Positions 1-64,000 of a DNA stretch of 64,000 nt are shown piece after piece. Where the stretch lies: positions 7,529 through 71,528 of the forward strand of contig CAWFXH010000011.1 in assembly GCA_963819705.1 (NCBI GenBank), given 5' to 3'. Within the stretch, counting starts at the first letter, position 1; each line of letters begins with the position of its first letter. The DNA comes from an uncultured Gammaproteobacteria bacterium (GTDB taxonomy: Bacteria > Pseudomonadota > Gammaproteobacteria > Steroidobacterales > Steroidobacteraceae). Position numbers and translations under genes: made by a program. The notes under the pieces were generated by a model. The model searched no databases, was not told where the DNA came from, and saw only the letters and a program-made list of their open reading frames with translations.

Positions 1-480
1 CGGCTTGAAGAAACCCTCGGCGGAGCTGCGCAGCTCGGTCTGGTGGCGCACCGCGAAGACCGCGATATAGGTGACGAGCAGCCAGCGGGCGATCTCCGAC
101 GGCTGGAAATTCAGCGGGCCAAACCGGATCCAGCGGCGGCTGCCGTTCACTTCGTGGCCGATGCCCGGGATCAGCACCAGGATGAGCAGCGCGAAACTCG
201 CGACCAGGAGCCACGGCGCGAGGCGTTTCCAGACCGAGATAGGCACCACCAGCATCGCGGCGCCGACCGTGCAGCCGAGCAGGGCCGAAAGGAGCTGGCG
301 CTCGAAATAGAAGAACGGGTCACCTGAAAGCCGCTCGGCGACATTGAGCGAGGCTGACGTCACCATCACGAGGCCGACGAGCAGCAGGCCGAAGACGGTA
401 ATCAGGATCACGGGGTCGATGGCGAGCCGCTGCTGGCGGCCCGCGGAGCGCGAGTACTGGAGCGAGATGCCGGCGCTCAT
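1..480 (-). CDS. ftsW: FtsW (SEDS peptidoglycan polymerase / lipid II flippase), N-terminal 160 codons; the gene runs off the left edge
   Basis: Not in the ORF track because there is no stop in the window. Reverse translation from ATG at 480 gives MSAGISLQYSRSAGRQQRLAIDPVILITVFGLLLVGLVMVTSAS...RWIRFGPLNFQPSEIARW. ATGA overlap with the murD stop; expected position after murD in dcw order. Confidence 0.85.
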   Translation of the reverse strand, partial: MSAGISLQYSRSAGRQQRLAIDPVILITVFGLLLVGLVMVTSASLNVAERLSGDPFFYFERQLLSALLGCTVGAAMLVVPISVWKRLAPWLLVASFALLILVLIPGIGHEVNGSRRWIRFGPLNFQPSEIARWLLVTYIAVFAVRHQTELRSSAEGFFKP

Positions 481-1814
481 TGTGGAAGCCCGCGCACGGC
501 TGCGGCGAAAGCCTCGCCGCGCTGTGCGTAGTCGCGGAACATGTCGAAGCTCGCACAGGCAGGCGACAAGAGCACGGTGCTGCCCGGCTGTGCGATCGAG
601 GCCGCGACGGCCACGGCGGTCTCCATGGAGTCCGCGAACGACACGGGGCAGCAACGCGCCAGCGCGGCGGCAAGGAGCGGCGCGTCGCGGCCGATCAACA
701 CCGCGTGCCTTACTTTCCCCTTGCTGGCGGGGCCCAACGGCGCGAAGTCCTGGTCCTTGCCCTCCCCGCCCGCGATCAGCACGAGCGGGCCATCGAGGCC
801 CTCGATGGCTGCGACCGTCGCGCCGACATTCGTGCCCTTCGAGTCGTCGATCCAGGCAATGCCGCGCCAGTCCCGCACGCGCTCCGCACGATGCGGCAGC
901 CCGGGAAAGCGGCGCAGCACGCCGGTCATCGCCTCGCGCGGGAAGCCGCAGACGCTTCCGACCGCGAGCGCTGCGAGCGCGTTCGCCGCATTGTGGCGGC
1001 CTGGCAGGCGCAGGTTGCAGACTGGAAACAGCGGCTCGGTTCCTGCCGCCAGCCAGTCGCCGCCGTCGCGCGCCATCAACCGGAAGTCGGCGTCCCGCCG
1101 GCGCAGGCTGAAGCCGACGCGGCGCTGTCCCGGGCGCGGCATGCGCACGACGATTCCATCATCAAGGTTCACGATTGCGGTCGCCGCACGCTCGAAGATG
1201 CGCGCCTTCGCCGCCGCATACTCGGCGACGTTACGGTACCGGTCGAGGTGGTCGGGCGTCAGGTTCAGCACGGCAGCCGCCTCGAGCTGCAGCGAGTGGG
1301 TCGTCTCGAGCTGGTATGAAGAAAGCTCGAGCACGTACATCGCCGCGGGCGGGCCGGCGAGCAGGTCGAGCGCTGGCTCACCCAGGTTGCCGCCGACACG
1401 CACCTCGAGACCGGCCGCCTTCGCGAACTCGCCGACCAGCGTGGTGACGGTGCTCTTGCCGTTCGTGCCCGTGATCCCGACGACGCGACCGCCCGCCTCG
1501 CGCGCGAAGAGCTCGATGTCGCCGATCAGGTCGAGTCCGAGCGAGGCGGCCTTGCGCAGGAGCGGCTCGGCAAGCGAAACCCCGGGCGAAACGACGATCT
1601 GGTTGGCGCCGTCGAGCACGGCGGGATCGAATCCCCCGAGGGCAGTGACCGCCTCCGGCACAAGGCGACGCAGTTGCGCGAGTCCCGGCGGATCCGCGCG
1701 GGTGTCCGTCACGACGAGGCGGTGCCCGCGCGCGGCAAGGTGCTGGGCAACCGAAACGCCGGTGCGACCCAGACCCACGATCACGCTGCGCGGACTTGCG
1801 GCCGACTGCTGCAT
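477..1814 (-). CDS. murD: UDP-N-acetylmuramoylalanine--D-glutamate ligase
   Basis: C-terminal 445 aa of track ORF 477..2633, starting at ATG 1814 ([19 protein letters not shown]...). GTNGKST P-loop. The upstream part of the track ORF overlaps mraY in another frame and is an artefact. ATGA overlaps with mraY and ftsW. Confidence 0.93.
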   Translation of the reverse strand: MQQSAASPRSVIVGLGRTGVSVAQHLAARGHRLVVTDTRADPPGLAQLRRLVPEAVTALGGFDPAVLDGANQIVVSPGVSLAEPLLRKAASLGLDLIGDIELFAREAGGRVVGITGTNGKSTVTTLVGEFAKAAGLEVRVGGNLGEPALDLLAGPPAAMYVLELSSYQLETTHSLQLEAAAVLNLTPDHLDRYRNVAEYAAAKARIFERAATAIVNLDDGIVVRMPRPGQRRVGFSLRRRDADFRLMARDGGDWLAAGTEPLFPVCNLRLPGRHNAANALAALAVGSVCGFPREAMTGVLRRFPGLPHRAERVRDWRGIAWIDDSKGTNVGATVAAIEGLDGPLVLIAGGEGKDQDFAPLGPASKGKVRHAVLIGRDAPLLAAALARCCPVSFADSMETAVAVAASIAQPGSTVLLSPACASFDMFRDYAQRGEAFAAAVRGLPQ

Positions 1815-2899
1815 CAGCGGAGCTTCAGCGTCGCCAGCCCTATCAGGACCAGCATGAAGGAAATGATCCAGAAGCGGACGATGACCTTCGGCTCGGCCCA
1901 TCCCTTCAGTTCGTAGTGGTGGTGGATAGGCGCCATGCGGAAGATGCGCTTGCCGCGCAGCCGGAATGACGCGACCTGCAGGATCACGGAGACTGTCTCG
2001 AGCACGAAGATGCCGCCCATGATTGCGAGCACGATCTCCTGTCGGACGATCACGGCCACGACCCCGAGTGCGGCGCCGAGCGCGAGCGCGCCGATGTCGC
2101 CCATGAAGACCTGCGCCGGGTAGGTGTTGAACCACAGGAAGCCGAGGCCGGCGCCGACGATCGTCGCGAGGAAGATGAGCATTTCGCCGGCGCCCGGCAC
2201 GTAGGGGATCTGCAGGTAGGCCGCGAAGTTGACATGTCCCGTGACGTAGGCGAAGACGCCGAGCGCCCCCGCGACCATCACGCAGGGCATGATCGCGAGC
2301 CCGTCGAGGCCGTCGGTCAGGTTGACTGCATTGCTCGAGCCCACGATGACGAAGTAGGTGAAGAGAACGAAGGCCGCCGCGCTCATCGGGATCACGACGT
2401 TCTTGAAGAACGGCACGTAAAGCGCCGTCTCTGCAGGCGTGTCGGCCGTCTGCCACAGCGCGGCTGCCGCCGCGAGCCCGGCGAGCGACTGCCAGAGGTA
2501 CTTCCAGCGCGCGGCAAGACCGCGCGGGTCCCGCACCACCAGCTTCAGGTAGTCGTCGTAGAAACCGATCAGCCCGAATGCAAGCGTCACCGTCAGCACG
2601 ACCCAGACGAACCGGTTCGTGAGGTCGGCCCACAGCAGCGTACCTGCCGCGACCGCGACCAGTATCAGCGCACCGCCCATCGTGGGCGTGCCTTTCTTGC
2701 CGAGGTGCGAGCCGGGACCGTCGTCGCGCACGACCTGGCCGATCTGGCGCGCGGCCAGCATGCGGATCATCGACGGCCCGACGAAAAGCGCGATCGTCAG
2801 CGCAGTCAGCGCGGCAAAGATCGCGCGCAGCGTGAGGTAGCCGAATACCCGGAACCCGCCGTAGTAACCCGTCAGCCAGTCGAACAGGTCGAGCAACAT
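1814..2899 (-). CDS. mraY: Phospho-N-acetylmuramoyl-pentapeptide transferase
   Basis: 361-aa polytopic membrane ORF with typical MraY motifs ([37 protein letters not shown]). dcw order. Confidence 0.95.
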
Positions 2900-2908
2900 G
2901 TCGCGCCC

Positions 2909-4285
2909 TCAGTTCCCGTTGCCTGCTGCCGGTAGCGGGACTGCAAGCCGCTCGACGACGCGTTCCAGCCGGTTGACCCGCGATCCCTTGAAGAGCGTTG
3001 TCACGCCAGTCTCGAGGCTGGCCGCGAGCGTGTCCGCAAGGCGCGCCGCGTCCTCGTACCAGGCGGCGCGGGCACCGAAGGCATCGACGGCGTGGCGCGC
3101 GGCTTCTCCCATCGCAAACATCCGGGTGACGCCCGCACGGCGCGCGTAGTCGCCGATACCGGCGTGGCTCGCCACGGTCTCCTCGCCGAGCTCGGCCATC
3201 TCCCCGAGCACCAGCCAGTGCTCGCCGGGCAGCGCGCAGAGCACGTCTATTCCGGCGCGCACCGAGCTCGGATTGGCGTTGTAGGAATCGTCGATCAGCC
3301 AGGAGCCGCGCGGACCGGGTCTCAACTGCAGCCGCCCGGCGACTGGGCGAGTACGCTCGAGCCCTGCGACGATTTCGCGCAGACCGACGCCGGCGGCGTG
3401 GGCAGCCGCAGCCGCGCCCAGGGCATTCGACACGTTGTGGCGGCCCGCGAGCCCAAGCCGCACGCGAGTCTGGTTGCCACCGATCGCCAGCATGAAAGTC
3501 GTGGCGAATGCACCCGATTCGATGCGGCCCTGGATCGCCTGCGCACGCACGTCGGCAGGCACGTCGATCGCGAAACGGACGATTCGCGCGCCCCTCGCCA
3601 TGGTCTGCCAGAGCCCGGCGAACGGGTCGTCCGCGTTGATGACGGCGGTTCCGTCAGGTTCCAGTGCGGCGTACAACTCGCCCTCGGCGCGGGCAACGCC
3701 AGCAAGGTCGCCGAACCCCTCGAGGTGCTCGTCCCCCGCGTTCGTGACCAGCGCAATCGACGGCCGCGCCAGCGCCGCGAGCGCGGCAATTTCGCCGGGG
3801 TGATTGGCGCCCATCTCGATGACCGCGTAACGGTGCCCCGGATCGAGCCGAAGCAGCGTCAACGGCACGCCAATGTGATTGTTGAGATTGCCTCGCGTCG
3901 CCAGCGTGGGACCGGCACAACCCAGGATCGCGTAAAGGAATTCCTTGGTCGTCGTCTTGCCATTGCTTCCGCCGACTCCGAGGACCAGCGTGTCGCATTT
4001 GCTGCGCCAGGCGCCGGCGAGTGCCGTGAGCGCTGCCTGCGTCTCGCCGACGATGACCTGAGGCAGCGCGGCCTGCGCCGCCTGCTCGACCACAGCCCCC
4101 GCCGCCCCGCGGTCGCGCGCCGCGGCCAGGTAAGCGTGGCCGTCGAAGCGGGTGCCGCGGATCGCGACGAAGAGCTGGCCCTGCTCGATCGTCCGCGAGT
4201 CGATGGAAACGCCCGCGAAACCGGCGTCCTCGCCGACGAGACGGCCTGCGGTCACGGCGGCGATTTCGGACAGCTGGCCCTTCAC
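2909..4285 (-). CDS. murF: UDP-N-acetylmuramoyl-tripeptide--D-alanyl-D-alanine ligase
   Basis: 458-aa ORF, Mur ligase P-loop GGSNGKTTTKE. Position between murE and mraY; 4-nt overlap with murE. Confidence 0.93.
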   Translation of the reverse strand: MKGQLSEIAAVTAGRLVGEDAGFAGVSIDSRTIEQGQLFVAIRGTRFDGHAYLAAARDRGAAGAVVEQAAQAALPQVIVGETQAALTALAGAWRSKCDTLVLGVGGSNGKTTTKEFLYAILGCAGPTLATRGNLNNHIGVPLTLLRLDPGHRYAVIEMGANHPGEIAALAALARPSIALVTNAGDEHLEGFGDLAGVARAEGELYAALEPDGTAVINADDPFAGLWQTMARGARIVRFAIDVPADVRAQAIQGRIESGAFATTFMLAIGGNQTRVRLGLAGRHNVSNALGAAAAAHAAGVGLREIVAGLERTRPVAGRLQLRPGPRGSWLIDDSYNANPSSVRAGIDVLCALPGEHWLVLGEMAELGEETVASHAGIGDYARRAGVTRMFAMGEAARHAVDAFGARAAWYEDAARLADTLAASLETGVTTLFKGSRVNRLERVVERLAVPLPAAGNGN

Positions 4286-5766
4286 GGTGCGCCGCCGGTG
4301 CGATCGCGCAGGCAGTCTCGATCGCTGAACGGGCGGCGCTCGTTGCCGACGACCTGGTAGTCCTCGTGTCCCTTGCCGGCGATCAGGACCGCGTCGCCGG
4401 ACCCCGCCCCGGCGACCGCCAATTCAATCGCGTGCGCGCGATCACGCTCGACGAGGGCCTTCTCCGGATGCCGGAATCCCCGCAGGATCATGGCGACAAT
4501 GCGGTCCCCATCCTCGCTGCGCGGGTTGTCGTCGGTGACGATGACGCGGTCGGCGAGCCGCTCCGCAGCTTCTCCCATCAGCGCGCGCTTGCCGGGGTCA
4601 CGCTCTCCCCCGCAACCGAACACGACGATCACGCGCCCGCGGGCGTGCGCGCGTACCGCGGCGAGCGCTTTCGCGAGCGCGTCGGGCGTGTGTGCGTAGT
4701 CGACCACCGCGAGCGCCCCGCTTGCGAGGCGGTGCCCTTCCATGCGCCCGGGCGGCGCATCGCAGGTCCCGAGCGCACCGAGTGCATCGTCCACCCCGAA
4801 CTGCCAGGCAAGCAGCACGCCGAGCGTCACGGCAAGGTTTTCGGCGTTGAATTCGCCGATCAGGCGTGAGCGCAGGCGCCGGGCGCCGAAGTGGCCAGTG
4901 ATTTCCAGCTCGATGCCCGTCTCGGCGGCGTGCACGCGCCCGACGTGGATGAAGCGCGCCGCCTCCGGTGCCTCACCACCGACCGCCACCGCCGTAAGCA
5001 CGACGCCGGGCTCGAGCCCGGTCGCGAAGCGTGCGCCGACGGCATCGCCGACGTTGATCACCGCGTGCTCAAGTCCGGGCAGCCTGAACAGGCGCCGCTT
5101 GGCCTCGGCGTAGCATTGCATCGTTCCGTGGTACTCGAGGTGGTCGCGGCTCAGGTTGCAGAACGCGGCGACCCGCATGCGGACGCCGTCGATGCGATGC
5201 TGGTCGAGTGCATGGGACGACACTTCCATCGCTACGTGGCTCGCGCCCGCATCGGCGAGCGCGCGCAATTGCCGGTGCAGCGCGATGACGTCGGGCGTCG
5301 TCAGCGTGGCGCCCTTCACGTCCGGTGGAAATCCGCTGCCGAGCGTGCCCACATAGGCGCCGCGGCGCGCGAGCCGCAGGGCGGCGGACGCGAGCAGCCA
5401 GGCGCAGGTGGTCTTGCCATTCGTGCCCGTGACGCCCGCGATCGTGAGCCGTGACGAGGGCATGCCATAGAAACGGTCCGCGATGCCTCCGAGGCGGTCA
5501 CGCAGTTCGCGCACGGCGACGCAGGGAACCTGGGCGATCCCGTCGTCGGGCGCCTGCCCCTCCGCGGGATCCCAAAGAATTGCGCTGGCGCCGCGCGCGG
5601 CCGCCTCTGTCGCGTGTTCGAGACCGTGGCCGCGGCCGCCGCGCAGCGCGACGAAAGCGTCGCCAGCGACGACGGTTCGCGAATCGAGCGTGAGCCCGGA
5701 TACGTCCACGCGCGGCGCGGGCGCGAGGCCCGCAAGCAGATCGTCGAGCCGGAAATGCGCGCTCAT
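4282..5766 (-). CDS. murE: UDP-N-acetylmuramoyl-L-alanyl-D-glutamate--2,6-diaminopimelate ligase
   Basis: 494-aa ORF with GVTGTNGKTT P-loop and the DNPR motif (VTDDNPRSED) typical of meso-DAP-adding MurE. ATGA overlap with the ftsI stop. Confidence 0.93.
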   Translation of the reverse strand: MSAHFRLDDLLAGLAPAPRVDVSGLTLDSRTVVAGDAFVALRGGRGHGLEHATEAAARGASAILWDPAEGQAPDDGIAQVPCVAVRELRDRLGGIADRFYGMPSSRLTIAGVTGTNGKTTCAWLLASAALRLARRGAYVGTLGSGFPPDVKGATLTTPDVIALHRQLRALADAGASHVAMEVSSHALDQHRIDGVRMRVAAFCNLSRDHLEYHGTMQCYAEAKRRLFRLPGLEHAVINVGDAVGARFATGLEPGVVLTAVAVGGEAPEAARFIHVGRVHAAETGIELEITGHFGARRLRSRLIGEFNAENLAVTLGVLLAWQFGVDDALGALGTCDAPPGRMEGHRLASGALAVVDYAHTPDALAKALAAVRAHARGRVIVVFGCGGERDPGKRALMGEAAERLADRVIVTDDNPRSEDGDRIVAMILRGFRHPEKALVERDRAHAIELAVAGAGSGDAVLIAGKGHEDYQVVGNERRPFSDRDCLRDRTGGAP

Positions 5767-7481
5767 GGCCCGGTGTCCGCGTCGCCGACGGGCGAGACGT
5801 GCGCAAGGTCGTCCGGCGCCACCGACATCAGGCGCAACGCGCCGGAAGTAACCGCCGAGAACACCGGCGCCGCGACGTCTCCGCCGTAGTACAGGGCGCC
5901 CTGGGGCTCGTCGACCATCACCACGACGGCGAGTCGGGGCTGCGTCGCCGGCACGACGCCAGCGAAGACCGAGAGGTAGCGGTCGGTCGAGTAGCCGCCG
6001 GGAATCGCCTTCCAGGCGGTGCCCGTCTTGCCCGCGACCCGGTAGCCGGGCACCGCAGCCTTGGCGCCCGTGCCGGCGGGCGTCACTGCAAGCTCGAGCA
6101 GGCCGATCAGGTCGCGCGCGACCCTTGCGGGCAATTGGCGCTCTCCGGTCACCGGCTCCTCGACGTGCCGGAAAGTGATCGGCCGGTGCAGACCAAAGGC
6201 GCCGATGGTCGCGTAGGCCTGGGCAAGCTGCAGCGGCGTCACCGACAGGCCGTATCCATAGGCCATCGTCGCGATATTGATCGGGCGCCAGTTCGAGGCA
6301 TTCGACAGCAGCCCGGCGGACTCGCCCGGAAATCCGCTGGCCGTCACCTCGCCGAAGCCGAGCCGGCGCAGCGTGTCGTGCATGAGGTCGCGGTCGAGCG
6401 AGAGCGCGATCTTCGCCATTCCGACATTGCTCGAGCGCGCTAGGACCTGGCCGAGGTCAATGGTGCCGAGGTCGTGATGGTCGCGGATGGTCCGCGAGCC
6501 GATCTTGAAGGGCATGGCGTCGATCGTCGATTCCGGACGATAGCGCCCGGAGGCGAGGGCTGCGGCGACCACGAAAGGCTTGATGCTCGAACCGGGCTCG
6601 AAGATGTCCGTCACGGCACGGTTGCGGTAGCGCGGCACCTCGTACTGGGTGCGGTCGTTGGGATTGAAGGATGGCTGGTTGACCATCGCGAGTACCTCGC
6701 CGGTCGCGATGTCGAGCATGATCACGGTGCCCGCTCGCGCATGACGGGCGCGGACGGCGGCCTTCAGTTCGCGATATGCCAGGTACTGGATGCGCAGGTC
6801 GATGCTCGTATGCAAATCCTCGCCCTCGACCGGCGAGCGCAGGACTTCCACGTTCTGGATCACCTGGCCGTGGCCGTCCTGGATCACGCGTTTCTCGCCA
6901 TCGATGCCCGCGAGCGAGCGGTCAAATGCGAGTTCGAGGCCCTCCTGCCCCGCCTCGTCGAGATTGGTGAAGCCGAGCAGGTGGCCGGTCACCTCGGCGT
7001 TCGGGTAGAAGCGCTTGTACTCACGCAGGAAATAGACGCCCGGGATCTTCAACTCGCGGATCCTGGAAGCCTCCGAAGGATCGATGTGGCGTGAGACGTA
7101 CAGGAACTCGCGATCGAGGTTGCTCGTGACGCGCTGCTCGAGCCACTGGCGGTTGAGCTTGAGTGCGCGCGCGAGCCGCACGATCCCGTCGCCGGCTTCC
7201 GCAAACTCGGGCGGGTTGACCCAGACCGTGTCGACCGGGGAGCTGACTGCGAGCGGTTCGCCGAACCGGTCGAAGATCGCGCCGCGGTGCGCGAGCATCT
7301 TCGCGTCACGCGCATGCCGCATGTCCGCCTGCCTCGCAATGAACTGCTGGTCGAACACCTGCAGTTGTACCGAGCGCCCGAGCAGCACAAGCGCGCTCAG
7401 CGCGAGCATCGCGACCAGGAGGCGCGCGCGCACGCGGAACTGCGGGGCATCGAACTCGATCTCGCCGTCGCGTCGCCTCAT
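5763..7481 (-). CDS. ftsI: Peptidoglycan D,D-transpeptidase FtsI (PBP3)
   Basis: 572-aa ORF with an N-terminal TM anchor and the penicillin-binding motifs SSIK (GSSIKP), SSN (ARSSNVG) and KTGT (AGKTGTA). dcw order. Confidence 0.93.
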   Translation of the reverse strand: MRRRDGEIEFDAPQFRVRARLLVAMLALSALVLLGRSVQLQVFDQQFIARQADMRHARDAKMLAHRGAIFDRFGEPLAVSSPVDTVWVNPPEFAEAGDGIVRLARALKLNRQWLEQRVTSNLDREFLYVSRHIDPSEASRIRELKIPGVYFLREYKRFYPNAEVTGHLLGFTNLDEAGQEGLELAFDRSLAGIDGEKRVIQDGHGQVIQNVEVLRSPVEGEDLHTSIDLRIQYLAYRELKAAVRARHARAGTVIMLDIATGEVLAMVNQPSFNPNDRTQYEVPRYRNRAVTDIFEPGSSIKPFVVAAALASGRYRPESTIDAMPFKIGSRTIRDHHDLGTIDLGQVLARSSNVGMAKIALSLDRDLMHDTLRRLGFGEVTASGFPGESAGLLSNASNWRPINIATMAYGYGLSVTPLQLAQAYATIGAFGLHRPITFRHVEEPVTGERQLPARVARDLIGLLELAVTPAGTGAKAAVPGYRVAGKTGTAWKAIPGGYSTDRYLSVFAGVVPATQPRLAVVVMVDEPQGALYYGGDVAAPVFSAVTSGALRLMSVAPDDLAHVSPVGDADTGP

Positions 7482-7753
7482 TGGGCGACAATCCGGACTT
7501 CATCGGGCTTCGGGAATACCATGTTTCCGCGATCGACGGCGACCCGCTCGACAAAGGCATGGTTCGACCAGGCGCTCTGCTCGAGCTGCTGCCGGCCCCA
7601 TTCGATGTTGAGGGCGTCCCGTTCTGCGGACAGGTGCTCGAGCTGCACGAATAGCGCGCGCGATTCGTGGCGTGCGCGCACCACGGCGATCGCGGAGGCG
7701 AGCACCGCCAGCCAGAGCAGGGGCAGGGCGATGAATGTCCAGCGCCGGCTCAT
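7478..7753 (-). CDS. ftsL: Cell division protein FtsL
   Basis: 91-aa bitopic protein (TM helix, then coiled-coil RALFVQLEHLSAERDALNIEWGRQQLE). Sits between rsmH and ftsI with 4-nt overlaps on both sides. Confidence 0.85.
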   Translation of the reverse strand: MSRRWTFIALPLLWLAVLASAIAVVRARHESRALFVQLEHLSAERDALNIEWGRQQLEQSAWSNHAFVERVAVDRGNMVFPKPDEVRIVAQ

Positions 7754-8709
7754 TCGCCGAGCCTTTCGGCGACACGCATGACGGCGCTGCGCGCTCGCGG
7801 ATTTTGCGCCACCTCGGTCTCGTCGGCGAAAGTCGCGCGCCCGACGAGCCGGAGCCGTGGCCGTGCCGCGGCGGGAATGGCCGGCAGCCCGGCCCAGGCT
7901 GGGTGCTCACGCGTTGCCGCGCGCATGAAGCGCTTGACGATGCGGTCCTCAAGCGAATGAAAGCTGATCACGACGAGCCGTCCGCCGGGGGCAAGCGCGC
8001 CGACTGCCTGCGGCAGGGCATGCTCGATTTCCCCGAGCTCGTCGTTGACGTGGATGCGCAGCGCCTGAAACGTGCGCGTGGCCGGGTGGCGGCCCGGCTC
8101 GCGCCCCGGCACGGCGGCCGCGACGATGCCCGCCAGCCGCCCGGTCGTCCCGATCGGGCCGGACTCCCGGGCCGCGACGATCGCGCGTGCGATGCGCCGC
8201 GCATGGCGCTCCTCGCCGAGCCGCGCGATCACGGCGGCGATCTCCCGCTCGTCCGAGCGCGCGAGGAACTCGGCCGCGGACTCACCGGCATCGGGATCCA
8301 TGCGCATGTCGAGCGGCCCGTCCCGCAGGAAGCTGAATCCGCGCCGTGCCTCGTCAAGCTGTGGTGATGAGACGCCGAGGTCGAAGAGGATGCCGTTGGC
8401 GGTCGCGGGCGGTACGTGGCGCTCGAGTTCCGAGAATCGCGCGCGCGCGAAGCGTGCGCGCGGATCTGCATCAAAGAGAACTGCCGCGGCCGCCGCGGCC
8501 TCGGGATCGCGATCGATGGCAATCAAGCTCCCCTCTTCACCGAGCCGGCTGAGGATTTCCCCGGCGTGACCACCACGACCGAACGTCGCGTCCACGTAGC
8601 AGCCTTCGGCCCGGATCGCGAGCGATTCAATCGCCGCGTTCCTGAGCACCGGCGCGTGTACCCCGCCGCGCGGCTCCGTCTGCGGCACGCCGTTCGGCGC
8701 GCCGATCAC
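7750..8709 (-). CDS. rsmH: 16S rRNA (cytosine1402-N4)-methyltransferase
   Basis: Track ORF 7750..8805 contains HAPVLRNAAIESL...DATFGRGGHA...SFHSLEDRIVK. I prefer the in-frame GTG at 8709, which forms a GTGA overlap with the mraZ stop and gives ~319 aa. The longer start at 8805 would overlap mraZ by 100 nt. Confidence 0.88.
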   Translation of the reverse strand: MIGAPNGVPQTEPRGGVHAPVLRNAAIESLAIRAEGCYVDATFGRGGHAGEILSRLGEEGSLIAIDRDPEAAAAAAVLFDADPRARFARARFSELERHVPPATANGILFDLGVSSPQLDEARRGFSFLRDGPLDMRMDPDAGESAAEFLARSDEREIAAVIARLGEERHARRIARAIVAARESGPIGTTGRLAGIVAAAVPGREPGRHPATRTFQALRIHVNDELGEIEHALPQAVGALAPGGRLVVISFHSLEDRIVKRFMRAATREHPAWAGLPAIPAAARPRLRLVGRATFADETEVAQNPRARSAVMRVAERLGE

Positions 8710-9158
8710 AGCGAAAGTGAACCCAGCTCCGCCGGCAGCGACGTCGACGGAATTTCTCCGTTCAGCCACTGCTCGCGACGCTCGTTCCAACGCTGTTCGT
8801 CCCACAACTCGAAGCGATTGCCCTGCCCGATCAGCATCGCGTTCCGCTCGAGGTGCGCGAACTCGCGCAGCGTCGGCGGCAGCAGCAGTCGGCCGTGCCC
8901 GTCGAGTTCGACGTCGGTCGCATGACCAACCATCAATCCCATCAATCGGCGCGTGTGATCGTTCAAGCTCGGCAACCGCAGGAGCTTCCGTTCGATTTCT
9001 TCCCAGTCAGGCAGCGGGTAGATGAGCAGGCATCGGTCGCTGTCGATCGTGACCACGAGCCGGGACTCGCCACGTTCGGCCATGCGCTCGCGATACCGGG
9101 TGGGAATGACCATCCGGCCCTTCGTATCGAGGGTGACCTTCGTTGCGCCGCGAAACAC
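8706..9158 (-). CDS. mraZ: Transcriptional regulator MraZ
   Basis: 150-aa ORF (GTG start) with the duplicated MraZ/SpoVT-AbrB-like units (TLDTKGRMVIPTRYRE and ELDGHGRLLLPPTLRE). First gene of the dcw cluster. Confidence 0.9.
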   Translation of the reverse strand: MFRGATKVTLDTKGRMVIPTRYRERMAERGESRLVVTIDSDRCLLIYPLPDWEEIERKLLRLPSLNDHTRRLMGLMVGHATDVELDGHGRLLLPPTLREFAHLERNAMLIGQGNRFELWDEQRWNERREQWLNGEIPSTSLPAELGSLSL

Positions 9159-9177
9159 GAGTTAAAACGGGACGTTG

Positions 9178-9202
9178 TCCCATTCCCCCCCACTTTTTCC
9201 CA
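9178..9202 (-). promoter_or_regulatory. Putative MraZ operator: three direct TGGG(R) repeats
   Basis: The minus strand reads GTGGGaaaaaGTGGGgggaaTGGGA, with T positions at 9201, 9191 and 9182 (spacing 10 and 9 nt). It lies between the predicted -10 and the mraZ start. This matches the published E. coli MraZ box architecture (TGGGN direct repeats, ~10-nt period). Confidence 0.55.
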
Positions 9203-9210
9203 CTCGCTGC

Positions 9211-9239
9211 CACTATAGGCAGCCCATGGGACCCGGTCA
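9211..9239 (-). promoter_or_regulatory. Sigma70-type promoter for mraZ/dcw (Pmra)
   Basis: Minus strand: TTGACC (9239-9234), 17-nt spacer, TATAGT (9216-9211). Close to the TTGACA-N17-TATAAT consensus, ~55 nt upstream of the mraZ start and immediately upstream of the MraZ boxes. Confidence 0.5.
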
Positions 9240-9399
9240 ACGGGTCAGCGCGAAAAATTTCGTGACGCGTCAGTCACTTAGCGCCGAAGGCGGAAGCCCA
9301 TTCTCGCCGGACACAGGGATACGTAAATCAGCAACTTACACGCCGTTCCTGCAGCGACTTGTCACGTCGGCGCTGTTTTTTTGTTCAGCCGCGGGCGAT

Positions 9400-9770
9400 G
9401 AATGGGAGTCGGCCGATAAGCCGGGTTCTGTCGAGGGCAATCATTCCTCTGGGATGCACGTCGCCATGCACCTCATGCGGCCTACCCGGAAGCACGCGCG
9501 GGCCGCGCGCCGCGGCTTTCGCCGCTTGCTTCCCTATTTGGCCTTGCTCCCGGCGGGGTTTGCCTTGCCGTCGCCGTTGCCGTCGACGCGGTGCGCTCTT
9601 ACCGCACCATTTCAACCTTGCCGTCGCGCTTGCGCGCGCTTGGGCGGTTTATTTTCTGTTGCACTTTCCGTGGGCTCGCGCCCCCCAGGCGTTACCTGGC
9701 GCCGTGCCATGCGGAGCCCGGACTTTCCTCCGCTTTCTCGCGAAAACGGCGATTGCCTGGCCGACTCCCG
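9400..9770 (-). ncRNA. rnpB: RNase P RNA, bacterial type A
   Basis: The minus strand carries the universal P4 strands GAGGAAAGUCCGGGCUCC (around 9713-9730) and ACAGAACCCGGCUUAUCGGCC (around 9411-9431). Also present: GGUAACGCCUGGG, GUGCAACAGAAA, GGUGCGGUAAGAGCGCACC and GCAAGGCCAAAUAGGG. P1 pairs GGGAGUCGGCC (9769-9759) with GGCCGACUCCC (9414-9404). Ends are good to about +/-5 nt. Confidence 0.93.
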
Positions 9771-9800
9771 GCACCACCTTAGTGCCTCCGGAGCCGCCTC

Positions 9801-10658
9801 TCAAGTCGCGTCGGGGGTTGCTTGCTTCGTGAGCGCGAGTGCGCGCGCGTAGGCGTCGTTCCTGTGCACGCCGGTAAGGCTGGCTGCCGCGGCTGCCGCG
9901 GCCGAGGGCGGCAGGTGACGCAACAGGACCGCCAGGGTTTCGTCGAGCTGCGCGGTGGATGGCTCCGCCGGGGGCGCGCCTTCGACCAGGATCACGGCCT
10001 CGCCTCGCACCAGGTCCGGGTCGCCCTGCGCGCGCCGCGCGAGCTCGCCGAGGCTGCCGCGATAGAACGTCTCGAAGCGCTTGGTGAGTTCACGCGCGAC
10101 GCAAGCGCGCCGTGCGGCGCCACAGGCCGTGGCGAGGTCCGTGAGGCAATCGGCAATGCGGTGCGGCGCCTCGTAGATCACGAGCGTTCGCGTTTCCAAT
10201 GCGAGCTCGGCGAGGCGTCGCCTTCGCGCGGCCGCGCGAGCCGGCAGAAATCCCTCGAAGCAGAAGCGGTCGCAGGGCAAGCCGGCGGCCGAGAGCGCCG
10301 CAATCGCGGCGCTAGGACCCGGTATGGGCGTGACGACGATGCCAGCCTCGGCGGCGGCAGTGACGAGCAGGTAACCCGGATCGCTCACGAGTGGCGTGCC
10401 GGCGTCGGAAATGAGGGCGATACTCTCGCCACTGCGCAGGCGGCCGATGAGCTCGGCCACGCGGGCCCGCTCGTTGTGCTCGTGCAGCGAAATAAGCGGC
10501 CGCTCGAGACCGAGCTCCCTGAGCAGACGCCCGCTGTGCCGCGTATCCTCGGCGGCAACCGCGGAAGCAGCCGCGAGAATCTCGCGCGCTCGGGCGGTTA
10601 TGTCGCCCAGGTTGCCGATCGGCGTCGCGACGACGTAGAGCACGCCCGAGCCAGCCAC
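9801..10658 (-). CDS. rsmI: 16S rRNA (cytidine1402-2'-O)-methyltransferase
   Basis: C-terminal 285 aa of track ORF 9801..11438. GTG start at 10658 preceded by GGAGGG; product begins VAGSGVLYVVATPIGNLGDIT..., the canonical RsmI N-terminus (tetrapyrrole-methylase fold). The upstream extension is an artefact antisense to lpoA. Confidence 0.88.
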   Translation of the reverse strand: MAGSGVLYVVATPIGNLGDITARAREILAAASAVAAEDTRHSGRLLRELGLERPLISLHEHNERARVAELIGRLRSGESIALISDAGTPLVSDPGYLLVTAAAEAGIVVTPIPGPSAAIAALSAAGLPCDRFCFEGFLPARAAARRRRLAELALETRTLVIYEAPHRIADCLTDLATACGAARRACVARELTKRFETFYRGSLGELARRAQGDPDLVRGEAVILVEGAPPAEPSTAQLDETLAVLLRHLPPSAAAAAAASLTGVHRNDAYARALALTKQATPDAT

Positions 10659-10721
10659 TATAAAATGTCCCTCCCCGGCCGCACCACGCAGCCGGACGAT
10701 CCTCGCCAAGGGCCGCTGCCG

Positions 10722-12533
10722 ATGCAAGCGAAACTCCGGATCGCCAGGAATGCCGCCGCTGCCGCGCTCGCAGGGGCACTGGTCTCGGCCTGCCAGCTGG
10801 CCGGATTGCCCGCGCTCGGCGGACCCGACGCTGCCGTCGAGCGCGCTCAACGGCAGTCGCGCCAGGGCGATCACGCTGCGGCTGCGCGGAGCTACGAATC
10901 GGCCGCGCGCGGCGTTTCTGCCGGCGCCGGCAATCCGCTCTGGCTGGCGGCGGCCGGTGAGTGGCTCGCAGGGGCCGATGTCGCCGCGGCGGAGGCCGCG
11001 ATCGCAAACCTGGCGCCGCCGCTGGCCGCCGCGGATTCGCACGAGCAACGCCGGCTCGATGCGGAGATCGCGCTGATGCGCGGCGACGCGGCGCGCGCGG
11101 CCGAGATCATGCAAGGCGTTTCCGGGGACGACGCGGCCACCCTCGCCACGCGAGCCCGCGTGCAGTTCGGGAACCTCCGTGTCGCGGACGCAGTTTCGAC
11201 CCTGATCGCACGCGATGGGCTGCTCGCGAACGCAGTCGACCGGCAGGCGAACCAGCGGATGATCGTGGACGGCATCCAGGCCGCGGTGCTTCGGGGCGGC
11301 AGCGCGCAGCCGCCCAAGGGTGCGGATCCGGTGCTCGCGGGCTGGCTCGAGCTCGGGCGGATACTCGCCGACGCAAAATCCGGCGCGCTCGGCTCGCAGC
11401 GCCGGCTGCAAGCCTGGCACGAACGCTATCCGGCCCACCCGGCAAGCGACTCACTGTGGAAGGGAATCGCCGAGCACCCGACGGCGCCGGGTGAGCGACC
11501 GCATCAGGTTGCGCTGCTACTGCCCCTGTCGGGGCGGGCGGCGCCTGCGGGCAGCGCGGTTCGCGACGGATTCCTCGCGGCCTACTACGACGAGGGAAGC
11601 CCGTCGCGTCCACGCGTTCGCATCTACGACGTCTCCGAACGCGACACACCTTCCACCTACCTCCAGGCGCTCGCGGACGGCAGCGATTTCATCGTCGGCC
11701 CGCTCACTCGCGAGGAAGTCACCGACCTCGCCTCGGTGGCGGATGGCCGCGCGGTGACGCTCGCGCTCAATTTCCTGCCGGATGGCGTGCAGGTGCCCGA
11801 CCGGTTCTTTCAATACGCGCTGTCGCCCGAAGACGAGGCGCGGCTTGCGGCACGCCGCATCGTCGCCGACGGCCGCACGAGCGGAGTGACGCTGGTGCCA
11901 CAGTCCGACTGGGGCCGGCGTGTGCAAGCCGCTTTCGCGGAGGAATTTGCGGCGGCCGGCGGCCGGATCGTGGACCAGGCGGACTACCTGCCGTCAACCG
12001 CGGATTTCAACGAGCTGCTGCGCCGGCTCCTGCGCACGACCGGCCAGCGCGGCAGCGCTCCGCGCGCGGACGCCGAGTTCATCTTCGTTGCCGCGCAACC
12101 CGTGCATGGCCGGCTGATCCGGACCCAGCTGCGATTCAACTACGCGAGCGCGCTGCCCATGTACGCGACCTCGGATATCTACGACCCGGCAGGCCCGGGT
12201 AACGTGGACCTCGACGGAGTGATTTTTCCGGACATGCCCTGGGTACTCGATCCAAATGGGCCTTCGGCAGTTGCCCAGGACACCGCAGATCGCGTGTTCC
12301 CCGGTCGCGGCGGGCCGCTCGGCCGCCTCTATGCCTTCGGCTACGACGCGTTCCGCCTGGTCCGCGAGCTGCCGCGCCTGCGCGCGGGGAGCGACGTCGC
12401 GCTGCCGGGCCTGACCGGACGACTCGAGATCGACAGCCAGGGCCGGGTGCGACGCGAACTTGGCTGGGCGCAAATCGTCGGCGGGCGTCTCTTGCCATGG
12501 CCGCCGCCGCTCCTGACCGAGCCAGTCTCGTGA
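10722..12533 (+). CDS. lpoA: Penicillin-binding protein activator LpoA (LppC family lipoprotein)
   Basis: ATG at 10722 inside track ORF 9822..12533. Lipoprotein signal MQAKLRIARNAAAAALAGALVSAC, an N-terminal TPR-like region and a C-terminal periplasmic-binding-like domain. Conserved divergent rsmI/lpoA-yraN arrangement. Confidence 0.85.
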   Translation: MQAKLRIARNAAAAALAGALVSACQLAGLPALGGPDAAVERAQRQSRQGDHAAAARSYESAARGVSAGAGNPLWLAAAGEWLAGADVAAAEAAIANLAPPLAAADSHEQRRLDAEIALMRGDAARAAEIMQGVSGDDAATLATRARVQFGNLRVADAVSTLIARDGLLANAVDRQANQRMIVDGIQAAVLRGGSAQPPKGADPVLAGWLELGRILADAKSGALGSQRRLQAWHERYPAHPASDSLWKGIAEHPTAPGERPHQVALLLPLSGRAAPAGSAVRDGFLAAYYDEGSPSRPRVRIYDVSERDTPSTYLQALADGSDFIVGPLTREEVTDLASVADGRAVTLALNFLPDGVQVPDRFFQYALSPEDEARLAARRIVADGRTSGVTLVPQSDWGRRVQAAFAEEFAAAGGRIVDQADYLPSTADFNELLRRLLRTTGQRGSAPRADAEFIFVAAQPVHGRLIRTQLRFNYASALPMYATSDIYDPAGPGNVDLDGVIFPDMPWVLDPNGPSAVAQDTADRVFPGRGGPLGRLYAFGYDAFRLVRELPRLRAGSDVALPGLTGRLEIDSQGRVRRELGWAQIVGGRLLPWPPPLLTEPVS

Positions 12534-12898
12534 GCGCCGCGCCGCACCTGGCACTCGGCCGCGCGGCCGAGGCCGCGGCGGCGCGCCATCTCGAACGGCT
12601 GGACTACCGGATTATCGCGACCAATTTCCGCGCGAAAGGTGGCGAGCTCGACATCGTCGCACTGGATGGCGAAGAGCTTGCAATTGTGGAAGTCCGCTAC
12701 CGTGCCAGCGACCGTTTCGGGAGCGCCGCGGCAAGCATCACGCCTAACAAGCGCCGCCACATCATCCGCGCTGCCCGCACCCTGCTTGCCACCAACCCGC
12801 CGCTCGCCAGACTGGCGGCGCGATTCGACGTCGTCGAAGTGAGTGGCCCCGCCGATGACCTCCGCTGCCAGCTGATTCGCGGCGCATTCAGTCTCTAA
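12497..12898 (+). CDS. yraN: YraN family (UPF0102) endonuclease-like protein
   Basis: 133-aa ORF with the YraN core (GELDIVALDGEELAIVEVRYR...RFDVVEV). Follows lpoA as in E. coli. An alternative GTG start at 12530 would overlap the lpoA stop as GTGA. Confidence 0.8.
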   Translation: MAAAAPDRASLVSAAPHLALGRAAEAAAARHLERLDYRIIATNFRAKGGELDIVALDGEELAIVEVRYRASDRFGSAAASITPNKRRHIIRAARTLLATNPPLARLAARFDVVEVSGPADDLRCQLIRGAFSL

Positions 12899-12906
12899 GG
12901 CATTTG

Positions 12907-12955
12907 CCGCGCCGCGAGCGGGGTCCGGCGGGGTGTCCCCTCGCTCGCGGCGCGG
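12907..12955. terminator. GC-rich hairpin between convergent yraN and sspB (likely bidirectional terminator)
   Basis: CCGCGCCGCGAGCGGGG (12907-12923) pairs with 12939-12955 (17 bp, one G-U) around a 15-nt loop. It fills the 70-nt convergent gap. No clear U-tract. Confidence 0.6.
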
Positions 12956-12969
12956 GAAGCGTGTCGCAG

Positions 12970-13362
12970 TTACTTGATGACCCGCAGCTTCGGCCGGCTT
13001 CCTGTGTCTCCGGCGCCGCCTGCCGCCGGCGGGGGCGCTTCGCCCTCGTCCTGGAAAAGCATCCCCTGCCCCGTCTCGCGCGCGTAGATGCCGAGCACCG
13101 CGTTGACCGGCACCCGTACCTGCTGCGCGACGCCGCCGAAGCGCGCGGAGAATTCGATCCATTCGTTGCCGAGTTTGAGTCGCTGCGTTGCCTGCCAGCT
13201 CACGTTGAGTGTGATGCGTCCGTCCCGGACAAAGGCACGCGGCACTTCGGTGCTTGCGACGCCCGCATCGACGACGAGATGCGGCGTCTGGTTGTTCGCG
13301 GTCATCCATTCGTGCATCGCGCGAACCAGGTATGGACGCCTGGGTGTCGGAGCCGCGGCCAT
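12970..13362 (-). CDS. sspB: ClpXP adaptor / stringent starvation protein B
   Basis: 130-aa ORF. The N-terminus PRRPYLVRAMHEWMTANNQTPHLVVDA...ITLNVS matches the SspB substrate-binding domain. C-terminal LRVIK ClpX-binding tail. GAGAGG SD 8 nt upstream. Confidence 0.88.
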   Translation of the reverse strand: MAAAPTPRRPYLVRAMHEWMTANNQTPHLVVDAGVASTEVPRAFVRDGRITLNVSWQATQRLKLGNEWIEFSARFGGVAQQVRVPVNAVLGIYARETGQGMLFQDEGEAPPPAAGGAGDTGSRPKLRVIK

Positions 13363-13394
13363 GGGCTCAGCCTCTCATCGCGGGAGCAAAGGCG

Positions 13395-14138
13395 TCACTT
13401 CACGTCCTTCCAGTATTCCTTGTAGAGGAACCAGGTAAAGGCCGTGAACATGAGCAGGAAAAGGATCACCCAGACGCCGAGTGACTTGCGCTGTGCCTTG
13501 GCGGGCTCGGCCACGTATTCAAGGAAGGCGACCGTGTCGCGGACGAAACTGTCGAAGGAAGCCGCGGGCATGTCGCCCGGGACGCCGGGATCGAGTCCCA
13601 CGAGGTGATCCGCCTCCTTGCCGTCCGCACCGGTCTTCTTCTCGTACCGCGGTCGTTGCGATCCCTGCAGCGGCGCGAGCACGTCTGGCATTGCCGTCTG
13701 GGGCAGCACCGCGTTGTTCACGCCGGTCGGCCGCGACGGATCCTCGTAGAATGAGCGCAGAAAAGTGTACACGTAGTCGGCGCCCCGGCTGCGCACGATC
13801 AGCGAAAGGTCAGGCGGCGCGTTGCCGAACCACTGGCGGGCTTTTTCCGCGGGCATCGCGGACTCCATCGCGTCGTAGACCGTGTTGCCCGTGAACATCA
13901 GGTTGGCGCGCAGGTCGTCCTGGGTGAGCGCGAGGTCTTCGGCCAGCTGGCTGTAGCGCATGTACTTCGCGGAATGGCAGCCAAGGCAGTAGTTCACGAA
14001 ATTGCGGGCGCCGCGCTGCAGCGAGGCGAGGTTCGAGACGTCCGCATTCGCCTCCTGCAGAGGATAGCCCTCCTCCGATGCAGATGCCGCAGCAGGGATG
14101 GCGGCGAGCACCACGAGGATCGCCCGCAAGGCCTTCAA
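13395..14138 (-). CDS. petC: Cytochrome c1 subunit of the bc1 complex
   Basis: C-terminal 247 aa of track ORF 13395..15125. Signal peptide (M)KALRAILVVLAAIPAAASA, heme motif CLGCHS, C-terminal TM anchor. Start assigned to TTG at 14138, nested in the petB stop (cTTGAa). The upstream extension overlaps petB out of frame. Confidence 0.85.
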   Translation of the reverse strand: MKALRAILVVLAAIPAAASASEEGYPLQEANADVSNLASLQRGARNFVNYCLGCHSAKYMRYSQLAEDLALTQDDLRANLMFTGNTVYDAMESAMPAEKARQWFGNAPPDLSLIVRSRGADYVYTFLRSFYEDPSRPTGVNNAVLPQTAMPDVLAPLQGSQRPRYEKKTGADGKEADHLVGLDPGVPGDMPAASFDSFVRDTVAFLEYVAEPAKAQRKSLGVWVILFLLMFTAFTWFLYKEYWKDVK

Positions 14139-15394
14139 GTCGTCACCCGCGACGGCTCCGGCTTGGTCCGGTCGATGCGCGAATACCACGGCATCGCCAG
14201 GAAGAAAAGAAAGTAGATGATGGTCCCGACCACCGACATGCCCTTGAAGGGCTGCACGGCCGGCTTCAGGCCGCAATAGCCGAGCATGATGAAGTTCGCC
14301 GCGAACACCATCAGCGCGACCTTGTAAATCGGCCCGCGATAGCGGATCGACTTGACCGGTGACTTGTCGAGCCAGGGCAGGAAGAAGAGCAGCAGCACGG
14401 CCGCGAACAGGACGAGCACGCCCCAGACCTGCGTACTGGCGAACGCCGGCACCGCGCGCAGGATCGCGTAATAAGGAGTGAAGTACCAGACAGGCGCGAT
14501 GTGTGGCGGCGTCAGGAGTGGGTTCGCGGGCTCGAAATTCGGGGCTTCCAGGAAGAGCCCGCCCATCTCGGGGGCAAAGAAGACGACCCCCGCGAACAGC
14601 ACGAGGAAGACGCTGAGGCCATACAGGTCCTTGACCGTGTAGTACGGGTGCATCGGCACGCCGTCGAGCGGCTTGCCGTCGGGCCCCTTGTGCTTCTTGA
14701 TCTCGATGCCGTCCGGGTTGTTCGAGCCGACCTCGTGCAGCGCCAGGATGTGAGCGACCACGAGGAATATGAGCACCAGCGGCAGCGCCGCGACGTGCAG
14801 CGCAAAGAAGCGGTTCAGCGTGATGTCCGAGATGAAGTAGTCCCCGCGGATCCACTCGATCAGGGAGTCGCCGATCAGCGGGAAGGTACCGAACAGTGAC
14901 ACGATGACCTGAGCGCCCCAGTACGACATGTTGCCCCAGGGAAGCAGGTAGCCGAAGAAAGCCTCGGCCATCAGCCCGAGGTAGATCAGCACGCCAAATA
15001 TCCAGAGCAGCTCTCTCGGCTTGCGGTGAGAGCCATACAGCAGCGCCCGGAACATGTGCAGGTAGACGACGATGAAAAAGGCCGAGGCGCCAGTCGAGTG
15101 CATGTAGCGGATCAGCCAGCCCCACTCGACGTCGCGCATGATGTATTCGACGGAGCCGAAAGCCTCGGTAGCCGAGGGCTTGTAACTCATCGTGAGGAAA
15201 ATCCCCGTGATGATCTGGAGCGCGAGCACGAACAGCGCGATCGAGCCGAAGTAGTACCAGAAATTGAAGTTCTTCGGAGCCATGTACTCGGACATGTGCT
15301 CCTTCCAGAGTGCCGACACCGGGAATCGATCGTCGATCCAGGCGCCGAGGCGGGCAATCCTGCCGGGTGCGGCTACGACCGTCGGGCTACCCAT
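14135..15394 (-). CDS. petB: Cytochrome b subunit of the bc1 complex
   Basis: 419-aa polytopic ORF with typical cytochrome b sequence (WNFGS-like FNFWYYFGS, RYMHSTGAS, PEWYF-like APVWYFTPYY). Confidence 0.95.
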   Translation of the reverse strand: MGSPTVVAAPGRIARLGAWIDDRFPVSALWKEHMSEYMAPKNFNFWYYFGSIALFVLALQIITGIFLTMSYKPSATEAFGSVEYIMRDVEWGWLIRYMHSTGASAFFIVVYLHMFRALLYGSHRKPRELLWIFGVLIYLGLMAEAFFGYLLPWGNMSYWGAQVIVSLFGTFPLIGDSLIEWIRGDYFISDITLNRFFALHVAALPLVLIFLVVAHILALHEVGSNNPDGIEIKKHKGPDGKPLDGVPMHPYYTVKDLYGLSVFLVLFAGVVFFAPEMGGLFLEAPNFEPANPLLTPPHIAPVWYFTPYYAILRAVPAFASTQVWGVLVLFAAVLLLFFLPWLDKSPVKSIRYRGPIYKVALMVFAANFIMLGYCGLKPAVQPFKGMSVVGTIIYFLFFLAMPWYSRIDRTKPEPSRVTT

Positions 15395-15996
15395 CAGGCC
15401 CCCTTCGACGGGTCGACGCCGATCACGATGTGGTTATCGTCGGCAAAGAGGTAAGGGGGAACCTCGAGGTTGACCGGCGCCGGCACGCCGCTGAATACGC
15501 GCCCGGAGAGGTCGAATTTCGAGCCGTGGCAGGGGCAGAAGAAGCCGCCCGGCCAGTCGGCCGTCAGCACGCCGTCCGCACTGGCACCCGGGGCAAAGCG
15601 GCTCTGCGGCAGGCAGCCGAGGTGCGTGCAGACGCCAAGCAGTACCAGGTATTCCGGCTTGATCGCGCGCGCCGGATTCTTCGCGTAGTCCGGTTGTCGC
15701 GATTTCTCGGAGTCCGGGTCCGCGAGACGGTCGTCGTGCGTCCCGATACGCCCGATCATTTCCGGCGTTCGACGCACGACGAGCACCGGCTTGCCGCGCC
15801 ATTCGATCTTGAGCATCCCGCCGGGTTCGAGCTTGCTGATGTCGATCTCGACCGGGGCGCCCAGCGCCTTGGCGCGCGCACTCGGCTTCCATGAAGCGAG
15901 GAACGGTACTGCGGCAAAGGCGACGCCCACGGCGCCGGTCAACGTCGTGGCGGCGGTCAGGAGCTGGCGTCGTCCCTTGTCGATAGCTTCGCTCAT
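15394..15996 (-). CDS. petA: Ubiquinol-cytochrome c reductase Rieske iron-sulfur subunit
   Basis: 200-aa ORF with a Tat-like N-terminus (GRRQLL) and Rieske boxes CTHLGC and CPCHGS. ATGA overlap with petB. Confidence 0.95.
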   Translation of the reverse strand: MSEAIDKGRRQLLTAATTLTGAVGVAFAAVPFLASWKPSARAKALGAPVEIDISKLEPGGMLKIEWRGKPVLVVRRTPEMIGRIGTHDDRLADPDSEKSRQPDYAKNPARAIKPEYLVLLGVCTHLGCLPQSRFAPGASADGVLTADWPGGFFCPCHGSKFDLSGRVFSGVPAPVNLEVPPYLFADDNHIVIGVDPSKGA

Positions 15997-16071
15997 CGGC
16001 CGAATTTCGTTCGTTGTTGGATTGTCGCATTATACACGGCGGTACTTGGGTGATCGGAGACCGCCGCGGCG

Positions 16072-17295
16072 ATGTCGGGCATTCCGGGCTGGTTGCGATG
16101 GATTTCTCCCTGGGTCGCGCTCGGCCTTGCGGCGGCGCTCGGCTTCGTGTTGTTGCGGCCGGCGGCCATCGATACCGCGCCACCATCCGCGCCACCGTCG
16201 GCGCCGACCGCGACTGTCGATGAGAAGCAGACTGTCGCAGTCCGGTCCGATTCGGGGGTCGCGACGCCTCCTTCGCAATTCGTGAGCTACGCCGACGCCG
16301 TAGATGCGACCGCACCCGCGGTCGTCAACATCTACACGGAACGGCGCGTCGTCGTCCCGGATGTCGCGGGCCTGCCGCCCCAGTTCGCCCAGCTCTTCGG
16401 CGACGTCTGGCCTGAATACCGCGAGCGCGTCGAGCGCAGCCTCGGTTCCGGCATCATCTGGGACGTCCACGGCCACATCGTCACGAACTACCATGTGATC
16501 GAGCGCGCGGCCCAGATCCAGGTCCAGCTCAAAGATGGCCGTGTCGCCCCCGCGGCCCTCGTCGGCGTCGACCGTGACACGGACCTCGCCGTGCTGAAGA
16601 TCACCCTCGGGACCCTGCCGATCATGCCGCTCGGCCGCTCCGACCGGCTGCGGGTCGGTGAGCCGGTGCTTGCAATCGGCAACCCGCTCGGTCTCGGGCA
16701 GACCGTGACCCAGGGCATCGTCAGCGCGACCGGCCGCGGGCAGCTCGGCGTCACGACCTTCGAGAATTTCATCCAGACCGACGCCGCCATCAACTTCGGG
16801 AATTCCGGCGGCGCGCTGGTCGATGCAACCGGCAAGCTCGTTGGCGTCAACAGCGCGATCGCCGGCCGCCAGGCGGGCATCGAGGGTATCGGCTTTGCAA
16901 TCCCGGTCGACCTCGTGCGAGGCGTCGTTGATGCGGTCCTGAAGGATGGCAAGGTCGTGCGCGGCTGGATCGGGGTCGTGCCCCGGGACCTCACGCCCGA
17001 TGAGGTCGAGAATTCCGGGCTCCCGGACGGGTCGGTGCTGGTGCGCTTCGTCTACCAGCGCAGCCCGGCCGACACACAGGGCGTGGCGGGCGGCGACGTG
17101 ATCACCCAGGTGAACGGAAAGCCGCTGCGCGGCGCCCAGGACCTGCTCGCGCGGGTCGCAATGCTCAAGCCCGGTCAGCCCGTACGGCTCAGGTTGTGGC
17201 GTCGCTCGCCTTCCGAGGCGGAAGGCAGCGAGCACAACGTGCGCATCGAAGTCGCCGAGCGCCCGCAGGAAGCGGGCGCCACGCGTTCTTCCTGA
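16072..17295 (+). CDS. DegS/AlgW-type periplasmic serine endoprotease (trypsin domain + one PDZ)
   Basis: 407-aa ORF with an N-terminal TM anchor, catalytic His/Asp/Ser context (TNYHVI, DLAVLK, GNSGGALVD) and a single C-terminal PDZ domain. Confidence 0.88.
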   Translation: MSGIPGWLRWISPWVALGLAAALGFVLLRPAAIDTAPPSAPPSAPTATVDEKQTVAVRSDSGVATPPSQFVSYADAVDATAPAVVNIYTERRVVVPDVAGLPPQFAQLFGDVWPEYRERVERSLGSGIIWDVHGHIVTNYHVIERAAQIQVQLKDGRVAPAALVGVDRDTDLAVLKITLGTLPIMPLGRSDRLRVGEPVLAIGNPLGLGQTVTQGIVSATGRGQLGVTTFENFIQTDAAINFGNSGGALVDATGKLVGVNSAIAGRQAGIEGIGFAIPVDLVRGVVDAVLKDGKVVRGWIGVVPRDLTPDEVENSGLPDGSVLVRFVYQRSPADTQGVAGGDVITQVNGKPLRGAQDLLARVAMLKPGQPVRLRLWRRSPSEAEGSEHNVRIEVAERPQEAGATRSS

Positions 17296-17305
17296 CCGGC
17301 GGGTC

Positions 17306-18592
<1,287 letters not shown>

Positions 18593-18838
18593 TCAGACAG
18601 CCGCGCGCACGGCCCATTCCTCGGGCGTCGCGGTGTCCAGCGAGAGAGCGTGGATCGTGCCGCCCATCGCGGCTCCGAGCGCGCGGTAGACGAGCTGATG
18701 GCGCTGCAGCGCACGCAGCCCCGAGAATTGCGGGGCGATCACGAGCGCCTGGAAATGCACTCCGTCACCGGACGCGACGCGGACCGTCGCCCCGGGCAAT
18801 GCGGTCTCGATCTGCCGGCTGACCTCCTCTGGCGACAT
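18593..18838 (-). CDS. ibaG: BolA family protein (IbaG/YrbA-like)
   Basis: 81-aa ORF with a BolA fold signature (GDGVHFQALVIAPQFSG...RHQLVYRAL). Lies directly upstream of murA, as for E. coli ibaG. Confidence 0.8.
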   Translation of the reverse strand: MSPEEVSRQIETALPGATVRVASGDGVHFQALVIAPQFSGLRALQRHQLVYRALGAAMGGTIHALSLDTATPEEWAVRAAV

Positions 18839-18909
18839 GGCGGCATTCTAATTGGTGCCGGAGGGCCGGTGTATGATGCCGGACCGCACCGAAATGCCGC
18901 GCACGACCG

Positions 18910-19893
18910 ATGAATGACGCCGCCGACAACAAGCGCCTGATCGAGGCGGGGCGCGAAGCGCTCCGGATCGAGGCCCGCGCCGTCGGTGCCCTCGTCGACC
19001 GCCTGGGCGGGGACTTCGAGCGGGCCTGCCGAATGCTCCTGGACTGCGCCGGCCGCGTCGTCGTCTCGGGCATGGGCAAGTCCGGCCATGTCGGCGGCAA
19101 GATCGCCGCCACGCTTGCAAGCACCGGTACGCCCGCCTTCTTCCTGCATCCGGCCGAGGCGAGTCACGGAGATCTCGGAATGGTCGCCAAGGGCGACGTC
19201 GTGCTCGCGATCTCCTACTCTGGCGAGACGGTGGAACTTGTCACGATCCTGCCCCTCTTCAGGCGCATGGGCGCGCCGCTCATCGCGATGACCGGAAACC
19301 CGCAATCGACGCTCGCGCGCGAGGCCGACGTACACCTGGACATCAGCGTGCCGGCCGAGGCCTGCCCGCTCAATCTCGCGCCGACGGCCAGCACGACCGC
19401 GACGCTCGCGATGGGGGACGCGCTCTCCGTCGCGCTGCTCAAGCACCGCGGGTTCACCGAAGCCGATTTTGCACGCTCGCACCCGGGTGGCGCGCTGGGG
19501 CGACGGCTGCTGCTGCACGTTTCGGACGTCATGCGGCGAGGAGACGACTTGCCAGTGGTGCGCCCCGACACGCCGTTGCCCGAGGGGCTGCTTGAAATGT
19601 CGCGCAAGCGGCTCGGCCTTACGGCTGTCGTGGACGCAGACCAGCGAGTGGTCGGCATCTTCACCGACGGCGACTTGCGGCGCGCGCTGGACCGACGAAT
19701 CGACATCCACAAGACCACGATGGCGGACGTGATGACGCGCGGTTGCCGCTCGATTGCCCCGAACGAGCTCGCGGCGGAAGCCGTGCTGATGATGGAGAAG
19801 CACTCGATCAACGGCCTGCTGGTGCTCGACGAATCGGGCCGGCTGGCGGGCGCGTTGAACGTACACGACTTGCTCCGTGCGGGAGTGATGTGA
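18910..19893 (+). CDS. kdsD: Arabinose-5-phosphate isomerase (SIS + tandem CBS)
   Basis: 327-aa ORF with the SIS motif GMGKSGHVGGKIAATLASTGTPAFFLHPAEASHGDLG and two CBS domains. Heads the kdsD-kdsC-lptCAB block. Confidence 0.92.
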   Translation: MNDAADNKRLIEAGREALRIEARAVGALVDRLGGDFERACRMLLDCAGRVVVSGMGKSGHVGGKIAATLASTGTPAFFLHPAEASHGDLGMVAKGDVVLAISYSGETVELVTILPLFRRMGAPLIAMTGNPQSTLAREADVHLDISVPAEACPLNLAPTASTTATLAMGDALSVALLKHRGFTEADFARSHPGGALGRRLLLHVSDVMRRGDDLPVVRPDTPLPEGLLEMSRKRLGLTAVVDADQRVVGIFTDGDLRRALDRRIDIHKTTMADVMTRGCRSIAPNELAAEAVLMMEKHSINGLLVLDESGRLAGALNVHDLLRAGVM

Positions 19894-20378
19894 CGCCGGC
19901 TGCGGACATCGCGCTGGTCGTGCTCGACGTCGACGGCGTGCTGACCGACGGGCGCCTGTGGTTCGGGCCGGACGGCGAGAGCCTCAAGGCATTCGACGTG
20001 CGGGACGGCCACGGCATCAAGATGCTGGTTGCGGCCGGCGTCGGCATCGCCGTGATCTCCGGACGCCGTTCTGCCGCCGTGACGGCGCGCATGCGCGAGC
20101 TCGGCGTCAGCGACGTCGCACAGGGCGTCAGCGACAAGGCGCGCGCGCTCGCCGAGCTCCTGAAGCGCAACGCCATCGATTCGCGTCGCGTCGCCTGCCT
20201 CGTCGACGACACGCCCGATCTCGGGCTCATGCGAGCGGTTGGGCTGCCGGCGGCCGTAGCGGACGCGCACCCGGACGTGCTGGCTGCGGCAAGCCACGTG
20301 ACCCGCGCCGCCGGTGGACGCGGCGCCGTTCGCGAATTCTGCGACTGGCTGCTCGCGGCAAAGGACGCCCGGCAATGA
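19890..20378 (+). CDS. kdsC: 3-deoxy-D-manno-octulosonate 8-phosphate phosphatase (HAD)
   Basis: In-frame GTG at 19890 overlaps the kdsD stop. HAD motif LVVLDVDGVLTDGRL and GDDxxD-like VDDTPDL. The upstream part of track ORF 19743..20378 overlaps kdsD. Confidence 0.85.
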   Translation: MTPAADIALVVLDVDGVLTDGRLWFGPDGESLKAFDVRDGHGIKMLVAAGVGIAVISGRRSAAVTARMRELGVSDVAQGVSDKARALAELLKRNAIDSRRVACLVDDTPDLGLMRAVGLPAAVADAHPDVLAAASHVTRAAGGRGAVREFCDWLLAAKDARQ

Positions 20379-20926
20379 CCGCCCGCCTGCTCCTGCTTGC
20401 GGGTCTCGTGGCGCTCATCGCCGCGCTCGTGCAGTGGCGGGTGGTCGACCGCCAACCCGCGGCCGACCAGGAGCAGGCGCAACGGCCAGGCTACTACCTG
20501 ACAGGCGTCGATCTCGAGGAGTTCGGCGCCGACGGCCGCCTGCGAGTCGGGCTCCAGTCGATATCCGCGAAGGAAGACCCCGTAACCGGCATCGTGCGGC
20601 TCTCGGACGTCGCGGTCGACTATCACGCGCCGACCGGGCGTCTGTGGCACCTGACGGCGGATGAGGCAAGCGTCCCGCCCGGCGGGCGGGTGGTGGAGTT
20701 CGAGGGCGACGTCAGGCTCGCAGGCGCGCCGGGCGAGGATCCGCGTGCCGCCGAACTGCGCACCGTGCGAATGGACCTCGATACGGTGGGCGAGGTCGCC
20801 GATACGAGATCGCCCGTCGAGCTCGCGTTCGGCACGCATCGCATTCGCGCGGTCGGCATGCGCGCGGATCTCAAGGCCGGAAGCCTGCGCCTGGAATCGG
20901 ACGTCAATGGCCAGTTTGCGCCTTAA
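20375..20926 (+). CDS. lptC: LPS export protein LptC
   Basis: ATG at 20375 (ATGA overlap with the kdsC stop). 183 aa with an N-terminal TM anchor MTARLLLLAGLVALIAALV, then a beta-jellyroll-sized domain. Called mainly from position between kdsC and lptA. Confidence 0.75.
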   Translation: MTARLLLLAGLVALIAALVQWRVVDRQPAADQEQAQRPGYYLTGVDLEEFGADGRLRVGLQSISAKEDPVTGIVRLSDVAVDYHAPTGRLWHLTADEASVPPGGRVVEFEGDVRLAGAPGEDPRAAELRTVRMDLDTVGEVADTRSPVELAFGTHRIRAVGMRADLKAGSLRLESDVNGQFAP

Positions 20927-21503
20927 GCGGCTCATGGCAGTGCTGCTCTGCGCAGGCGCCATCGCCGGCGCCGGCGCCGACGAGCGCGAACAGCTGCCAA
21001 TCCAGGTCGCAGCGCGCTCTTCCGACTTTGACTACCAGAACGGCGTACTGAAGTTCGACGCGATCACGATCACCCAGGGCGACGTTCGCATCACCGCCGA
21101 GCGCGCGGTGGCGAATGGACTCGACTTCAAGGACAGCAGCTGGGAATTCAGCGGAAGTGTGCGCATCTCGATGCCCGAGTCGGCGCTCGCGAGCGACAGC
21201 GCGCGCGTCCGCTTTGCCGGCGGTGAGATCCAGAGCGCGATCGTGACCGGCAGGCCCGCGACCTTCGAGCAGCAGCACAAGGACCAGCATTCCCAGGGAC
21301 GCGCGAACCGGATTGACTACGACCTGAAGCGCGGCGCGGTCGAGCTCGCGGGCGATGCCTGGCTGTCGGACGGGAAAACCGAGATCACCGGCGCGACGCT
21401 CGTCTACAGCACGGAGAACCAGCGCGTCGTGTCGCGCGAACAGGTGGTGATCACGATCCAGCCTGGCGAGCCGGCGCCTGAGAAGCCGAAGCCCGAGTCA
21501 TGA
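20907..21503 (+). CDS. lptA: LPS export periplasmic protein LptA
   Basis: ATG at 20907. Signal peptide [24 protein letters not shown] and an OstA-like repeat pattern ([28 protein letters not shown]...). Position before lptB. Confidence 0.8.
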
Positions 21504-22225
21504 GTGAACTCTCGGCGACGGGGCTCGAGAAGAGCTACCGCAAGCGCAAGGTCGTCTCGTCACTCTCGGTCTCGATCAGCAGCGGTGAGGTCGTCGGCCT
21601 GCTTGGGCCCAACGGTGCGGGCAAAACCACGGCCTTCTACATGATCGTCGGGCTCGTGCCCTGCGACGGCGGACGCATCGAGCTCGACGGCGAAGACATC
21701 ACGAGGCTCCCGATGCATGCGCGTGCGCGACGCGGGCTCGGTTACCTGCCTCAGGAACCGTCGATCTTCCGCCGTCTCACGGTGGCCGACAACGTGAAGG
21801 CGATACTCGAGACGCGCAGCGACCTCGACGAGGCGGCTCGCGAAGAAGCGCTCGAGAGCCTGCTCGAGGAGCTGCATGTCGCGCACTTGCGCGATCACCT
21901 CGGCATGAGCCTGTCGGGCGGCGAACGGCGGCGCGTCGAGATCGCGCGCGCGCTCGCGGCAAACCCCGCCTTCATCCTGCTCGACGAGCCCTTCGCGGGC
22001 GTCGATCCGCTTTCCGTGCACGACATCCAGCGCATAGCCCGCCATCTCGCCGACCGCGGTATCGGCGTCCTGATCACCGACCATAACGTGCGGGAAACGC
22101 TGGGAATCTGCGGCCGGGCCTACATCGTCAACCAGGGCACGGTGCTCGCATCCGGAACCGCGGACGAGATCCTTGCAAATCCCGAGGTGCGCAAGGTCTA
22201 CTTGGGTCAGGATTTCAGGCTCTGA
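21500..22225 (+). CDS. lptB: LPS export ABC transporter ATPase LptB
   Basis: 241-aa ORF with Walker [10 protein letters not shown], signature [15 protein letters not shown] and Walker [14 protein letters not shown]. Confidence 0.95.
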
Positions 22226-22238
22226 CGGCTCTGGAACG

Positions 22239-22313
22239 AAGGGGACGCACCCCTTCAACAACCGATTGTCGGCCTGATTTGCCGATGATTTCGTTGAAGG
22301 GGTGCGTCCCCTT
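22239..22313. repeat. Perfect 21-bp inverted repeat with a 33-nt spacer (REP/BIME- or MITE-like element) in the lptB-rpoN gap
   Basis: AAGGGGACGCACCCCTTCAAC (22239-22259) and its exact reverse complement GTTGAAGGGGTGCGTCCCCTT (22293-22313). Each arm is itself a 6-bp hairpin (AAGGGG-5 nt-CCCCTT). Confidence 0.8.
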
Positions 22314-22340
22314 TGTTACAGCGCCCGGGGCCGCCGCCGC

Positions 22341-23765
22341 ATGATGAAACCCAGTCTCCAGCTCAGGATCGGCCAGCAGCTGACGATGACGCCGCAGTTG
22401 CAGCAGGCCATTCGCCTGCTCCAGTTGCCGACGATCGAGCTGCAGGCGCAGGTGCTGCAAGCGCTAGAAAGCAACGTGATGCTCGAGTCCGACGAAGACT
22501 TCGAGGCGACCTGGGCGCTCGACGCCGCGCCCGGCGACTTGCCGGGCGGCGCGGATGGAGGCGAAGAGTCCGAGCCCGTCGTCGAGATCGGTGACGACTG
22601 GGTCGAGCCGAGTGCCGCCGAGTCGGAGACGCCCTGGTCGGGTTCGGGCGAGGGCGACCGCGAGCTGGCCGACGAGTCGGTTGGGACGCTCAGGGACCAT
22701 CTCGCCTGGCAGCTGGAGCTGGCCCATCTTCCGCCTGCGTCGCTGTCGATCGGACGCGCGATCGTCGATGCAATCAACGACGACGGCTACTTGACGGAAT
22801 CGGTCGAGGCAATCGCCGACGCAGTAGCGGGAGAGGCGCCCACGGATGCGGCGGGCGTCGAAGGCGTGCTCGCGATCGTCCAGCAATTCGATCCCGCCGG
22901 CGTCGGCGCGCGCTCCGTCGCCGAATGCATTGAGCTGCAGCTCGCGCAGCTCGACCCCGGCACGCCCGGTCTCACCGCCGCGCGGACCCTCGCCCACCGG
23001 CACTTGGAAATGGTGGCCGGCCACCAGCTCGCGGCACTGCAGCGCGAGCTCGGCGTAAACAGCGAAGGGCTCGACATTGCGCTGGCGCTCGTCCGCAGCT
23101 GCCATCCGAGGCCTGGCGCCGCATTCCAGGCACCGCGCACCGAGTACGTCGTGCCGGATGTCTACGCGCGCCGCACGCCGCAGGGCTGGGTCGTCGAGCT
23201 CAATCCCTCGGCGCTTCCCCGCGTCCGCCTGAACGAGGGCTACGCCGGAATGATTACGCGCGCCCCGGACCACGCAGTGCTCCGGACCCAGCTCCAGGAG
23301 GCGCGCTGGTTGCTGCGCAGCCTGGAGATACGCAACGACACGATGCTGCGCGTGGCGCGGACCATCGTCGAGCGCCAGCAGGCTTTCCTCGACCGCGGCG
23401 AGGAATCGATGCAGCCGATGATCCTGAAGGATGTCGCGGAGGCCGTCGAGATGCACGAGTCCACGATCTCGCGTGTGACGACGGGCAAGTACCTGCATAC
23501 GCCGCGCGGCGTATTCGAGTTCCGGTTCTTCTTCTCGAGCCATGTGCCTGCGGAGGATGGAACCGGGGTCTCGTCGACGGCGATCCGTGCCAAGATCCGC
23601 AAACTGATCGCGCAGGAACCGCCGGGTCAGCCGCTCTCCGACCAGCAAATCGCCGAAATGCTCGCGGCGGATGGCGTCCAGGTGGCGCGCAGGACGGTGG
23701 CTAAGTACCGCGAATTGCTCGGTATCGCGCCCTCGAGCGCGCGCCGGCAGACCGCGGGACGCTGA
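22341..23765 (+). CDS. rpoN: RNA polymerase sigma-54 factor
   Basis: Starts MMKPSLQLRIGQQLTMTPQLQQAIRLLQL (ATG 22341 or 22344). Acidic region II; C-terminal RpoN box ARRTVAKYRE. Confidence 0.95.
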   Translation: MMKPSLQLRIGQQLTMTPQLQQAIRLLQLPTIELQAQVLQALESNVMLESDEDFEATWALDAAPGDLPGGADGGEESEPVVEIGDDWVEPSAAESETPWSGSGEGDRELADESVGTLRDHLAWQLELAHLPPASLSIGRAIVDAINDDGYLTESVEAIADAVAGEAPTDAAGVEGVLAIVQQFDPAGVGARSVAECIELQLAQLDPGTPGLTAARTLAHRHLEMVAGHQLAALQRELGVNSEGLDIALALVRSCHPRPGAAFQAPRTEYVVPDVYARRTPQGWVVELNPSALPRVRLNEGYAGMITRAPDHAVLRTQLQEARWLLRSLEIRNDTMLRVARTIVERQQAFLDRGEESMQPMILKDVAEAVEMHESTISRVTTGKYLHTPRGVFEFRFFFSSHVPAEDGTGVSSTAIRAKIRKLIAQEPPGQPLSDQQIAEMLAADGVQVARRTVAKYRELLGIAPSSARRQTAGR

Positions 23766-23800
23766 GCGACCGCAGGGACAGGAAAAAGGAGGACCGAACC

Positions 23801-24121
23801 ATGCAGTTGACGCTGACCGGCCACCACATCGAGGTCACGCCCCCGCTCCGCGATTACGTGCGCAAGAAGCTCGACCGCGTCCTGCGCCATTTCGAGCAGG
23901 TCATCGACGTGCACTGCGTGCTGACGGTCGAAAAGCTCGAGCACAGGGCGGAGGCGACTCTCGCCGTCAGCGGGGCGGTGATCCACGCGGACGCGAAGGA
24001 TGGCGACATGTATGCGGCGATCGACGCGCTTGCCGACAAGCTGGAGCGGCGCATCCGCAAGCACAAGGAGAAGCTGTCCGATCACCACGCCGCGGAAGTC
24101 GCACGCGGGAGGCCCTCCTGA
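23801..24121 (+). CDS. hpf: Ribosome hibernation promoting factor (short HPF/YhbH type)
   Basis: 106-aa ORF, MQLTLTGHHIEVTPPLRDYVRKKL.... Strong SD AAGGAGGA. Follows rpoN as in most proteobacteria. Confidence 0.9.
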   Translation: MQLTLTGHHIEVTPPLRDYVRKKLDRVLRHFEQVIDVHCVLTVEKLEHRAEATLAVSGAVIHADAKDGDMYAAIDALADKLERRIRKHKEKLSDHHAAEVARGRPS

Positions 24122-24135
24122 CCGCGGACAAACTC

Positions 24136-24999
24136 GTGACCCGCCTAGTCGTCGTCAGCGGACTGTCCGGCTCCGGCAAGAGCGTCGCGCTCAACATGCT
24201 GGAGGATCTCGGCTGGTACTGCATCGACAACATTCCGGCGGGTCTGGTACAGGCGCTGGTGTCACACACCCTGCAGAGCGAGGAACCGATCTACCGGCGA
24301 CTCGCGGTCGGCCTCGATGCGCGAAACCGGCCGGACGACCTCGCGTCAATTCCTGCGCTCCTCTCGGACCTCGGGCGTGCGGGCCTTCGCTGCGAGGTCC
24401 TCTACCTGCACGCCGAGGACGAGGTGCTGCTTCGGCGCTATGCCGAGACCCGTCGCCGCCACCCGCTGGCAGGCGCAGGCCGGAGCCTCGCGGATGCAAT
24501 CGCCGAGGAGCGACGGCTCCTGCACCCGTTGATCGACAACGCCGATCTCGTGGTCGACACCTCTCGCACCAGCGTGCACGAGCTGCGCGACATGATCGCG
24601 AAACGCGTCGAGCCGCAGGCGCCGGGGAGACTCTCGATCCTGTTCGAGTCCTTCGGTTTCAAGCACGGCACGCCCGGCGACGCGGATTTCGTATTCGACG
24701 CGCGGACGCTGCCCAACCCGTACTGGGAGCCGGCGCTGCAGCCGCTGACTGGGCGCGATACCCGCGTAATCCAGTTCCTCGAGGCCAGCCCACGCGTAGA
24801 ACGGATGGTGGCGGACCTTGTCCGCTTCATCGAGAGCCGCCTGCCCGAGTACGAGGAAGCGAACCGAAATTACCTGACGATCGCAATCGGCTGCACTGGC
24901 GGCCAGCACCGCTCGGTCTACCTCGTCGAGCGGCTCGCCGCTCATTTCCGGGGGAAATACCCCCAGCTGCTGGTCCGCCACAACGCGCTTCCGCCGTGA
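24136..24999 (+). CDS. rapZ: RNase adapter protein RapZ (P-loop NTPase)
   Basis: In-frame GTG at 24136 within track ORF 23671..24999. The N-terminus (V)TRLVVVSGLSGSGKSVALNMLEDLGWYCIDNIP matches RapZ/YhbJ. ~287 aa. Confidence 0.9.
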   Translation: MTRLVVVSGLSGSGKSVALNMLEDLGWYCIDNIPAGLVQALVSHTLQSEEPIYRRLAVGLDARNRPDDLASIPALLSDLGRAGLRCEVLYLHAEDEVLLRRYAETRRRHPLAGAGRSLADAIAEERRLLHPLIDNADLVVDTSRTSVHELRDMIAKRVEPQAPGRLSILFESFGFKHGTPGDADFVFDARTLPNPYWEPALQPLTGRDTRVIQFLEASPRVERMVADLVRFIESRLPEYEEANRNYLTIAIGCTGGQHRSVYLVERLAAHFRGKYPQLLVRHNALPP

Positions 25000-25018
25000 C
25001 GGATTTCGCGGCAGCCTG

Positions 25019-26182
25019 TCAGTTGACGCCCTCGCCTGGCTCGCGGTCGCGGCCCAGGAACGCGAGGATTTCGGACCTGCGGCGTTGCGCATCGCGCTCC
25101 CCGGCATCGATCAGCTCGCCCGTGTAAGGCGCCTCGAACAGGAGGTAGGACAGCAGCTTTCCGCCGCGCGCGCCGCGCGCGCCGAGGATACGCAGGAAGG
25201 CCCGCAATGTACTCGGCATCGACATGCGGTGCGCGATCGCGGATTCGCTCGGGTCCCTTTCCGGCTGCACCAGCAAAGTCTCGACGTGGCGCATTCCCAG
25301 CGGCACCGGCCCCGGCCGCAGGCGCGCAAGCAGCGCGTTGATGCGGTTCAGCCTCTCGAGGTCCGCCTGGAGGCCCTCCATGAACAGCGAGTCGAGCATG
25401 AAGCCAAACTGGTCCGCCATGTTGGGCGCCGGCCCGCCGGGGCCGGGCGTGCGTCCCGGATGGCGGACACCAATCACGAGGATCCGGTCCGCGCCGAGGT
25501 GAATCGCGGGAGCGAGCGGCGTCGACTGCCGAATCGCGCCGTCGCTGAAATGCGCGCCGTCCATCGCGACCGGCGGGAACAGCAGCGGGATGGCCGCGCT
25601 CGCCATCAGGTGATCGACGTGAAGCGTCGTCGCAATTCCGCGCCGCGCCGCGCGATTCCAGGGCATGAACGGGCGTGAAGTCTCCACGAACGTGACCGAA
25701 TCGCCGCCCGTGACGTTGGTCGCAGTGATCGCGACGGAATCCGGCAGGCCGGCGGCGACCCTGCTCCTCAGGCGCGCGAAATTGACGTTTCGCGCAAGCA
25801 GCGATCTCAGCGGGGAGTTGTCGAGCAGCGCGCGCGGCATCGGCAGCAAAAAACCGCCGGTCACCAGTGCGAGGAACAGGTGCAGCCCGGAACGGAGCAT
25901 GTCGAGCGACCCGGCACGGAAGACCTGGCCAGTCCGGAACCCGCCCCAGACCCGCACGAGTTCACTCGTCGCTCGCCCGGCGTCGTCCGCGTGCGCGGCA
26001 AGGACCGCGGCGTTGATTCCGCCCGCGGAGGTGCCGCAAAGGACCTGGAATGGCAACGGCGATCCGGCCGGATACCAGCGCGCGATCGCCCTCAGGACGC
26101 CAACCTGGTACGCGGAGCGCGCGCCACTGCCCGGCAGCACGAGCGCGACCCGTGGCCTTCCCTCGGGCGCGGGACTCGTCAT
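25019..26182 (-). CDS. Patatin-like phospholipase family protein
   Basis: 387-aa ORF with glycine-rich GSGARSAYQVG, nucleophile elbow GTSAG and the Asp of the dyad in DGA (FSDGAIRQ). Confidence 0.85.
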   Translation of the reverse strand: MTSPAPEGRPRVALVLPGSGARSAYQVGVLRAIARWYPAGSPLPFQVLCGTSAGGINAAVLAAHADDAGRATSELVRVWGGFRTGQVFRAGSLDMLRSGLHLFLALVTGGFLLPMPRALLDNSPLRSLLARNVNFARLRSRVAAGLPDSVAITATNVTGGDSVTFVETSRPFMPWNRAARRGIATTLHVDHLMASAAIPLLFPPVAMDGAHFSDGAIRQSTPLAPAIHLGADRILVIGVRHPGRTPGPGGPAPNMADQFGFMLDSLFMEGLQADLERLNRINALLARLRPGPVPLGMRHVETLLVQPERDPSESAIAHRMSMPSTLRAFLRILGARGARGGKLLSYLLFEAPYTGELIDAGERDAQRRRSEILAFLGRDREPGEGVN

Positions 26183-26293
26183 TGCCTGGAACCCCGGTGC
26201 TCCATCGTGGTCTTCCGCTGGCAGCCCGCGATACTATGCGATCCGCGCCCGCCGTTGCGGCCCCGCTCCATCGATCGAACCGGAGGATTTCCC

Positions 26294-26848
26294 ATGACGC
26301 GTTTCCTGTCCGGCGTTGCCATCGCCCTGACCACGCTCCTGGCCGGCGCCGCGCTTGCCGATGGCGCGCCCGAGGTGGGGTCGCCCGCGCCTGATTTCAG
26401 GCTCCAGGACCAGACCGGCAAGTGGCACACCCTCTCCGACTACCGGGGCCAGTGGGTGGTTCTCTACTTCTACCCGAAAGACAACACCCCGGGCTGCACC
26501 ACCCAGGCCTGCGAGTTTCGCGACAACATCTTCGCCTACCGCGAGATCGGCGCCGTGATCCTGGGCGTCAGTGTCGACGACGTGGACTCGCACAAGGCGT
26601 TTTCGGACGAGCACAGATTGCCGTTCCCGATCCTGGCGGATTCGGGCAAGACGACCGCGACCGCCTACGGCACGCTGACCACGCATCCGGTCTACGGGGA
26701 ATTCGCCCGCCGCGATACGTTCATCATCGATCCCGAGGGGCGCGTCGCGAAGCATTATGAGAAAGTGGACCCGAAGGGCCACTCCGAAATCGTGCTCGCG
26801 GACCTCAAGCAGCTCATCGCCAAGGCTGCGCCGGCGAAGGCCAGTTGA
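26294..26848 (+). CDS. bcp: Secreted Bcp-type peroxiredoxin (thiol peroxidase)
   Basis: ATG at 26294 after GGAGGA. Signal peptide MTRFLSGVAIALTTLLAGAALA. Peroxiredoxin core VVLYFYPKDNTPGCTTQAC. Confidence 0.88.
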   Translation: MTRFLSGVAIALTTLLAGAALADGAPEVGSPAPDFRLQDQTGKWHTLSDYRGQWVVLYFYPKDNTPGCTTQACEFRDNIFAYREIGAVILGVSVDDVDSHKAFSDEHRLPFPILADSGKTTATAYGTLTTHPVYGEFARRDTFIIDPEGRVAKHYEKVDPKGHSEIVLADLKQLIAKAAPAKAS

Positions 26849-27699
26849 GCCGCTTCGAGGGCTCCGACAGCTACGTCGCGACCGGCGAACTCGCGCTGGC
26901 GGTCAACGCGGCCGTCACGCTCGGCCGGCCGCTCCTCGTCAAGGGTGAGCCCGGCACTGGCAAGACGCAGCTCGCCGCGGAGGTCGCACGTGCGCTCGGG
27001 GCGCCGCTGTTCGAATGGCACATCAAGTCGACCAGCAAGTCGCAGCAGGGCCTGTACGAGTACGACGCCGTCTCGAGGCTGCGCGACTCGCAGCTCGGCG
27101 ATGCGCGCGTCGGGGACATCGCCAATTACATCGTGCCCGGCATGCTGTGGCGCGCCTTCGAGAGCGAGAACCGCGCCGTACTGCTGATCGACGAGATCGA
27201 CAAGGCCGACATCGAGTTCCCGAACGACCTGCTGCGCGAACTCGACCGCATGGAGTTCTACGTCTACGAGACCCGGCAGCTCGTACGCGCGCGCCAGCGG
27301 CCGGTGGTTTTCATCACGAGCAACAACGAAAAGGAGCTGCCCGACGCGTTCCTGCGACGTTGCTTCTTCCATTACATCCGCTTCCCGGACACCGAGACCA
27401 TGGAGCGCATCGTCGCGGTCCATTTCCCGGGCCTGAAGAAATCGCTGCTGGCCGGGGCACTCGCGGCGTTTTACCGCATCCGTGACGTGCCCGGCCTCAA
27501 GAAGAAGCCTACGACATCGGAGCTGCTGGACTGGATCAAGCTCCTGCTCGCCGAGGACGTCCCGCCCGAAGCGCTGCGCTCCGAAGAGGCACGGGCCGCG
27601 ATTCCCCCGCTTTACGGCGCGCTCCTCAAGAACGAGCAGGACGTGCACCTTTTCGAACAACTCGTATTCCTGAACCGTCGAACAGGCCGGCCCGGCTGA
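26845..27699 (+). CDS. MoxR/CoxD-like AAA+ ATPase
   Basis: 284-aa ORF (TTG start nested in the bcp stop). Walker A GEPGTGKT, Walker B VLLIDEIDKA. Paired with a downstream VWA protein. Confidence 0.85.
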   Translation: MSRFEGSDSYVATGELALAVNAAVTLGRPLLVKGEPGTGKTQLAAEVARALGAPLFEWHIKSTSKSQQGLYEYDAVSRLRDSQLGDARVGDIANYIVPGMLWRAFESENRAVLLIDEIDKADIEFPNDLLRELDRMEFYVYETRQLVRARQRPVVFITSNNEKELPDAFLRRCFFHYIRFPDTETMERIVAVHFPGLKKSLLAGALAAFYRIRDVPGLKKKPTTSELLDWIKLLLAEDVPPEALRSEEARAAIPPLYGALLKNEQDVHLFEQLVFLNRRTGRPG

Positions 27700-27718
27700 C
27701 GCGCGTCCTGCGCCCGCC

Positions 27719-28930
27719 ATGCTGATCCGCTTCTTCCTGATGCTCCGCGCCGCCGGCGTTCCGGTATCGCTGACGGAGTTCCTTGCACTGCTGGAGGCGC
27801 TCCGGGAGGGTATCGTCGCCTTTGCCGCCTCAACGAAGGGGACTGTCCCGTCCGGCGGCGTGCTCGAGCGATTCTATTTCCTCGCACGCTCCATCCTGGT
27901 CAAGGACGAGCGCCACTACGACCGCTACGACCGAGTTTACGCCGCGCACTTCAGGGGCGCGGAAGCGGCGTTCGAGGGGCTACTCGCAGCGGAAGTGCCC
28001 GCGGATTGGCTCGAGCGAAGCATGGCGCTGCATCTCAGCGCGGAGGAGAAGGCAGGTATCCGGGCACTCGGCGGCTGGGAGGCGCTACTCGAGACGCTGC
28101 GCAAGCGGCTCGAGGAGCAAAAGGCGAAGCACCAGGGCGGCAACCGCTGGATCGGCACCGGAGGCACCTCGCCCTATGGCGCGCACGGCTACCACCCGGA
28201 GGGAATCCGCCTCGGCGGCGCGGGCGGCAACCGCCGCGCCGTCAAGATCTGGGAGCGGCGCGAGTTCGCGAACCTCGACGACACGGCCGAGCTCGGCACG
28301 CGCAACGTCAAGCTGGCGTTGCGCAGGCTGCGCCGCTTCGCGCGAGACGGCGCGGCGGAAACCTTTGACCTGGACGGAACGATCGATTCAACTGCGCGTC
28401 GCGCAGGCATGCTCGACATCCGCATGGTGCCGGAGCGCCGCAACGCGGTGAAAGTCCTGCTGTTCCTCGACATCGGCGGCTCGATGGATGATCACGTCCG
28501 CATCTGCGAGGAGCTCTTCTCGGCCGCGCGCGTCGAATTCAAGCACCTCGAGCACTTCTACTTCCACAACTTCGTTTACGAGTCCGTATGGAAGGACAAC
28601 CGTCGCCGGCACGGCGAGCGCACGCCGGTCACGCAGCTCATGCGGACTTACGGCCGCGACTACCGGCTCGTCATCGTCGGCGACGCCACCATGAGCCCCT
28701 ACGAGATCATGCAGGCGGGTGGCAGCATCGAGCACTGGAACGAAGAGCCGGGTGCCAGCTGGATGAAGCGCCTGCTGGCGAGTTATCCGCGCCACGCCTG
28801 GCTCAATCCTGAGCCGCAGGATCGGTGGGACTTCACCCCGTCGATCCGGATCACGCGCGATCTGTTCGAGGACCGGATGTACCCTTTGACGCTCGCCGGA
28901 CTCGACCGGGCGATGCGGTCGCTGCAGTAG
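27719..28930 (+). CDS. CoxE-like VWA domain protein (MoxR partner)
   Basis: 403-aa ORF. The N-terminus MLIRFFLMLRAAGVPVSLTEFLALLEAL is typical of the CoxE/VWA_CoxE family. MIDAS-like LFLDIGGSMD. 19 nt after the MoxR ATPase. Confidence 0.8.
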   Translation: MLIRFFLMLRAAGVPVSLTEFLALLEALREGIVAFAASTKGTVPSGGVLERFYFLARSILVKDERHYDRYDRVYAAHFRGAEAAFEGLLAAEVPADWLERSMALHLSAEEKAGIRALGGWEALLETLRKRLEEQKAKHQGGNRWIGTGGTSPYGAHGYHPEGIRLGGAGGNRRAVKIWERREFANLDDTAELGTRNVKLALRRLRRFARDGAAETFDLDGTIDSTARRAGMLDIRMVPERRNAVKVLLFLDIGGSMDDHVRICEELFSAARVEFKHLEHFYFHNFVYESVWKDNRRRHGERTPVTQLMRTYGRDYRLVIVGDATMSPYEIMQAGGSIEHWNEEPGASWMKRLLASYPRHAWLNPEPQDRWDFTPSIRITRDLFEDRMYPLTLAGLDRAMRSLQ

Positions 28931-28945
28931 GCAGGGGCATGGCAT

Positions 28946-31354
28946 TCAATTGCGTGGCGGCGCGAGGCGCAGGACATGCGCCGCAGCACCCGGAAGGAAC
29001 GGCGACGGCCGACCGTGCACCCAATCGTCATGCCCGGCCCGGTAGAAGGGTGACAGCGGGTGGCCGCTCTGCCCCGACGGCATGTGCAGGTAGCCCTTGG
29101 CTTCATTGCCAGGCGATACGCCAAAGCGCTCGGAGGCGCCGAAGCTCGGCGACTGAACGCGTGGCGTCGACCAGTCGCCCGGGAGCTGCTCGGCCGGCAT
29201 GTCGAGGTAACGCGCCAGGCCTGGCAGCGCGGCGCTAAGAGGATGCTGGATCGCCGTCGTGTTCACGCGTCCCCAGGTGCAGTCCTGAATCGAGGGACAA
29301 GCTGCTGGCAAGTCGCGCGCCGTCTCGGCCGCGATGTCCGCGAGCCAGGCATCCCAATCCGCGTAGCGCGGATCCAGCAGGTGCGGGGGCCGTTCTGTTA
29401 CCAGCCTCCAGGCGGTTTCGGTGAAGCGTTGCGGGGGATCCCAGTCGAATTCCGGCCAGCGCACGACGGCCTCTGCCGCGAGCATGGTGAACGCGTGGGC
29501 GGAGACGCGCCGCTCGAATTCCCGCAGCAGCCGGTAGCCTGCGTCATCGATGGCCGCGCGGCCGCTCCAGCCCGCGATCATTCTTGCCGCCGCCGTGGCG
29601 CCGCGGTGCTCGAATGCCGCGACCAGCAGAGGCTGCCAGTTCGCAAGGTAGTCAGCGCGGTCGTCGAGCTGGATCGAGAGCAGATTGGCCGGGGTTGCGC
29701 CCCGGAGGCTTTCGAGCCGCGCTCGGATCTGGCGCGCCCGCGCAGCCGGCGCATAGCTGCCGTCACCAATGCGCGCGAACGCCTCGCCACCGACCACGCG
29801 GGCGTTCGCGGACCACGCAAAGCCCTGCGACGGATCGAGCAGGCGCGGAGATTCTTCGCGGGGCAGCCAGCCGGCCCAGCCGGTGTTTTTCCGGTGCCAG
29901 GCGGACGGGCGCGTCGGATCGATGCCCTCGCGCCTCGGCAGCCGCCCCGAAAGCACCCAGCCGATGCGGCCATGCTCGTCGGCGATCATCACGTTCTGCG
30001 CCGGCATGCCGGCACCGCCCACGACCGCGGCTGCGCCGTCGAGATCGCGGGCGTGCTCGAGCCGGAGCACGGACAGGTCCGTAGCGCCGTCGCGATGCGC
30101 CGTCCAGGCAAGCGCCAGCTCGTGTCCATTGCCGTCGCGGCCGATGACCGGCCCCCATTCGGTGCGCCGCACAACCAGTGTCTCGGGCGGCGCGTCGGCC
30201 ACCTCGATGACTTCCGCATCGCGCTCGAATGGGCGCGGTCCATCCGCAGTCTGGTATTGATCAAGCCGGCCCGGCACGGGCTCTAGCGCGATGAGGTCCT
30301 GGAAGTCGCCATAGCTGTTCGTGAATCCCCAGGCGACGTGGCCGTTGCTCCCGGCGACGACGGCCGGAACGCCGGGCAACGTCACGCCTGAAACATCGAT
30401 GCCCTCTTCGCCGACGACGAGGCGCGCACGATACCAGATGTTCGGCACGCGCAATTTCAGGTGCATGTCGTTTGCCAGAAGCGCGCGGCCGTCCGCCGTG
30501 CGCGAGCCCGCAATCGCCCAGTTGTTGCTGCCGAGCGCGGCCATGTCGCCGCCGCCGGCAATCCGCAGCTTCTCCGCCAGGATCCGGTCGGCGCGTTCGA
30601 AGAGCGACCTGTCGAGCCGGCGCAGGTCGTAGGCCTCCGGCGACGGCATGGGCGGCTGCGGCAGGATGCTGTCATCAAGCGGCGCTTCCCAAGTCGGGTC
30701 CGGCTCGATCAGGAAGCGGACGAGGGCCGGCGGCAGCACGACGGCCAGCCGCCCGTTGCGCTGTTCGACGAGGTCTTCGAGCCCCTGCAGGTCGATCCAT
30801 TGGGCGTAGACAACGAGCAGGCTGTCCTCGGCGCGCCAGGGCACCGGCGTCGCCCGCAGCAACAGGTACTCGAATGGCCGGACTGTCGTTGCCGCGAGCG
30901 CTGCGTTGACGCCGTCGGCATATGCGTCGAGCAGCGCCCGATCGCCCGCATCCATCGCCGCAAGCGTCGCCCGCGCGCGCTTGCGGAACTGGTGGAGGCG
31001 GATGCGCCGGTCGCGCCCCAGCAGGGTGGGCCCGAGCAAAGCCGACAGTTCGCCCGCGCCGACGCGGCGGAGCAGGTCCATCTGGAACAGGCGATCCTGG
31101 CCATGGGCGTAACCGGTCGCCCGCGCGACATCGATGCGCGACTGGCCGCGGATGACCGGCACGCCAGCCGTGTCGCGCTCGATCGTGACCACGGAGCCGA
31201 GGCCGGCCAGCTTCGCCTCGCCGTCAATCCTGGGCAGGCTGCCGCGGACCGCGAGCCAGGCGGCAGTGACCGCCAGCAGCAGGATCGCAATGGTGATGCC
31301 CGCGGTCCAGAGGAGGATCCGCTTCAGGCGGGGACGCGTCCCTTTGTTGGCCAT
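28946..31354 (-). CDS. Penicillin acylase family Ntn hydrolase (possible acyl-homoserine-lactone/beta-lactam acylase)
   Basis: 802-aa ORF with an N-terminal TM/signal anchor and the predicted autoprocessing nucleophile context LGSNNWAIAG. Family-typical length and layout. Confidence 0.88.
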   Translation of the reverse strand: MANKGTRPRLKRILLWTAGITIAILLLAVTAAWLAVRGSLPRIDGEAKLAGLGSVVTIERDTAGVPVIRGQSRIDVARATGYAHGQDRLFQMDLLRRVGAGELSALLGPTLLGRDRRIRLHQFRKRARATLAAMDAGDRALLDAYADGVNAALAATTVRPFEYLLLRATPVPWRAEDSLLVVYAQWIDLQGLEDLVEQRNGRLAVVLPPALVRFLIEPDPTWEAPLDDSILPQPPMPSPEAYDLRRLDRSLFERADRILAEKLRIAGGGDMAALGSNNWAIAGSRTADGRALLANDMHLKLRVPNIWYRARLVVGEEGIDVSGVTLPGVPAVVAGSNGHVAWGFTNSYGDFQDLIALEPVPGRLDQYQTADGPRPFERDAEVIEVADAPPETLVVRRTEWGPVIGRDGNGHELALAWTAHRDGATDLSVLRLEHARDLDGAAAVVGGAGMPAQNVMIADEHGRIGWVLSGRLPRREGIDPTRPSAWHRKNTGWAGWLPREESPRLLDPSQGFAWSANARVVGGEAFARIGDGSYAPAARARQIRARLESLRGATPANLLSIQLDDRADYLANWQPLLVAAFEHRGATAAARMIAGWSGRAAIDDAGYRLLREFERRVSAHAFTMLAAEAVVRWPEFDWDPPQRFTETAWRLVTERPPHLLDPRYADWDAWLADIAAETARDLPAACPSIQDCTWGRVNTTAIQHPLSAALPGLARYLDMPAEQLPGDWSTPRVQSPSFGASERFGVSPGNEAKGYLHMPSGQSGHPLSPFYRAGHDDWVHGRPSPFLPGAAAHVLRLAPPRN

Positions 31355-31399
31355 TTCAGCAGCGGATCCCTTGGCAGTGACAAAGGGGTACGTCCCCCT
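31330..31399. repeat. Imperfect inverted pair of the GGGGACG..CCC(C)TTTG hairpin motif flanking the acylase start codon
   Basis: GGGGACGCGTCCCTTTG (31330-31346, inside acylase codons 3-9) and AAAGGGGTACGTCCCCCT (31382-31399, 19 nt after the pyk stop), separated by 35 nt. Shares GCGTCCC(C)TTTGTT with the 22297-22318 copy. On the minus strand the distal copy reads AGGGGGACGTACCCCTTTG, which is terminator-like. Confidence 0.5.
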
Positions 31400-31417
31400 G
31401 GCGGCTTGCAGCGCCGC

Positions 31418-32857
31418 CTACGATGCGGGTTGGCGCTCGACCTTGACGATCTTCATCGAGTTGGTGCCGCCCGAAACGCCCGAGAATTCTCCCTTTGTGA
31501 CGATGATGAGGTCGCCTTCGGCGGCGAGCCCGTCGGCCATCAGCCGCTCGAAGATGGCGGCATACATGCGCTCGGGCCGCGGATGCGTGACGTCGAAACC
31601 CACCGGGTAGACGCCGCGGTAGAGCGTCACGCGCCGTTGCGTCGCCGGGTGACGCGTGAACGCATAGATCGGGATGTCCGAACGCATGCGCGACATCCAC
31701 AGCGCGGTCGAGCCGGATTCCGTCAGCGCAACGATCGCCTGCACGTCGAGGTGATTCGCCGTATACATCACGGCAGCGGCGATTGCCTCGTCAGTCCGGA
31801 CAAAATGCCCGTCGGTCCTCAGGTCGGGCCGGTTCGAAAATTGCCACTTCTCGGCGCCTTCGATCACCTGGGCCATCGCGCGCACGACGCGTCCCGGATG
31901 ACGGCCGACGGCGGTCTCGGCCGAGAGCATGACGGCGTCCGTGTCATCCATCACGGCGTTCGCGACGTCCGAAACCTCAGCGCGGGTCGGCACGGGCGCA
32001 TGGATCATGGACTCCATCATCTGCGTCGCCGTGATAACGGGCCGGTTCTTCGCCCGCGCGAGCGCGATGATGTGTTTTTGCAAACCCGTCAGCTCGGCGT
32101 ACCCGACTTCGACGCCGAGGTCGCCACGCGCGACCATCACGGCCGCAGTGGTCTCGACGATGGACTCGAGGTTTTCGATTGCGTCGCGCCGCTCGATCTT
32201 CGCGATGATGCGCCCGTCGCCGCGCGCGGCGCGCAGCAGGTCCCAGGCTTCTGCGACGTCGGCGCGGTCACGCACGAACGACACGGCGAGGTAGTCCACA
32301 CCGAGTTCCGCGGCCATGCGGATATCGTCGCGGTCCTTCGCCGTCAACGCGCCCGCCGAAAGCCCGCCACCCTGCTTGTTGAGCCCCTTCAAGTCCGAGA
32401 GCTCACCACCGGTCAGGACTTTCGTGTGCACCTGCGTGCCCTCGACCTGCGTGACTTCGAGTGAAATCAGCCCGTCGTTGACGAGCAGCGTGTCGCCGGG
32501 CCGCACGTCGCGCGGCAGCGACTCGTAGGCCACGCCGACGATGCGGTCGGTGCCGTTCGCCGGATCAAAGGCCGGATCGAGCGTAAATCGCTCGCCTTCG
32601 ACGAGGGTCGCACGCCCCGTCGCGAAGCGCTCGATGCGCACCTTGGGACCGCGCAGGTCTCCGAGCACGCCGACGACGCGGCCCGCCCGGGCAGCGGCTG
32701 CACGAGCCGCGTCGATGCGCCGCGCGTGATCGGCAAAGCTGCCGTGCGAGAAATTGACGCGCACGAGATCCACGCCTGCGGCGATCAGGTCGCGCAGTGC
32801 CGGCTCCGGATCCGTCGCGGGGCCGAGGGTCGCCACGATTTTGGTGCGTCTGGGCAT
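31418..32857 (-). CDS. pyk: Pyruvate kinase
   Basis: 479-aa ORF, MPRRTKIVATLGPATD...VNFSHG...MVARGDLGVE, full-length pyruvate kinase. Confidence 0.95.
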   Translation of the reverse strand: MPRRTKIVATLGPATDPEPALRDLIAAGVDLVRVNFSHGSFADHARRIDAARAAAARAGRVVGVLGDLRGPKVRIERFATGRATLVEGERFTLDPAFDPANGTDRIVGVAYESLPRDVRPGDTLLVNDGLISLEVTQVEGTQVHTKVLTGGELSDLKGLNKQGGGLSAGALTAKDRDDIRMAAELGVDYLAVSFVRDRADVAEAWDLLRAARGDGRIIAKIERRDAIENLESIVETTAAVMVARGDLGVEVGYAELTGLQKHIIALARAKNRPVITATQMMESMIHAPVPTRAEVSDVANAVMDDTDAVMLSAETAVGRHPGRVVRAMAQVIEGAEKWQFSNRPDLRTDGHFVRTDEAIAAAVMYTANHLDVQAIVALTESGSTALWMSRMRSDIPIYAFTRHPATQRRVTLYRGVYPVGFDVTHPRPERMYAAIFERLMADGLAAEGDLIIVTKGEFSGVSGGTNSMKIVKVERQPAS

Positions 32858-34048
32858 TCAGCGTCCCCTGCAATCCGCCGCCCGCCTTTCGAGCGCGGCG
32901 ACCGCCGGCAGCGTCCTGCCCTCCACGAATTCGAGGAACGCCCCGCCGCCGGTCGAAATATAGGAAATATCGTCCCCGATCCCGAATTTCTCGATCGCGG
33001 CGAGGGTGTCGCCACCGCCCGCGATCGAGAACGCCTTGCTTTTCGCGATCGACATCGCAAGCGCGCGGGTGCCGCCGGCGAACGGGTCGAACTCGAACAC
33101 GCCGAGCGGTCCGTTCCAGATGACCGTGCCGGCCCTGGAGACGATCCCCGCGACAACCGCGGCCGATGCGGGGCCGATGTCGAGGATCATTTCGTCCGGG
33201 CCCACGTCGGTTGCGGCCCGCGTCTCGGCCTTCGCGGTCGCCGCGAACTCGCGCGCAACCACGACATCGGTCGGGATCGGGATTGCGACGCCGCGCACTT
33301 TCGCCTGCGCGATCAGGCGCCTTGCGACGTCGATCATGTCGGGCTCATGCAACGACTTGCCGACCTCGGCACCGGTCGCGGCCAGGAACGTATTAGCGAT
33401 GCCGCCGCCGACCACGAGCTGGTCCACCTTCTCGACCAGGTTCTCGAGCACCGCGAGCTTGGTCGACACCTTGGAACCGCCGACGACCGCGACCAGCGGT
33501 CGTGCCGGATCGTGCAGGGCCCGCTCGAGCGCCTCGAGCTCGCCCGCGAGGAGCGGTCCGGCGCAGGCTACCGGCGCGGCGAGCGCGACGCCGTGGGTGC
33601 TCGCCTCTGCCCGGTGAGCCGTCCCGAAGGCGTCCATGACAAAGACGTCGCAGAGCGCCGCCATGCGCTTAGCGAGCACGGGATCGTCCTTCTTCTCGCC
33701 TTTCAGGAATCGCACGTTTTCCAGCAGGGCGATCTCGCCAGGCGCCGCCGCCGCGCCGTCGAGGCCGTCATCGATGAACCTGACGGGCCGCCCGAGGAGT
33801 GCCGCAAGGGCTTTCGCGACCGGTGCGAGCGAGAGCGCGGGATCACGCTCCCCTTCCTTCGGCCGGCCGAGGTGCGACATCACGAGGACCCGCGCCTTGG
33901 CATCCAGCGCGTGCCGAAGCGTCGGCAAAGCCGCCCGCAATCGCGCGTCGCTCGTGACCCGGCCATCGGCGACCGGGACGTTGAAGTCCTCCCGGATCAG
34001 CACGCGTTTGCCTGCGAGCGGAAGGTCCGTCATCCGGATCGCCTCCAT
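32858..34048 (-). CDS. pgk: Phosphoglycerate kinase
   Basis: Start at ATG 34048 ([25 protein letters not shown], colinear with E. coli MSVIKMTDLDLAGKRV). The remaining 22 codons of track ORF 32858..34114 overlap gap. Confidence 0.93.
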
Positions 34049-34056
34049 TGCCGGCC

Positions 34057-35067
34057 TCAGCCCGCCCTCGACCAGGCGAGCGTCGTGTCGAGCATGCGAT
34101 TGGAGAATCCCCACTCGTTGTCGTACCAGGAACAGACCTTCACGAGCGTGCCGTCGAGCACTTTCGTGAGCTGGGCATCGACTGTCCCGGAGGCTGGATT
34201 GTGGTTGAAGTCGATCGAGACGAGCGGATCCTCCGTGTATTCCAGGATGCCCTTCAGCGGGCCGGCCGCGGCCTTCTTCAGAATGTCGTTGACCTCCATG
34301 GCCGTCGTCGCGCGTTTCGCGATGAAACTGAGGTCGACGAGCGAGACGTTGATCGTCGGCACGCGCACCGCGAAACCGTCGAGCTTGCCCTTGAGCTCGG
34401 GCAGGACGAGGCCGACCGCAGCCGCGGCGCCCGTCTTGGTGGGAATCATGGACATGGTCGCCGAGCGAGCGCGACGCAGGTCCGAATGGTAGACGTCAGT
34501 CAGTACCTGGTCATTCGTGTAGGCGTGCACGGTCGTCATGATTCCGGAGACGACGCCGAGCGCACCGTGCAGGGGCTGCACGAGGGGTGCCAGGCAGTTC
34601 GTCGTGCAGGACGCATTGGAGATCACGGTCATGTCCGCCCGCAGCGTCCCGTGGTTTACTCCGTAGACGATCGTCGCGTCCACGCCCTCCGCGGGAGCCG
34701 AGACGACGACTTTCTTTGCGCCACCGGCGAGGTGCCTGCCGGCTTTTTCCTTGTTGGCGAACAGGCCCGTGCATTCGAGGACGAACTCGATGCCGAGTTC
34801 TCCCCAAGGCAGCCTCGACGGGTCGCGCTCGGCGAGCACCCGGATGCGGTCGCCGTTGACAACCATGTGGCTGCCGTCGACGGCAACCTTGCCGGGAAAC
34901 GGGCCATGGGCCGTGTCATGGCGTGTCAGGTGCGCATTCGTGTTGGCGTCGCCGAGGTCGTTGATCGCGACGATACTGATCTCGCCCGTGCGCTTCGCCT
35001 CGTACAGCGCCCGCAGGATGTTGCGCCCGATGCGGCCGTAACCGTTGATGCCTACCTTGATCGCCAT
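34057..35067 (-). CDS. gap: Glyceraldehyde-3-phosphate dehydrogenase
   Basis: ATG at 35067 ([16 protein letters not shown]...) with GGAGAG 8 nt upstream. The track start at 35073 is a TTG overlapping the tkt stop. Catalytic [12 protein letters not shown]. Confidence 0.93.
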
Positions 35068-35069
35068 GG

Positions 35070-37076
<2,007 letters not shown>

Positions 37077-37129
37077 TCGGACACTCCGGCGGGAAACCGG
37101 CATTGTGGCCGATGGCGTATAATTTTTCG

Positions 37130-38362
37130 ATGTCCGGCGACTTCCTTTTCACTTCCGAATCCGTTTCCGAAGGACATCCCGACAAGGTCGCGGACCAGAT
37201 TTCAGACGCGGTACTGGACGCACTGCTCGCGCGCGACCCGAAAGCGCGCGTCGCCTGCGAGGCGCTCGTCAAGACCGGCGTTGCGGTCGTCGCGGGCGAA
37301 ATCACGACCCGCGCGTGGATCGACCTCGAAGCCCTGGTGCGCGGCGTCATCTGCGACATCGGCTATACCTCTTCGGAGGTCGGTTTCGACGGCAAGACCT
37401 GTGGCGTCATCAACATCATCGGCAAGCAGTCCGTGGACATCGCGCAGGGCGTCGATCGCACGGATCCCGAGAACCAGGGCGCCGGTGACCAGGGCCTGAT
37501 GTTCGGCTATGCGACGAACGAGACCGCCGCCCTGATGCCGGCGCCGATCCACTATGCGCACAAGCTGGTCGAGCGCCAGGCAAGAGTCCGCAAGGGCCGC
37601 AATCCGAAGCTTCCCTGGCTCCGGCCCGACGCCAAGAGCCAGCTCACGTTCGCCTACGAAGACCACAAGCCGACCGGCATCGAAGCCGTCGTGCTCTCGA
37701 CGCAGCATGCACCTGAAGTTCGCCAGAAAGACCTGCAGGAAGCGGTCATGGAGGAGATTCTCAAGCCCGTGCTGCCGGCCCGCTGGCTCGGCAAGCGCAC
37801 CAAGTACCACATCAATCCGACCGGCCGGTTCGTGATTGGCGGGCCCGTCGGCGACTGCGGCCTCACCGGGCGCAAGATCATCGTCGATACCTACGGCGGC
37901 ATGGCACGTCATGGCGGCGGCGCATTCTCGGGCAAGGACCCGTCGAAGGTCGACCGCTCGGCCGCATATGCCGCGCGCTATGTCGCCAAGAACCTGGTCG
38001 CGGCCGGCCTCGCGAGCCGCTGCGAGATCCAGGTGTCCTACGCGATCGGGGTGGCAAAGCCGACCTCGATTTCCGTTCGCACCTTCGGTACGGGCCGATT
38101 GAGCGACGCACGTCTCGAAAAGCTGGTCGCGGCCCACTTCGACCTGCGCCCGTTTGGCATCATCAAGATGCTGGACCTGATCCACCCGATGTACCGGAGG
38201 ACCGCGTCCTACGGCCACTTCGGGCGCGAACCGGCCGTGATGGAATACGATTGGCAGGATGATTCGAATGGCGGCGCCGCCCGGCGCCGGGCGACGTTCA
38301 CGGCCTTCAGCTGGGAACGCACCGATCGGGCCGAGGCACTGAGGAAGGCCGCCGGAATCTGA
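37130..38362 (+). CDS. metK: S-adenosylmethionine synthetase
   Basis: Start at ATG 37130 ([26 protein letters not shown], colinear with E. coli [18 protein letters not shown]). Carries a C-terminal ~24-aa insertion before FSWERTD, which I recall from Xanthomonas-type MetK. Confidence 0.93.
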
Positions 38363-38384
38363 AATCCCCTCAAGGGGGCGCGGT

Positions 38385-38452
38385 CCTCGAGGAGCGTTGC
38401 AACGGGAATCGTCCCGCCAGGCTCGAGGATAGCGACAGGAAACGGCGCTCTC
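38385..38452 (+). promoter_or_regulatory. SAH (S-adenosylhomocysteine) riboswitch aptamer in the ahcY leader
   Basis: CCUCGAGGAGCGUUGCAACGGGAAUCGUCCCGCCAGGCUCGAGG...AACGGCGCUC fits my memory of the SAH element. P1 pairs CUCGAG with CUCGAG; internal hairpin CGGGA-aucg-UCCCG; conserved GCCAGGCUCG; pseudoknot GGAGCG with CGCUC. It sits where the class is normally found, immediately 5' of ahcY. Confidence 0.7.
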
Positions 38453-38475
38453 GCTCGCAAAGGAGAGGTACGACC

Positions 38476-39891
38476 ATGAATGCCGTGATCAACAGGAAGT
38501 TCAAGGACTTTCACGTCGCCGACATCGGCCAGGCCGACTGGGGCCGCCGCGAAATCGCGATTGCCGAGACCGAAATGCCGGGCCTCATGTCGGTCCGCGC
38601 GGAGTTCGGCCGCTCGAAACCGCTGTCGGGAGCCCGCATCGCGGGCTCGCTGCACATGACGATCCAGACGGCCGTTCTGATCGAGACGCTCGCCGCCCTG
38701 GGTGCCGAGATCCGCTGGGCCTCCTGCAACATTTTCTCGACGCAGGACCACGCCGCCGCCGCGATCGCCGCGGCCGGCATCCCGGTGTTTGCGCAGAAGG
38801 GCGAGACGCTGGAGCAATACTGGGACTTCGCGCATCGCATATTTGACTGGCCCGCCGGCCAGAACGCCAACATGATCCTCGACGACGGCGGCGACGCGAC
38901 GCTGCTGCTGATGCTCGGCGCCCAGGCCGAGCGCGACGCATCGGTCATCGCAAAGCCGGCAAACGAGGAGGAAACGGCGCTCTACGCCTCGATCCGGAAG
39001 CGCCTCGAGTCACAGCCGGGCTGGTATTCCGCTCGCCTCGCCGATATTCGCGGCGTCACCGAGGAGACGACGACGGGCGTCAAGCGCCTGTACCGCGTGG
39101 CCGCGGATGGCCACCTGCCCTTCCCGGCGATCAACGTCAATGACTCGGTCACGAAGTCAAAATTCGACAATCTCTATGGCTGCCGGGAATCGCTGGTCGA
39201 CGGCATCAAGCGCGCGACCGACGTCATGATCGCCGGCAAGATCGCGCTGGTCGCGGGCTACGGCGACGTCGGCAAGGGCTGCGCGCAATCGTTGCGCGGC
39301 CTCGGAGCGACCGTCTGGGTGACCGAGATCGACCCGATTTGCGCATTGCAGGCGGCGATGGAGGGCTACCGCGTCGTGACGATGGATGACGCCTGCGACA
39401 AGGCGGATATCTTCGTGTCCGCAACCGGCAACGTGAACGTGATCGGCCACGATCACATGCGCCGCATGAAGCACCAGGCAATCGTCTGCAACATCGGGCA
39501 CTTTGACAGCGAGATCGACATCGCCTCGCTCCGGCAGTACCGCTGGGAGAACATCAAGCCGCAGGTGGACCACGTGATCTTCCCGGACGGCAGGCGGATA
39601 ATCGTGCTCGCCGAGGGCCGGCTCGTGAACCTCGGCTGCGCAACCGGGCATCCGTCCTTCGTGATGTCGAATTCCTTCACAAACCAGGTGCTGGCGCAGA
39701 TCGAACTCTTCGCACACGGTGACCGCTATGAAAACCGCGTCTACGTGTTGCCGAAGGTGCTCGACGAGAAGGTCGCGCGACTGCATCTCGATCGTGTCGG
39801 GGCGAAACTCACGACGCTGACGCCCGAGCAGGAACGCTATCTCGATTTGCCGGCGGCCGGGCCATTCAAGCCCGATCACTACCGTTATTGA
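38476..39891 (+). CDS. ahcY: Adenosylhomocysteinase
   Basis: 471-aa ORF, ...[28 protein letters not shown]...GYGDVGKG.... AGGAGAGG SD. Full-length SAH hydrolase. Confidence 0.96.
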
Positions 39892-39900
39892 CCGGCCACG

Positions 39901-40650
39901 GTGAAACTGCTGCAGTTCACGGACCCGCACCTGCCCGGCACACCGGGCGGGCTCGTCCGGGGCGTCGCGACGGAGGACACGCTGGCGCGCTGCGTGGGAC
40001 ACGCGCGCCGCCGCCATCCCCGCCCGCGGGCGGTGCTCCTGACTGGCGACCTAGTGCACGACGATGCCGCGGGTTACGCAGCCCTGCGCGAGCGGTTCCG
40101 TGAAGCCGGCGCGCCCGTGCACTGCCTGCCGGGCAATCACGACGCGCCGGAGCAGGTGCGCCGCGAGCTTGCCGAACCGCCCTTCGTCCACGAATTCGCC
40201 GCGCGCTACGGCGCCTGGCTCGTCGTGATGCTCGACAGCACGGTCGCGGGATCGCACCACGGCCACCTCGACGCGCAGGAACTTGCGCGCCTCGACGCCG
40301 CGCTCGAAGCCGAAGCCGGCGTGCCCGCCCTGGTCTGCCTGCACCATCAGCCTGTTCCGCACGGAAGTCGCTGGCTCGACGAGCTGATGCTCGACAATGC
40401 GGCCGATTTTTTCGCCGTCCTCGCGCGTCACCACGGCGTGCGGGGACTGGCCTGGGGCCATACCCACCAGCCGTTCGAGGGAATGCACGGGCGCGTGCGC
40501 CTGATGGGTACGCCATCGACCTGCATGCAATTCACGCAGAATGCGGACGAGTTCGAGGTTGACGGCCGTCCACCGGCATATCGATGGCTCTCGCTCGAGG
40601 ACGACGGCGGCATCGAAACGGGCATCGAATGGGTGGACCGTGATGCATGA
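39901..40650 (+). CDS. cpdA: Class III 3',5'-cyclic-nucleotide phosphodiesterase-like metallophosphoesterase
   Basis: 249-aa ORF (GTG start) with metallophosphoesterase motifs DPH, GDLVHD, GNHD and HH...GH. Confidence 0.8.
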   Translation: MKLLQFTDPHLPGTPGGLVRGVATEDTLARCVGHARRRHPRPRAVLLTGDLVHDDAAGYAALRERFREAGAPVHCLPGNHDAPEQVRRELAEPPFVHEFAARYGAWLVVMLDSTVAGSHHGHLDAQELARLDAALEAEAGVPALVCLHHQPVPHGSRWLDELMLDNAADFFAVLARHHGVRGLAWGHTHQPFEGMHGRVRLMGTPSTCMQFTQNADEFEVDGRPPAYRWLSLEDDGGIETGIEWVDRDA

Positions 40651-41521
40651 ACCCGCCCGGGCCTCGGCCATCGCCGCGACGGCCGCGCTGCTCGCCATGC
40701 TGGTTGCGGGCACCGCACGGGCCGAGCCTGCGCTGTGGCGGGTGACCGGCGACGGAGCGACGGTCTATCTCTTCGGTTCGGTGCACCTCTTGCCGGCCGG
40801 CGGCTTCGCAATCAATGGCGCGCTTGCGGATGCACTGAAGCAATCCGGGCGGGTGTGCATGGAAATCGACCCGGACGCGCTGGACGAATCCGAGACCGCC
40901 TCGCTCACGCTCGCACGCGCGGTCGACCCCGATGGGCGCAGCCTCTTCGACCTGCTCGGCCCGGACGCCGACCGCGTGCGGAATGCTGCCGAGGAAGCCG
41001 GCATCCCGCTCGAGCCACTCGCCGCGTTCGAGCCCTGGTTCGCCGGCATCACGGTGTCCGTGATGGCGCTGCAGGCCCACGGCTACGACGTGCAACATGG
41101 AGTCGAGCAGGTCATCCAGGCCGAAGCCCTGCAGGAGGGCAAGTCGGGCTGCGGGCTCGAGACGCTCGATGGCCAGCTCGGCATGCTCGATGGCCTGCCT
41201 GCGGAACTCCAGAAGGAGATCCTGTTGCAGTCGATCGAGGAAGCGGAAGACGTCGAGGACCAGATCGAGCCGATGCTCACGGCCTGGCGCGACGGCGACG
41301 AAAACGGGCTCGAGGAGAGCCTCGAGGAGGATTTCGACGGCTTCCCGGAACTGGCGCAGGCGCTCATTTACGAGCGCAATGCGCGCTGGGCTGACCAGGT
41401 GGGCGACATGCTGCGCGGCGATGTGGACGTGCTCGTGGTCGTCGGCGCGATGCATTTGGTGGGCGAGCGCGGGTTGCCTGCGCTGCTCCGGAAGCGCGGC
41501 TTCCGCGTCGAGAGGCGCTGA
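40643..41521 (+). CDS. TraB/GumN family protein (secreted)
   Basis: ATG at 40643 (8-nt overlap with cpdA). Signal peptide ...[12 protein letters not shown], then the GumN hallmark [23 protein letters not shown] and C-terminal [14 protein letters not shown]. Confidence 0.8.
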
Positions 41522-41531
41522 AGGCCCGCGC

Positions 41532-42812
41532 ATGTCGCCGTTCGAAGAAGCTTCCCGCTACATCGCCGGCGGTGTCAATTCGCCGGTGCGGGCGTTTCGC
41601 GGCGTCGGGGGTGAGCCGCCCTTCATCCGCCGCGCGCGCGGCGCCTGCGTCGAGACCGAGGATGGCCGGCGCCTGATCGACTACGTCGGCTCCTGGGGAC
41701 CGATGATCCTGGGGCACGCGGATCCCGGGGTGGTCGCGGCCGTGACCCGCCGCGCCGTGGACGGCCTCTCCTTTGGCGCGCCGACCGTGATCGAGACGGA
41801 GCTCGCGCGCCGGATCGTGGAGCTCGTGCCGTCGATCGAGTTGCTGCGCATGGTGAGCTCCGGCACCGAGGCAACGATGAGCGCGATCCGGCTCGCGCGC
41901 GGATTCACCGGCCGCGAACGCATCGTCAAGTTCGAGGGCTGCTATCACGGCCATTCGGACGGACTGCTGGTGAAGGCGGGATCCGGCGCGCTCACGCTTG
42001 GCGTGCCCGATTCCGCGGGCGTTCCTGCCGCCGTGGCGGCGGCCACCACGACGCTCGCCTACAACGACACGTCCGCATTCGAAGTGTTTTTCGCAGCGGC
42101 AGGGCGCGAAATCGCCTGCGTCATCGTCGAACCGGTCGCCGGCAACATGGGCTGTGTGCCGCCGGCGCCTGGATTCCTCGAGGCGTTGCGCGACCAGTGC
42201 ACGCGGCACGGCGCGATTCTCATCTTTGACGAAGTCATGACAGGATTTCGCGTCGCGCTCGGAGGCGCGCAGGCGCTCTACGGCGTCCGGCCGGACCTGA
42301 CGACTCTCGGGAAGATCGTGGGCGGCGGCATGCCCGTCGGCGTGTTCGGCGGGCGGCGCGACATCATGGAACGCCTGGCGCCGCTGGGTCCGGTCTACCA
42401 GGCCGGCACGCTCTCCGGCAATCCAGTGGCCATGGCGGCCGGACTCGCGACGCTCGAGGCGGTGTCGAGACCCGGGTTTCACGCACGCCTCACGACGACG
42501 ACCGAACGCCTGGTCGAGGGCCTCGCGGCTGCGGCGCGTTCGGCCGGCGTCGACCTTGCGACCAATCAGGTCTGCGGCATGTTCGGGCTATTCTTCACGA
42601 CGCAGGGCCCGGTATTGAACTACCCTCAGGTGATGGCCTGCGATGCCGAACGCTTCCGGCGCTTCTTTCACGGCATGCTGCGGGCCGGCATCTACCTCGC
42701 ACCGTCGCCCTATGAAGCCGGTTTCGTCTCCGCCGCGCACGGGGACGCGGAAATCACGGCGACGATCGAGGCGGCCAGTCGCGTGTTCGCAACCATCGCA
42801 ATGGTTCGCTGA
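41532..42812 (+). CDS. hemL: Glutamate-1-semialdehyde 2,1-aminomutase
   Basis: ATG at 41532 inside track ORF 41097..42812. [27 protein letters not shown]...; PLP lysine context LGKIVGGG. Confidence 0.95.
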
Positions 42813-43699
42813 TGCGAGCGGCGTTCGGTTTCCTCGCGGCCATATTAGGTACCTTGCTCCTCGCCGCCCTGCTCGCCTGGCCGGTCTGGCTGTCTGTGCA
42901 CGCGCTCGTTCCCGAGTGGCCGTTTGACCGGATTGTCGGGCGCTTCTGGCAGCTCTTGCTCCTCGCCGGGATCGTGCTCACGCTGCGCCGACTCGGGTTA
43001 CGCGGCCGCGAGGACTGGGGCTACGGCCTGTCACGAACAACCTTCATGCGCCAGGCCGCGGCAGGCCTGGCCGTCGGCGTCGCGACGATGCTGCCGATGA
43101 CGCTCGCGATGCTCGCACTCGGTATCCTGAGGCTGCGGCCCGAACTGGGGCCGGCAATGCTCGCGCACGCGCTCGTGAATGGGCTACTTGCCGGCCTCGC
43201 GGTCGCCATCGTCGAGGAAACTTTCTTCCGCGGACTCATGTACCGCGCGGTCGCGCGCGAATCCGGGTTTGCCTTCGCAGCCTGGTGCACGTCCCTCGTC
43301 TACGCGGCCGTCCATTTCCTCTCGGGCGCCCGGGTCCCGGCGGACGAGGTCGCATGGAACAGCGGCGTCCGGCTTCTCGTGGACGCGTTCGCGCATTTCT
43401 CCGATCCGCTGCCCGTCGTGGACTCCTTCGTCACGCTCACGCTGGTCGGATTGTTGCTGGCCTTCGTCCGCCGGCGCACCGGCGCCATCGCCGCGGCGAT
43501 CGGCCTGCACATGGGCTGGGTCTTTGTGATCAAGTCGACGACGGCCGCGACGCGCGTGAACGCGGGCACGAGCTGGTCATTCCTGGTCGGTAATTTCGAC
43601 GGCTACACCGGCTGGCTCGTCGCCGGCTGGGCCGCGCTGCTGATTGTGTTCGCCTGGTCCCGTGGCTGGCTTGCACCCGACCCGGTCGCCGCGCGCTAG
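42812..43699 (+). CDS. CPBP family intramembrane glutamic endopeptidase (CAAX protease-like)
   Basis: 295-aa polytopic ORF with CPBP motifs EETFFRG and a downstream conserved His (AAVHF). The stop shares the palindrome CTAG with the convergent Lon-N gene stop. Confidence 0.8.
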   Translation: MRAAFGFLAAILGTLLLAALLAWPVWLSVHALVPEWPFDRIVGRFWQLLLLAGIVLTLRRLGLRGREDWGYGLSRTTFMRQAAAGLAVGVATMLPMTLAMLALGILRLRPELGPAMLAHALVNGLLAGLAVAIVEETFFRGLMYRAVARESGFAFAAWCTSLVYAAVHFLSGARVPADEVAWNSGVRLLVDAFAHFSDPLPVVDSFVTLTLVGLLLAFVRRRTGAIAAAIGLHMGWVFVIKSTTAATRVNAGTSWSFLVGNFDGYTGWLVAGWAALLIVFAWSRGWLAPDPVAAR

Positions 43700-44283
43700 G
43701 CCCGGCTTCGGCTCACCGCGGGCTCGAGCACGGTGAGGCGCTCGAGCGGGTCCGCCAGCTCGAGCAGGGACTGCCGGTCCGCCAGCGCAAGCGGCAGGAG
43801 TTCCGCCAGGCGATTTGCGATCCAAGCCGCGTCGTCGCGCGGCTCCACGTGGCGATAACCATCTTCGGCTTCGGGCAGGACCTGCTTCACGACGTCCGTC
43901 AGCCAGGCAAGGTCCGGCGGCACCGGCACGACCGGGTCCGCCGCAATGTCGAGCACGCGGCCACGATTCAGTCCGTCCGCCTCGCGCCAGGCCTCGACGA
44001 CGCGCACGCGCTCCCGCCCGATGCAGCTGATGCCGAGCAGGCCGCCTTCGAGCCGGTCGAAATCCACGATCCGTGCCTCGGTGCCCGTGGCCGCGAAACT
44101 CGTCGCCGCGTTTGCCTCTTCACCTTCGCCGAGCAGCACCACCGCGAATCCAGACTGCTCGCGCAGGCAGCGGCTGACCATGTCGAGGTAACGCGGCTCG
44201 AAGATGCGAAGCGGCAGCGGCCCGCCGGGAAACAGCACGGCATTCAGCGGAAACAGGGGCAATTCTCTGACTTCGGCGTTCAC
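43696..44283 (-). CDS. LON peptidase N-terminal (substrate-binding) domain protein
   Basis: 195-aa ORF, ELPLFPLNAVLFPGGPLPLRIFEPRYLDMV, a stand-alone Lon N-domain. Confidence 0.82.
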   Translation of the reverse strand: MNAEVRELPLFPLNAVLFPGGPLPLRIFEPRYLDMVSRCLREQSGFAVVLLGEGEEANAATSFAATGTEARIVDFDRLEGGLLGISCIGRERVRVVEAWREADGLNRGRVLDIAADPVVPVPPDLAWLTDVVKQVLPEAEDGYRHVEPRDDAAWIANRLAELLPLALADRQSLLELADPLERLTVLEPAVSRSRA

Positions 44284-45647
44284 GCCCGACCTGCCCGCAG
44301 TACGGCGAGCAGGCGCTCGTGCAGGCCGCCGAATCCGCCATTGCTCATGATCAGCACGCGATCGCCGGCCTGCAGGTCCTGCGCGATGTGATCGACCAGC
44401 GCGGGCAGTTCGCGCAGCACCGCCGCCTTTTCCCCCAATGCGGCCGCGACACCGTCGAGTTTCGAGTCGACACCCGCGGGCTGGTATAGCCAGACGCGGT
44501 CCGCACCGGCGAGCGACTCTGCCAGTTCCTCACGATGGACGCCGAGCCGCATCGAGTTCGAGCGCGGCTCGAGCACCGCGACGATTCGGCCTCCGTCCGG
44601 TTGCCGACGAAGGCCATCGATCGTCAGCGCGACGGCGGTCGGGTGATGCGCAAAATCGTCGTACACGCGGATCCCGGCCACTTCACCGCGCAGCTCGAGG
44701 CGGCGCCGTACGCCTGCAAAGCGTCCGAGCGCGGCAGCGGCCTGCGCCGGCAAGACGCCCATGCCCGCCGCGCAGGCGATTGCGGCTAGGCCGTTCTCGA
44801 CGTTGTGCAGGCCGATCTGCGTCCAGCGCACGATGCCGACCGGCGCCTCGCGATGGAGCACTTCGAAGGCGCTGCCGTCGGCGGAGACGAGGCGCGTGCG
44901 CCATTCGGCCGACGCTTCACGCGCGTATTCCACCAGCGGCGTCCACGACCCCATGGCAAGCGTCGCCTTGAGCGCAGCATCGCCCGCATTCCAGGTGATC
45001 CGTCCTGAACCGGGAACGGTCCGCACGAGGTGATGGAACTGGCGCTGGATCGAAGCGAGGTCCGGATAGATATCGGCGTGGTCGTATTCGAGGTTCGTCA
45101 GCAGGAGGTGCCGCGGCCGGTAGTGGACGAACTTGGCACGCTTGTCGAAGAAGGCCGTGTCGTACTCGTCGGCCTCGATCACGAATATCGCTCCCCTGCC
45201 CGCCCGCGCCGACGACCCGAAATTCGAGGGTACGCCGCCGATCAGGTACCCCGGGTCGCGGCCGGCGTCGTGCAGTATCCAGGCGAGCATGGACGCGGTG
45301 GTAGTCTTGCCATGCGTGCCGGCGACAGCCGCGACCTCGCGGCCGCGCAACACGTTTTCCGCGAGCCACTGCGGCCCCGAACTGAACGGCAGACCGCTGT
45401 CGAGCAGCTTTTCGATGAGCGGATTGCCGCGGCTCATGACGTTGCCGACGAGCACCATGTCGGGTTTCAGTTCGAGTTGCGCAGGATCATAGCCGTCAAT
45501 CAGCGCAATGCCCTCCGCGGCAAGCTGCGTGCTCATGGGCGGGTAGACGTTGGCATCGGAGCCTGTCACCCGGTGACCCGCGGCACGCGCAAGCACGGCG
45601 ATGCTGCCCATGAATGTCCCGCAGATGCCGAGGATGTGCAGGTGCAT
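44280..45647 (-). CDS. mpl: UDP-N-acetylmuramate:L-alanyl-gamma-D-glutamyl-meso-diaminopimelate ligase (murein peptide recycling)
   Basis: ATG at 45647 within track ORF 44280..46316. MHLHILGICGTFMGSIAVLARAAGHRVTGSDANVYPPMSTQL is colinear with the E. coli Mpl N-terminus. GTHGKTTT P-loop. Confidence 0.9.
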   Translation of the reverse strand: MHLHILGICGTFMGSIAVLARAAGHRVTGSDANVYPPMSTQLAAEGIALIDGYDPAQLELKPDMVLVGNVMSRGNPLIEKLLDSGLPFSSGPQWLAENVLRGREVAAVAGTHGKTTTASMLAWILHDAGRDPGYLIGGVPSNFGSSARAGRGAIFVIEADEYDTAFFDKRAKFVHYRPRHLLLTNLEYDHADIYPDLASIQRQFHHLVRTVPGSGRITWNAGDAALKATLAMGSWTPLVEYAREASAEWRTRLVSADGSAFEVLHREAPVGIVRWTQIGLHNVENGLAAIACAAGMGVLPAQAAAALGRFAGVRRRLELRGEVAGIRVYDDFAHHPTAVALTIDGLRRQPDGGRIVAVLEPRSNSMRLGVHREELAESLAGADRVWLYQPAGVDSKLDGVAAALGEKAAVLRELPALVDHIAQDLQAGDRVLIMSNGGFGGLHERLLAVLRAGRA

Positions 45648-46159
45648 CAGGCCCCGACGCCGAAAAGGCTTTGGGCGACGGCAAGGCTTGCGATCGCCCA
45701 GGTCACCGAGATCGCGAACCCGGTCACTAGCCCGGTGTCGAGTGCGCACTTCAGGATGTGCCCGACGATCAGCAGGTACCAGATCGTGATGAGTGTCGAG
45801 CCCGCTGTTGTCAGGAGCCAGACTGCATAGTGAGACTTGGAAGGGCCCCGCATCAGCAGCAGCAGGATCATTGCCGGCGCGAGCAGCGTGTAGACCCCGA
45901 GGACCGCGTTCACTGTCTGCGGGAAGCGGTGCGTACGCCGTGTCAGCGCGAGCAGCAGCCAGAAAAACGCAAGCGACAGCACGAGGTCGACCGCGGTCCG
46001 CGCAACGATGCGGTCGGAGTTGTCGACATAGGCCATCACCACGTTGGTGAAAGCGTAACCGAGCGCAAAGACCGCGACCCAGGCCCACGAGGCCGGCAGG
46101 ACGCCCGGATCCCTGCGGAGCAAGGCGATCTGGACCAGCGAATTCAGCAATCCTTTCAT
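45647..46159 (-). CDS. Hypothetical inner-membrane protein (about 5 TM helices)
   Basis: 170-aa hydrophobic ORF with genome-typical GC3-rich codons. Its stop overlaps the mpl start by 1 nt (TGATG). No family recognised. Confidence 0.6.
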   Translation of the reverse strand: MKGLLNSLVQIALLRRDPGVLPASWAWVAVFALGYAFTNVVMAYVDNSDRIVARTAVDLVLSLAFFWLLLALTRRTHRFPQTVNAVLGVYTLLAPAMILLLLMRGPSKSHYAVWLLTTAGSTLITIWYLLIVGHILKCALDTGLVTGFAISVTWAIASLAVAQSLFGVGA

Positions 46160-46197
46160 GTTGCCTTGGGCCGGGACGATGGCCTACGCATAATAAG

Positions 46198-47298
46198 GTG
46201 GTGATGACGACCGGTGATACTCCAATCCGCGGACTTGCGGCGCTTAAGGAACACGTCGCCAGGTGGCCCGCGGACGCGGCGCTCGCAATTGATACGGAAT
46301 TCGTGCGTGAGCGCACGTACTACCCGAAGCTCTGCCTGATCCAGGCCGCCATCGGCGACGAGGTCATCCTGGTCGATGTACTTGCAATCGCGGACGGCGG
46401 TGCGCTCACGCGCGAGCTCGGCGAGCCCGGGCGACTCAAGCTGCTGCACGCAGCTCGCCAGGACATCGAGGCGCTCCTGCCGCTGACCGGGTCGCCGCCC
46501 GCTCCCGTGTTCGACACGCAGCAGGCCGCGGCCCTGCTGGGATTTCCCGCGCAGGTCGGCTATGCGGAGCTCGTGCGCCAGCTGCTCGATATCGAGCTCG
46601 CGAAAGGTCATGCGCGCACCGACTGGACCCGTCGTCCCCTGTCACCGGAACAGCTCGCCTATGCGGCGGACGACGTCCGCTACCTGCCCGATCTCGCCGC
46701 CGCGCTGGACCAACGGCTGGTCGCGGCCGGTCGCCGGGGCTGGCTCGACGAGGAATCCCGGGCGCTGCGTGAGATGACGCTTTATCGCGTCGAGCCGGAC
46801 GAAGCCTGGCGCCGGCTCAAGGGACTGGAGCGCTATGACGCGGCTGCGTTCGCCGCGGTGCGCGCCCTCGCCGCCTGGCGCGAGCGGCGCGCCATGGATC
46901 GCGACCTGCCGCGCGGCTGGATCCTGCCCGACGCGGCGATCCACGAACTGGCCACGTCGAGACCGCGTACCCGCGAAGCCCTGGTGCGGATCGCTACGGT
47001 TCCGCGGGGAACCGCCACTCGCGCCGGCGACGCGTTGCTCGCGGCCGTCGCCGCGCCGGTCGACCAAGACTCGCCGCGCGCGCGGGAGGACATCGGACGG
47101 CCGGGGCCCGAGCAATTGCGGATCCAGAAAGCGCTGCAAGCCCGGCTCGCCGCGATCGCGACCGGACTCGGGATCCACCCCGAGGTGCTGGCAACGCGCC
47201 GGGAGCTCGCCGCGCTCGCGCGCGGCGCGCGCCAACTGCCGATGCTCGCCGGCTGGCGGCGTGAAGTCGTCGGCGAGCCGCTGCTGGCGGCGCTGTAA
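46198..47298 (+). CDS. rnd: Ribonuclease D
   Basis: 366-aa ORF with DEDD exonuclease motifs (LAIDTEFVRERTYYPKLCLIQ; YAADDVRYL) and an HRDC-like C-terminal region. Confidence 0.88.
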   Translation: MVMTTGDTPIRGLAALKEHVARWPADAALAIDTEFVRERTYYPKLCLIQAAIGDEVILVDVLAIADGGALTRELGEPGRLKLLHAARQDIEALLPLTGSPPAPVFDTQQAAALLGFPAQVGYAELVRQLLDIELAKGHARTDWTRRPLSPEQLAYAADDVRYLPDLAAALDQRLVAAGRRGWLDEESRALREMTLYRVEPDEAWRRLKGLERYDAAAFAAVRALAAWRERRAMDRDLPRGWILPDAAIHELATSRPRTREALVRIATVPRGTATRAGDALLAAVAAPVDQDSPRAREDIGRPGPEQLRIQKALQARLAAIATGLGIHPEVLATRRELAALARGARQLPMLAGWRREVVGEPLLAAL

Positions 47299-47313
47299 GG
47301 CGGTATCCGAGTC

Positions 47314-47352
47314 AAGAGGGAACGTCCCCCTCTAGAGGGGTCCGTCCCTTTT
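47314..47352. terminator. Long imperfect palindrome between convergent rnd and the FAD oxidoreductase (bidirectional terminator candidate; same motif family)
   Basis: AAGAGGGAACGTCCCCCTCT|AGAGGGGTCCGTCCCTTTT, centred on TCTAGA and followed by TTTT on the plus strand. It fills the 53-nt convergent gap. Confidence 0.55.
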
Positions 47353-48716
47353 CAGGCGATGCGGGCGCCCTGGCGCTTCAATTCCGCTTGCACCTTCCGC
47401 ACGTCCAGGGACTCGAAGGGCTGGCCGGTTTGAAGGGACACGGCTGCTGCAACGCCCGCGCCCTGTCCGCTCACCGCGCAGCACATCATGTTGCGCACCG
47501 CCGCATGCGACACCTTGTCGCCGCCGATGCAGCGGCCCGCGACGATCAGCTGGCCGACGCCTTTCGGCAGCAGGGCGCGATACGGGACATGGAAGTATCG
47601 CCCGGTCGTCGGCAGGATCAGCAGGCCGTATCCGTCGATAAATTCCGGAAAGATGCCGACGGCGTCCTCGAACCGGCCCTGATCCCGGACGTCATCGGCC
47701 GTGAGGTTGTAGGCCGCGTCGATCTTGCGGGTATCGCGGATGCCAAGCGTCATCCCGAAGTTGCGCAGCTTCGCGTTCTCGCAGCCGGGCATGAATCGCC
47801 GCAGGGCCTCGATCGCGTGGACGGCCTGTCGTCGCCCCTCGATCTCTCCGCGCGTGAGGTCTGCCGGATCGGTGCCGTCACATCCGGGCAGGTGAATCAG
47901 GTTGAGGTACGTGAGGTCGCCCTGGTCGCTCACCGCACCCCAGGTGCCGGCAATGGTGCTGAGCGACGCCGGAATAACTCCCGCCGCGACCGCCTGCTTG
48001 AATGGCTTGCGCAGGAAGGGCGAAAAAAGTTCGTCCTCCTTTCCGCTCGTCTCCACATCCCACTCACCATTGCCCGTCCAGTCCCGGTAAGTCTGCGGAT
48101 CGGCTTTCACCGCGTCGAGGAATCGCCGCTTGTCGACGCCCGACATGGAGAACATGACCGATGCGGCCATCATTTCCTCGCGCGGCGTCTTGCGCACCGG
48201 CGCGCCGGCCCATGCGGCGACGTCTGCGTCGCCGGTCGCATCGACGACCCGGCGCGCGAGGATCGCCTCCCGACCGGCCTTGCTCTCGGTGATGACGCCG
48301 CAGACCGCACCGTCACGCAGGATCGGCGCGACGAACGGACGATGCAGCATCGGCTCCACGCCCGCCTCCTGCACCAGCAGGTCCGCGACGTACTTGAACA
48401 TCTCCGCATCAAGGGCATGGCTGGTCGACTGCGGTTCTGGCATCGCCGCACCCATGGCCTTGGCGCGTTCCTCGAACTCGGTGCCGATGCCTTCGCAGTC
48501 GACCGTTTGTTCGTGCCGATACCAGGCAAAGCCCTCGACGCCGACCTGGGTGATATTTCCGCCGAAGCAGCCGTTGCGCTCGAGCAGCGTCGTGCGAGCG
48601 CCGGCGCGTGCCGCCGCCAGGGCCGCCGCCAAGCCGCCGGGCCCGCTTCCGACCACGAGTACGTCGGTCTCGTGGACGACCTCGACGTCGCGTGCGGCTT
48701 CAGCAATTCGCCGCAC
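47352..48716 (-). CDS. FAD-dependent oxidoreductase (FAD_oxidored-type, substrate unknown)
   Basis: In-frame GTG at 48716 within track ORF 47352..48809. Rossmann dinucleotide motif DVLVVGSGPGGLAAALAAARAG. 17-nt overlap with the upstream MFS gene. Confidence 0.8.
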   Translation of the reverse strand: MRRIAEAARDVEVVHETDVLVVGSGPGGLAAALAAARAGARTTLLERNGCFGGNITQVGVEGFAWYRHEQTVDCEGIGTEFEERAKAMGAAMPEPQSTSHALDAEMFKYVADLLVQEAGVEPMLHRPFVAPILRDGAVCGVITESKAGREAILARRVVDATGDADVAAWAGAPVRKTPREEMMAASVMFSMSGVDKRRFLDAVKADPQTYRDWTGNGEWDVETSGKEDELFSPFLRKPFKQAVAAGVIPASLSTIAGTWGAVSDQGDLTYLNLIHLPGCDGTDPADLTRGEIEGRRQAVHAIEALRRFMPGCENAKLRNFGMTLGIRDTRKIDAAYNLTADDVRDQGRFEDAVGIFPEFIDGYGLLILPTTGRYFHVPYRALLPKGVGQLIVAGRCIGGDKVSHAAVRNMMCCAVSGQGAGVAAAVSLQTGQPFESLDVRKVQAELKRQGARIA

Positions 48717-49953
48717 GACCCGCCTGCTGCATCCACTCGATCGGGCGCACCTCGGGCACGATGAAAAGCCACGCGACGAGACCGAACAACGCGACGGCGC
48801 CCGAGACAATCAGCGCGGACGTGTAATTGCCGGTGCCTTCCACCAGGTAGCCGGTCACGATAGGGGCCGTCATTCCGGCGACATTGCCGACCGCATTCTG
48901 GATGCCCATCCAGCGCCCGGTTGCCCGCGGACCCGCAAAGGTCTGCGTGACCGACGGATTGGACGGGCTGTTCAACCCGTCCATGACTCCCGTAAGGAGC
49001 AGGACCGCGGCCGCTGCGACCGCGCCGGTTACCATGCTGCTCGCGATCAGGCACAGCCCGACGCCGGCGCTGCTCGCCGCGAGCGCGGTCTTGTACGCCC
49101 GGTTCAGGCTGGCGCCGCGCGCGACCCACCGGTCCAGCAGCCATCCCGTCATTAGCACACTCGCCCCATCCGCCACGTAGAACGCGCCCGTGATCGGCGT
49201 CATCTGGGCCAGCGTGAGCCCGCGTTCGTTGACAAGATACAGCGGAAGCCAGGAAAACACGAAGTAGAAAGCGTAATTGGAACAGAACGTACCGGCCATT
49301 CCGCCCCAGAGAGCACGTTGCCTGAGGATCCGTGCGTAAGGCGGGTCGTCGCCCGAAGCCGGCAGCGCCCGGGCGCCCTCGACGCCGCGCGTCCACCGGC
49401 GCCAGAGAACGAGCCAGACCAGCGACGCGAGTCCCATGACCAGGAACATGGCTCGCCATCCGTAACGCAGCATCAGGAAGCCCCCGAGCAGCGCGCCGGC
49501 GGCCGGTCCGATGAGCGCTCCGAACTGCATCGTCGCCGTCGCGCGCGCCCGCTGCCTGACCGGCACGTTGCGCGACAGTAGGCTGAGGGCACTCGGGTAG
49601 AACGTGGCTTCCCCCGCACCCATGCAAAGGCGCATCGCGACCAGGACCGTGAGGCCCCCCGCGAGACCCGTGAACGCCGTGGCGAGGCTCCAGAGCATGA
49701 AGCCTGCCGCCAGTACGCGCGCGGGACCGAATCGGTCCGCGCACCATCCCATGACCGGCTGCATCGGCGCATAGGCCCAGTAGAAAAGGCCCAATACCCA
49801 GCCGATCTCGCTCGCCGAGAGGTTCAGTTCATTTCCGAGCAGTGGCGCCGCGACGGAGATGGCTCCACGGTCGGCGTAATTGATGAGCAGCGCCGTGGAC
49901 AGCAACGCGACGAGCCCGAGCGGCGCGCGCGAAGCTGCGGTCGTGCCGCTCAC
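48700..49953 (-). CDS. MFS transporter (anion:cation symporter-like)
   Basis: 417-aa 12-TM-type ORF with the MFS signature GWCADRFGPARVL between TM2 and TM3. Confidence 0.88.
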   Translation of the reverse strand: MSGTTAASRAPLGLVALLSTALLINYADRGAISVAAPLLGNELNLSASEIGWVLGLFYWAYAPMQPVMGWCADRFGPARVLAAGFMLWSLATAFTGLAGGLTVLVAMRLCMGAGEATFYPSALSLLSRNVPVRQRARATATMQFGALIGPAAGALLGGFLMLRYGWRAMFLVMGLASLVWLVLWRRWTRGVEGARALPASGDDPPYARILRQRALWGGMAGTFCSNYAFYFVFSWLPLYLVNERGLTLAQMTPITGAFYVADGASVLMTGWLLDRWVARGASLNRAYKTALAASSAGVGLCLIASSMVTGAVAAAAVLLLTGVMDGLNSPSNPSVTQTFAGPRATGRWMGIQNAVGNVAGMTAPIVTGYLVEGTGNYTSALIVSGAVALFGLVAWLFIVPEVRPIEWMQQAGRAANC

Positions 49954-49958
49954 CGCAT

Positions 49959-50615
49959 TCAGCCCGGGCCGCCTTTCAGCGCGGCTTCCAGCCGCTCATC
50001 GACCTCGTCGAGCGTGCCGTCGGCATCGATGTGGCGCAGCAACCCTTTTTTTGCGTAGTAGTCGATAAGCGGCTGCGTGCGCTCCCGATAGACCGCAAGG
50101 CGCCGGCGCACCGTTTCGTCGTTGTCGTCGGGCCGCTGGAACAGGTCGTGCGGCTCGCCGTCGGTGCAGCGGTCGCCAGCCCTGGGCGGATTTGTCTCGA
50201 CGTGGAAAACTCGGCCGCAGCGGCGGCAGCTGCGGCGGCCCTCGAGGCGCTTGCGCAGCACTTCGGGATCGATGTCGAACAGGATGACGGCGTCAATCGG
50301 CTGGCTGATCTCCTCGAGGAGCGCGGCGAGTCCGTCTGCCTGCACGATGGTCCGTGGAAATCCGTCGAGGATGAATCCGCGCACCGCGTCCGGCCGCGCG
50401 AGCCGCTCGCGGATGATGCCGAGCATGATGCGGTCGTCGACGAGCTGTCCCGCATCCATGACGGCTTTCGCCGCGCGCCCGAGCTCGGTGCCGGCGGCGA
50501 CGGCCTCGCGCAGCAGGTCGCCCGTCGATACCTGGGGCACGCCGTTCCGCGCCTGCAATCGTTGCGCCTGCGTGCCCTTGCCCGATCCGGGCGCGCCGAG
50601 CAATACGAGCCTCAT
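49959..50615 (-). CDS. adk: Adenylate kinase
   Basis: 218-aa ORF, MRLVLLGAPGSGKGTQAQRL...; LID with CRRCGRVFH. Confidence 0.95.
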   Translation of the reverse strand: MRLVLLGAPGSGKGTQAQRLQARNGVPQVSTGDLLREAVAAGTELGRAAKAVMDAGQLVDDRIMLGIIRERLARPDAVRGFILDGFPRTIVQADGLAALLEEISQPIDAVILFDIDPEVLRKRLEGRRSCRRCGRVFHVETNPPRAGDRCTDGEPHDLFQRPDDNDETVRRRLAVYRERTQPLIDYYAKKGLLRHIDADGTLDEVDERLEAALKGGPG

Positions 50616-50752
50616 TCCGTCAAACTCCGCGGGCGGCTGCCCGACGAGGGGCGCCCATCCTGCCCGCGGCCCGGAATCGCGTCAAACCGGGCCGAATCGG
50701 CTATGCTTCGCCCCCCACGGGGCGCGCCAGCGCCCGCCAGGCGGATCTGACG

Positions 50753-52039
50753 ATGGCGAAATCGAGGACCCGGCGACCCCGGCCGCGCAATGCGCTTTAC
50801 GCGCAATCGGGGGGCGTCACCGCCGTCATCAACGCGACCGCCTGCGGCGTGATCGAGGCCTGCCGCAGGCACCGGAGCCGCATCGGCCGCCTGTACGCCG
50901 GACACGACGGCATCGTCGGCGCGCTTACCGAGGATCTCATCGACACCGGCCGCGAGAGCGTGGCGACGATTCGCGCGCTGCGCCACACGCCGTCCGGCGC
51001 CTTTGGCTCGGCACGCTACAAGCTCAAGGACCTCGAGCGCGATCGCGCCAAGTACGAGCGCCTGATCGAGGTGTTCCGCGCGCATGACATCGGCTACTTC
51101 TTCTACAACGGCGGCAACGACTCGATGGACACGGCGCTGAAGCTCAGCCAACTGGGCGCACAGGCCGGCTATCCGGTCGCCTGCATCGGCATCCCGAAGA
51201 CGGTCGACAACGACCTGCCGGTCACGGACTGCTGCCCCGGCTTCGGCTCGGTCGCGAAATACGTCGCCGTATCGACGCTCGAGGCATCCCTGGATGTCGC
51301 GTCCATGGCCAGGACCTCGACGCGCGTCTTCATCCTCGAGGTGATGGGACGCCACGCGGGCTGGATTGCGGCCGCGGGCGGCCTGGCCGCGCGCAACGCG
51401 GGCGACCCCCCGCACATCATCCTGTTCCCGGAAATCCCGTTCGAGCGCGAGCGATTCCTGGCGCGCGTGAAGGAGACCGTCGAACGGCAGGGTTACTGCG
51501 TGGTCGTCGCTTCCGAGGGCACGCGCGACGCCGAGGGAAAGTTCCTGTCGGACATGGGAACCAAGGATGCCTTCGGCCACGTCCAGCTCGGCGGCGTGGC
51601 ACCCACGCTCGCACAGATGGTCAAGCAGGCACACGGCTACAAGTACCACTGGGCGCTCGCCGATTACCTGCAGCGCTCTGCGCGCCACATCGCCTCGCGC
51701 GTGGATGTCGAACAGGCCTACGCCGTCGGCCGCGCGGCAGTCGAACTCGCACTCGCGGGCAAGAACGCGGTCATGCCGGTCATCCGTCGCAAGTCATCGA
51801 AGCCCTATCGATGGGATATTGTCTCGGTCGGCATCGAGGCCGTCGCCAATCGCGAAAAAATGGTGCCGCGGAATTTCATCACCGGTGACGGCTTTGGCAT
51901 CACCGCCGCCGGCCGGCGCTACCTCGAACCGTTGATCGAAGGCGAGTCTTATCCGCCTTACAAGAACGGAATTCCCGCGTACGCGACGCTCAAGGGCGCG
52001 CGCGTGCGCAGGCGGCTCAAGACGACCTTCGTGGTATGA
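50753..52039 (+). CDS. pfp: Pyrophosphate-dependent 6-phosphofructokinase
   Basis: 428-aa ORF in the PFK family. The phosphoryl-donor determinants read GGNDS (Asp at the position of E. coli Gly104) and PKTVDND (Lys at Gly124), the published PPi-specific pattern. Confidence 0.88.
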   Translation: MAKSRTRRPRPRNALYAQSGGVTAVINATACGVIEACRRHRSRIGRLYAGHDGIVGALTEDLIDTGRESVATIRALRHTPSGAFGSARYKLKDLERDRAKYERLIEVFRAHDIGYFFYNGGNDSMDTALKLSQLGAQAGYPVACIGIPKTVDNDLPVTDCCPGFGSVAKYVAVSTLEASLDVASMARTSTRVFILEVMGRHAGWIAAAGGLAARNAGDPPHIILFPEIPFERERFLARVKETVERQGYCVVVASEGTRDAEGKFLSDMGTKDAFGHVQLGGVAPTLAQMVKQAHGYKYHWALADYLQRSARHIASRVDVEQAYAVGRAAVELALAGKNAVMPVIRRKSSKPYRWDIVSVGIEAVANREKMVPRNFITGDGFGITAAGRRYLEPLIEGESYPPYKNGIPAYATLKGARVRRRLKTTFVV

Positions 52040-52063
52040 TTTTCGTTTCCTGGGAGTAATTTC

Positions 52064-54100
52064 ATGTCGATGCAAGCAGCGCTCTGGCTCGCGATCGCGG
52101 CCGGCGTGGTCGCCATTCTCTACGGCGTGTTCTCGGCGCGCTGGATCCTCGCCCAGCCCGCGGGCAGCGCGCGCATGCAGGAGATCGCCGCGGCGATCCA
52201 GCAGGGCGCCGGTGCATACCTGAACCGTCAGTACACGACGATTGCGATCGTCGGCACGCTGCTCTTCGTCGTGCTCGGCTTCGCGCTCGACTGGTATACG
52301 GCGGTCGGCTTCGCGCTCGGCGCAGTCCTCTCGGGCTCCGCGGGCTACATCGGCATGAACGTCTCCGTGCGCGCCAACGTGCGCACCGCCCATGCCGCCA
52401 GCGTCGGCCTCAATCCGGCGCTGCAGGTCGCGTTCCGCGGCGGCGCGATCACGGGGCTGCTGGTCGTCGGCCTCGGGCTCATCGGCGTCGCGGCTTACTA
52501 TGCCGTCATGATGCGGCTCACGGGCGACAGCGACCACTCGCTGCATGCGCTCGTCGGGCTCGCCTTCGGCGGCTCGCTGATTTCGATCTTCGCGCGCCTC
52601 GGCGGCGGCATCTTCACCAAGGGCGCCGACGTTGGCGCAGACCTGGTCGGAAAGGTGGAGGCCGGGATTCCCGAGGATGACCCGCGCAATCCGGCCGTGA
52701 TCGCGGACAACGTCGGCGACAACGTCGGCGACTGTGCCGGCATGGCCGCAGACCTGTTCGAAACCTACGCAGTCACGGTCGTCGCGACCATGCTGCTCGC
52801 GGGCCTGATGATGAAGGATCTCGGCAACGCGGCGGTGCTCTACCCGCTCGTGCTCGGCGCGGTCTCGATCGTCGCCTCGATCGTCGGCACCTTTTTCGTC
52901 AAGGTGAAGGAAGGCGGCAAGATCATGGGCGCGCTCTATCGCGGCGTGATCGTTTCTGGCGTCATCGCGGCCATCGCCTACTACCCGATCACCAGGATGA
53001 TGCTGGGCGAAGCGGCAATGCCGCTTTATTACTGCGCGCTGATCGGGCTCGGCCTGACGGCAGCGATGATCTGGATCACGGAGTACTACACCGCGACCGA
53101 GTTCAAACCCGTGCGTTACGTCGCCGAGGCTTCGCAGACCGGGCATGGCACGAACGTGATCGCGGGCCTCGCGGTGTCGATGAAGTCGACCGCGCTGCCG
53201 GTGCTCTCGATCTGCGCAGCGATCTGGGGTGCCTACTCGCTGCAGGGCCTGTACGGCATCGCAATCGCGGCGACCGCCATGCTGTCGATGACGGGCATGA
53301 TCGTGGCGCTCGATGCTTACGGCCCGATCACCGACAACGCCGGCGGCATCGCAGAAATGAGCGGCTTGCCGAAGGACGTGCGCAAGATCACCGACGCGCT
53401 CGACGCGGTCGGCAACACGACCAAGGCGGTGACCAAGGGCTACGCAATCGGCTCCGCCGGCCTCGCAGCCCTGGTGCTGTTCGCCGACTACACGCACAAC
53501 CTGGAGATCGCCGGCAAGCTCGAGGCATTCAGCCTCTCTGACCCGGCGGTCATCATCGGCCTCTTCATCGGCGGCCTCGTACCTTACCTCTTTGCCGCGA
53601 TGGCAATGGAGGCCGTTGGCCGTGCAGCCGGCTCCGTCGTCATCGAGGTCCGGCGCCAGTTCCGCGAGATCAAGGGCATCATGGAAGGCACCGGGAAGCC
53701 AGACTATTCGCGCGCCGTGGACATGCTGACCCGCGCGGCAATCCGCGAGATGATCCTGCCGTCGTTGCTTCCGATCCTGATCCCGGTGGTGGTCGGCTTT
53801 GGAATGAACTTCCTGCTCGGCCCGGGCGCCGGCATCCGCGCTCTTGGCGGCGTGCTGATCGGCACGATCGTGACGGGCCTGTTCGTTGCTATCTCGATGT
53901 GCACCGGCGGCGGTGCCTGGGACAATGCCAAGAAGTACATCGAGGAAGGCCATTTCGGCGGCAAGGGATCGGAAACGCACAAGGCGGCCGTCACCGGCGA
54001 CACCGTCGGCGACCCGTACAAGGACACCGCGGGACCGGCGATCAACCCGCTGATCAAGATCATCAACATCGTGGCGCTGTTGCTCGTTCCGCTGTTGTAA
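52064..54100 (+). CDS. hppA: Membrane-integral H+-translocating pyrophosphatase, K+-independent type
   Basis: 678-aa polytopic ORF with PPase motifs ([28 protein letters not shown]). [10 protein letters not shown] carries the Lys/Thr pair diagnostic of K+-independent enzymes. Confidence 0.95.
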
Positions 54101-54118
54101 AGTCGACGCGGCGAATTC

Positions 54119-55123
54119 ATGGGTCCGCGTGACGTCATGATTCAATGCAAGCGTTGCTTGCTCTTCGGGCTCTTGGCCGCGGCCTTCTTCTCCACATCAG
54201 CGGCCGCTGAATCGTTCAGCTTCGTCGCGCTAGGCGATACGACCTACGCGGCTCCGGCCGACAATTCGCTCTACGGCCAGCTGATCGACTCGATCAATGC
54301 GGCAAGCCCGGCGTTCTCGATCCACGTTGGCGACACCAAGGGCTATGGTGACTGCGGCCGCGCCTTCCAGGAGAGCCAGCGGGACTTCTTTAATCGCTTC
54401 GCCGGCCCCGTCTTCTACACGCCCGGCAACAACGAATGGGCGGACTGCTGGAAGGCAAACCGCGGCGAGGCAGACCCGACCGAGATCCTCGCGTTGATGC
54501 GCGAGGTGTTCTGGTCGAAGCCCGAGAGCCTTGGCCGGGTGCGCCTGCCCCTCGTTCGCGAATCAGACGAGATCCCGGAGTTCGCCGAGTTCGCGGAAAA
54601 TGCGCGCTGGGCATACGGCGGGGCGACTTTTGCGACCCTGAACCTGGCAGGCACCCACAACAACCAGGAGCTGCGCATCGAGAAGTACTGGCGCGAGTTC
54701 ACGCGGCGCGAGCAGGCGAACCTCGCCTGGGTGAAAGCGACCTTCGCAGCGGCCCGGCAGGCGAAGCACCGCGCCGTCGTGCTGTCCTTTCATTCGAATC
54801 CGTTCGACGAAAGGCTGCGCTACGAGGGCGGGCCTTTCGAGCCCGTCGTCCGGGCGATCGATGCCGAGACGGAGGCCTTCGACGGACAGGTGCTGATCGT
54901 CCAGGGGCACTATCACCAGTTCGTGATCGACCGGCCCCTGACCACGCTGGACATGGACCAGCCCGCCGTGACGCGCCAGAACCTCATGCGCCTTCAGGTC
55001 TACGGCTGGCCCGACATGAAGGCCGTGCGCGTGCACGTCGACACTTCCAAGCCCTGGGTTTTCGGCTTCGAGCCGCTCTATTCGACGGGCATCTCGGTCT
55101 CGACGAACAGGGATACCGATTAG
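54119..55123 (+). CDS. Secreted calcineurin-like metallophosphoesterase
   Basis: 334-aa ORF (alternative ATG at 54137). Signal peptide ...LLAAAFFSTSAAA; motifs FVALGDT, HVGDTKG, PGNNEW. Visibly more A/T-ending codons than its neighbours. Confidence 0.75.
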   Translation: MGPRDVMIQCKRCLLFGLLAAAFFSTSAAAESFSFVALGDTTYAAPADNSLYGQLIDSINAASPAFSIHVGDTKGYGDCGRAFQESQRDFFNRFAGPVFYTPGNNEWADCWKANRGEADPTEILALMREVFWSKPESLGRVRLPLVRESDEIPEFAEFAENARWAYGGATFATLNLAGTHNNQELRIEKYWREFTRREQANLAWVKATFAAARQAKHRAVVLSFHSNPFDERLRYEGGPFEPVVRAIDAETEAFDGQVLIVQGHYHQFVIDRPLTTLDMDQPAVTRQNLMRLQVYGWPDMKAVRVHVDTSKPWVFGFEPLYSTGISVSTNRDTD

Positions 55124-55129
55124 TCGATC

Positions 55130-55399
55130 GTGGGATCCTCGCCGGAAGCCATTGGTCCGTTTACCGAGCTGGCACACGAGTACGGCCCCATTGTCTGGAA
55201 TACGCTCGCGGCCAACGTGCCGCGCGACCCGCACTGGAACTGGCTCCTGCCAAGGCTCGCTCTTGCCCTGCTCATCTTCCTGATTCGCAAGGGTCGCGGC
55301 GAAGACGTGCTGGTCAAGAAGCGCAAGGGACCGGATTTAGCAATCGAGCTCGTCGAATCCACGGTGAAGGGCACGCGCGTCGACCCCGACCGGCAATAA
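55130..55399 (+). CDS. Hypothetical small membrane protein
   Basis: 89-aa ORF (GTG start) with one hydrophobic helix (WLLPRLALALLIFLI) and mostly G/C-ending codons. Followed 2 nt later by a strong hairpin. No family recognised. Confidence 0.4.
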   Translation: MGSSPEAIGPFTELAHEYGPIVWNTLAANVPRDPHWNWLLPRLALALLIFLIRKGRGEDVLVKKRKGPDLAIELVESTVKGTRVDPDRQ

Positions 55400-55400
55400 A

Positions 55401-55428
55401 GCCAAGGCCCCCTCGTGGGGGCCTTGGC
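55401..55428. terminator. Perfect 12-bp GC-rich hairpin between convergent genes
   Basis: GCCAAGGCCCCC-tcgt-GGGGGCCTTGGC, directly after the stop at 55397-55399 and ~50 nt from the convergent gene's stop. No U-tract. Confidence 0.65.
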
Positions 55429-55477
55429 AGGTCCGCGCCGCCGGGCTTGAAGCCCGCTGCGCCTGCTGACGCCTGGA

Positions 55478-56020
55478 TTACGACCTGCTCAGGTCCAACG
55501 CGCCGTTTTCGACGCGAATCCGCTTGCCCGGGTCATGATCCATGCGGACCACACCCTGCTTGCCGTCGAGCAGATAAGTGACATCAAAGCCAGCCGGAAT
55601 TTTCTGATTGTCGTAAACGGTTCCGCAACGCTGTTCCACGACCGTTTCGGTATTGCCTTCCTGCATGTGTTTCTGGACTTTGTTGCCAGCGTAGCCGCCG
55701 GCCACAGCGCCCGCCGCAGTGGCAATTTTCTTGCCGTCGCCACCGCCGACCTGGTTGCCCAGCACGCCGCCGATCACGGCACCGATTGCCGTTCCGGCAA
55801 CCCGCTTTTCGTCCTTGATGGGCACCTGCTGCGTGACCGCCTCGTCATTGCATGCCTGACGCGCCGTCTGCTGGTTGTCGAATGCGGGTGCGATCGCAAC
55901 GACATCGGCATAGTCCTGCCACGGATTCAGATCCGTCCGCGTGGCCGCGTAGGCGCCGACCGCCACGATTACGGCACCGCCGAGAATCAACGGGGCCAAT
56001 AGGGAATTTTTCATCTGCAT
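55478..56020 (-). CDS. Glycine-zipper (2TM / 17-kDa-antigen-like) envelope protein
   Basis: 180-aa ORF with a signal/anchor sequence and a glycine-zipper stretch GTAIGAVIGGVLGNQVGGGDGKKIATAAGAVAGGYAGN. Confidence 0.7.
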   Translation of the reverse strand: MQMKNSLLAPLILGGAVIVAVGAYAATRTDLNPWQDYADVVAIAPAFDNQQTARQACNDEAVTQQVPIKDEKRVAGTAIGAVIGGVLGNQVGGGDGKKIATAAGAVAGGYAGNKVQKHMQEGNTETVVEQRCGTVYDNQKIPAGFDVTYLLDGKQGVVRMDHDPGKRIRVENGALDLSRS

Positions 56021-56441
56021 TGCTCCTCAATGAATGCCGGGCTCACAATCGATTCGGCCCGGTCCACTGCGGCTGCGCCCAGTGGCGAGTCATCGGGGGT
56101 AACTTCGCGATTTCGCTTCAGGTTTGGCCCCGGCACCGCTGCAACTACGTACTGCACGAGATGAGACGACGCCTGAGGGTATCCTGCCGGTCGGTCGCGG
56201 GTCTGTGCGGGAGCGAACATGGCATTCGCCTTGCACCGCGGCCGCAAAGGAGGCGTGTGCGCCCCTTTTCAGGTACTGCGCATTCGCCTGCTTCGACCTC
56301 GAGAAAGCCGCTCCTTGGTCGCATTTATTCCGCGCCCTTATGTCAACAGTCCGCGCGCGCCGAGCATTTTCGGATTAGTTTTTGTGACTGCAGTCGCAGG
56401 TTGTGTCGCGCGCGCGGAGCGCTTGCGAATCGAGGAAAGGG

Positions 56442-57911
56442 ATGTCCACAGCGGAAGTCACGGGCGCTCCTCCGCGCCACGACGAGACGGCCAGTTTTCG
56501 CGTCGTGTCCGCGTCGATCGCGTGGGCGCGTCCTGGAGCCGGTGAGCCGCCGTCGATTGCACTCGTCAGGGAACATCTGAATTCCGCCGTCGTCGCCGGA
56601 GCACTGCTGTTGACGGCGGCACTTCACGGGCAACGCGTCGACGGCCCGTACCTGGCGCTCGCTGCCTGCGCCTACGCGGTGTCGCTCAAGGTGATGACGC
56701 AGCCGAGGCTCGAACGTGTTGGCAACAGGTCGGACTGGGGACGCATCCTCCGCCATCGCGCGATCGAGTGGGCATGTGTCGCAGGCATCCTGCTGCTCGC
56801 CGGCTACTTCCTGCGGGTCACCCGCCTCTTTCCCGGCCGCGTGCTGTTGACCTGGCTGCTCGCAACGCCGTTCGCGCTCGCCGCCGCGCACGGAGCGGCG
56901 CGGCTCCTCGCCGCTCGCGTGTTCAGGCGCAGCGGCGCGCAGCGCCGGCTGGTCATCGTGGGCGCAAACCGGGTCGGTGCCGAGCTCGCCACGAGGCTCG
57001 CCGAAGCGCCGTGGCTCGGCACTGTGGCGGGATTCTTCGATGACCGGCGGCTGGAGCGCCTGCCGCCGGCAACGCGGCCGCGACTGCTCGGCAAGTTTGC
57101 CGACCTGCCAGAGTACGCGAGGCAGCAGGGCGTGCACGTCATTTACGTCTGCCTGCCGATGTCAGGCCACCCGAGGATTCGGGCGTTGCTTAACTTCCTC
57201 GGAGATACCACGGCCTCGATCTACTTCGTACCCGACCTGTCGGCTTTCGACCTGATGCAGGCCCGCTTCGGTCAGATCCGCGGCATGCCCCTTGTCGCCG
57301 TGCGCGAAACCCCATTCTGCGGCATGGCCGGTGTGCTGAAGCGCGGCAGCGACATTCTGCTCGCGACGACCGCATTACTGCTGGTCGCGCCGATGCTGAT
57401 CGTGATCGCAATCGGCGTGAAGCGATCCTCGCCCGGGCCGGTTTTCTTCAGGCAGCGCCGGTATGGCCTCGATGGCCGCGAATTCCTCGTCTATAAGTTC
57501 CGCACGATGACCGTTTGCGAGGACGACCCGCTGATGCAGGCGACCCGCTTCGACCTCAGGGTCACGCCGGTGGGCGCGTTCCTGCGGCGCACGTCGCTCG
57601 ACGAGCTGCCCCAGCTCCTCAATGTTCTCGAGGGCAGCATGAGCCTTGTCGGCCCGAGGCCGCACGCCGTCGCGCACAACGAGCGCTACCGCAAGCTGGT
57701 GAGCGGCTACATGCTGCGGCACAAGGTGCGCCCCGGCATCACCGGTCTCGCCCAGGTCAACGGGCTGCGTGGCGAAACGGTGGACGTCGAGAAGATGCGC
57801 CAGCGCGTCGCCTTCGACCTCGAGTACCTCAAGCATTGGTCGCTCGGCCTCGACCTGCGGATCCTCCTGAAAACCGCCCGCCTCGTGTGGAGCGACAAGA
57901 ACGCCTACTGA
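56442..57911 (+). CDS. Undecaprenyl-phosphate hexose-1-phosphate transferase (WcaJ/GumD-like priming glycosyltransferase)
   Basis: ATG at 56442 after GAGGAAAGGG (the track ORF starts at GTG 56403). N-terminal TM block, then the bacterial sugar transferase domain ([26 protein letters not shown]...[21 protein letters not shown]...[10 protein letters not shown]). Confidence 0.88.
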
Positions 57912-57923
57912 AGGCAACCAGGC

Positions 57924-58811
57924 CTACCAGTCGTCGTTCGCGGCATAGCCGAGTTCGACGAGGAGCGGGCCGGCTATCCGCTTGAACAGGCGCCGGTCAT
58001 TTTCGTCCAGGTCCCGCTGCCAGCGGCCCAATGAGGCCGTGCTGACGGCCGTGAGCGCTTCCGGATTCTGGGCAAAGCGCGTGGAGTCACGAAACGGCGA
58101 TGCCGCTCCCGCGTGCGCGAGCATGGCCTCGTCCCAATCCTCTCCGAGGAAGGCCATCAGCCTCTCGAGGGCCGGCCGCGGATTCAGGACCAGCTCTTCG
58201 TAGCGGACGGTATGAAAGCGCGGATCGTTCCACCAGCGGCGCGAGCCCTCGATGTCGCGAACCCAGCGCCGGGCGCAGCCGGCGATGGGTTTCCAGGTGT
58301 CGAGCGGGACCAGCCTGCCGTTCTCGACGCGATGGCGCGGATGGGTCCGCAGTGAACAGGCGACGTCGCGGCCATCGCGCAGCACCTGCACGAACCGCGT
58401 CTCGGGAAAGCAGCGGAAGATCGAGGCGATGTGCCCGATATTGCGCGGTGTCTTCTCCGCCCAGCGCGCCTTTCCCGCCTTTCGCATGCAGAGCGCGGCA
58501 AAGCCCTCGATGAACTCCGGGCGCGAGCGGGCCCGGTCGTAGATCGCGCGCATCTCCTCACGGCCAAAGCCGAACCTGTCAGCGAGCGCATCGGGATCGA
58601 GCGCCCGCCGCCTGAATACGCTTGACTCCGGACCGCAGCAGATCCGGTGGTGCGAGTCGAGCATCATCCGGAGCAGCGTCGTCCCCGAACGACCGCAGCC
58701 ACCGAGCACGATTGGCGTCAAGCCGGGCGGGTGCCCGATCACGAACGAATCGGCCGGATGGCCGAGACCGATCGCGCCGCCGATCATCCTGAATAATCCC
58801 GGTGCGCCCAT
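57924..58811 (-). CDS. TPST-like (tyrosylprotein-sulfotransferase/RaxST-like) sulfotransferase
   Basis: 295-aa ORF. From memory, it is colinear with animal TPST across the catalytic domain: 5'-PSB LGGCGRSGTTLLRMMLDSHHRICCGPE; VLRDGRDVACSL; VRYEELVLNPRPALERLMAFLGEDWDEAML; SLGRWQRDL...IAGPLLVELGY. Confidence 0.8.
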   Translation of the reverse strand: MGAPGLFRMIGGAIGLGHPADSFVIGHPPGLTPIVLGGCGRSGTTLLRMMLDSHHRICCGPESSVFRRRALDPDALADRFGFGREEMRAIYDRARSRPEFIEGFAALCMRKAGKARWAEKTPRNIGHIASIFRCFPETRFVQVLRDGRDVACSLRTHPRHRVENGRLVPLDTWKPIAGCARRWVRDIEGSRRWWNDPRFHTVRYEELVLNPRPALERLMAFLGEDWDEAMLAHAGAASPFRDSTRFAQNPEALTAVSTASLGRWQRDLDENDRRLFKRIAGPLLVELGYAANDDW

Positions 58812-58880
58812 GCCGGACGCACTCTAAGTCATCTGCCGGCCGCGCGCCCGGATGACAGGGCGGCGCATCGATGCGACCAT

Positions 58881-59870
58881 GTGGTCATGTCCGTCACGCG
58901 CGTCCGCGCCGCCGCAATCCTCCTGTGCATGGTGCTGCCGCGGGCCGCCGAGGCCGCGGACGATCCGGTCGTGCTGCCGCCCGGCATCGCGACCCACGTT
59001 GACGGGCGCGCGCCCATCGAGTCGCTCTACCGCAGTGCTCTCGGCCTCGTCGAAAGGGGCTGGACCGTGGACGTGATCACGGAGTCCTCGCCCGCGGGCA
59101 CGGCGGCGGGCCTGCCGATCATCGCGCTGCGCTCGCCGAAGTCCGGGCCGGCAGTCTGGATACTCGCGGGAATCCATGGCGAGGAACCCGCCGGGCCGAA
59201 CGCGGTCGCGGCGACCATCGAAGAAATTGCAAAGCTCGGCGCTGTCCGGCCAGTGGTGCTTCTGCCACTGCTGAACCCGCAGGGTTATGCCCGAAACTGG
59301 CGCTACCTCAATGTTCCCGTCTATTCCGAAACCATCGACGGGCAGAGCGTCGGCGATTCCTCGCACCTGCTTCCTGACGCCGGGAATCCGGCACAACCGC
59401 GGGCGGCGGCGGCCTCGAGCCCTGAGGCGGATGCGATTACCGCCTATGTCCTTTCCCGCCTCGCGGACTACCCGCCCGTCTGCAGCATCGACTTGCACGA
59501 GGACAACCTGATCGACGAGGGCTACGTCTACTCGCAGGGCGCCGAAGGCGCCGGGGACCCCCTCGCCATCGCGGCCGTGGCCGTGCTGAGGGAGAACGGC
59601 GTACCCATCAAGACGGAGGGCATGACGCGCTTCGACGAAACGGTCGTGCACGGTATCGTCGGGCCGGTCACCGACAGCTCGATTGACGAACTGATGAGTG
59701 CGCGCCGAATTGTCGTGGGCGGCGTGCCGCGGCCCGGACCGGCCGCGCACACCGTGCTCGTGTTCGAGACTCCGGCTGCTGCCCTCCCGCTGGAGCAGCG
59801 CATCGCGGCCCACGCCGCCCTGTTGCGCCGGCTCGCGGCGATCCTGGCTTCGGCGCCTGACGGGAACTGA
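58881..59870 (+). CDS. Secreted M14-like zinc carboxypeptidase / AstE-AspA-fold protein
   Basis: 329-aa ORF (GTG 58881 or ATG 58887). Signal peptide ...LLCMVLPRAAEA. Zinc-ligand-like HxxE (AGIHGEEPAG) and a later DLHED. Family assignment rests on motifs only. Confidence 0.65.
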   Translation: MVMSVTRVRAAAILLCMVLPRAAEAADDPVVLPPGIATHVDGRAPIESLYRSALGLVERGWTVDVITESSPAGTAAGLPIIALRSPKSGPAVWILAGIHGEEPAGPNAVAATIEEIAKLGAVRPVVLLPLLNPQGYARNWRYLNVPVYSETIDGQSVGDSSHLLPDAGNPAQPRAAAASSPEADAITAYVLSRLADYPPVCSIDLHEDNLIDEGYVYSQGAEGAGDPLAIAAVAVLRENGVPIKTEGMTRFDETVVHGIVGPVTDSSIDELMSARRIVVGGVPRPGPAAHTVLVFETPAAALPLEQRIAAHAALLRRLAAILASAPDGN

Positions 59871-59880
59871 TCCGCCGCCG

Positions 59881-61944
59881 ATGCATCCGCCGACCGCACC
59901 CAAGGCCGTATTCAACGAGTCCATCGGCCTCATCAACGCCGGCGAGCTGGGAGCCGCCGAGGCGCGCTGCCGCGCCGCGCTCACGAAATACCCGGGCGAC
60001 ATCAACTTGCAGGCCCTGCTCGGCGCTTTGCTCGTCAAGCGGGATCGCCGCGAGGAGGCGGAACAGCTTCTGCGCGGGGTGATCGCCGCCGCTCCCTCTT
60101 TTGCCAAGCCCGCGGAGGACCTGGGATTTCTCCTGTTGCAGGAGGGTCGGGCCGCCGATGCCCTGCCCTTCCTCGAACGCGCAACCCGCCTCGATCCGAC
60201 TCTCGAGCGCGCCTGGTTCACGCTCGGCAAGGCGCTCGCGCTCCTCGGCCGCGGGCAGGACGCGGATGCCGCATTCGAGAAGTGCTTCGAGCGCTCGCCA
60301 GAACGGCGGCTCATGGCGCTCGCGGCCGAGCACCAGAAGGAGGGCCGCATCGACGAAGCCGAGCGGCTGTACCGCCGCGTGCTGCGCCAGAGCCCGCGCA
60401 ATGTCGATGCCCTGCGCCTGCTCGCCCTGATCGCGGTACGGGCCGATCGTGGCGACGACGCCGAGCTCCTGCTGCGGCAGGCGATCGGGATCGCGCCTGA
60501 CTTCATCCTGGCGGTCCTCGACCTCGGTCGGCTGCTCAAGGACCAGGACCGCTACGGCGAAGCCCTCGATTGCTTCGACCGCGCGATCGCGCTCGATCCG
60601 TCGCATCCCCCGGCACACTACCTGCGGGCCTCGACTCTCGCGCGGGCGTCATTCACCGACGACGCCATTGAAGCGTACCGGCGGTGCCTCGAGCTGAAGA
60701 CCGATCATATCGGAGCGCTGCTCGGACTCGGCCACATGCTGAAGGCCGTCGGACGCTACGACGAATGCGTCGCGTCATACCAGGCGTGCATCCGGCATGC
60801 GCCGGACTTCGGCGAGACCTACTGGAGCCTCGCAAACCTCAAGACCTACCGCTTCGACGACCAGGCGGTCGCGGAGATGGAGAAGCGCGCTGCGGCCGGC
60901 GGCGAGAATGAGCAGTCGCAGGTGAATTTCCTGTTCGCCCTCGGCAAGGCATACGAGGACCGTCGTGACTTTGAGCGCGCCTGGCACTTTTACCGCAGCG
61001 GCAACGCGGCACAGCGGTCGCAGATCGCCTACGACCCGGTGCAGACCGAAGTCATGAACGACCGGCTCATCGAGGTCTACACCGCGGAATTCCTGCAGTC
61101 ACTGCGCGGCGCCGGGAATCCCGACCCATCGCCGGTCTTCATCCTCGGCCTGCCGCGTTCGGGCTCGACCCTGCTCGAACAGATCCTGGCGAGCCACGGC
61201 CAGGTCGAGGGCACCAGCGAGCTACCGTACATCGGCCGCGTCGCGACGTCGCTCAATCGCAACCGCGCAGATGGCGTCAACTACCCGGAAGCCATGCGCG
61301 AGCTCGCGCCGGCAAACGTGGCGGCGCTCGGCGCCGATTACCTCGCCCAGGCGCACATGCACCGCCGGACCGGCGCGCCGAGATTCATTGACAAGATGCC
61401 GAATAACTTCCCCAATGTCGGCCTGATCGCGGCCATCCTGCCGAACGCGAAAATCATCGATGCGCGGCGGCATCCGCTCGATGCGTGCCTGTCCTGCTAC
61501 CGGCAGCTGTTCGCCAAGGGCCAGAACTTCACCTACGACCTGACGGAGATCGGGGAATATTACCTGCAGTACCAGCGGATGATGAACCACTGGTCGCGCG
61601 TGCTGCCCGGACGCGTGCTCACCGTGCAATACGAAGAAGTCGTCAGCAATTTCGAGGCGCAGGTGCGGCGGCTGCTCGCATTCTGCGGCCTGCCCTGGGA
61701 CGACGCCTGCCTGAAATTCCACGAGAGCGACCGCCCGGTCAGGACACCGTCGGCCGAACAGGTGCGCCAGCCGATCTACGACCGTTCGATCGGCCACTGG
61801 CGGCACTACCAGCGCTACCTCGACGAGCTGATCGAGGTCATCGATCCGATCCGGGACCGCTACCGGCGCTACGAGCCCGCGGTCGGCGACTCCGCCCTCG
61901 CCGGGGGCGAGAGTCGCCCGGGAATGGCCCCGGGAGGAACGTAG
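59881..61944 (+). CDS. TPR-repeat protein fused to a C-terminal TPST-like sulfotransferase domain
   Basis: ATG at 59881 within track ORF 59698..61944. ~430 aa of TPR-type helical repeats, then LGLPRSGSTLLEQIL (5'-PSB), LPNAKIIDARRHPLD, VQYEEVVSNFEAQVRRLLAFCGLPWDDACLKFHE and SIGHWRHY. Starts 10 nt after the M14-like gene. Confidence 0.85.
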   Translation: MHPPTAPKAVFNESIGLINAGELGAAEARCRAALTKYPGDINLQALLGALLVKRDRREEAEQLLRGVIAAAPSFAKPAEDLGFLLLQEGRAADALPFLERATRLDPTLERAWFTLGKALALLGRGQDADAAFEKCFERSPERRLMALAAEHQKEGRIDEAERLYRRVLRQSPRNVDALRLLALIAVRADRGDDAELLLRQAIGIAPDFILAVLDLGRLLKDQDRYGEALDCFDRAIALDPSHPPAHYLRASTLARASFTDDAIEAYRRCLELKTDHIGALLGLGHMLKAVGRYDECVASYQACIRHAPDFGETYWSLANLKTYRFDDQAVAEMEKRAAAGGENEQSQVNFLFALGKAYEDRRDFERAWHFYRSGNAAQRSQIAYDPVQTEVMNDRLIEVYTAEFLQSLRGAGNPDPSPVFILGLPRSGSTLLEQILASHGQVEGTSELPYIGRVATSLNRNRADGVNYPEAMRELAPANVAALGADYLAQAHMHRRTGAPRFIDKMPNNFPNVGLIAAILPNAKIIDARRHPLDACLSCYRQLFAKGQNFTYDLTEIGEYYLQYQRMMNHWSRVLPGRVLTVQYEEVVSNFEAQVRRLLAFCGLPWDDACLKFHESDRPVRTPSAEQVRQPIYDRSIGHWRHYQRYLDELIEVIDPIRDRYRRYEPAVGDSALAGGESRPGMAPGGT

Positions 61945-62471
61945 TCGAAGATGAAATTGATCCGGTCCGCGACGCCCTTGTTCATGACGCTGTGGACCTT
62001 CTGGTTGTTGATCTCGTAAGCCTCGCCGACTTCGAGCTGGTAGGGGCGCCCGTCGATCATGAATCGCACGCGCGGGTTGGTCACGATCGGGATGTGGATG
62101 CGGTGGCCGGCGCCGAACGACGGGTGCGAATCACGGTGCGGGATGATGCGGCCGCCGGCGAGCAGCTTGGCGGCCATCGCGCGGATGATGGTCCCGCCCG
62201 GCGGATACCACTTGCCGATGATCTCGTGCATCACCGGCACCGCAACCTTGGCCAGCCGGTCCCAGCCGGGCTGCTTGCTCACCTCGACCGCCGGCCAGCC
62301 GTCGACTTCGGCGAACAGCAGCACGATCGATCGCGTCTGCTCGTGCACTTCGTAGTCGTTCTGGCGCTGGACGTTCTCCTTCCAGGCCGCCTCGTCCTGC
62401 CCGAGGATGGCGTCGCCAAGTGCCGCCATCTCGATCTTGCCGAAGCTGCGGAGCGGGACTCCGATGTCCAT
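61869..62471 (-). CDS. Aspartyl/asparaginyl beta-hydroxylase-family 2OG/Fe(II) oxygenase
   Basis: ATG at 62471 (MDIGVPLRSFGK...), a 1-nt overlap with the receptor stop (TGATG). Facial-triad-like HRD...H (IIPHRDSH ... NQKVHSV). 200 aa. The upstream part of track ORF 61869..62609 lies inside the receptor gene. Confidence 0.8.
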   Translation of the reverse strand: MDIGVPLRSFGKIEMAALGDAILGQDEAAWKENVQRQNDYEVHEQTRSIVLLFAEVDGWPAVEVSKQPGWDRLAKVAVPVMHEIIGKWYPPGGTIIRAMAAKLLAGGRIIPHRDSHPSFGAGHRIHIPIVTNPRVRFMIDGRPYQLEVGEAYEINNQKVHSVMNKGVADRINFIFDYVPPGAIPGRLSPPARAESPTAGS

Positions 62472-64000
62472 CAGAACTCGTAGCGGAACTGCAACCCCAG
62501 CGTGCGCGGCCGGTTGATCGACTGGCGCTGCGGTGTGGCCCAGCGATTGCTCAAGAACAGGTTGGCCCGTTCGTCCGTGAAGTTTTCGATGAAGAGCGAG
62601 GTCGTCCAATGTTCGCCCTCGAGGCCGACCCGGAGGTCCCCTGTCTGGTAGGCGTCCTGCACCTGCACGCCGGCTCCGCCGACAACTGACTCGATGCCTT
62701 CGAGGTTGTTGACCGACTCACCGACGTAAGCGAGGTCGATCCGCCCGAACGGCTGAGCGTCAAACAGCCGGCCACGTGAGCGGTACTCAAGCCCGAGCGT
62801 CGCACTCCAGTCCGGCGTCAGCGGCAGGCGCGCACCCTTCGTGACCGGGATTTCGTACGTGACGTTGCTGGAATCCGTGAGCGACAGCACGGTGGCCTGG
62901 GACACTTTCCCGTCGTTCCAGCCCAGTGTCGCATCGACCTGCCAGGCGTCGTTGACGACAAACGAAAACTCGGTTTCGACGCCGTTGATTTCGGCGGACG
63001 GCAGATTGACGTAACCGAGCTGGAACACCAGCGGCTGCGGGTCCTCGATCTGGACCGCGAAATCATCCCATTTCATCGTGTAGGCCGCGATATTGAATCG
63101 CAGCCGGTTTCCCAGCCACTCCGTCTTGGCGCCTATTTCGACATTCGTGAGCTTGTCTGACTTGTACACGTGCGGAAGGATCGAGATGGGTCGCACGGGA
63201 TTGGCGCCGCCGACCCGGAATCCCTCCGAATATGTCGCGTACACCATCCGATCATGGTTGAAGCGGTAAGTCAGGTTGAGCTTGCCGACCGAGCCGCTCT
63301 CATCCGAATGCGTGTTGGCGTCAGTGAGCGAAAAGCCGCTGAATCCCTCCGGCGACTCCTGGTGAAGCCCGAACTTGCGGTCGTATTCGAACCAGCGACC
63401 GCCGGCGGTGATCGTGAAGTTGTCGGTCACATCGAAGCCAAGCTCCCCGAAGACCGCCTTCTGGTCGAGCTCAGTATCGTACTTCCCGATGAACCAGGCT
63501 TCGGTCGGAGCCAGCGTGTTGTTGTAGACGTTGTATTCCAGGTAACTGAAGTAGGCGAAGGCTGGCGTGTTCTCGTAGCCGCGGACGTAACTGTCGAACT
63601 CGGTGTGGCCCGTCTCCTTGCTGTAGAAAACGCCGGCCAGCCAGGACCAGCGGCTTTCGGCGTCGTGGGACGACTGCAGTCGCGCCTCGAACGTGGTGAT
63701 GTCGGTATGTTCGTGGTTGGTCGCGAAGCCGCGCGGATCGCCGCCGAAGTCGTAGGCGAGCGAGTTGTAGTAGATCGCGGCCTGGTTGAAGCTGAACTCG
63801 TAGTCCGTCGCATCCGCCTCATAGGCAAACTTGCGGTCGAAATACGAACCGGATACCACGAGGTCGCCGAAAGGCAGCGAGGCGTTGAGGGTCAGCCCGA
63901 CCTGGTACCAGCGGTCGTTGAGGTTCTCGTTCTCGAAGCGCGCCTGCTTGAGGTCGCCCGCGCCGACCGTCACGTCGCCATGACCGCCGGCATGTGCATC
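62471..64000 (-). CDS. TonB-dependent receptor, C-terminal ~509 codons (the gene continues beyond the right edge)
   Basis: The frame is open to the window edge upstream of the track start at 63973. Beta-barrel-type alternating sequence ends in the OMP C-terminal motif LGLQFRYEF. Confidence 0.88.
   Translation of the reverse strand, partial: DAHAGGHGDVTVGAGDLKQARFENENLNDRWYQVGLTLNASLPFGDLVVSGSYFDRKFAYEADATDYEFSFNQAAIYYNSLAYDFGGDPRGFATNHEHTDITTFEARLQSSHDAESRWSWLAGVFYSKETGHTEFDSYVRGYENTPAFAYFSYLEYNVYNNTLAPTEAWFIGKYDTELDQKAVFGELGFDVTDNFTITAGGRWFEYDRKFGLHQESPEGFSGFSLTDANTHSDESGSVGKLNLTYRFNHDRMVYATYSEGFRVGGANPVRPISILPHVYKSDKLTNVEIGAKTEWLGNRLRFNIAAYTMKWDDFAVQIEDPQPLVFQLGYVNLPSAEINGVETEFSFVVNDAWQVDATLGWNDGKVSQATVLSLTDSSNVTYEIPVTKGARLPLTPDWSATLGLEYRSRGRLFDAQPFGRIDLAYVGESVNNLEGIESVVGGAGVQVQDAYQTGDLRVGLEGEHWTTSLFIENFTDERANLFLSNRWATPQRQSINRPRTLGLQFRYEF

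Follow-up and report, generated by a model that had tools for sequence, protein, structure and literature searches.

A conserved trio of TonB-dependent receptor, PF05118 dioxygenase and TPR-sulfotransferase in Steroidobacteraceae and related lineages

The five genes at positions 57,924–64,000 of the 64-kb stretch of DNA analysed here (the window) form the left-hand part of a longer locus that is widely conserved and probably serves uptake across the outer membrane. The conserved unit consists of a TonB-dependent receptor, a PF05118 dioxygenase and a TPR-sulfotransferase, and the two remaining genes, a second sulfotransferase (ST1) and a secreted M14-like hydrolase, are additions limited to close relatives. 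All five genes named in the original prediction are present at this place, with Pfam profile matches to Sulfotransfer_3, AstE_AspA_cat, PF05118 and TonB_dep_Rec_b-barrel; apart from that of the M14-like gene, two gene starts were corrected. The description of a compact, self-contained five-gene island had to be given up, as the trio is what is conserved, and in relatives it extends rightwards into a TetR/acyl-CoA dehydrogenase/PotF-type ABC/Rieske operon. A literature search found no characterised system with this gene composition, in line with what had been supposed. Our preferred, still tentative reading is that of a TetR-type-regulated locus for uptake across two membranes and processing of an organic nitrogen compound, in which both cytoplasmic enzymes would tailor the transported ligand.

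Genes and catalytic motifs

ST1 (57,924–58,811, minus strand) encodes a stand-alone, cytoplasmic TPST-like PAPS sulfotransferase of 295 residues, which matches Sulfotransfer_3 with an E value of 1.6e-30. Among solved structures in the PDB, it is closest in sequence to human TPST2 and TPST1 (E about 3e-18), with matches that cover residues 32–290, i.e., the full domain. The TPR-sulfotransferase (59,881–61,944, plus strand) has 687 residues and no signal peptide, and is composed of an N-terminal TPR superhelix of ~340 residues, matching the TPRs of OGT and SPINDLY, and a C-terminal TPST-like Sulfotransfer_3 domain at about 61,132–61,704, matching TPST 8w5z (E 8e-10). In Pfam it matches Sulfotransfer_3 (E 1.4e-53) and many TPR models. 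The mechanical open reading frame (59,698–61,944) overlaps the M14-like gene, and the start was reset to the ATG at 59,881; the resulting length agrees with that of the called genes in relatives. The equivalents of TPST2 Arg78 (the arginine of the 5'-PSB loop), Glu99, Lys158, Arg183 and Ser191 align in both sulfotransferases, bearing out the TPST-like label given to them earlier, and both enzymes look active as far as these residues can tell.

The M14-like gene (58,887–59,870, plus strand; open reading frame 58,881–59,870) encodes a secreted M14/AstE-AspA-like zinc hydrolase, a carboxypeptidase or deacylase, of 327 residues when started as in a 100% identical database protein (P0391). The product matches AstE_AspA_cat with 31 bits and shows weak matches to PDB 2qvp and 3ieh. 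Residues H97/E100, H204 and E294 and an NPxG motif are invariant among 18 homologues, and by eye the N-terminus resembles a Sec signal (MSVTRVRAAAILLCMVLPRAAEA/AD). The match to Peptidase_M14 itself is borderline (21.7 bits vs a cut-off of 21.6). The protein has about 907 homologues, and those with a named source come from Steroidobacteraceae. In the window, its gene ends 11 nt ahead of the TPR-sulfotransferase start codon, with both genes on one strand, and it lies immediately upstream of the TPR-sulfotransferase gene in every locus that carries it.

The divergent intergenic region between ST1 and this gene pair (58,812–58,880, 69 bp) is the sole sizeable non-coding gap here; it contains no sigma-70-like site and no Rfam match, and could not accommodate a precursor gene of its own. 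Since no gap between the genes exceeds 69 bp, there is no room for such a gene anywhere in the set, and a tblastn search (E ≤ 1e-5) of the 64-kb window returned no homologues of CysC, CysN or CysD. The absence of precursor and PAPS-synthesis genes noted originally is therefore upheld, and an exporter gene is likewise lacking at the locus.

The dioxygenase gene (61,869–62,471, minus strand) was read from an AspH-like open reading frame (61,869–62,609) that is too long; resetting the start to the ATG at 62,471 gives 200 residues, as in a 100% identical database protein. This ATG shares one base with the TGA of the receptor gene (TGATG), and the dioxygenase start is, as read from the sequence, translationally coupled to the receptor stop. 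At its other end, the gene overlaps the convergent TPR-sulfotransferase gene by 76 nt (61,869–61,944, stop codons read directly); the same 76-nt overlap occurs in the locus L001 (10,528–10,603), with similar ones in most Steroidobacteraceae loci. The product belongs to the PF05118 (Asp/Asn beta-hydroxylase) family (E 3.7e-10) and is a small soluble Fe(II)/2-oxoglutarate dioxygenase. It looks active, given its H112-x-D114...H160 triad, which is conserved together with R170 among 34 homologues down to 30% identity. The AF2 model (pLDDT 93.7) has a DSBH fold with the proline hydroxylases 4p7w and 1e5r as top structural matches, which places the predicted fold at least as near to free-proline hydroxylases as to human AspH. 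The term AspH-like accordingly holds at the level of the superfamily only.

The window ends inside the receptor gene (62,471–64,000, minus strand, continuing past the window), at about residue 280 of about 788 in the product, and so holds the C-terminal 509 residues of about 790. The receptor matches TonB_dep_Rec_b-barrel (E 2.6e-33) and is 65% identical to residues 280–788 of the L001 receptor.

Conservation of the trio and its operon

Conservation was counted in 48 genome loci of Steroidobacteraceae, Woeseiaceae and Lysobacterales in which the sequence extends at least 7 kb from the dioxygenase gene in either direction. Within 7 kb of that gene, the TPR-sulfotransferase is found in 41 of the 48 and the receptor in 38, or in 41 if three loci with frameshifted receptor fragments are added, so that the association is more than chance. 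This conservation does not extend to ST1 (9/48) or the M14-like gene (14/48), both confined to close relatives, in the case of ST1 all Steroidobacteraceae. An unannotated beta-propeller, absent from the window, is present in 29 of the 48. The dioxygenase is the most conserved core member, with 62–70% identity across distant loci vs 29–47% for the receptor, and even homologues at only 30–35% identity adjoin a receptor or a Sulfotransfer_3 gene (L111, L118, L104–L110 and L098).

In relatives, the receptor and dioxygenase genes end a nine-gene operon. In L001 this operon runs on one strand through TetR, acyl-CoA dehydrogenase, PotF-like binding protein, ABC ATPase, two permeases, Rieske oxygenase, receptor and dioxygenase, with gaps of −4 to 44 nt, and the order is repeated in L003 and about 25 further loci. 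The PotF model scores 385 bits and the GbcA-like Rieske model 288 bits. Over 7.7 kb, the window and L004 share the same gene order at 88% nucleotide identity, and in L004 the receptor is preceded by the Rieske, ABC, acyl-CoA dehydrogenase and TetR genes of this operon; from these relatives we infer a similar operon to the right of the window. The TPR-sulfotransferase gene can itself belong to such a series, being the final gene of a TetR/acyl-CoA dehydrogenase/PotF/ABC operon in L085 and following Rieske, receptor, propeller, amidohydrolase and aminotransferase genes on one strand in L038.

On the other side of ST1 lies a WcaJ-type undecaprenyl-phosphate glucose phosphotransferase gene (56,403–57,911, plus strand; TIGR03023, 479 bits vs a cut-off of 411). 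The adjacency of a priming glycosyltransferase had been pointed out correctly, but the link is kept only in the nearest relatives: the gene is within 7 kb of the dioxygenase in 4 of the 48 loci and adjoins ST1 directly only in L004, L017 and L022. It is probably not part of the system.

Alternative substrates and partners

The strongest alternative, which we consider unlikely, is that the enzymes modify a protein. The TPR superhelix would hold an unfolded or nascent cytoplasmic protein (the precursor of the receptor, or some other conserved protein of the envelope or of transport), Tyr would be sulfated, the dioxygenase would hydroxylate Asp, Asn or Pro, and receptor function would depend on these marks. 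TPST is the nearest solved relative, with its catalytic residues kept, the arrangement of TPR and catalytic domains is like that of OGT and SPINDLY, and in L098 a TPR is fused to the dioxygenase instead, suggesting a shared macromolecular docking partner for both enzymes. The receptor is the sole secreted protein consistently co-encoded, its gene is coupled to that of the far more conserved dioxygenase, and the trio is found with receptors of differing subfamilies and cargo contexts. However, the conserved D-x-T-x-Y motif of the receptors may simply be structural, the best structural neighbours of the dioxygenase act on free amino acids, and we know of no bacterial outer-membrane protein with Tyr-sulfation or Asp-hydroxylation. 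Moreover, the Caulobacter receptor CciT is still made without its dioxygenase CciO (PMC12004947).

Less probable again is that the trio alone is a functional unit and that ST1 and the M14-like gene are unrelated to it, syntenic only through the close kinship of the compared genomes. Their narrow distribution fits this, as does the placement of ST1 in several relatives, where it belongs to another unit and stands between a secreted metallo-beta-lactamase-fold gene ahead of it and an S9 peptidase gene after it. On the other hand, the M14-like gene is close to the TPR-sulfotransferase gene on one strand in the window and immediately upstream of it wherever present, and with ST1 two enzymes of one rare class lie side by side.

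The original prediction offered two models of its own, neither of which gains direct support. In the first, which is doubtful, the enzymes would make a RaxX-like or RiPP-like signal from a ribosomal peptide or small protein by sulfating and hydroxylating it; the M14-like peptidase would trim this signal and the receptor would re-import it. The sulfotransferases, the hydroxylase and the carboxypeptidase-like protein all have peptide-modifying relatives, an apparent lasso-peptide cluster of Pontixanthobacter contains sulfotransferase and aspartyl beta-hydroxylase genes (PMC10040529), and hydroxylation followed by sulfation of co-encoded proteins was predicted by Iyer et al. in 2010 (PMC2938197). 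Yet besides the missing space for a precursor gene, neither the window nor any of 80 related loci shows an exporter, a leader peptidase, a cyclase or a RiPP recognition protein. The M14-like gene is missing from most loci that keep the trio, and the partners that are conserved belong to import and catabolism. The second model, in which the enzymes would decorate a glycan or lipid of the envelope as NodH, NoeE, LpsS, LpxO or OlsC do, with the adjoining glycosyltransferase starting the glycan, is very improbable: the abutting WcaJ-type gene and weak matches of the ST1 C-terminus to NoeE (E 9e-11) and of the dioxygenase to LpxO (E 1.7e-4) stand against scores of 41 and 21 bits, respectively, where the cut-offs are 500, a dioxygenase that by eye lacks a hydrophobic N-terminal segment and is modelled as a confident globular fold (LpxO and OlsC are described as membrane proteins), protein sulfotransferases as nearest solved relatives of both sulfotransferases, and a neighbourhood with no other glycan-assembly or export genes and nothing conserved that ties the set to glycan or lipid genes.

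Proposed uptake and tailoring of a ligand

The reading that we prefer, uptake and processing of a nitrogenous ligand, draws on the conserved neighbours. In addition to the operon genes, these include PuuA-, PuuC- and PuuD-like proteins, a class-III aminotransferase (PRK07480, 769 bits), DAO-family oxidases, MTHFR-like and Amidohydro_3 proteins and a dimethylglycine-dehydrogenase-like gene. Together they suggest that an amine or polyamine-type nitrogen compound is taken up and broken down. The closest tested analogues are receptor–dioxygenase pairs: CciT strictly requires the cytoplasmic CciO, and the pair is co-conserved as PiuA–PiuC and Fiu–YbiX (PMC12004947).

Several observations count against this assignment. 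The amine-catabolic neighbours fall below equivalog cut-offs and vary among lineages. The trio also stands beside different cargo genes, e.g., a GH20 chitobiase in L111; this change of cargo genes, together with the conservation of the dioxygenase and the divergence of the receptor, suggests a conserved target rather than a variable cargo. The large TPR domain and TPST-like site favour a protein or peptide over a small amine as the acceptor. Furthermore, the locus contains no PAPS-synthesis genes, and no PAPS-dependent sulfotransferase is, to our knowledge, part of a nutrient uptake or catabolic pathway.

In the proposed uptake route, the ligand, probably an amine, polyamine or peptide-like molecule, would cross the outer membrane through the TonB-dependent receptor, may in this lineage be trimmed in the periplasm by the M14/AstE-like hydrolase, and would cross the inner membrane through the PotF-type ABC importer, placed just outside the window from its position in relatives. 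In the cytoplasm, the dioxygenase and the TPR-sulfotransferase would act on it, the likely sequence being C-hydroxylation and then O-sulfation. Their ligand could be the cargo brought in or, alternatively, a partner ligand that the cell makes itself and the receptor requires, and ST1 would represent a second sulfotransferase gained in this lineage.

Gene layout at the right end of the window

The five genes of the original prediction are confirmed by six-frame ORFs and profile searches. ST1, the stand-alone TPST-like sulfotransferase (57924-58811, minus strand, 295 aa), matches the Sulfotransfer_3 profile with E 1.6e-30. It is followed by the M14-like hydrolase (database start at 58887, 327 aa) and, on the same strand as the latter, by the 687-aa TPR-sulfotransferase, which starts at 59881, 11 nt past the M14-like stop, and matches Sulfotransfer_3 with E 1.4e-53. 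The dioxygenase comprises 200 aa, not 246, and a 100% identical protein to this shorter form is present in the database. Its ATG shares one base with the TGA of the receptor gene (TGATG), and the receptor itself runs off the window at about residue 280 of ~788. Intergenic gaps in the region are at most 69 bp. The layout therefore gives three transcription units, namely ST1, the M14-like gene followed by the TPR-sulfotransferase gene, and the receptor gene followed by the dioxygenase gene. The TPR-sulfotransferase and dioxygenase genes converge, and their 3′ ends share 76 nt (61869-61944), an overlap that could provide antisense or termination coupling. The same overlap is found at 10528-10603 of the related locus L001 and is kept in most Steroidobacteraceae relatives.

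The GC content of the region (0.63-0.69) is like that of the remaining window and gives no sign of a compositional island or of recent horizontal acquisition. An Rfam search of the window region and of the related locus L004 returned no match, and a promoter and terminator scan was uninformative. The left neighbor of ST1 is a WcaJ-type priming glycosyltransferase gene (56403-57911), with no further polysaccharide-assembly genes on either side in the region examined. Ordinary genes lie further left, encoding a glycine-zipper protein, a metallophosphoesterase, an H+-pyrophosphatase, a PFK-family protein, and an adenylate kinase. The last three are found side by side at 49959-54100, as adenylate kinase (minus strand), PFK-family phosphofructokinase (428 aa, plus strand), and membrane H+-pyrophosphatase (678 aa, plus strand); the phosphofructokinase may be pyrophosphate-dependent, which would make this a pyrophosphate-economy cluster.

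Conservation across related loci

Conservation of the gene neighborhood, a check named in the original prediction, was assessed by a genome scan anchored on the dioxygenase (10-sequence alignment). The scan yielded 80 loci, 62-93% identical, from Steroidobacteraceae, Woeseiaceae, Lysobacterales, and related genomes, onto which the proteins of the window and of the relatives L001 and L003 were mapped by tblastn, all ORFs being clustered. Counts were taken over the 48 loci whose dioxygenase gene is flanked by 7 kb or more on either side, a gene being scored if it lies within 7 kb. The TPR-sulfotransferase is present in 41 of these 48 loci and the receptor in 38, or in 41 when three loci with frameshifted receptor fragments are included. 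An unannotated protein of 288-307 aa, hereafter the propeller protein, is found in 29/48, an ABC importer in about 20/48, and a Rieske oxygenase in 18/48, followed by the M14-like protein (14/48) and ST1 (9/48). In four loci from "MFD" bins (L009, L016, L021, and L035) genes are split into two or three tblastn pieces, which look like assembly-error frameshifts rather than pseudogenes and which lower the apparent receptor count.

The compact five-gene island of the original prediction has accordingly to be redrawn. The conserved functional unit is the trio of receptor, PF05118 dioxygenase, and TPR-sulfotransferase, usually with the propeller protein, embedded in an import and catabolism operon, while the M14-like and ST1 genes are additions restricted to close relatives. 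The priming glycosyltransferase, which had been pointed out as a neighbor of the island, recurs in 4/48 loci and is probably incidental to the system.

Membership of the unit holds across the related loci as gene order varies. In one Woeseia arrangement the TPR-sulfotransferase gene is followed by that of the propeller protein, on the opposite strand, and then by the receptor and dioxygenase genes; in a second, the order is dioxygenase, MTHFR-like, DUF6445, TPR-sulfotransferase, and receptor, all in one direction. At 10592-12232 of locus L050, an MTHFR-like gene (301 aa) and a DUF6445 gene (243 aa) separate the dioxygenase gene from the TPR-sulfotransferase gene, all four on one strand. Locus L038 has, on one strand, Rieske, receptor, propeller protein, amidohydrolase, aminotransferase, and TPR-sulfotransferase genes, and in L085 the TPR-sulfotransferase gene ends an operon of TetR, acyl-CoA dehydrogenase, PotF, and ABC genes. 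Some genomes contain two modules (e.g., L064 and L075).

The identity to the query in the 25 more distant loci is 62-70% for the dioxygenase, 41-61% for the TPR-sulfotransferase, and 29-47% for the receptor. A wider scan of metagenome contigs, covering a dioxygenase subfamily 30-35% identical to the window protein, gave a full-length homologue in about 14 loci of 5 kb or more; a receptor adjoins in six of them and a Sulfotransfer_3 gene in five. Dioxygenase, sulfotransferase, and receptor occur together in L118, and L111 has a receptor, a 554-aa TPR-sulfotransferase, and a dioxygenase beside a GH20 chitobiase. The presence of the trio in such distant loci shows that the three-way association is old and is not bound to one cargo pathway. 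In L098 (11196-13274) a 692-aa protein has the PF05118 dioxygenase domain fused to TPR repeats, such that the TPR domain is carried there by the hydroxylase and in the window by the sulfotransferase. A free-standing dioxygenase homologue and a receptor of 1058 aa are also encoded in the same locus.

The enzymes and their genomic context

The best sequence matches of ST1 among solved structures are human TPST2 and TPST1 (E ~3e-18), over the whole catalytic domain. For the TPR-sulfotransferase, a PDB search matches the TPR part to the arrays of OGT and SPINDLY and the C-terminal domain to TPST. The PAPS motifs of both proteins align with TPST2, with a GRSGTT/PRSGST loop (5′-PSB loop GxxRSGTT) and an RDGR...S / RRHP...S segment (3′-PB motif). 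The catalytic residues of TPST2 are, in the numbering of its structure, Arg78, Glu99, Lys158, and Ser285. In the alignment, both sulfotransferases keep equivalents of Arg78 (the PAPS loop Arg), Glu99, Lys158, Arg183, and Ser191, and the Arg, Glu, and Lys catalytic equivalents are also kept in seven TPR-sulfotransferase homologues; the position of Ser285 is Gly both in ST1 (LGRW) and in the TPR-sulfotransferase (IGHW).

The likeness to TPST1/TPST2 and RaxST lies in these residues and in the Sulfotransfer_3 fold, with TPST as the best solved-structure sequence match. However, the identity is only ~25-30%, TPST is a Golgi enzyme whereas the present sulfotransferases are cytoplasmic, and one copy bears a TPR domain of ~340 residues. 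The TPR-sulfotransferase shares with OGT and SPINDLY an N-terminal TPR array and a C-terminal group-transfer domain, the OGT TPRs being the top PDB match (E 2e-43), but the catalytic domains are unrelated (sulfotransferase versus GT41) and the TPR-to-TPR similarity is generic. As a pointer to a peptide or protein tyrosine acceptor, the TPR fusion is only circumstantial.

The window contains no CysC, CysN, or CysD homologues, as originally stated for the PAPS-synthesis genes, and none are found in the 80 genome loci. The only CysC-like gene near any dioxygenase homologue is an APS-kinase gene in the distant metagenome locus L117 (4857-5378), ~1.4 kb from a partial homologue, which is reminiscent of the sets with PAPS synthetases in Iyer et al. 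2010 (PMC2938197). At 13661-18116 of L001, ST1 shares one strand with the gene of a secreted metallo-beta-lactamase-fold protein (502 aa) on one side and that of a secreted S9-family peptidase on the other; genes of these two types flank ST1 in several relatives, and the window has neither.

The dioxygenase matches PF05118 with 40 bits (cut-off 22.6), the only other Pfam match being a weak one to Cupin_2. Its HxD...H triad (H112-x-D114...H160) is kept, together with R170, in homologues down to 30% identity. Among the best 120 database matches the identity is 78-100%, and those with a named source come from Steroidobacteraceae metagenome-assembled genomes. The AlphaFold model is a double-stranded beta-helix (DSBH) in one globular fold (pLDDT 93.7). 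A PDB search at the sequence level gave no match; the best structural match of the model is L-proline cis-4-hydroxylase (4p7w, TMq 0.60), followed by a nucleoside-antibiotic-pathway hydroxylase, proline 3-hydroxylase, and a Burkholderia 2OG oxygenase. The proline cis-4- and 3-hydroxylases, with TMq of 0.5-0.6, outmatch human AspH, which appears later with ~0.45, so that "AspH-like", the label of the original prediction, stands as a superfamily label, compatible with a protein substrate as much as with a small-molecule one. The PF05118 match, the DSBH fold, and the 2OG-oxygenase topology are shared with AspH. AspH, which acts on Asp/Asn of EGF domains, is membrane-anchored and has a TPR domain fused to the oxygenase. 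In contrast to AspH, the present protein is soluble and single-domain, with no own TPR domain and, as judged by eye, no hydrophobic N-terminal segment, and it has an HxD...H triad where the active site of AspH has two His ligands.

The M14-like protein matches Peptidase_M14 just at threshold (21.7 bits, cut-off 21.6) and AstE_AspA_cat with 31 bits (cut-off 25). Its zinc site HxxE...H and catalytic Glu (H97, E100, H204, and E294) show no variation across 18 homologues, and its N-terminus, judged by eye, looks like a Sec signal.

In L001 and L003, the called genes follow one another on a single strand, spaced by -4 to 44 nt, and encode a TetR regulator, an acyl-CoA dehydrogenase, a PotF-like binding protein, a TOBE-domain ABC ATPase, two permeases, a Rieske oxygenase, the receptor, and the dioxygenase. 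In L003 only, the propeller protein (288 aa) lies between the last two, and in both loci the TPR-sulfotransferase and M14-like genes converge on the run from the opposite strand. The binding protein scores 385 bits with the PotF model and the Rieske protein 288 bits with that of the glycine-betaine monooxygenase GbcA, both below the equivalog cut-offs. The window is collinear with L004 (88% nucleotide identity over 7.7 kb), and because L004 has the same operon upstream of the receptor, we infer from these relatives that the right-hand continuation of the window would be the TetR/ABC/Rieske operon.

The propeller protein, which is absent from the window, is by its recurrence in the 48 loci a core companion of the trio. 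Its family counts over 5,800 proteins of ~307 aa, all named hypothetical, with members at L003 9114-9980 and L049 6442-7365. No match was found to PDB sequences, Pfam, NCBIfam, or PHROG. A model built from database homologues is a beta-propeller (pLDDT 89.7) with generic structural neighbors only, and the invariant His, Cys, and Glu residues of the family suggest a metal site.

The receptor operon of the relatives is headed by the TetR-family gene. A Fur-box scan upstream of 64 module receptors gave only two weak, 6-mismatch matches, so iron regulation is not supported, and the similarity of the receptor to solved (siderophore) receptors is limited to a generic plug similarity. A conserved acidic receptor motif, D-A-T-[DTS]-Y-[EL], was considered as a possible sulfation site and was not counted as evidence; it may be a structural motif of the receptor subfamily.

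In Woeseia and Lysobacterales, the recurrent flanking genes encode class-III aminotransferases (PRK07480 subfamily, 769 bits), DAO-family oxidases, a PuuC-like aldehyde dehydrogenase, a PuuD-like C26 hydrolase, and glutamine-synthetase-like (PuuA-like), Amidohydro_3, MTHFR-like, PurU-like, and dimethylglycine-dehydrogenase-like proteins. With the exception of the aminotransferase, their NCBIfam matches are below the equivalog cut-offs, so the Pot/Puu-like neighbors are paralogues and the matches do not give their specificity. Together with the PotF-like importer, these genes lend the locus a flavor of amine, polyamine, and N-methyl catabolism. The resemblance to PotFGHI and to the Puu/Pau gamma-glutamylation pathway extends over the binding protein, the TOBE-type ATPase, and the two permeases on the import side, and over the PuuA-, PuuC-, and PuuD-like proteins, class-III aminotransferase, and DAO-family oxidases on the catabolic side. 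To our knowledge, the classical PotFGHI/Puu pathway includes no outer-membrane receptor, dioxygenase, or sulfotransferase.

Possible function and relation to known systems

The reading that we tentatively prefer, at somewhat less than even confidence, is that the locus serves the TonB-dependent uptake of an organic nitrogen compound, and that the transported ligand is tailored by the two cytoplasmic enzymes. The dioxygenase would hydroxylate the ligand, and the sulfotransferase would then sulfate it.

The main competing explanation, which we judge to be distinctly less probable, is that the enzymes modify a protein, possibly the receptor precursor. The TPR domain and the TPST-like active site are in line with a protein acceptor, as are the very high conservation of the dioxygenase and the association with different receptor subfamilies. 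A secreted sulfated peptide signal, one of the two models originally put forward, is improbable: in comparison with RaxX-RaxST-RaxA/B, no RaxX-like precursor and no RaxA/RaxB-type exporter are found nearby, and the families that recur over 83 loci include neither a RaxX-type precursor nor a peptidase-containing ABC exporter with its membrane-fusion partner. The other original model, decoration of an envelope glycan or lipid, is very improbable, as it has no conserved link and membership of the NodH/NoeE/LpsS-type families is not borne out by NoeE-model scores (41 bits for ST1 and 20 bits for the TPR-sulfotransferase) far below the cut-off of 500, none of the other glycan-sulfotransferase models matching either protein.

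Among tested systems, the CciT-CciO-type pair comes closest in logic to the preferred uptake system with tailoring enzymes. CciT-CciO of Caulobacter, PiuA-PiuC of Pseudomonas, and Fiu-YbiX of E. coli each combine a TonB-dependent transporter with a cytoplasmic Fe(II)/2OG dioxygenase, co-operonic and broadly co-conserved, and the function of CciT strictly needs CciO (PMC12004947). The present receptor and small dioxygenase genes are likewise adjacent (TGATG) and co-conserved, also in distant loci. The locus is nevertheless not a member of that family, because it has a different dioxygenase family, no Fur box, and extra enzymes. PiuC and YbiX belong to a dioxygenase family separate from PF05118, and no PiuC/YbiX-model match was seen here; the regulator is TetR rather than Fur, the TPR-sulfotransferase and usually the propeller protein are added, and the neighbors are amine-catabolic and not iron genes.

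The pairing of a hydroxylase with a sulfotransferase, and tailoring enzymes that travel with TonB-class receptors, are also found in the work of Iyer et al. 2010, who described beta-hydroxylase and sulfotransferase sets as well as sets of receptor, SapC, tryptophan halogenase, and JmjC, and who proposed hydroxylation followed by sulfation (PMC2938197). Those sets, however, involve PhyH-methyltransferase fusions, PAPS synthetases, and collagen-like or tail-collar substrates, or halogenases with SapC (PMC2938197), and the recurrent families here include no PhyH-methyltransferase, collagen-like or tail-collar protein, halogenase, or SapC. The TPR is mentioned there twice, for other protein families, with no TPR-sulfotransferase fusion (PMC2938197). 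Our literature search found no characterization of the TPR-sulfotransferase, of DUF6445, or of a receptor, sulfotransferase, and hydroxylase set.

TonB-dependent receptors are the main Gram-negative route for scarce or bulky nutrients, and many of them are accompanied by cytoplasmic oxygenases, a partnership demonstrated genetically only in 2025, for CciT-CciO. Here the picture is extended by a PAPS-dependent, TPST-like sulfotransferase that bears a large TPR domain, and by the propeller family. A more far-reaching reading, which seems rather unlikely, is that several orders of Gammaproteobacteria from soil and sediment need a dedicated cytoplasmic pair for their TonB-dependent uptake, a PF05118 hydroxylase and a TPR-guided TPST-like enzyme that hydroxylate and sulfate a peptide or protein (the receptor precursor, or a conserved ligand or partner); if true, TPST-type sulfation would be an integral step of bacterial outer-membrane transport. 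The identity of the substrate would establish either that sulfation has a hitherto undescribed part in how bacteria take up nutrients, or that RaxST is joined by a second studied bacterial case in which a protein or peptide undergoes TPST-type sulfation. It would also open a way to study a route of organic-nitrogen uptake in the Steroidobacteraceae and Woeseiaceae, which are reported to be abundant in soils and marine sediments and are poorly cultured.

Follow-up and report, generated by a model that had tools for sequence, protein, structure and literature searches.

A TPST-like PAPS-dependent sulfotransferase gene from an uncultured soil gammaproteobacterium and its possible glycan acceptor

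The sulfotransferase gene and its surroundings

The window, i.e. the whole stretch of 64,000 nucleotides that was analysed, carries towards its right-hand end a gene for a 295-aa sulfotransferase, which is listed together with its motifs and neighbouring genes in Table 1. The open reading frame begins with ATG, lies on the minus strand and was recovered at exactly the coordinates given in the original prediction; its GC3 of 0.83 is similar to that of the neighbouring genes, and scans for promoters and terminators around it were uninformative. The protein matches the Pfam family Sulfotransfer_3 (PF13469, 1.6e-30) and its AlphaFold (AF2) model reaches a pLDDT of 92.3. Both PAPS motifs, the 5'-phosphosulfate-binding loop (5'-PSB, GxxRSGTT) and the 3'-phosphate-binding motif (3'-PB, R...S), are kept and are near-invariant or invariant in the family. 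Among 45 aligned family members, R41, S42, G43, T44 and T45 show little or no variation and position 62 is a glutamate in 40.

Table 1. Features of the sulfotransferase locus, with positions counted from the first nucleotide of the window
Feature	Position	Strand	Evidence
WcaJ-type undecaprenyl-phosphate glucose phosphotransferase	56403..57911	+	TIGR03023, 479.5 bits (cut-off 410.75)
TPST-like PAPS-dependent sulfotransferase gene, 295 aa, monocistronic	57924..58811	-	ORF, Pfam, TPST2 match, AF2, Foldseek
3'-phosphate-binding motif, residues 145-153 RDGRDVACS	58353..58379	-	R145 and S153 correspond to TPST2 R183 and S191
Lys120 codon, equivalent of TPST2 K158	58452..58454	-	Alignment; invariant in family
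Glu62 codon, equivalent of TPST2 catalytic base E99	58626..58628	-	Alignments
5'-phosphosulfate-binding loop, residues 37-45 GGCGRSGTT	58677..58703	-	Arg41 corresponds to TPST2 R78 by alignment
Secreted M14/AstE-like zinc peptidase	58881..59870	+	Pfam; divergent, 69-nt spacer
TPR-array sulfotransferase, ~687 aa from Met at 59881	59881..61944	+	Pfam; orthologue length 687 aa
Asp/Asn beta-hydroxylase-family (AspH-like) oxygenase	61869..62609	-	PF05118, 3.7e-10
TonB-dependent receptor, runs past window edge	62471..64000	-	ORF, orthologous loci

The gene had been described as stand-alone, which is accurate in so far as it is monocistronic. Its surroundings call for a qualification of the term: the WcaJ-type gene is convergent with it at a stop-to-stop distance of 12 nt, the genes for the M14-like peptidase, the TPR-array sulfotransferase, the AspH-like oxygenase and the TonB receptor lie beyond its other end, and the genome holds about 15 Sulfotransfer_3 genes. 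The TPR-array sulfotransferase is a much more distant TPST relative (39.8 bits to the 295-aa query and 25 bits to TPST2). A literature search on a module of TPR-sulfotransferase, beta-hydroxylase and TonB receptor found nothing relevant. A polysaccharide cluster in the window was considered and rejected, since the 37-54 kb region holds housekeeping genes (SAM cycle, adenylate kinase, PPi-PFK, H+-PPase) and the WcaJ-type gene, which has a close paralogue on contig C1, encodes an isolated priming enzyme.

Relation to animal TPST

Colinearity with animal TPST, the core of the original prediction, is borne out over the full length and far above chance, and the four sequence blocks on which it had been based are all present (residues 37-62, 143-154, 202-233, and 263-264 with 279-289). 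Using phmmer, residues 32-290 align with residues 32-289 of the human TPST2 chain (E 2.6e-18, 69 bits), and a comparison of the family profile with TPST2 using hhalign gives a probability of 99.8% and an E of 2e-28 over 239 columns. When human TPST2 is searched against the genome, the 295-aa ORF is the best match (65 bits, all others at most 41 bits), and the sulfotransferase is thus the reciprocal best hit of human TPST2 within this genome. The thirteen best Foldseek matches of the model are chains of TPST2, TPST1 and tick TPST (E about 1e-13, TM 0.61-0.64). As judged from these alignments, the protein is a true, intact and full-length homologue of animal TPST. Identity to animal TPST1 and TPST2 and to tick TPST (EC 2.8.2.20; PDB 3AP1, 5WRI/5WRJ, 9WWE and 8W5Z) is 26-27%, and the bacterial protein shares with these enzymes the fold, both PAPS motifs, the catalytic Arg, Glu and Lys and, in the C-terminal half, the YEELV, FLG and LGY blocks, whereas the fold match reaches a TM-score of only 0.62-0.64. 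Animal TPST is a type II Golgi membrane protein with luminal disulfides, while the bacterial enzyme is predicted to be soluble and cytoplasmic, as had been proposed: neither a signal peptide nor a TM segment is evident in its N-terminal 35 residues, and the C96-C156 disulfide of TPST lacks a partner, C156 being replaced by Ala118, which fits a cytoplasmic enzyme.

The catalytic tetrad of TPST2 comprises R78, E99, K158 and S285 (PMC5562738). By alignment, three of these four residues are kept as R41, E62 and K120, while S285 corresponds to Gly262 with a conserved serine two residues upstream; the catalytic site is therefore not identical and its details may differ. The peptide-binding residues diverge further, with R101 replaced by Ser, R122 by Gly and W113 by Asp and only R105 kept, and the region of the T198-A200 strand is a longer, predicted beta-hairpin in the bacterial protein. 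This mapping of the peptide groove is alignment-based, and the groove positions are variable across the family. Asked whether the likeness to TPST stops at the generic PAPS motifs, the comparison thus gives a divided answer: it extends well beyond them, but the TPST peptide-binding residues are mostly not conserved.

Relation to RaxST and its partners

RaxST, which sulfates a tyrosine of RaxX and is encoded in the raxX-raxSTAB cluster, is likewise a cytoplasmic bacterial PAPS enzyme of similar size and belongs to the same superfamily at profile level. The query from Xanthomonas oryzae pv. oryzae was the sequence published in Fig. S6 of Liu et al. (2019). BLASTP of the sulfotransferase against RaxST returned nothing significant (best E 0.056 over 19 residues), the hhalign comparison of the family profile with RaxST is weak and partial (probability 89%, E 2e-6), and RaxST has no Glu or Lys aligned to Glu62 and Lys120 in that weak profile alignment. 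A genome-wide phmmer search detected no RaxST homologue. The colinearity with RaxST that had also been claimed is accordingly not sustained, and kinship is at most remote by all three methods; the protein also falls short of the approximately 40% identity of the RaxST homologues described by Liu et al. (2019). Since RaxST matches TPST1 with 26 bits, against 69 bits for the 295-aa protein and TPST2, the bacterial 295-aa protein is much closer to human TPST than RaxST is.

The raxX, raxA and raxB context of RaxST is missing at the locus, where no precursor ORF and no peptidase-ABC exporter lie beside the gene. The only trace of a RaxB-like exporter in a genome-wide search with Peptidase_C39 is one marginal 22-bit match in a 401-aa frame, too short for such a transporter, and this candidate was rejected. 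The earlier statement that raxX-, raxA- or raxB-type partners are absent therefore stands as far as tested, given the other neighbours at the locus, the marginal C39 match and the lack of a RaxST homologue. Homologues of raxST without raxX occur in many phyla and could act on other substrates (Liu et al., 2019), and orphan sulfotransferases of this sort are already on record (Liu et al., 2019; JGI labels).

Family, domain fusions and distribution

The family of the sulfotransferase is large and has been catalogued before but not characterised; it comprises about 21,000 representatives and tens of thousands of sequences, spread over a dozen or more bacterial and archaeal lineages. Cultivable carriers of family members include Phenylobacterium, Aeoliella and Mycobacterium helveticum, represented by loci L067, L069, L071 and L072. 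A literature search on prokaryotic TPST evolution found nothing relevant. Metagenomic orthologues, likewise 295 aa long, form more than 120 clusters at 74-87% identity to the protein, which JGI pipelines label as 'protein-tyrosine sulfotransferase'. This wealth of high-identity clusters suggested a core gene of Steroidobacteraceae, a status ruled out by its presence in only 2 of 80 genomes sampled from the taxonomic family. The gene is instead accessory, a trait of a narrow group of uncultured Gammaproteobacteria from soil, which public records label Steroidobacteraceae.

In relatives that share 35-45% identity, the fusion partners are glycosyltransferases, FkbM methyltransferases, TPR arrays or DUF1232. 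The glycosyltransferase fusions include three mycobacterial GT2-TPR-sulfotransferase genes, one 3xGT2-TPR-sulfotransferase protein and GT1, and extra sulfotransferase domains also occur; DUF1232 is the commonest partner (10 of 42), OCD/mu-crystallin is found in three representatives, and domains for peptide maturation or processing were not detected among the family fusions. In a neighbour census of 63 distant loci, GT1/GT4 is the most frequent class among immediate neighbours, accompanied by methyltransferases, sulfotransferases and AsnB, and there is no dominant partner across phyla. D-Tyr-tRNA deacylase was seen seven times among the neighbours of distant homologues. The uniform length of the upstream gene (always approximately 147-150 aa in loci L065, L068, L077, L083, L087 and L091) suggests that this recurrence reflects shared synteny in a single Chloroflexota/Chloroflexia clade and not several independent associations.

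Proposed activity and acceptor

The match to Sulfotransfer_3, the full-length match to TPST2, the confident model with TPST as top folds, the conserved R41, E62, K120, R145 and S153 and the presence of CysD and CysNC in the genome make it very probable that the protein is a PAPS-dependent O-sulfotransferase. A mechanism like that of TPST2 is expected from the homology: PAPS would be held by the GRSGTT loop and the R145/S153 motif, Glu62 would deprotonate the acceptor hydroxyl, and Arg41 and Lys120 would stabilise the in-line transfer of the sulfuryl group, after which PAP would leave. PAPS would be supplied by cysD and cysNC, the latter an APS kinase/CysN fusion. With regard to the acceptor, the genomic context suggests the hydroxyl of a sugar in an envelope glycan or in a lipid-linked repeat unit, whose priming may fall to the product of the adjacent WcaJ-type gene; the tyrosine of a RaxX-like peptide is a less likely target. 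Taken as a whole, the statement that the protein is an active, soluble, cytoplasmic PAPS-dependent O-sulfotransferase of a prokaryotic TPST-like clade, with a glycan as its most likely acceptor, is favoured here tentatively, its chances being put slightly short of even.

Several lines of evidence point towards a glycan. In addition to the family fusions and the GT-rich neighbours of distant loci, cysD-cysNC lies inside a polysaccharide locus with genes for ManC, Ugd, a CapD-like protein and Wzz, the closest paralogue of the sulfotransferase adjoins two GT4 genes, and two other short sulfotransferases adjoin GT2 and an AlgX-like acetyltransferase. The WcaJ equivalog abuts the gene here and lies next to it or nearby in L021-L025, the closest orthologous loci; the two enzymes may be functionally tied. 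The model for NoeE, the Nod-factor fucose sulfotransferase (NCBIfam NF052394), is matched with 41 bits over residues 198-291 only, i.e. the C-terminal third, which does not reach the equivalog cut-off of 500, and nod genes are absent here. Rhizobial NoeE and NodH, the latter also a member of Sulfotransfer_3, and other bacterial glycoconjugate sulfotransferases likewise work with PAPS in the cytoplasm, modifying sugars of glycoconjugates that are secreted or belong to the envelope. Family members fused to FkbM methyltransferases pair the same two modifications as NoeE and NoeI, the latter an FkbM-family enzyme. Against a glycan acceptor, the convergent WcaJ-type gene is not co-transcribed with the sulfotransferase gene and most orthologous loci lack it, the window otherwise serves housekeeping, the fusion partners are heterogeneous, with TPR arrays that could equally dock proteins, no neighbour dominates across phyla, and tyrosine sulfotransferases are the experimentally characterised enzymes that come nearest in sequence and fold.

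This last point leads to the substrate that the original prediction had implied, and a true bacterial tyrosylprotein or peptide sulfotransferase, acting in the manner of TPST or RaxST on Tyr (or Ser/Thr) of the cytoplasmic precursor of an unlinked exported protein or peptide, is considered rather unlikely. TPST1, TPST2 and tick TPST are the closest characterised relatives, the catalytic Arg, Glu and Lys are kept in this reciprocal best hit of TPST2, the syntenic neighbours in the clade are of protein or peptide type (M14-like peptidase, AspH-like oxygenase, TPR-sulfotransferase), and the other substrates that Liu et al. allowed for orphan raxST homologues would accommodate such an activity. 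However, the residues that grip acidic peptides in TPST (R101, R122, W113 and the T198-A200 strand) are not conserved, which argues against a TPST-style peptide groove, and the Ser285 position is a Gly. The lack of a precursor ORF and of a peptidase-ABC exporter other than the short, marginal C39 frame, and of peptide-maturation domains in any family fusion, weighs in the same direction, as do the M14-like gene, which is found in 5 genomes without the sulfotransferase, and the persistence of the sulfotransferase alongside a degraded TPR-sulfotransferase and without the receptor. The implied tyrosine or peptide substrate is therefore not upheld, and the family fusions and the sulfation genes of this genome point more to glycans. 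A still bolder version, in which the clade is the prokaryotic counterpart of animal TPST and sulfates protein tyrosines in the cytoplasm before export, as a second bacterial type distinct from RaxST, appears improbable. Its candidate substrates would be envelope proteins with Tyr-dense acidic stretches (cf. the TonB receptors beside sulfotransferases of this genome). The automatic label 'protein-tyrosine sulfotransferase' is not supported by specificity residues or context.

Stf3, CurM-ST and the cholesterol and menaquinone sulfotransferases act on small molecules or lipids. Sulfation of a secondary metabolite, a membrane lipid, a quinone or an acyl-carrier-bound intermediate is likewise considered rather unlikely for the 295-aa enzyme, even though CurM and olefin-synthase 'activating' sulfotransferase domains (PDB 4GBM, 4GOX) are its second-best structural neighbours (E 3e-10 to 5e-10, TM 0.60-0.65), with TM-scores as high as those of TPST and a lower rmsd. 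The additional matches to mycobacterial Stf9 and Stf1, the frequent fusion to membrane-associated DUF1232, the OCD/mu-crystallin fusions and the accessory, patchy distribution are also consistent with such acceptors. Nevertheless, the CurM and olefin-synthase domains sit in PKS megasynthases and act on ACP-bound beta-hydroxyacyl substrates, whereas no PKS, NRPS or lipid-biosynthesis genes adjoin the gene in the window or in the orthologous loci, and CurM-ST and Stf9 are matched weakly and in part at the sequence level (E 2.5e-5 to 1.6e-3). Finally, a single island pathway, in which the TonB receptor, AspH-like oxygenase, TPR-sulfotransferase, M14-like peptidase and 295-aa enzyme would yield a hydroxylated and sulfated peptide or envelope protein, is very unlikely: about 12 of 15 orthologous loci repeat the gene order receptor-AspH-TPR-sulfotransferase-M14-like-(MBL)-sulfotransferase (the M14-like gene is syntenic in 12 of about 15), but all of these come from one narrow clade, so that synteny may be inherited and not selected, 1-5 kb of unrelated genes separate the M14-like gene from the sulfotransferase in many loci, presence across genomes is uncoupled (M14-like gene alone in 5, sulfotransferase without the receptor or an intact TPR-sulfotransferase), and no distant homologue has these neighbours.

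Implications

To our knowledge, bacterial tyrosine sulfation rests on one system, RaxST-RaxX. Bacteria also have full-length homologues of TPST that resemble the animal enzymes far more closely than RaxST does, and a prokaryotic TPST counterpart among them, if true, would bear on the origin of eukaryotic TPST. Identifying the acceptor of one cultivable member would annotate the whole uncharacterised family, which could mark either sulfated envelope glycans, relevant to soil aggregation and to interactions with phages and hosts, or a protein modification that has gone unnoticed.

Relationship to animal TPSTs and to RaxST

The ORF encoding the TPST-like sulfotransferase has a GC3 (0.83) similar to that of the surrounding genes, and more than 120 database clusters hold 295-aa orthologues with 74-87% identity, which marks it as a genuine gene subject to purifying selection. 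Pfam assigns the protein to Sulfotransfer_3 (1.6e-30), with a weaker match to Sulfotransfer_1. In a search of all PDB sequences, the seven top matches were human TPST2, TPST1 and tick TPST (E-values of 2.6e-18 to 2.5e-15), with alignments spanning query residues 31-290 and nearly all of each target's catalytic domain. Behind them, at 2.5e-5 or worse, came an olefin-synthase sulfotransferase domain (4GOX), mycobacterial Stf9 and the CurM sulfotransferase. A profile built from 45 members of the family, i.e. prokaryotic TPST-like sulfotransferases related to the query, aligned with TPST2 over 239 columns (probability 99.8%, E 2e-28), and human TPST2 searched against all ORFs of the genome placed the query at the top (65 bits, other sulfotransferases at 41 or below). 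These searches confirm, far beyond chance, the original prediction of colinearity with animal TPSTs, and all four sequence blocks quoted for it are present in the protein.

The parallel that had been drawn to RaxST, the Xanthomonas tyrosine sulfotransferase acting on RaxX, did not hold. With the RaxST sequence given by Liu et al. (2019) in Fig. S6, BLASTP against the query returned nothing significant (best E 0.056, 19 residues), and RaxST had zero matches among the ORFs of this genome even at E 10. Alignment of the family profile with RaxST was only partial (probability 89%, E 2e-6) and showed neither Glu nor Lys in RaxST opposite Glu62 and Lys120, and the score of RaxST against TPST1 is ~26 bits. 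These results leave at most a remote kinship with RaxST: judged by sequence comparison, the query is not of the RaxST type and is far closer to the animal enzymes than RaxST is. Homologues of raxST that lack raxX, and mostly raxA and raxB, are found in many phyla and varied contexts (Liu et al., 2019).

Predicted structure and active site

An AlphaFold2 model of the query, generated with the 45-sequence alignment, reached a mean pLDDT of 92.3 and a pTM of 0.89. The thirteen top Foldseek matches were TPST2, TPST1 or tick TPST chains (E ~1e-13, TM 0.61-0.64, 25-27% identity), followed by the CurM and olefin-synthase sulfotransferase domains (E 3e-10 to 5e-10, TM 0.60-0.65). The catalytic residues of TPST2 are R78, E99, K158 and S285 (PMC5562738). 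In a residue mapping that is based on alignment, not on coordinate superposition, R78 corresponds to Arg41 (kept in 44 of 45 family members), the catalytic base E99 to Glu62 (40 of 45) and K158 to the invariant Lys120, while S285 falls on Gly262, with a conserved Ser two residues upstream. The 3'-phosphate motif residues R183 and S191 correspond to R145 and S153, both invariant in the family. By homology, the query would be a soluble enzyme of the cytoplasm in which the GRSGTT loop and R145/S153 bind PAPS; Glu62 would serve as the base, and Arg41 and Lys120 would help to pass the sulfuryl group in line to a hydroxyl.

The residues that hold the acidic peptide in TPST1/2 are changed in the alignment (R101 to S, R122 to G, W113 to D); only R105 remains R, and family members differ from one another at these positions. 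In place of the T198-A200 strand, with which TPSTs pair the substrate backbone, the query has a longer stretch, a predicted beta-hairpin (residues 160-169), and the TPST luminal disulfide differs in that the partner of Cys96 is Ala. Homology to TPSTs thus extends well beyond the PAPS-binding motifs, but by alignment it does not include conservation of the peptide-specificity residues; measured against the refuting condition set with the original prediction, the result is mixed.

Size and diversity of the family

When 1.84 billion representatives were scanned exhaustively with HMMER, 21,361 family proteins were recovered at E <=1e-3, 5,443 at 1e-10 and 182 at 1e-30. All but one of 270 fetched family proteins also matched TPST2 (median 61 bits), with single-domain members reaching ~100 bits. 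Relatives with 33-55% identity occur in named genome records of Acidobacteriota, Planctomycetota, Verrucomicrobiota, Chloroflexota, Mycobacterium, Phenylobacterium, Acetobacteraceae, Bathyarchaeia and Thermoplasmata. Many orthologues carry the JGI pipeline label 'protein-tyrosine sulfotransferase', and the family is therefore already catalogued; literature searches found no experimental work on it.

Of the best 150 representatives, 42 exceed ~380 aa, and the domains added in them are DUF1232 (10), TPR arrays (~5), FkbM-type methyltransferase (4-5), ornithine cyclodeaminase-like (3), GT2 (2), GT1 (1) and, in several, further sulfotransferase domains; fusions to a peptidase, ABC exporter or RiPP-type domain were absent from the family proteins examined. 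Single-gene GT2-TPR-sulfotransferase fusions of 641-811 aa are found in Mycobacterium helveticum and two Mycobacterium sp. MAGs (loci L072, L078 and L095), their sulfotransferase domain sharing 39-43% identity with the query. Direct neighbours at 63 distant loci are heterogeneous, including GT1/GT4 glycosyltransferases (7), D-Tyr-tRNA deacylase (7), methyltransferases (4), sulfotransferases (4) and asparagine synthase (3). At six loci from Chloroflexota/Chloroflexia MAGs (L065, L068, L077, L083, L087 and L091), a gene of ~147-150 aa lies directly upstream of the family member; given this similar size, the seven D-Tyr-tRNA(Tyr) deacylase neighbours are probably these genes and reflect synteny within one clade.

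Genomic neighbourhood

The gene is monocistronic (Table). Its stop lies 12 nt from that of a convergent WcaJ gene, a solitary priming transferase without a polysaccharide cluster around it and with a close paralogue on contig C1; a third, shorter phosphoglycosyl transferase opens a polysaccharide/sulfotransferase cluster on contig C13. On the other side, a 69-nt spacer separates the gene from a divergent unit encoding a secreted M14/AstE-like peptidase and a TPR-sulfotransferase, beyond which the opposite strand encodes an AspH-family oxygenase and a TonB receptor. The remaining upstream part of the window holds housekeeping genes. Among them, the pair encoding PPi-dependent phosphofructokinase and H+-pyrophosphatase is 90-95% conserved in orthologous loci, a stable anchor beside the variable sulfotransferase region.

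Features in the window and on other contigs (C1, C14) of the same genome
Feature	Location	Strand	Details
TPST-like sulfotransferase	57924..58811	-	295 aa, ATG start
WcaJ equivalog	56403-57911		converges on the sulfotransferase gene; TIGR03023, 479.5 bits, above cut-off
PPi-dependent phosphofructokinase, then H+-pyrophosphatase	50753-54100
TPR-sulfotransferase and TonB receptor (window example of a receptor near a Sulfotransfer_3 gene)	59881-64000
Close paralogue of the window WcaJ	C1:391243-392724		738 bits
TPR-sulfotransferase paralogue	C1:569891-571831		646 aa
Polysaccharide locus with cysD and cysN-cysC	C14, ~10.6-27.3 kb		loci L101, L102

The order receptor, AspH, TPR-sulfotransferase, M14-like peptidase and sulfotransferase recurs in ~12 of 15 orthologous loci (66-82% identity), many of which carry 1.6-5 kb of other genes between the M14-like gene and the orthologue. 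These often include an MBL-fold (Lactamase_B) gene of 430-500 aa (L013/L022, L014) and, in L014, a 69-aa ORF; the window lacks both, hence its compact divergent spacer. WcaJ lies next to or close to the orthologue only in the five or six most closely related loci, and neither island genes nor WcaJ stand beside distant homologues. Across 80 other genomes from 40 genera of the same GTDB family, the sulfotransferase (E <=1e-30) is present in two, one of them one of two congeners sampled, which makes it an accessory gene of a narrow lineage. The M14-like gene occurs in six, five of which, the other congener included, lack the sulfotransferase; in the congener that has it, only a 136-aa remnant of the TPR-sulfotransferase is left and the receptor is missing. 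As the distribution of the sulfotransferase does not follow that of the island, the conserved gene order supports a shared pathway only weakly.

Sulfation genes in the genome

The public records nearest to the MAG (2.85 Mb, 92% complete) carry the label Steroidobacteraceae or uncultured Gammaproteobacteria. The MAG contains ~15 Sulfotransfer_3 genes, of which many encode TPR fusions of 520-750 aa. The closest paralogue of the query scores only 69.5 bits, about equal to human TPST2. PAPS synthesis is encoded by cysD and a cysN-cysC fusion on contig C14. The polysaccharide locus that surrounds them also contains ManC, UDP-glucose dehydrogenase, a CapD/WbpM-like protein, Wzz, an epimerase and a sulfotransferase-like frame; this arrangement suggests that the organism makes a sulfated envelope polysaccharide. 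The closest paralogue adjoins two GT4 genes, and two other short sulfotransferases adjoin a GT2 and an AlgX-like acetyltransferase; for short single-domain sulfotransferases with informative context, sulfation is here tied to glycans.

Seven of the 26 TonB-receptor-like genes lie within ~2 kb of a Sulfotransfer_3 gene, mostly a TPR fusion. As a group, these receptors contain more Tyr-dense 40-residue windows than most of the others (5-8 Tyr against 3-7; raw counts with overlapping ranges), e.g. GEFDYSDYSFYYDNLYTSGY in one of them. The TPR-sulfotransferase paralogue on contig C1 also matches the AspH-like oxygenase (33.9 bits), so oxygenase and sulfotransferase modules may be fused in this copy.

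Candidate acceptors

The tentatively favoured acceptor is a hydroxyl group on a sugar, in an envelope glycan or a lipid-linked repeat unit, with a likelihood somewhat short of even. This reading draws on fusions of family members to glycosyltransferases and FkbM, a partial NoeE match of the query, the placement of the PAPS synthesis genes and of the genome's other short sulfotransferases among glycan genes, the abutting WcaJ gene and the loss of the TPST peptide-binding residues. That same loss sets a protein or peptide tyrosine at a disadvantage; such an acceptor, for which the position of TPSTs as the nearest characterised relatives speaks, is rather unlikely. A lipid or small molecule, suggested by structural resemblance to CurM and by fusions to DUF1232, has a comparably low likelihood. 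One island-wide pathway including the query is very improbable, as its recurrent gene order is offset by a sulfotransferase distribution that does not follow the island. The query is a further member of a catalogued, uncharacterised family, and the main value of the analysis lies in two corrections: the protein is TPST-like and not RaxST-like, and its 'tyrosine' label is unsupported.
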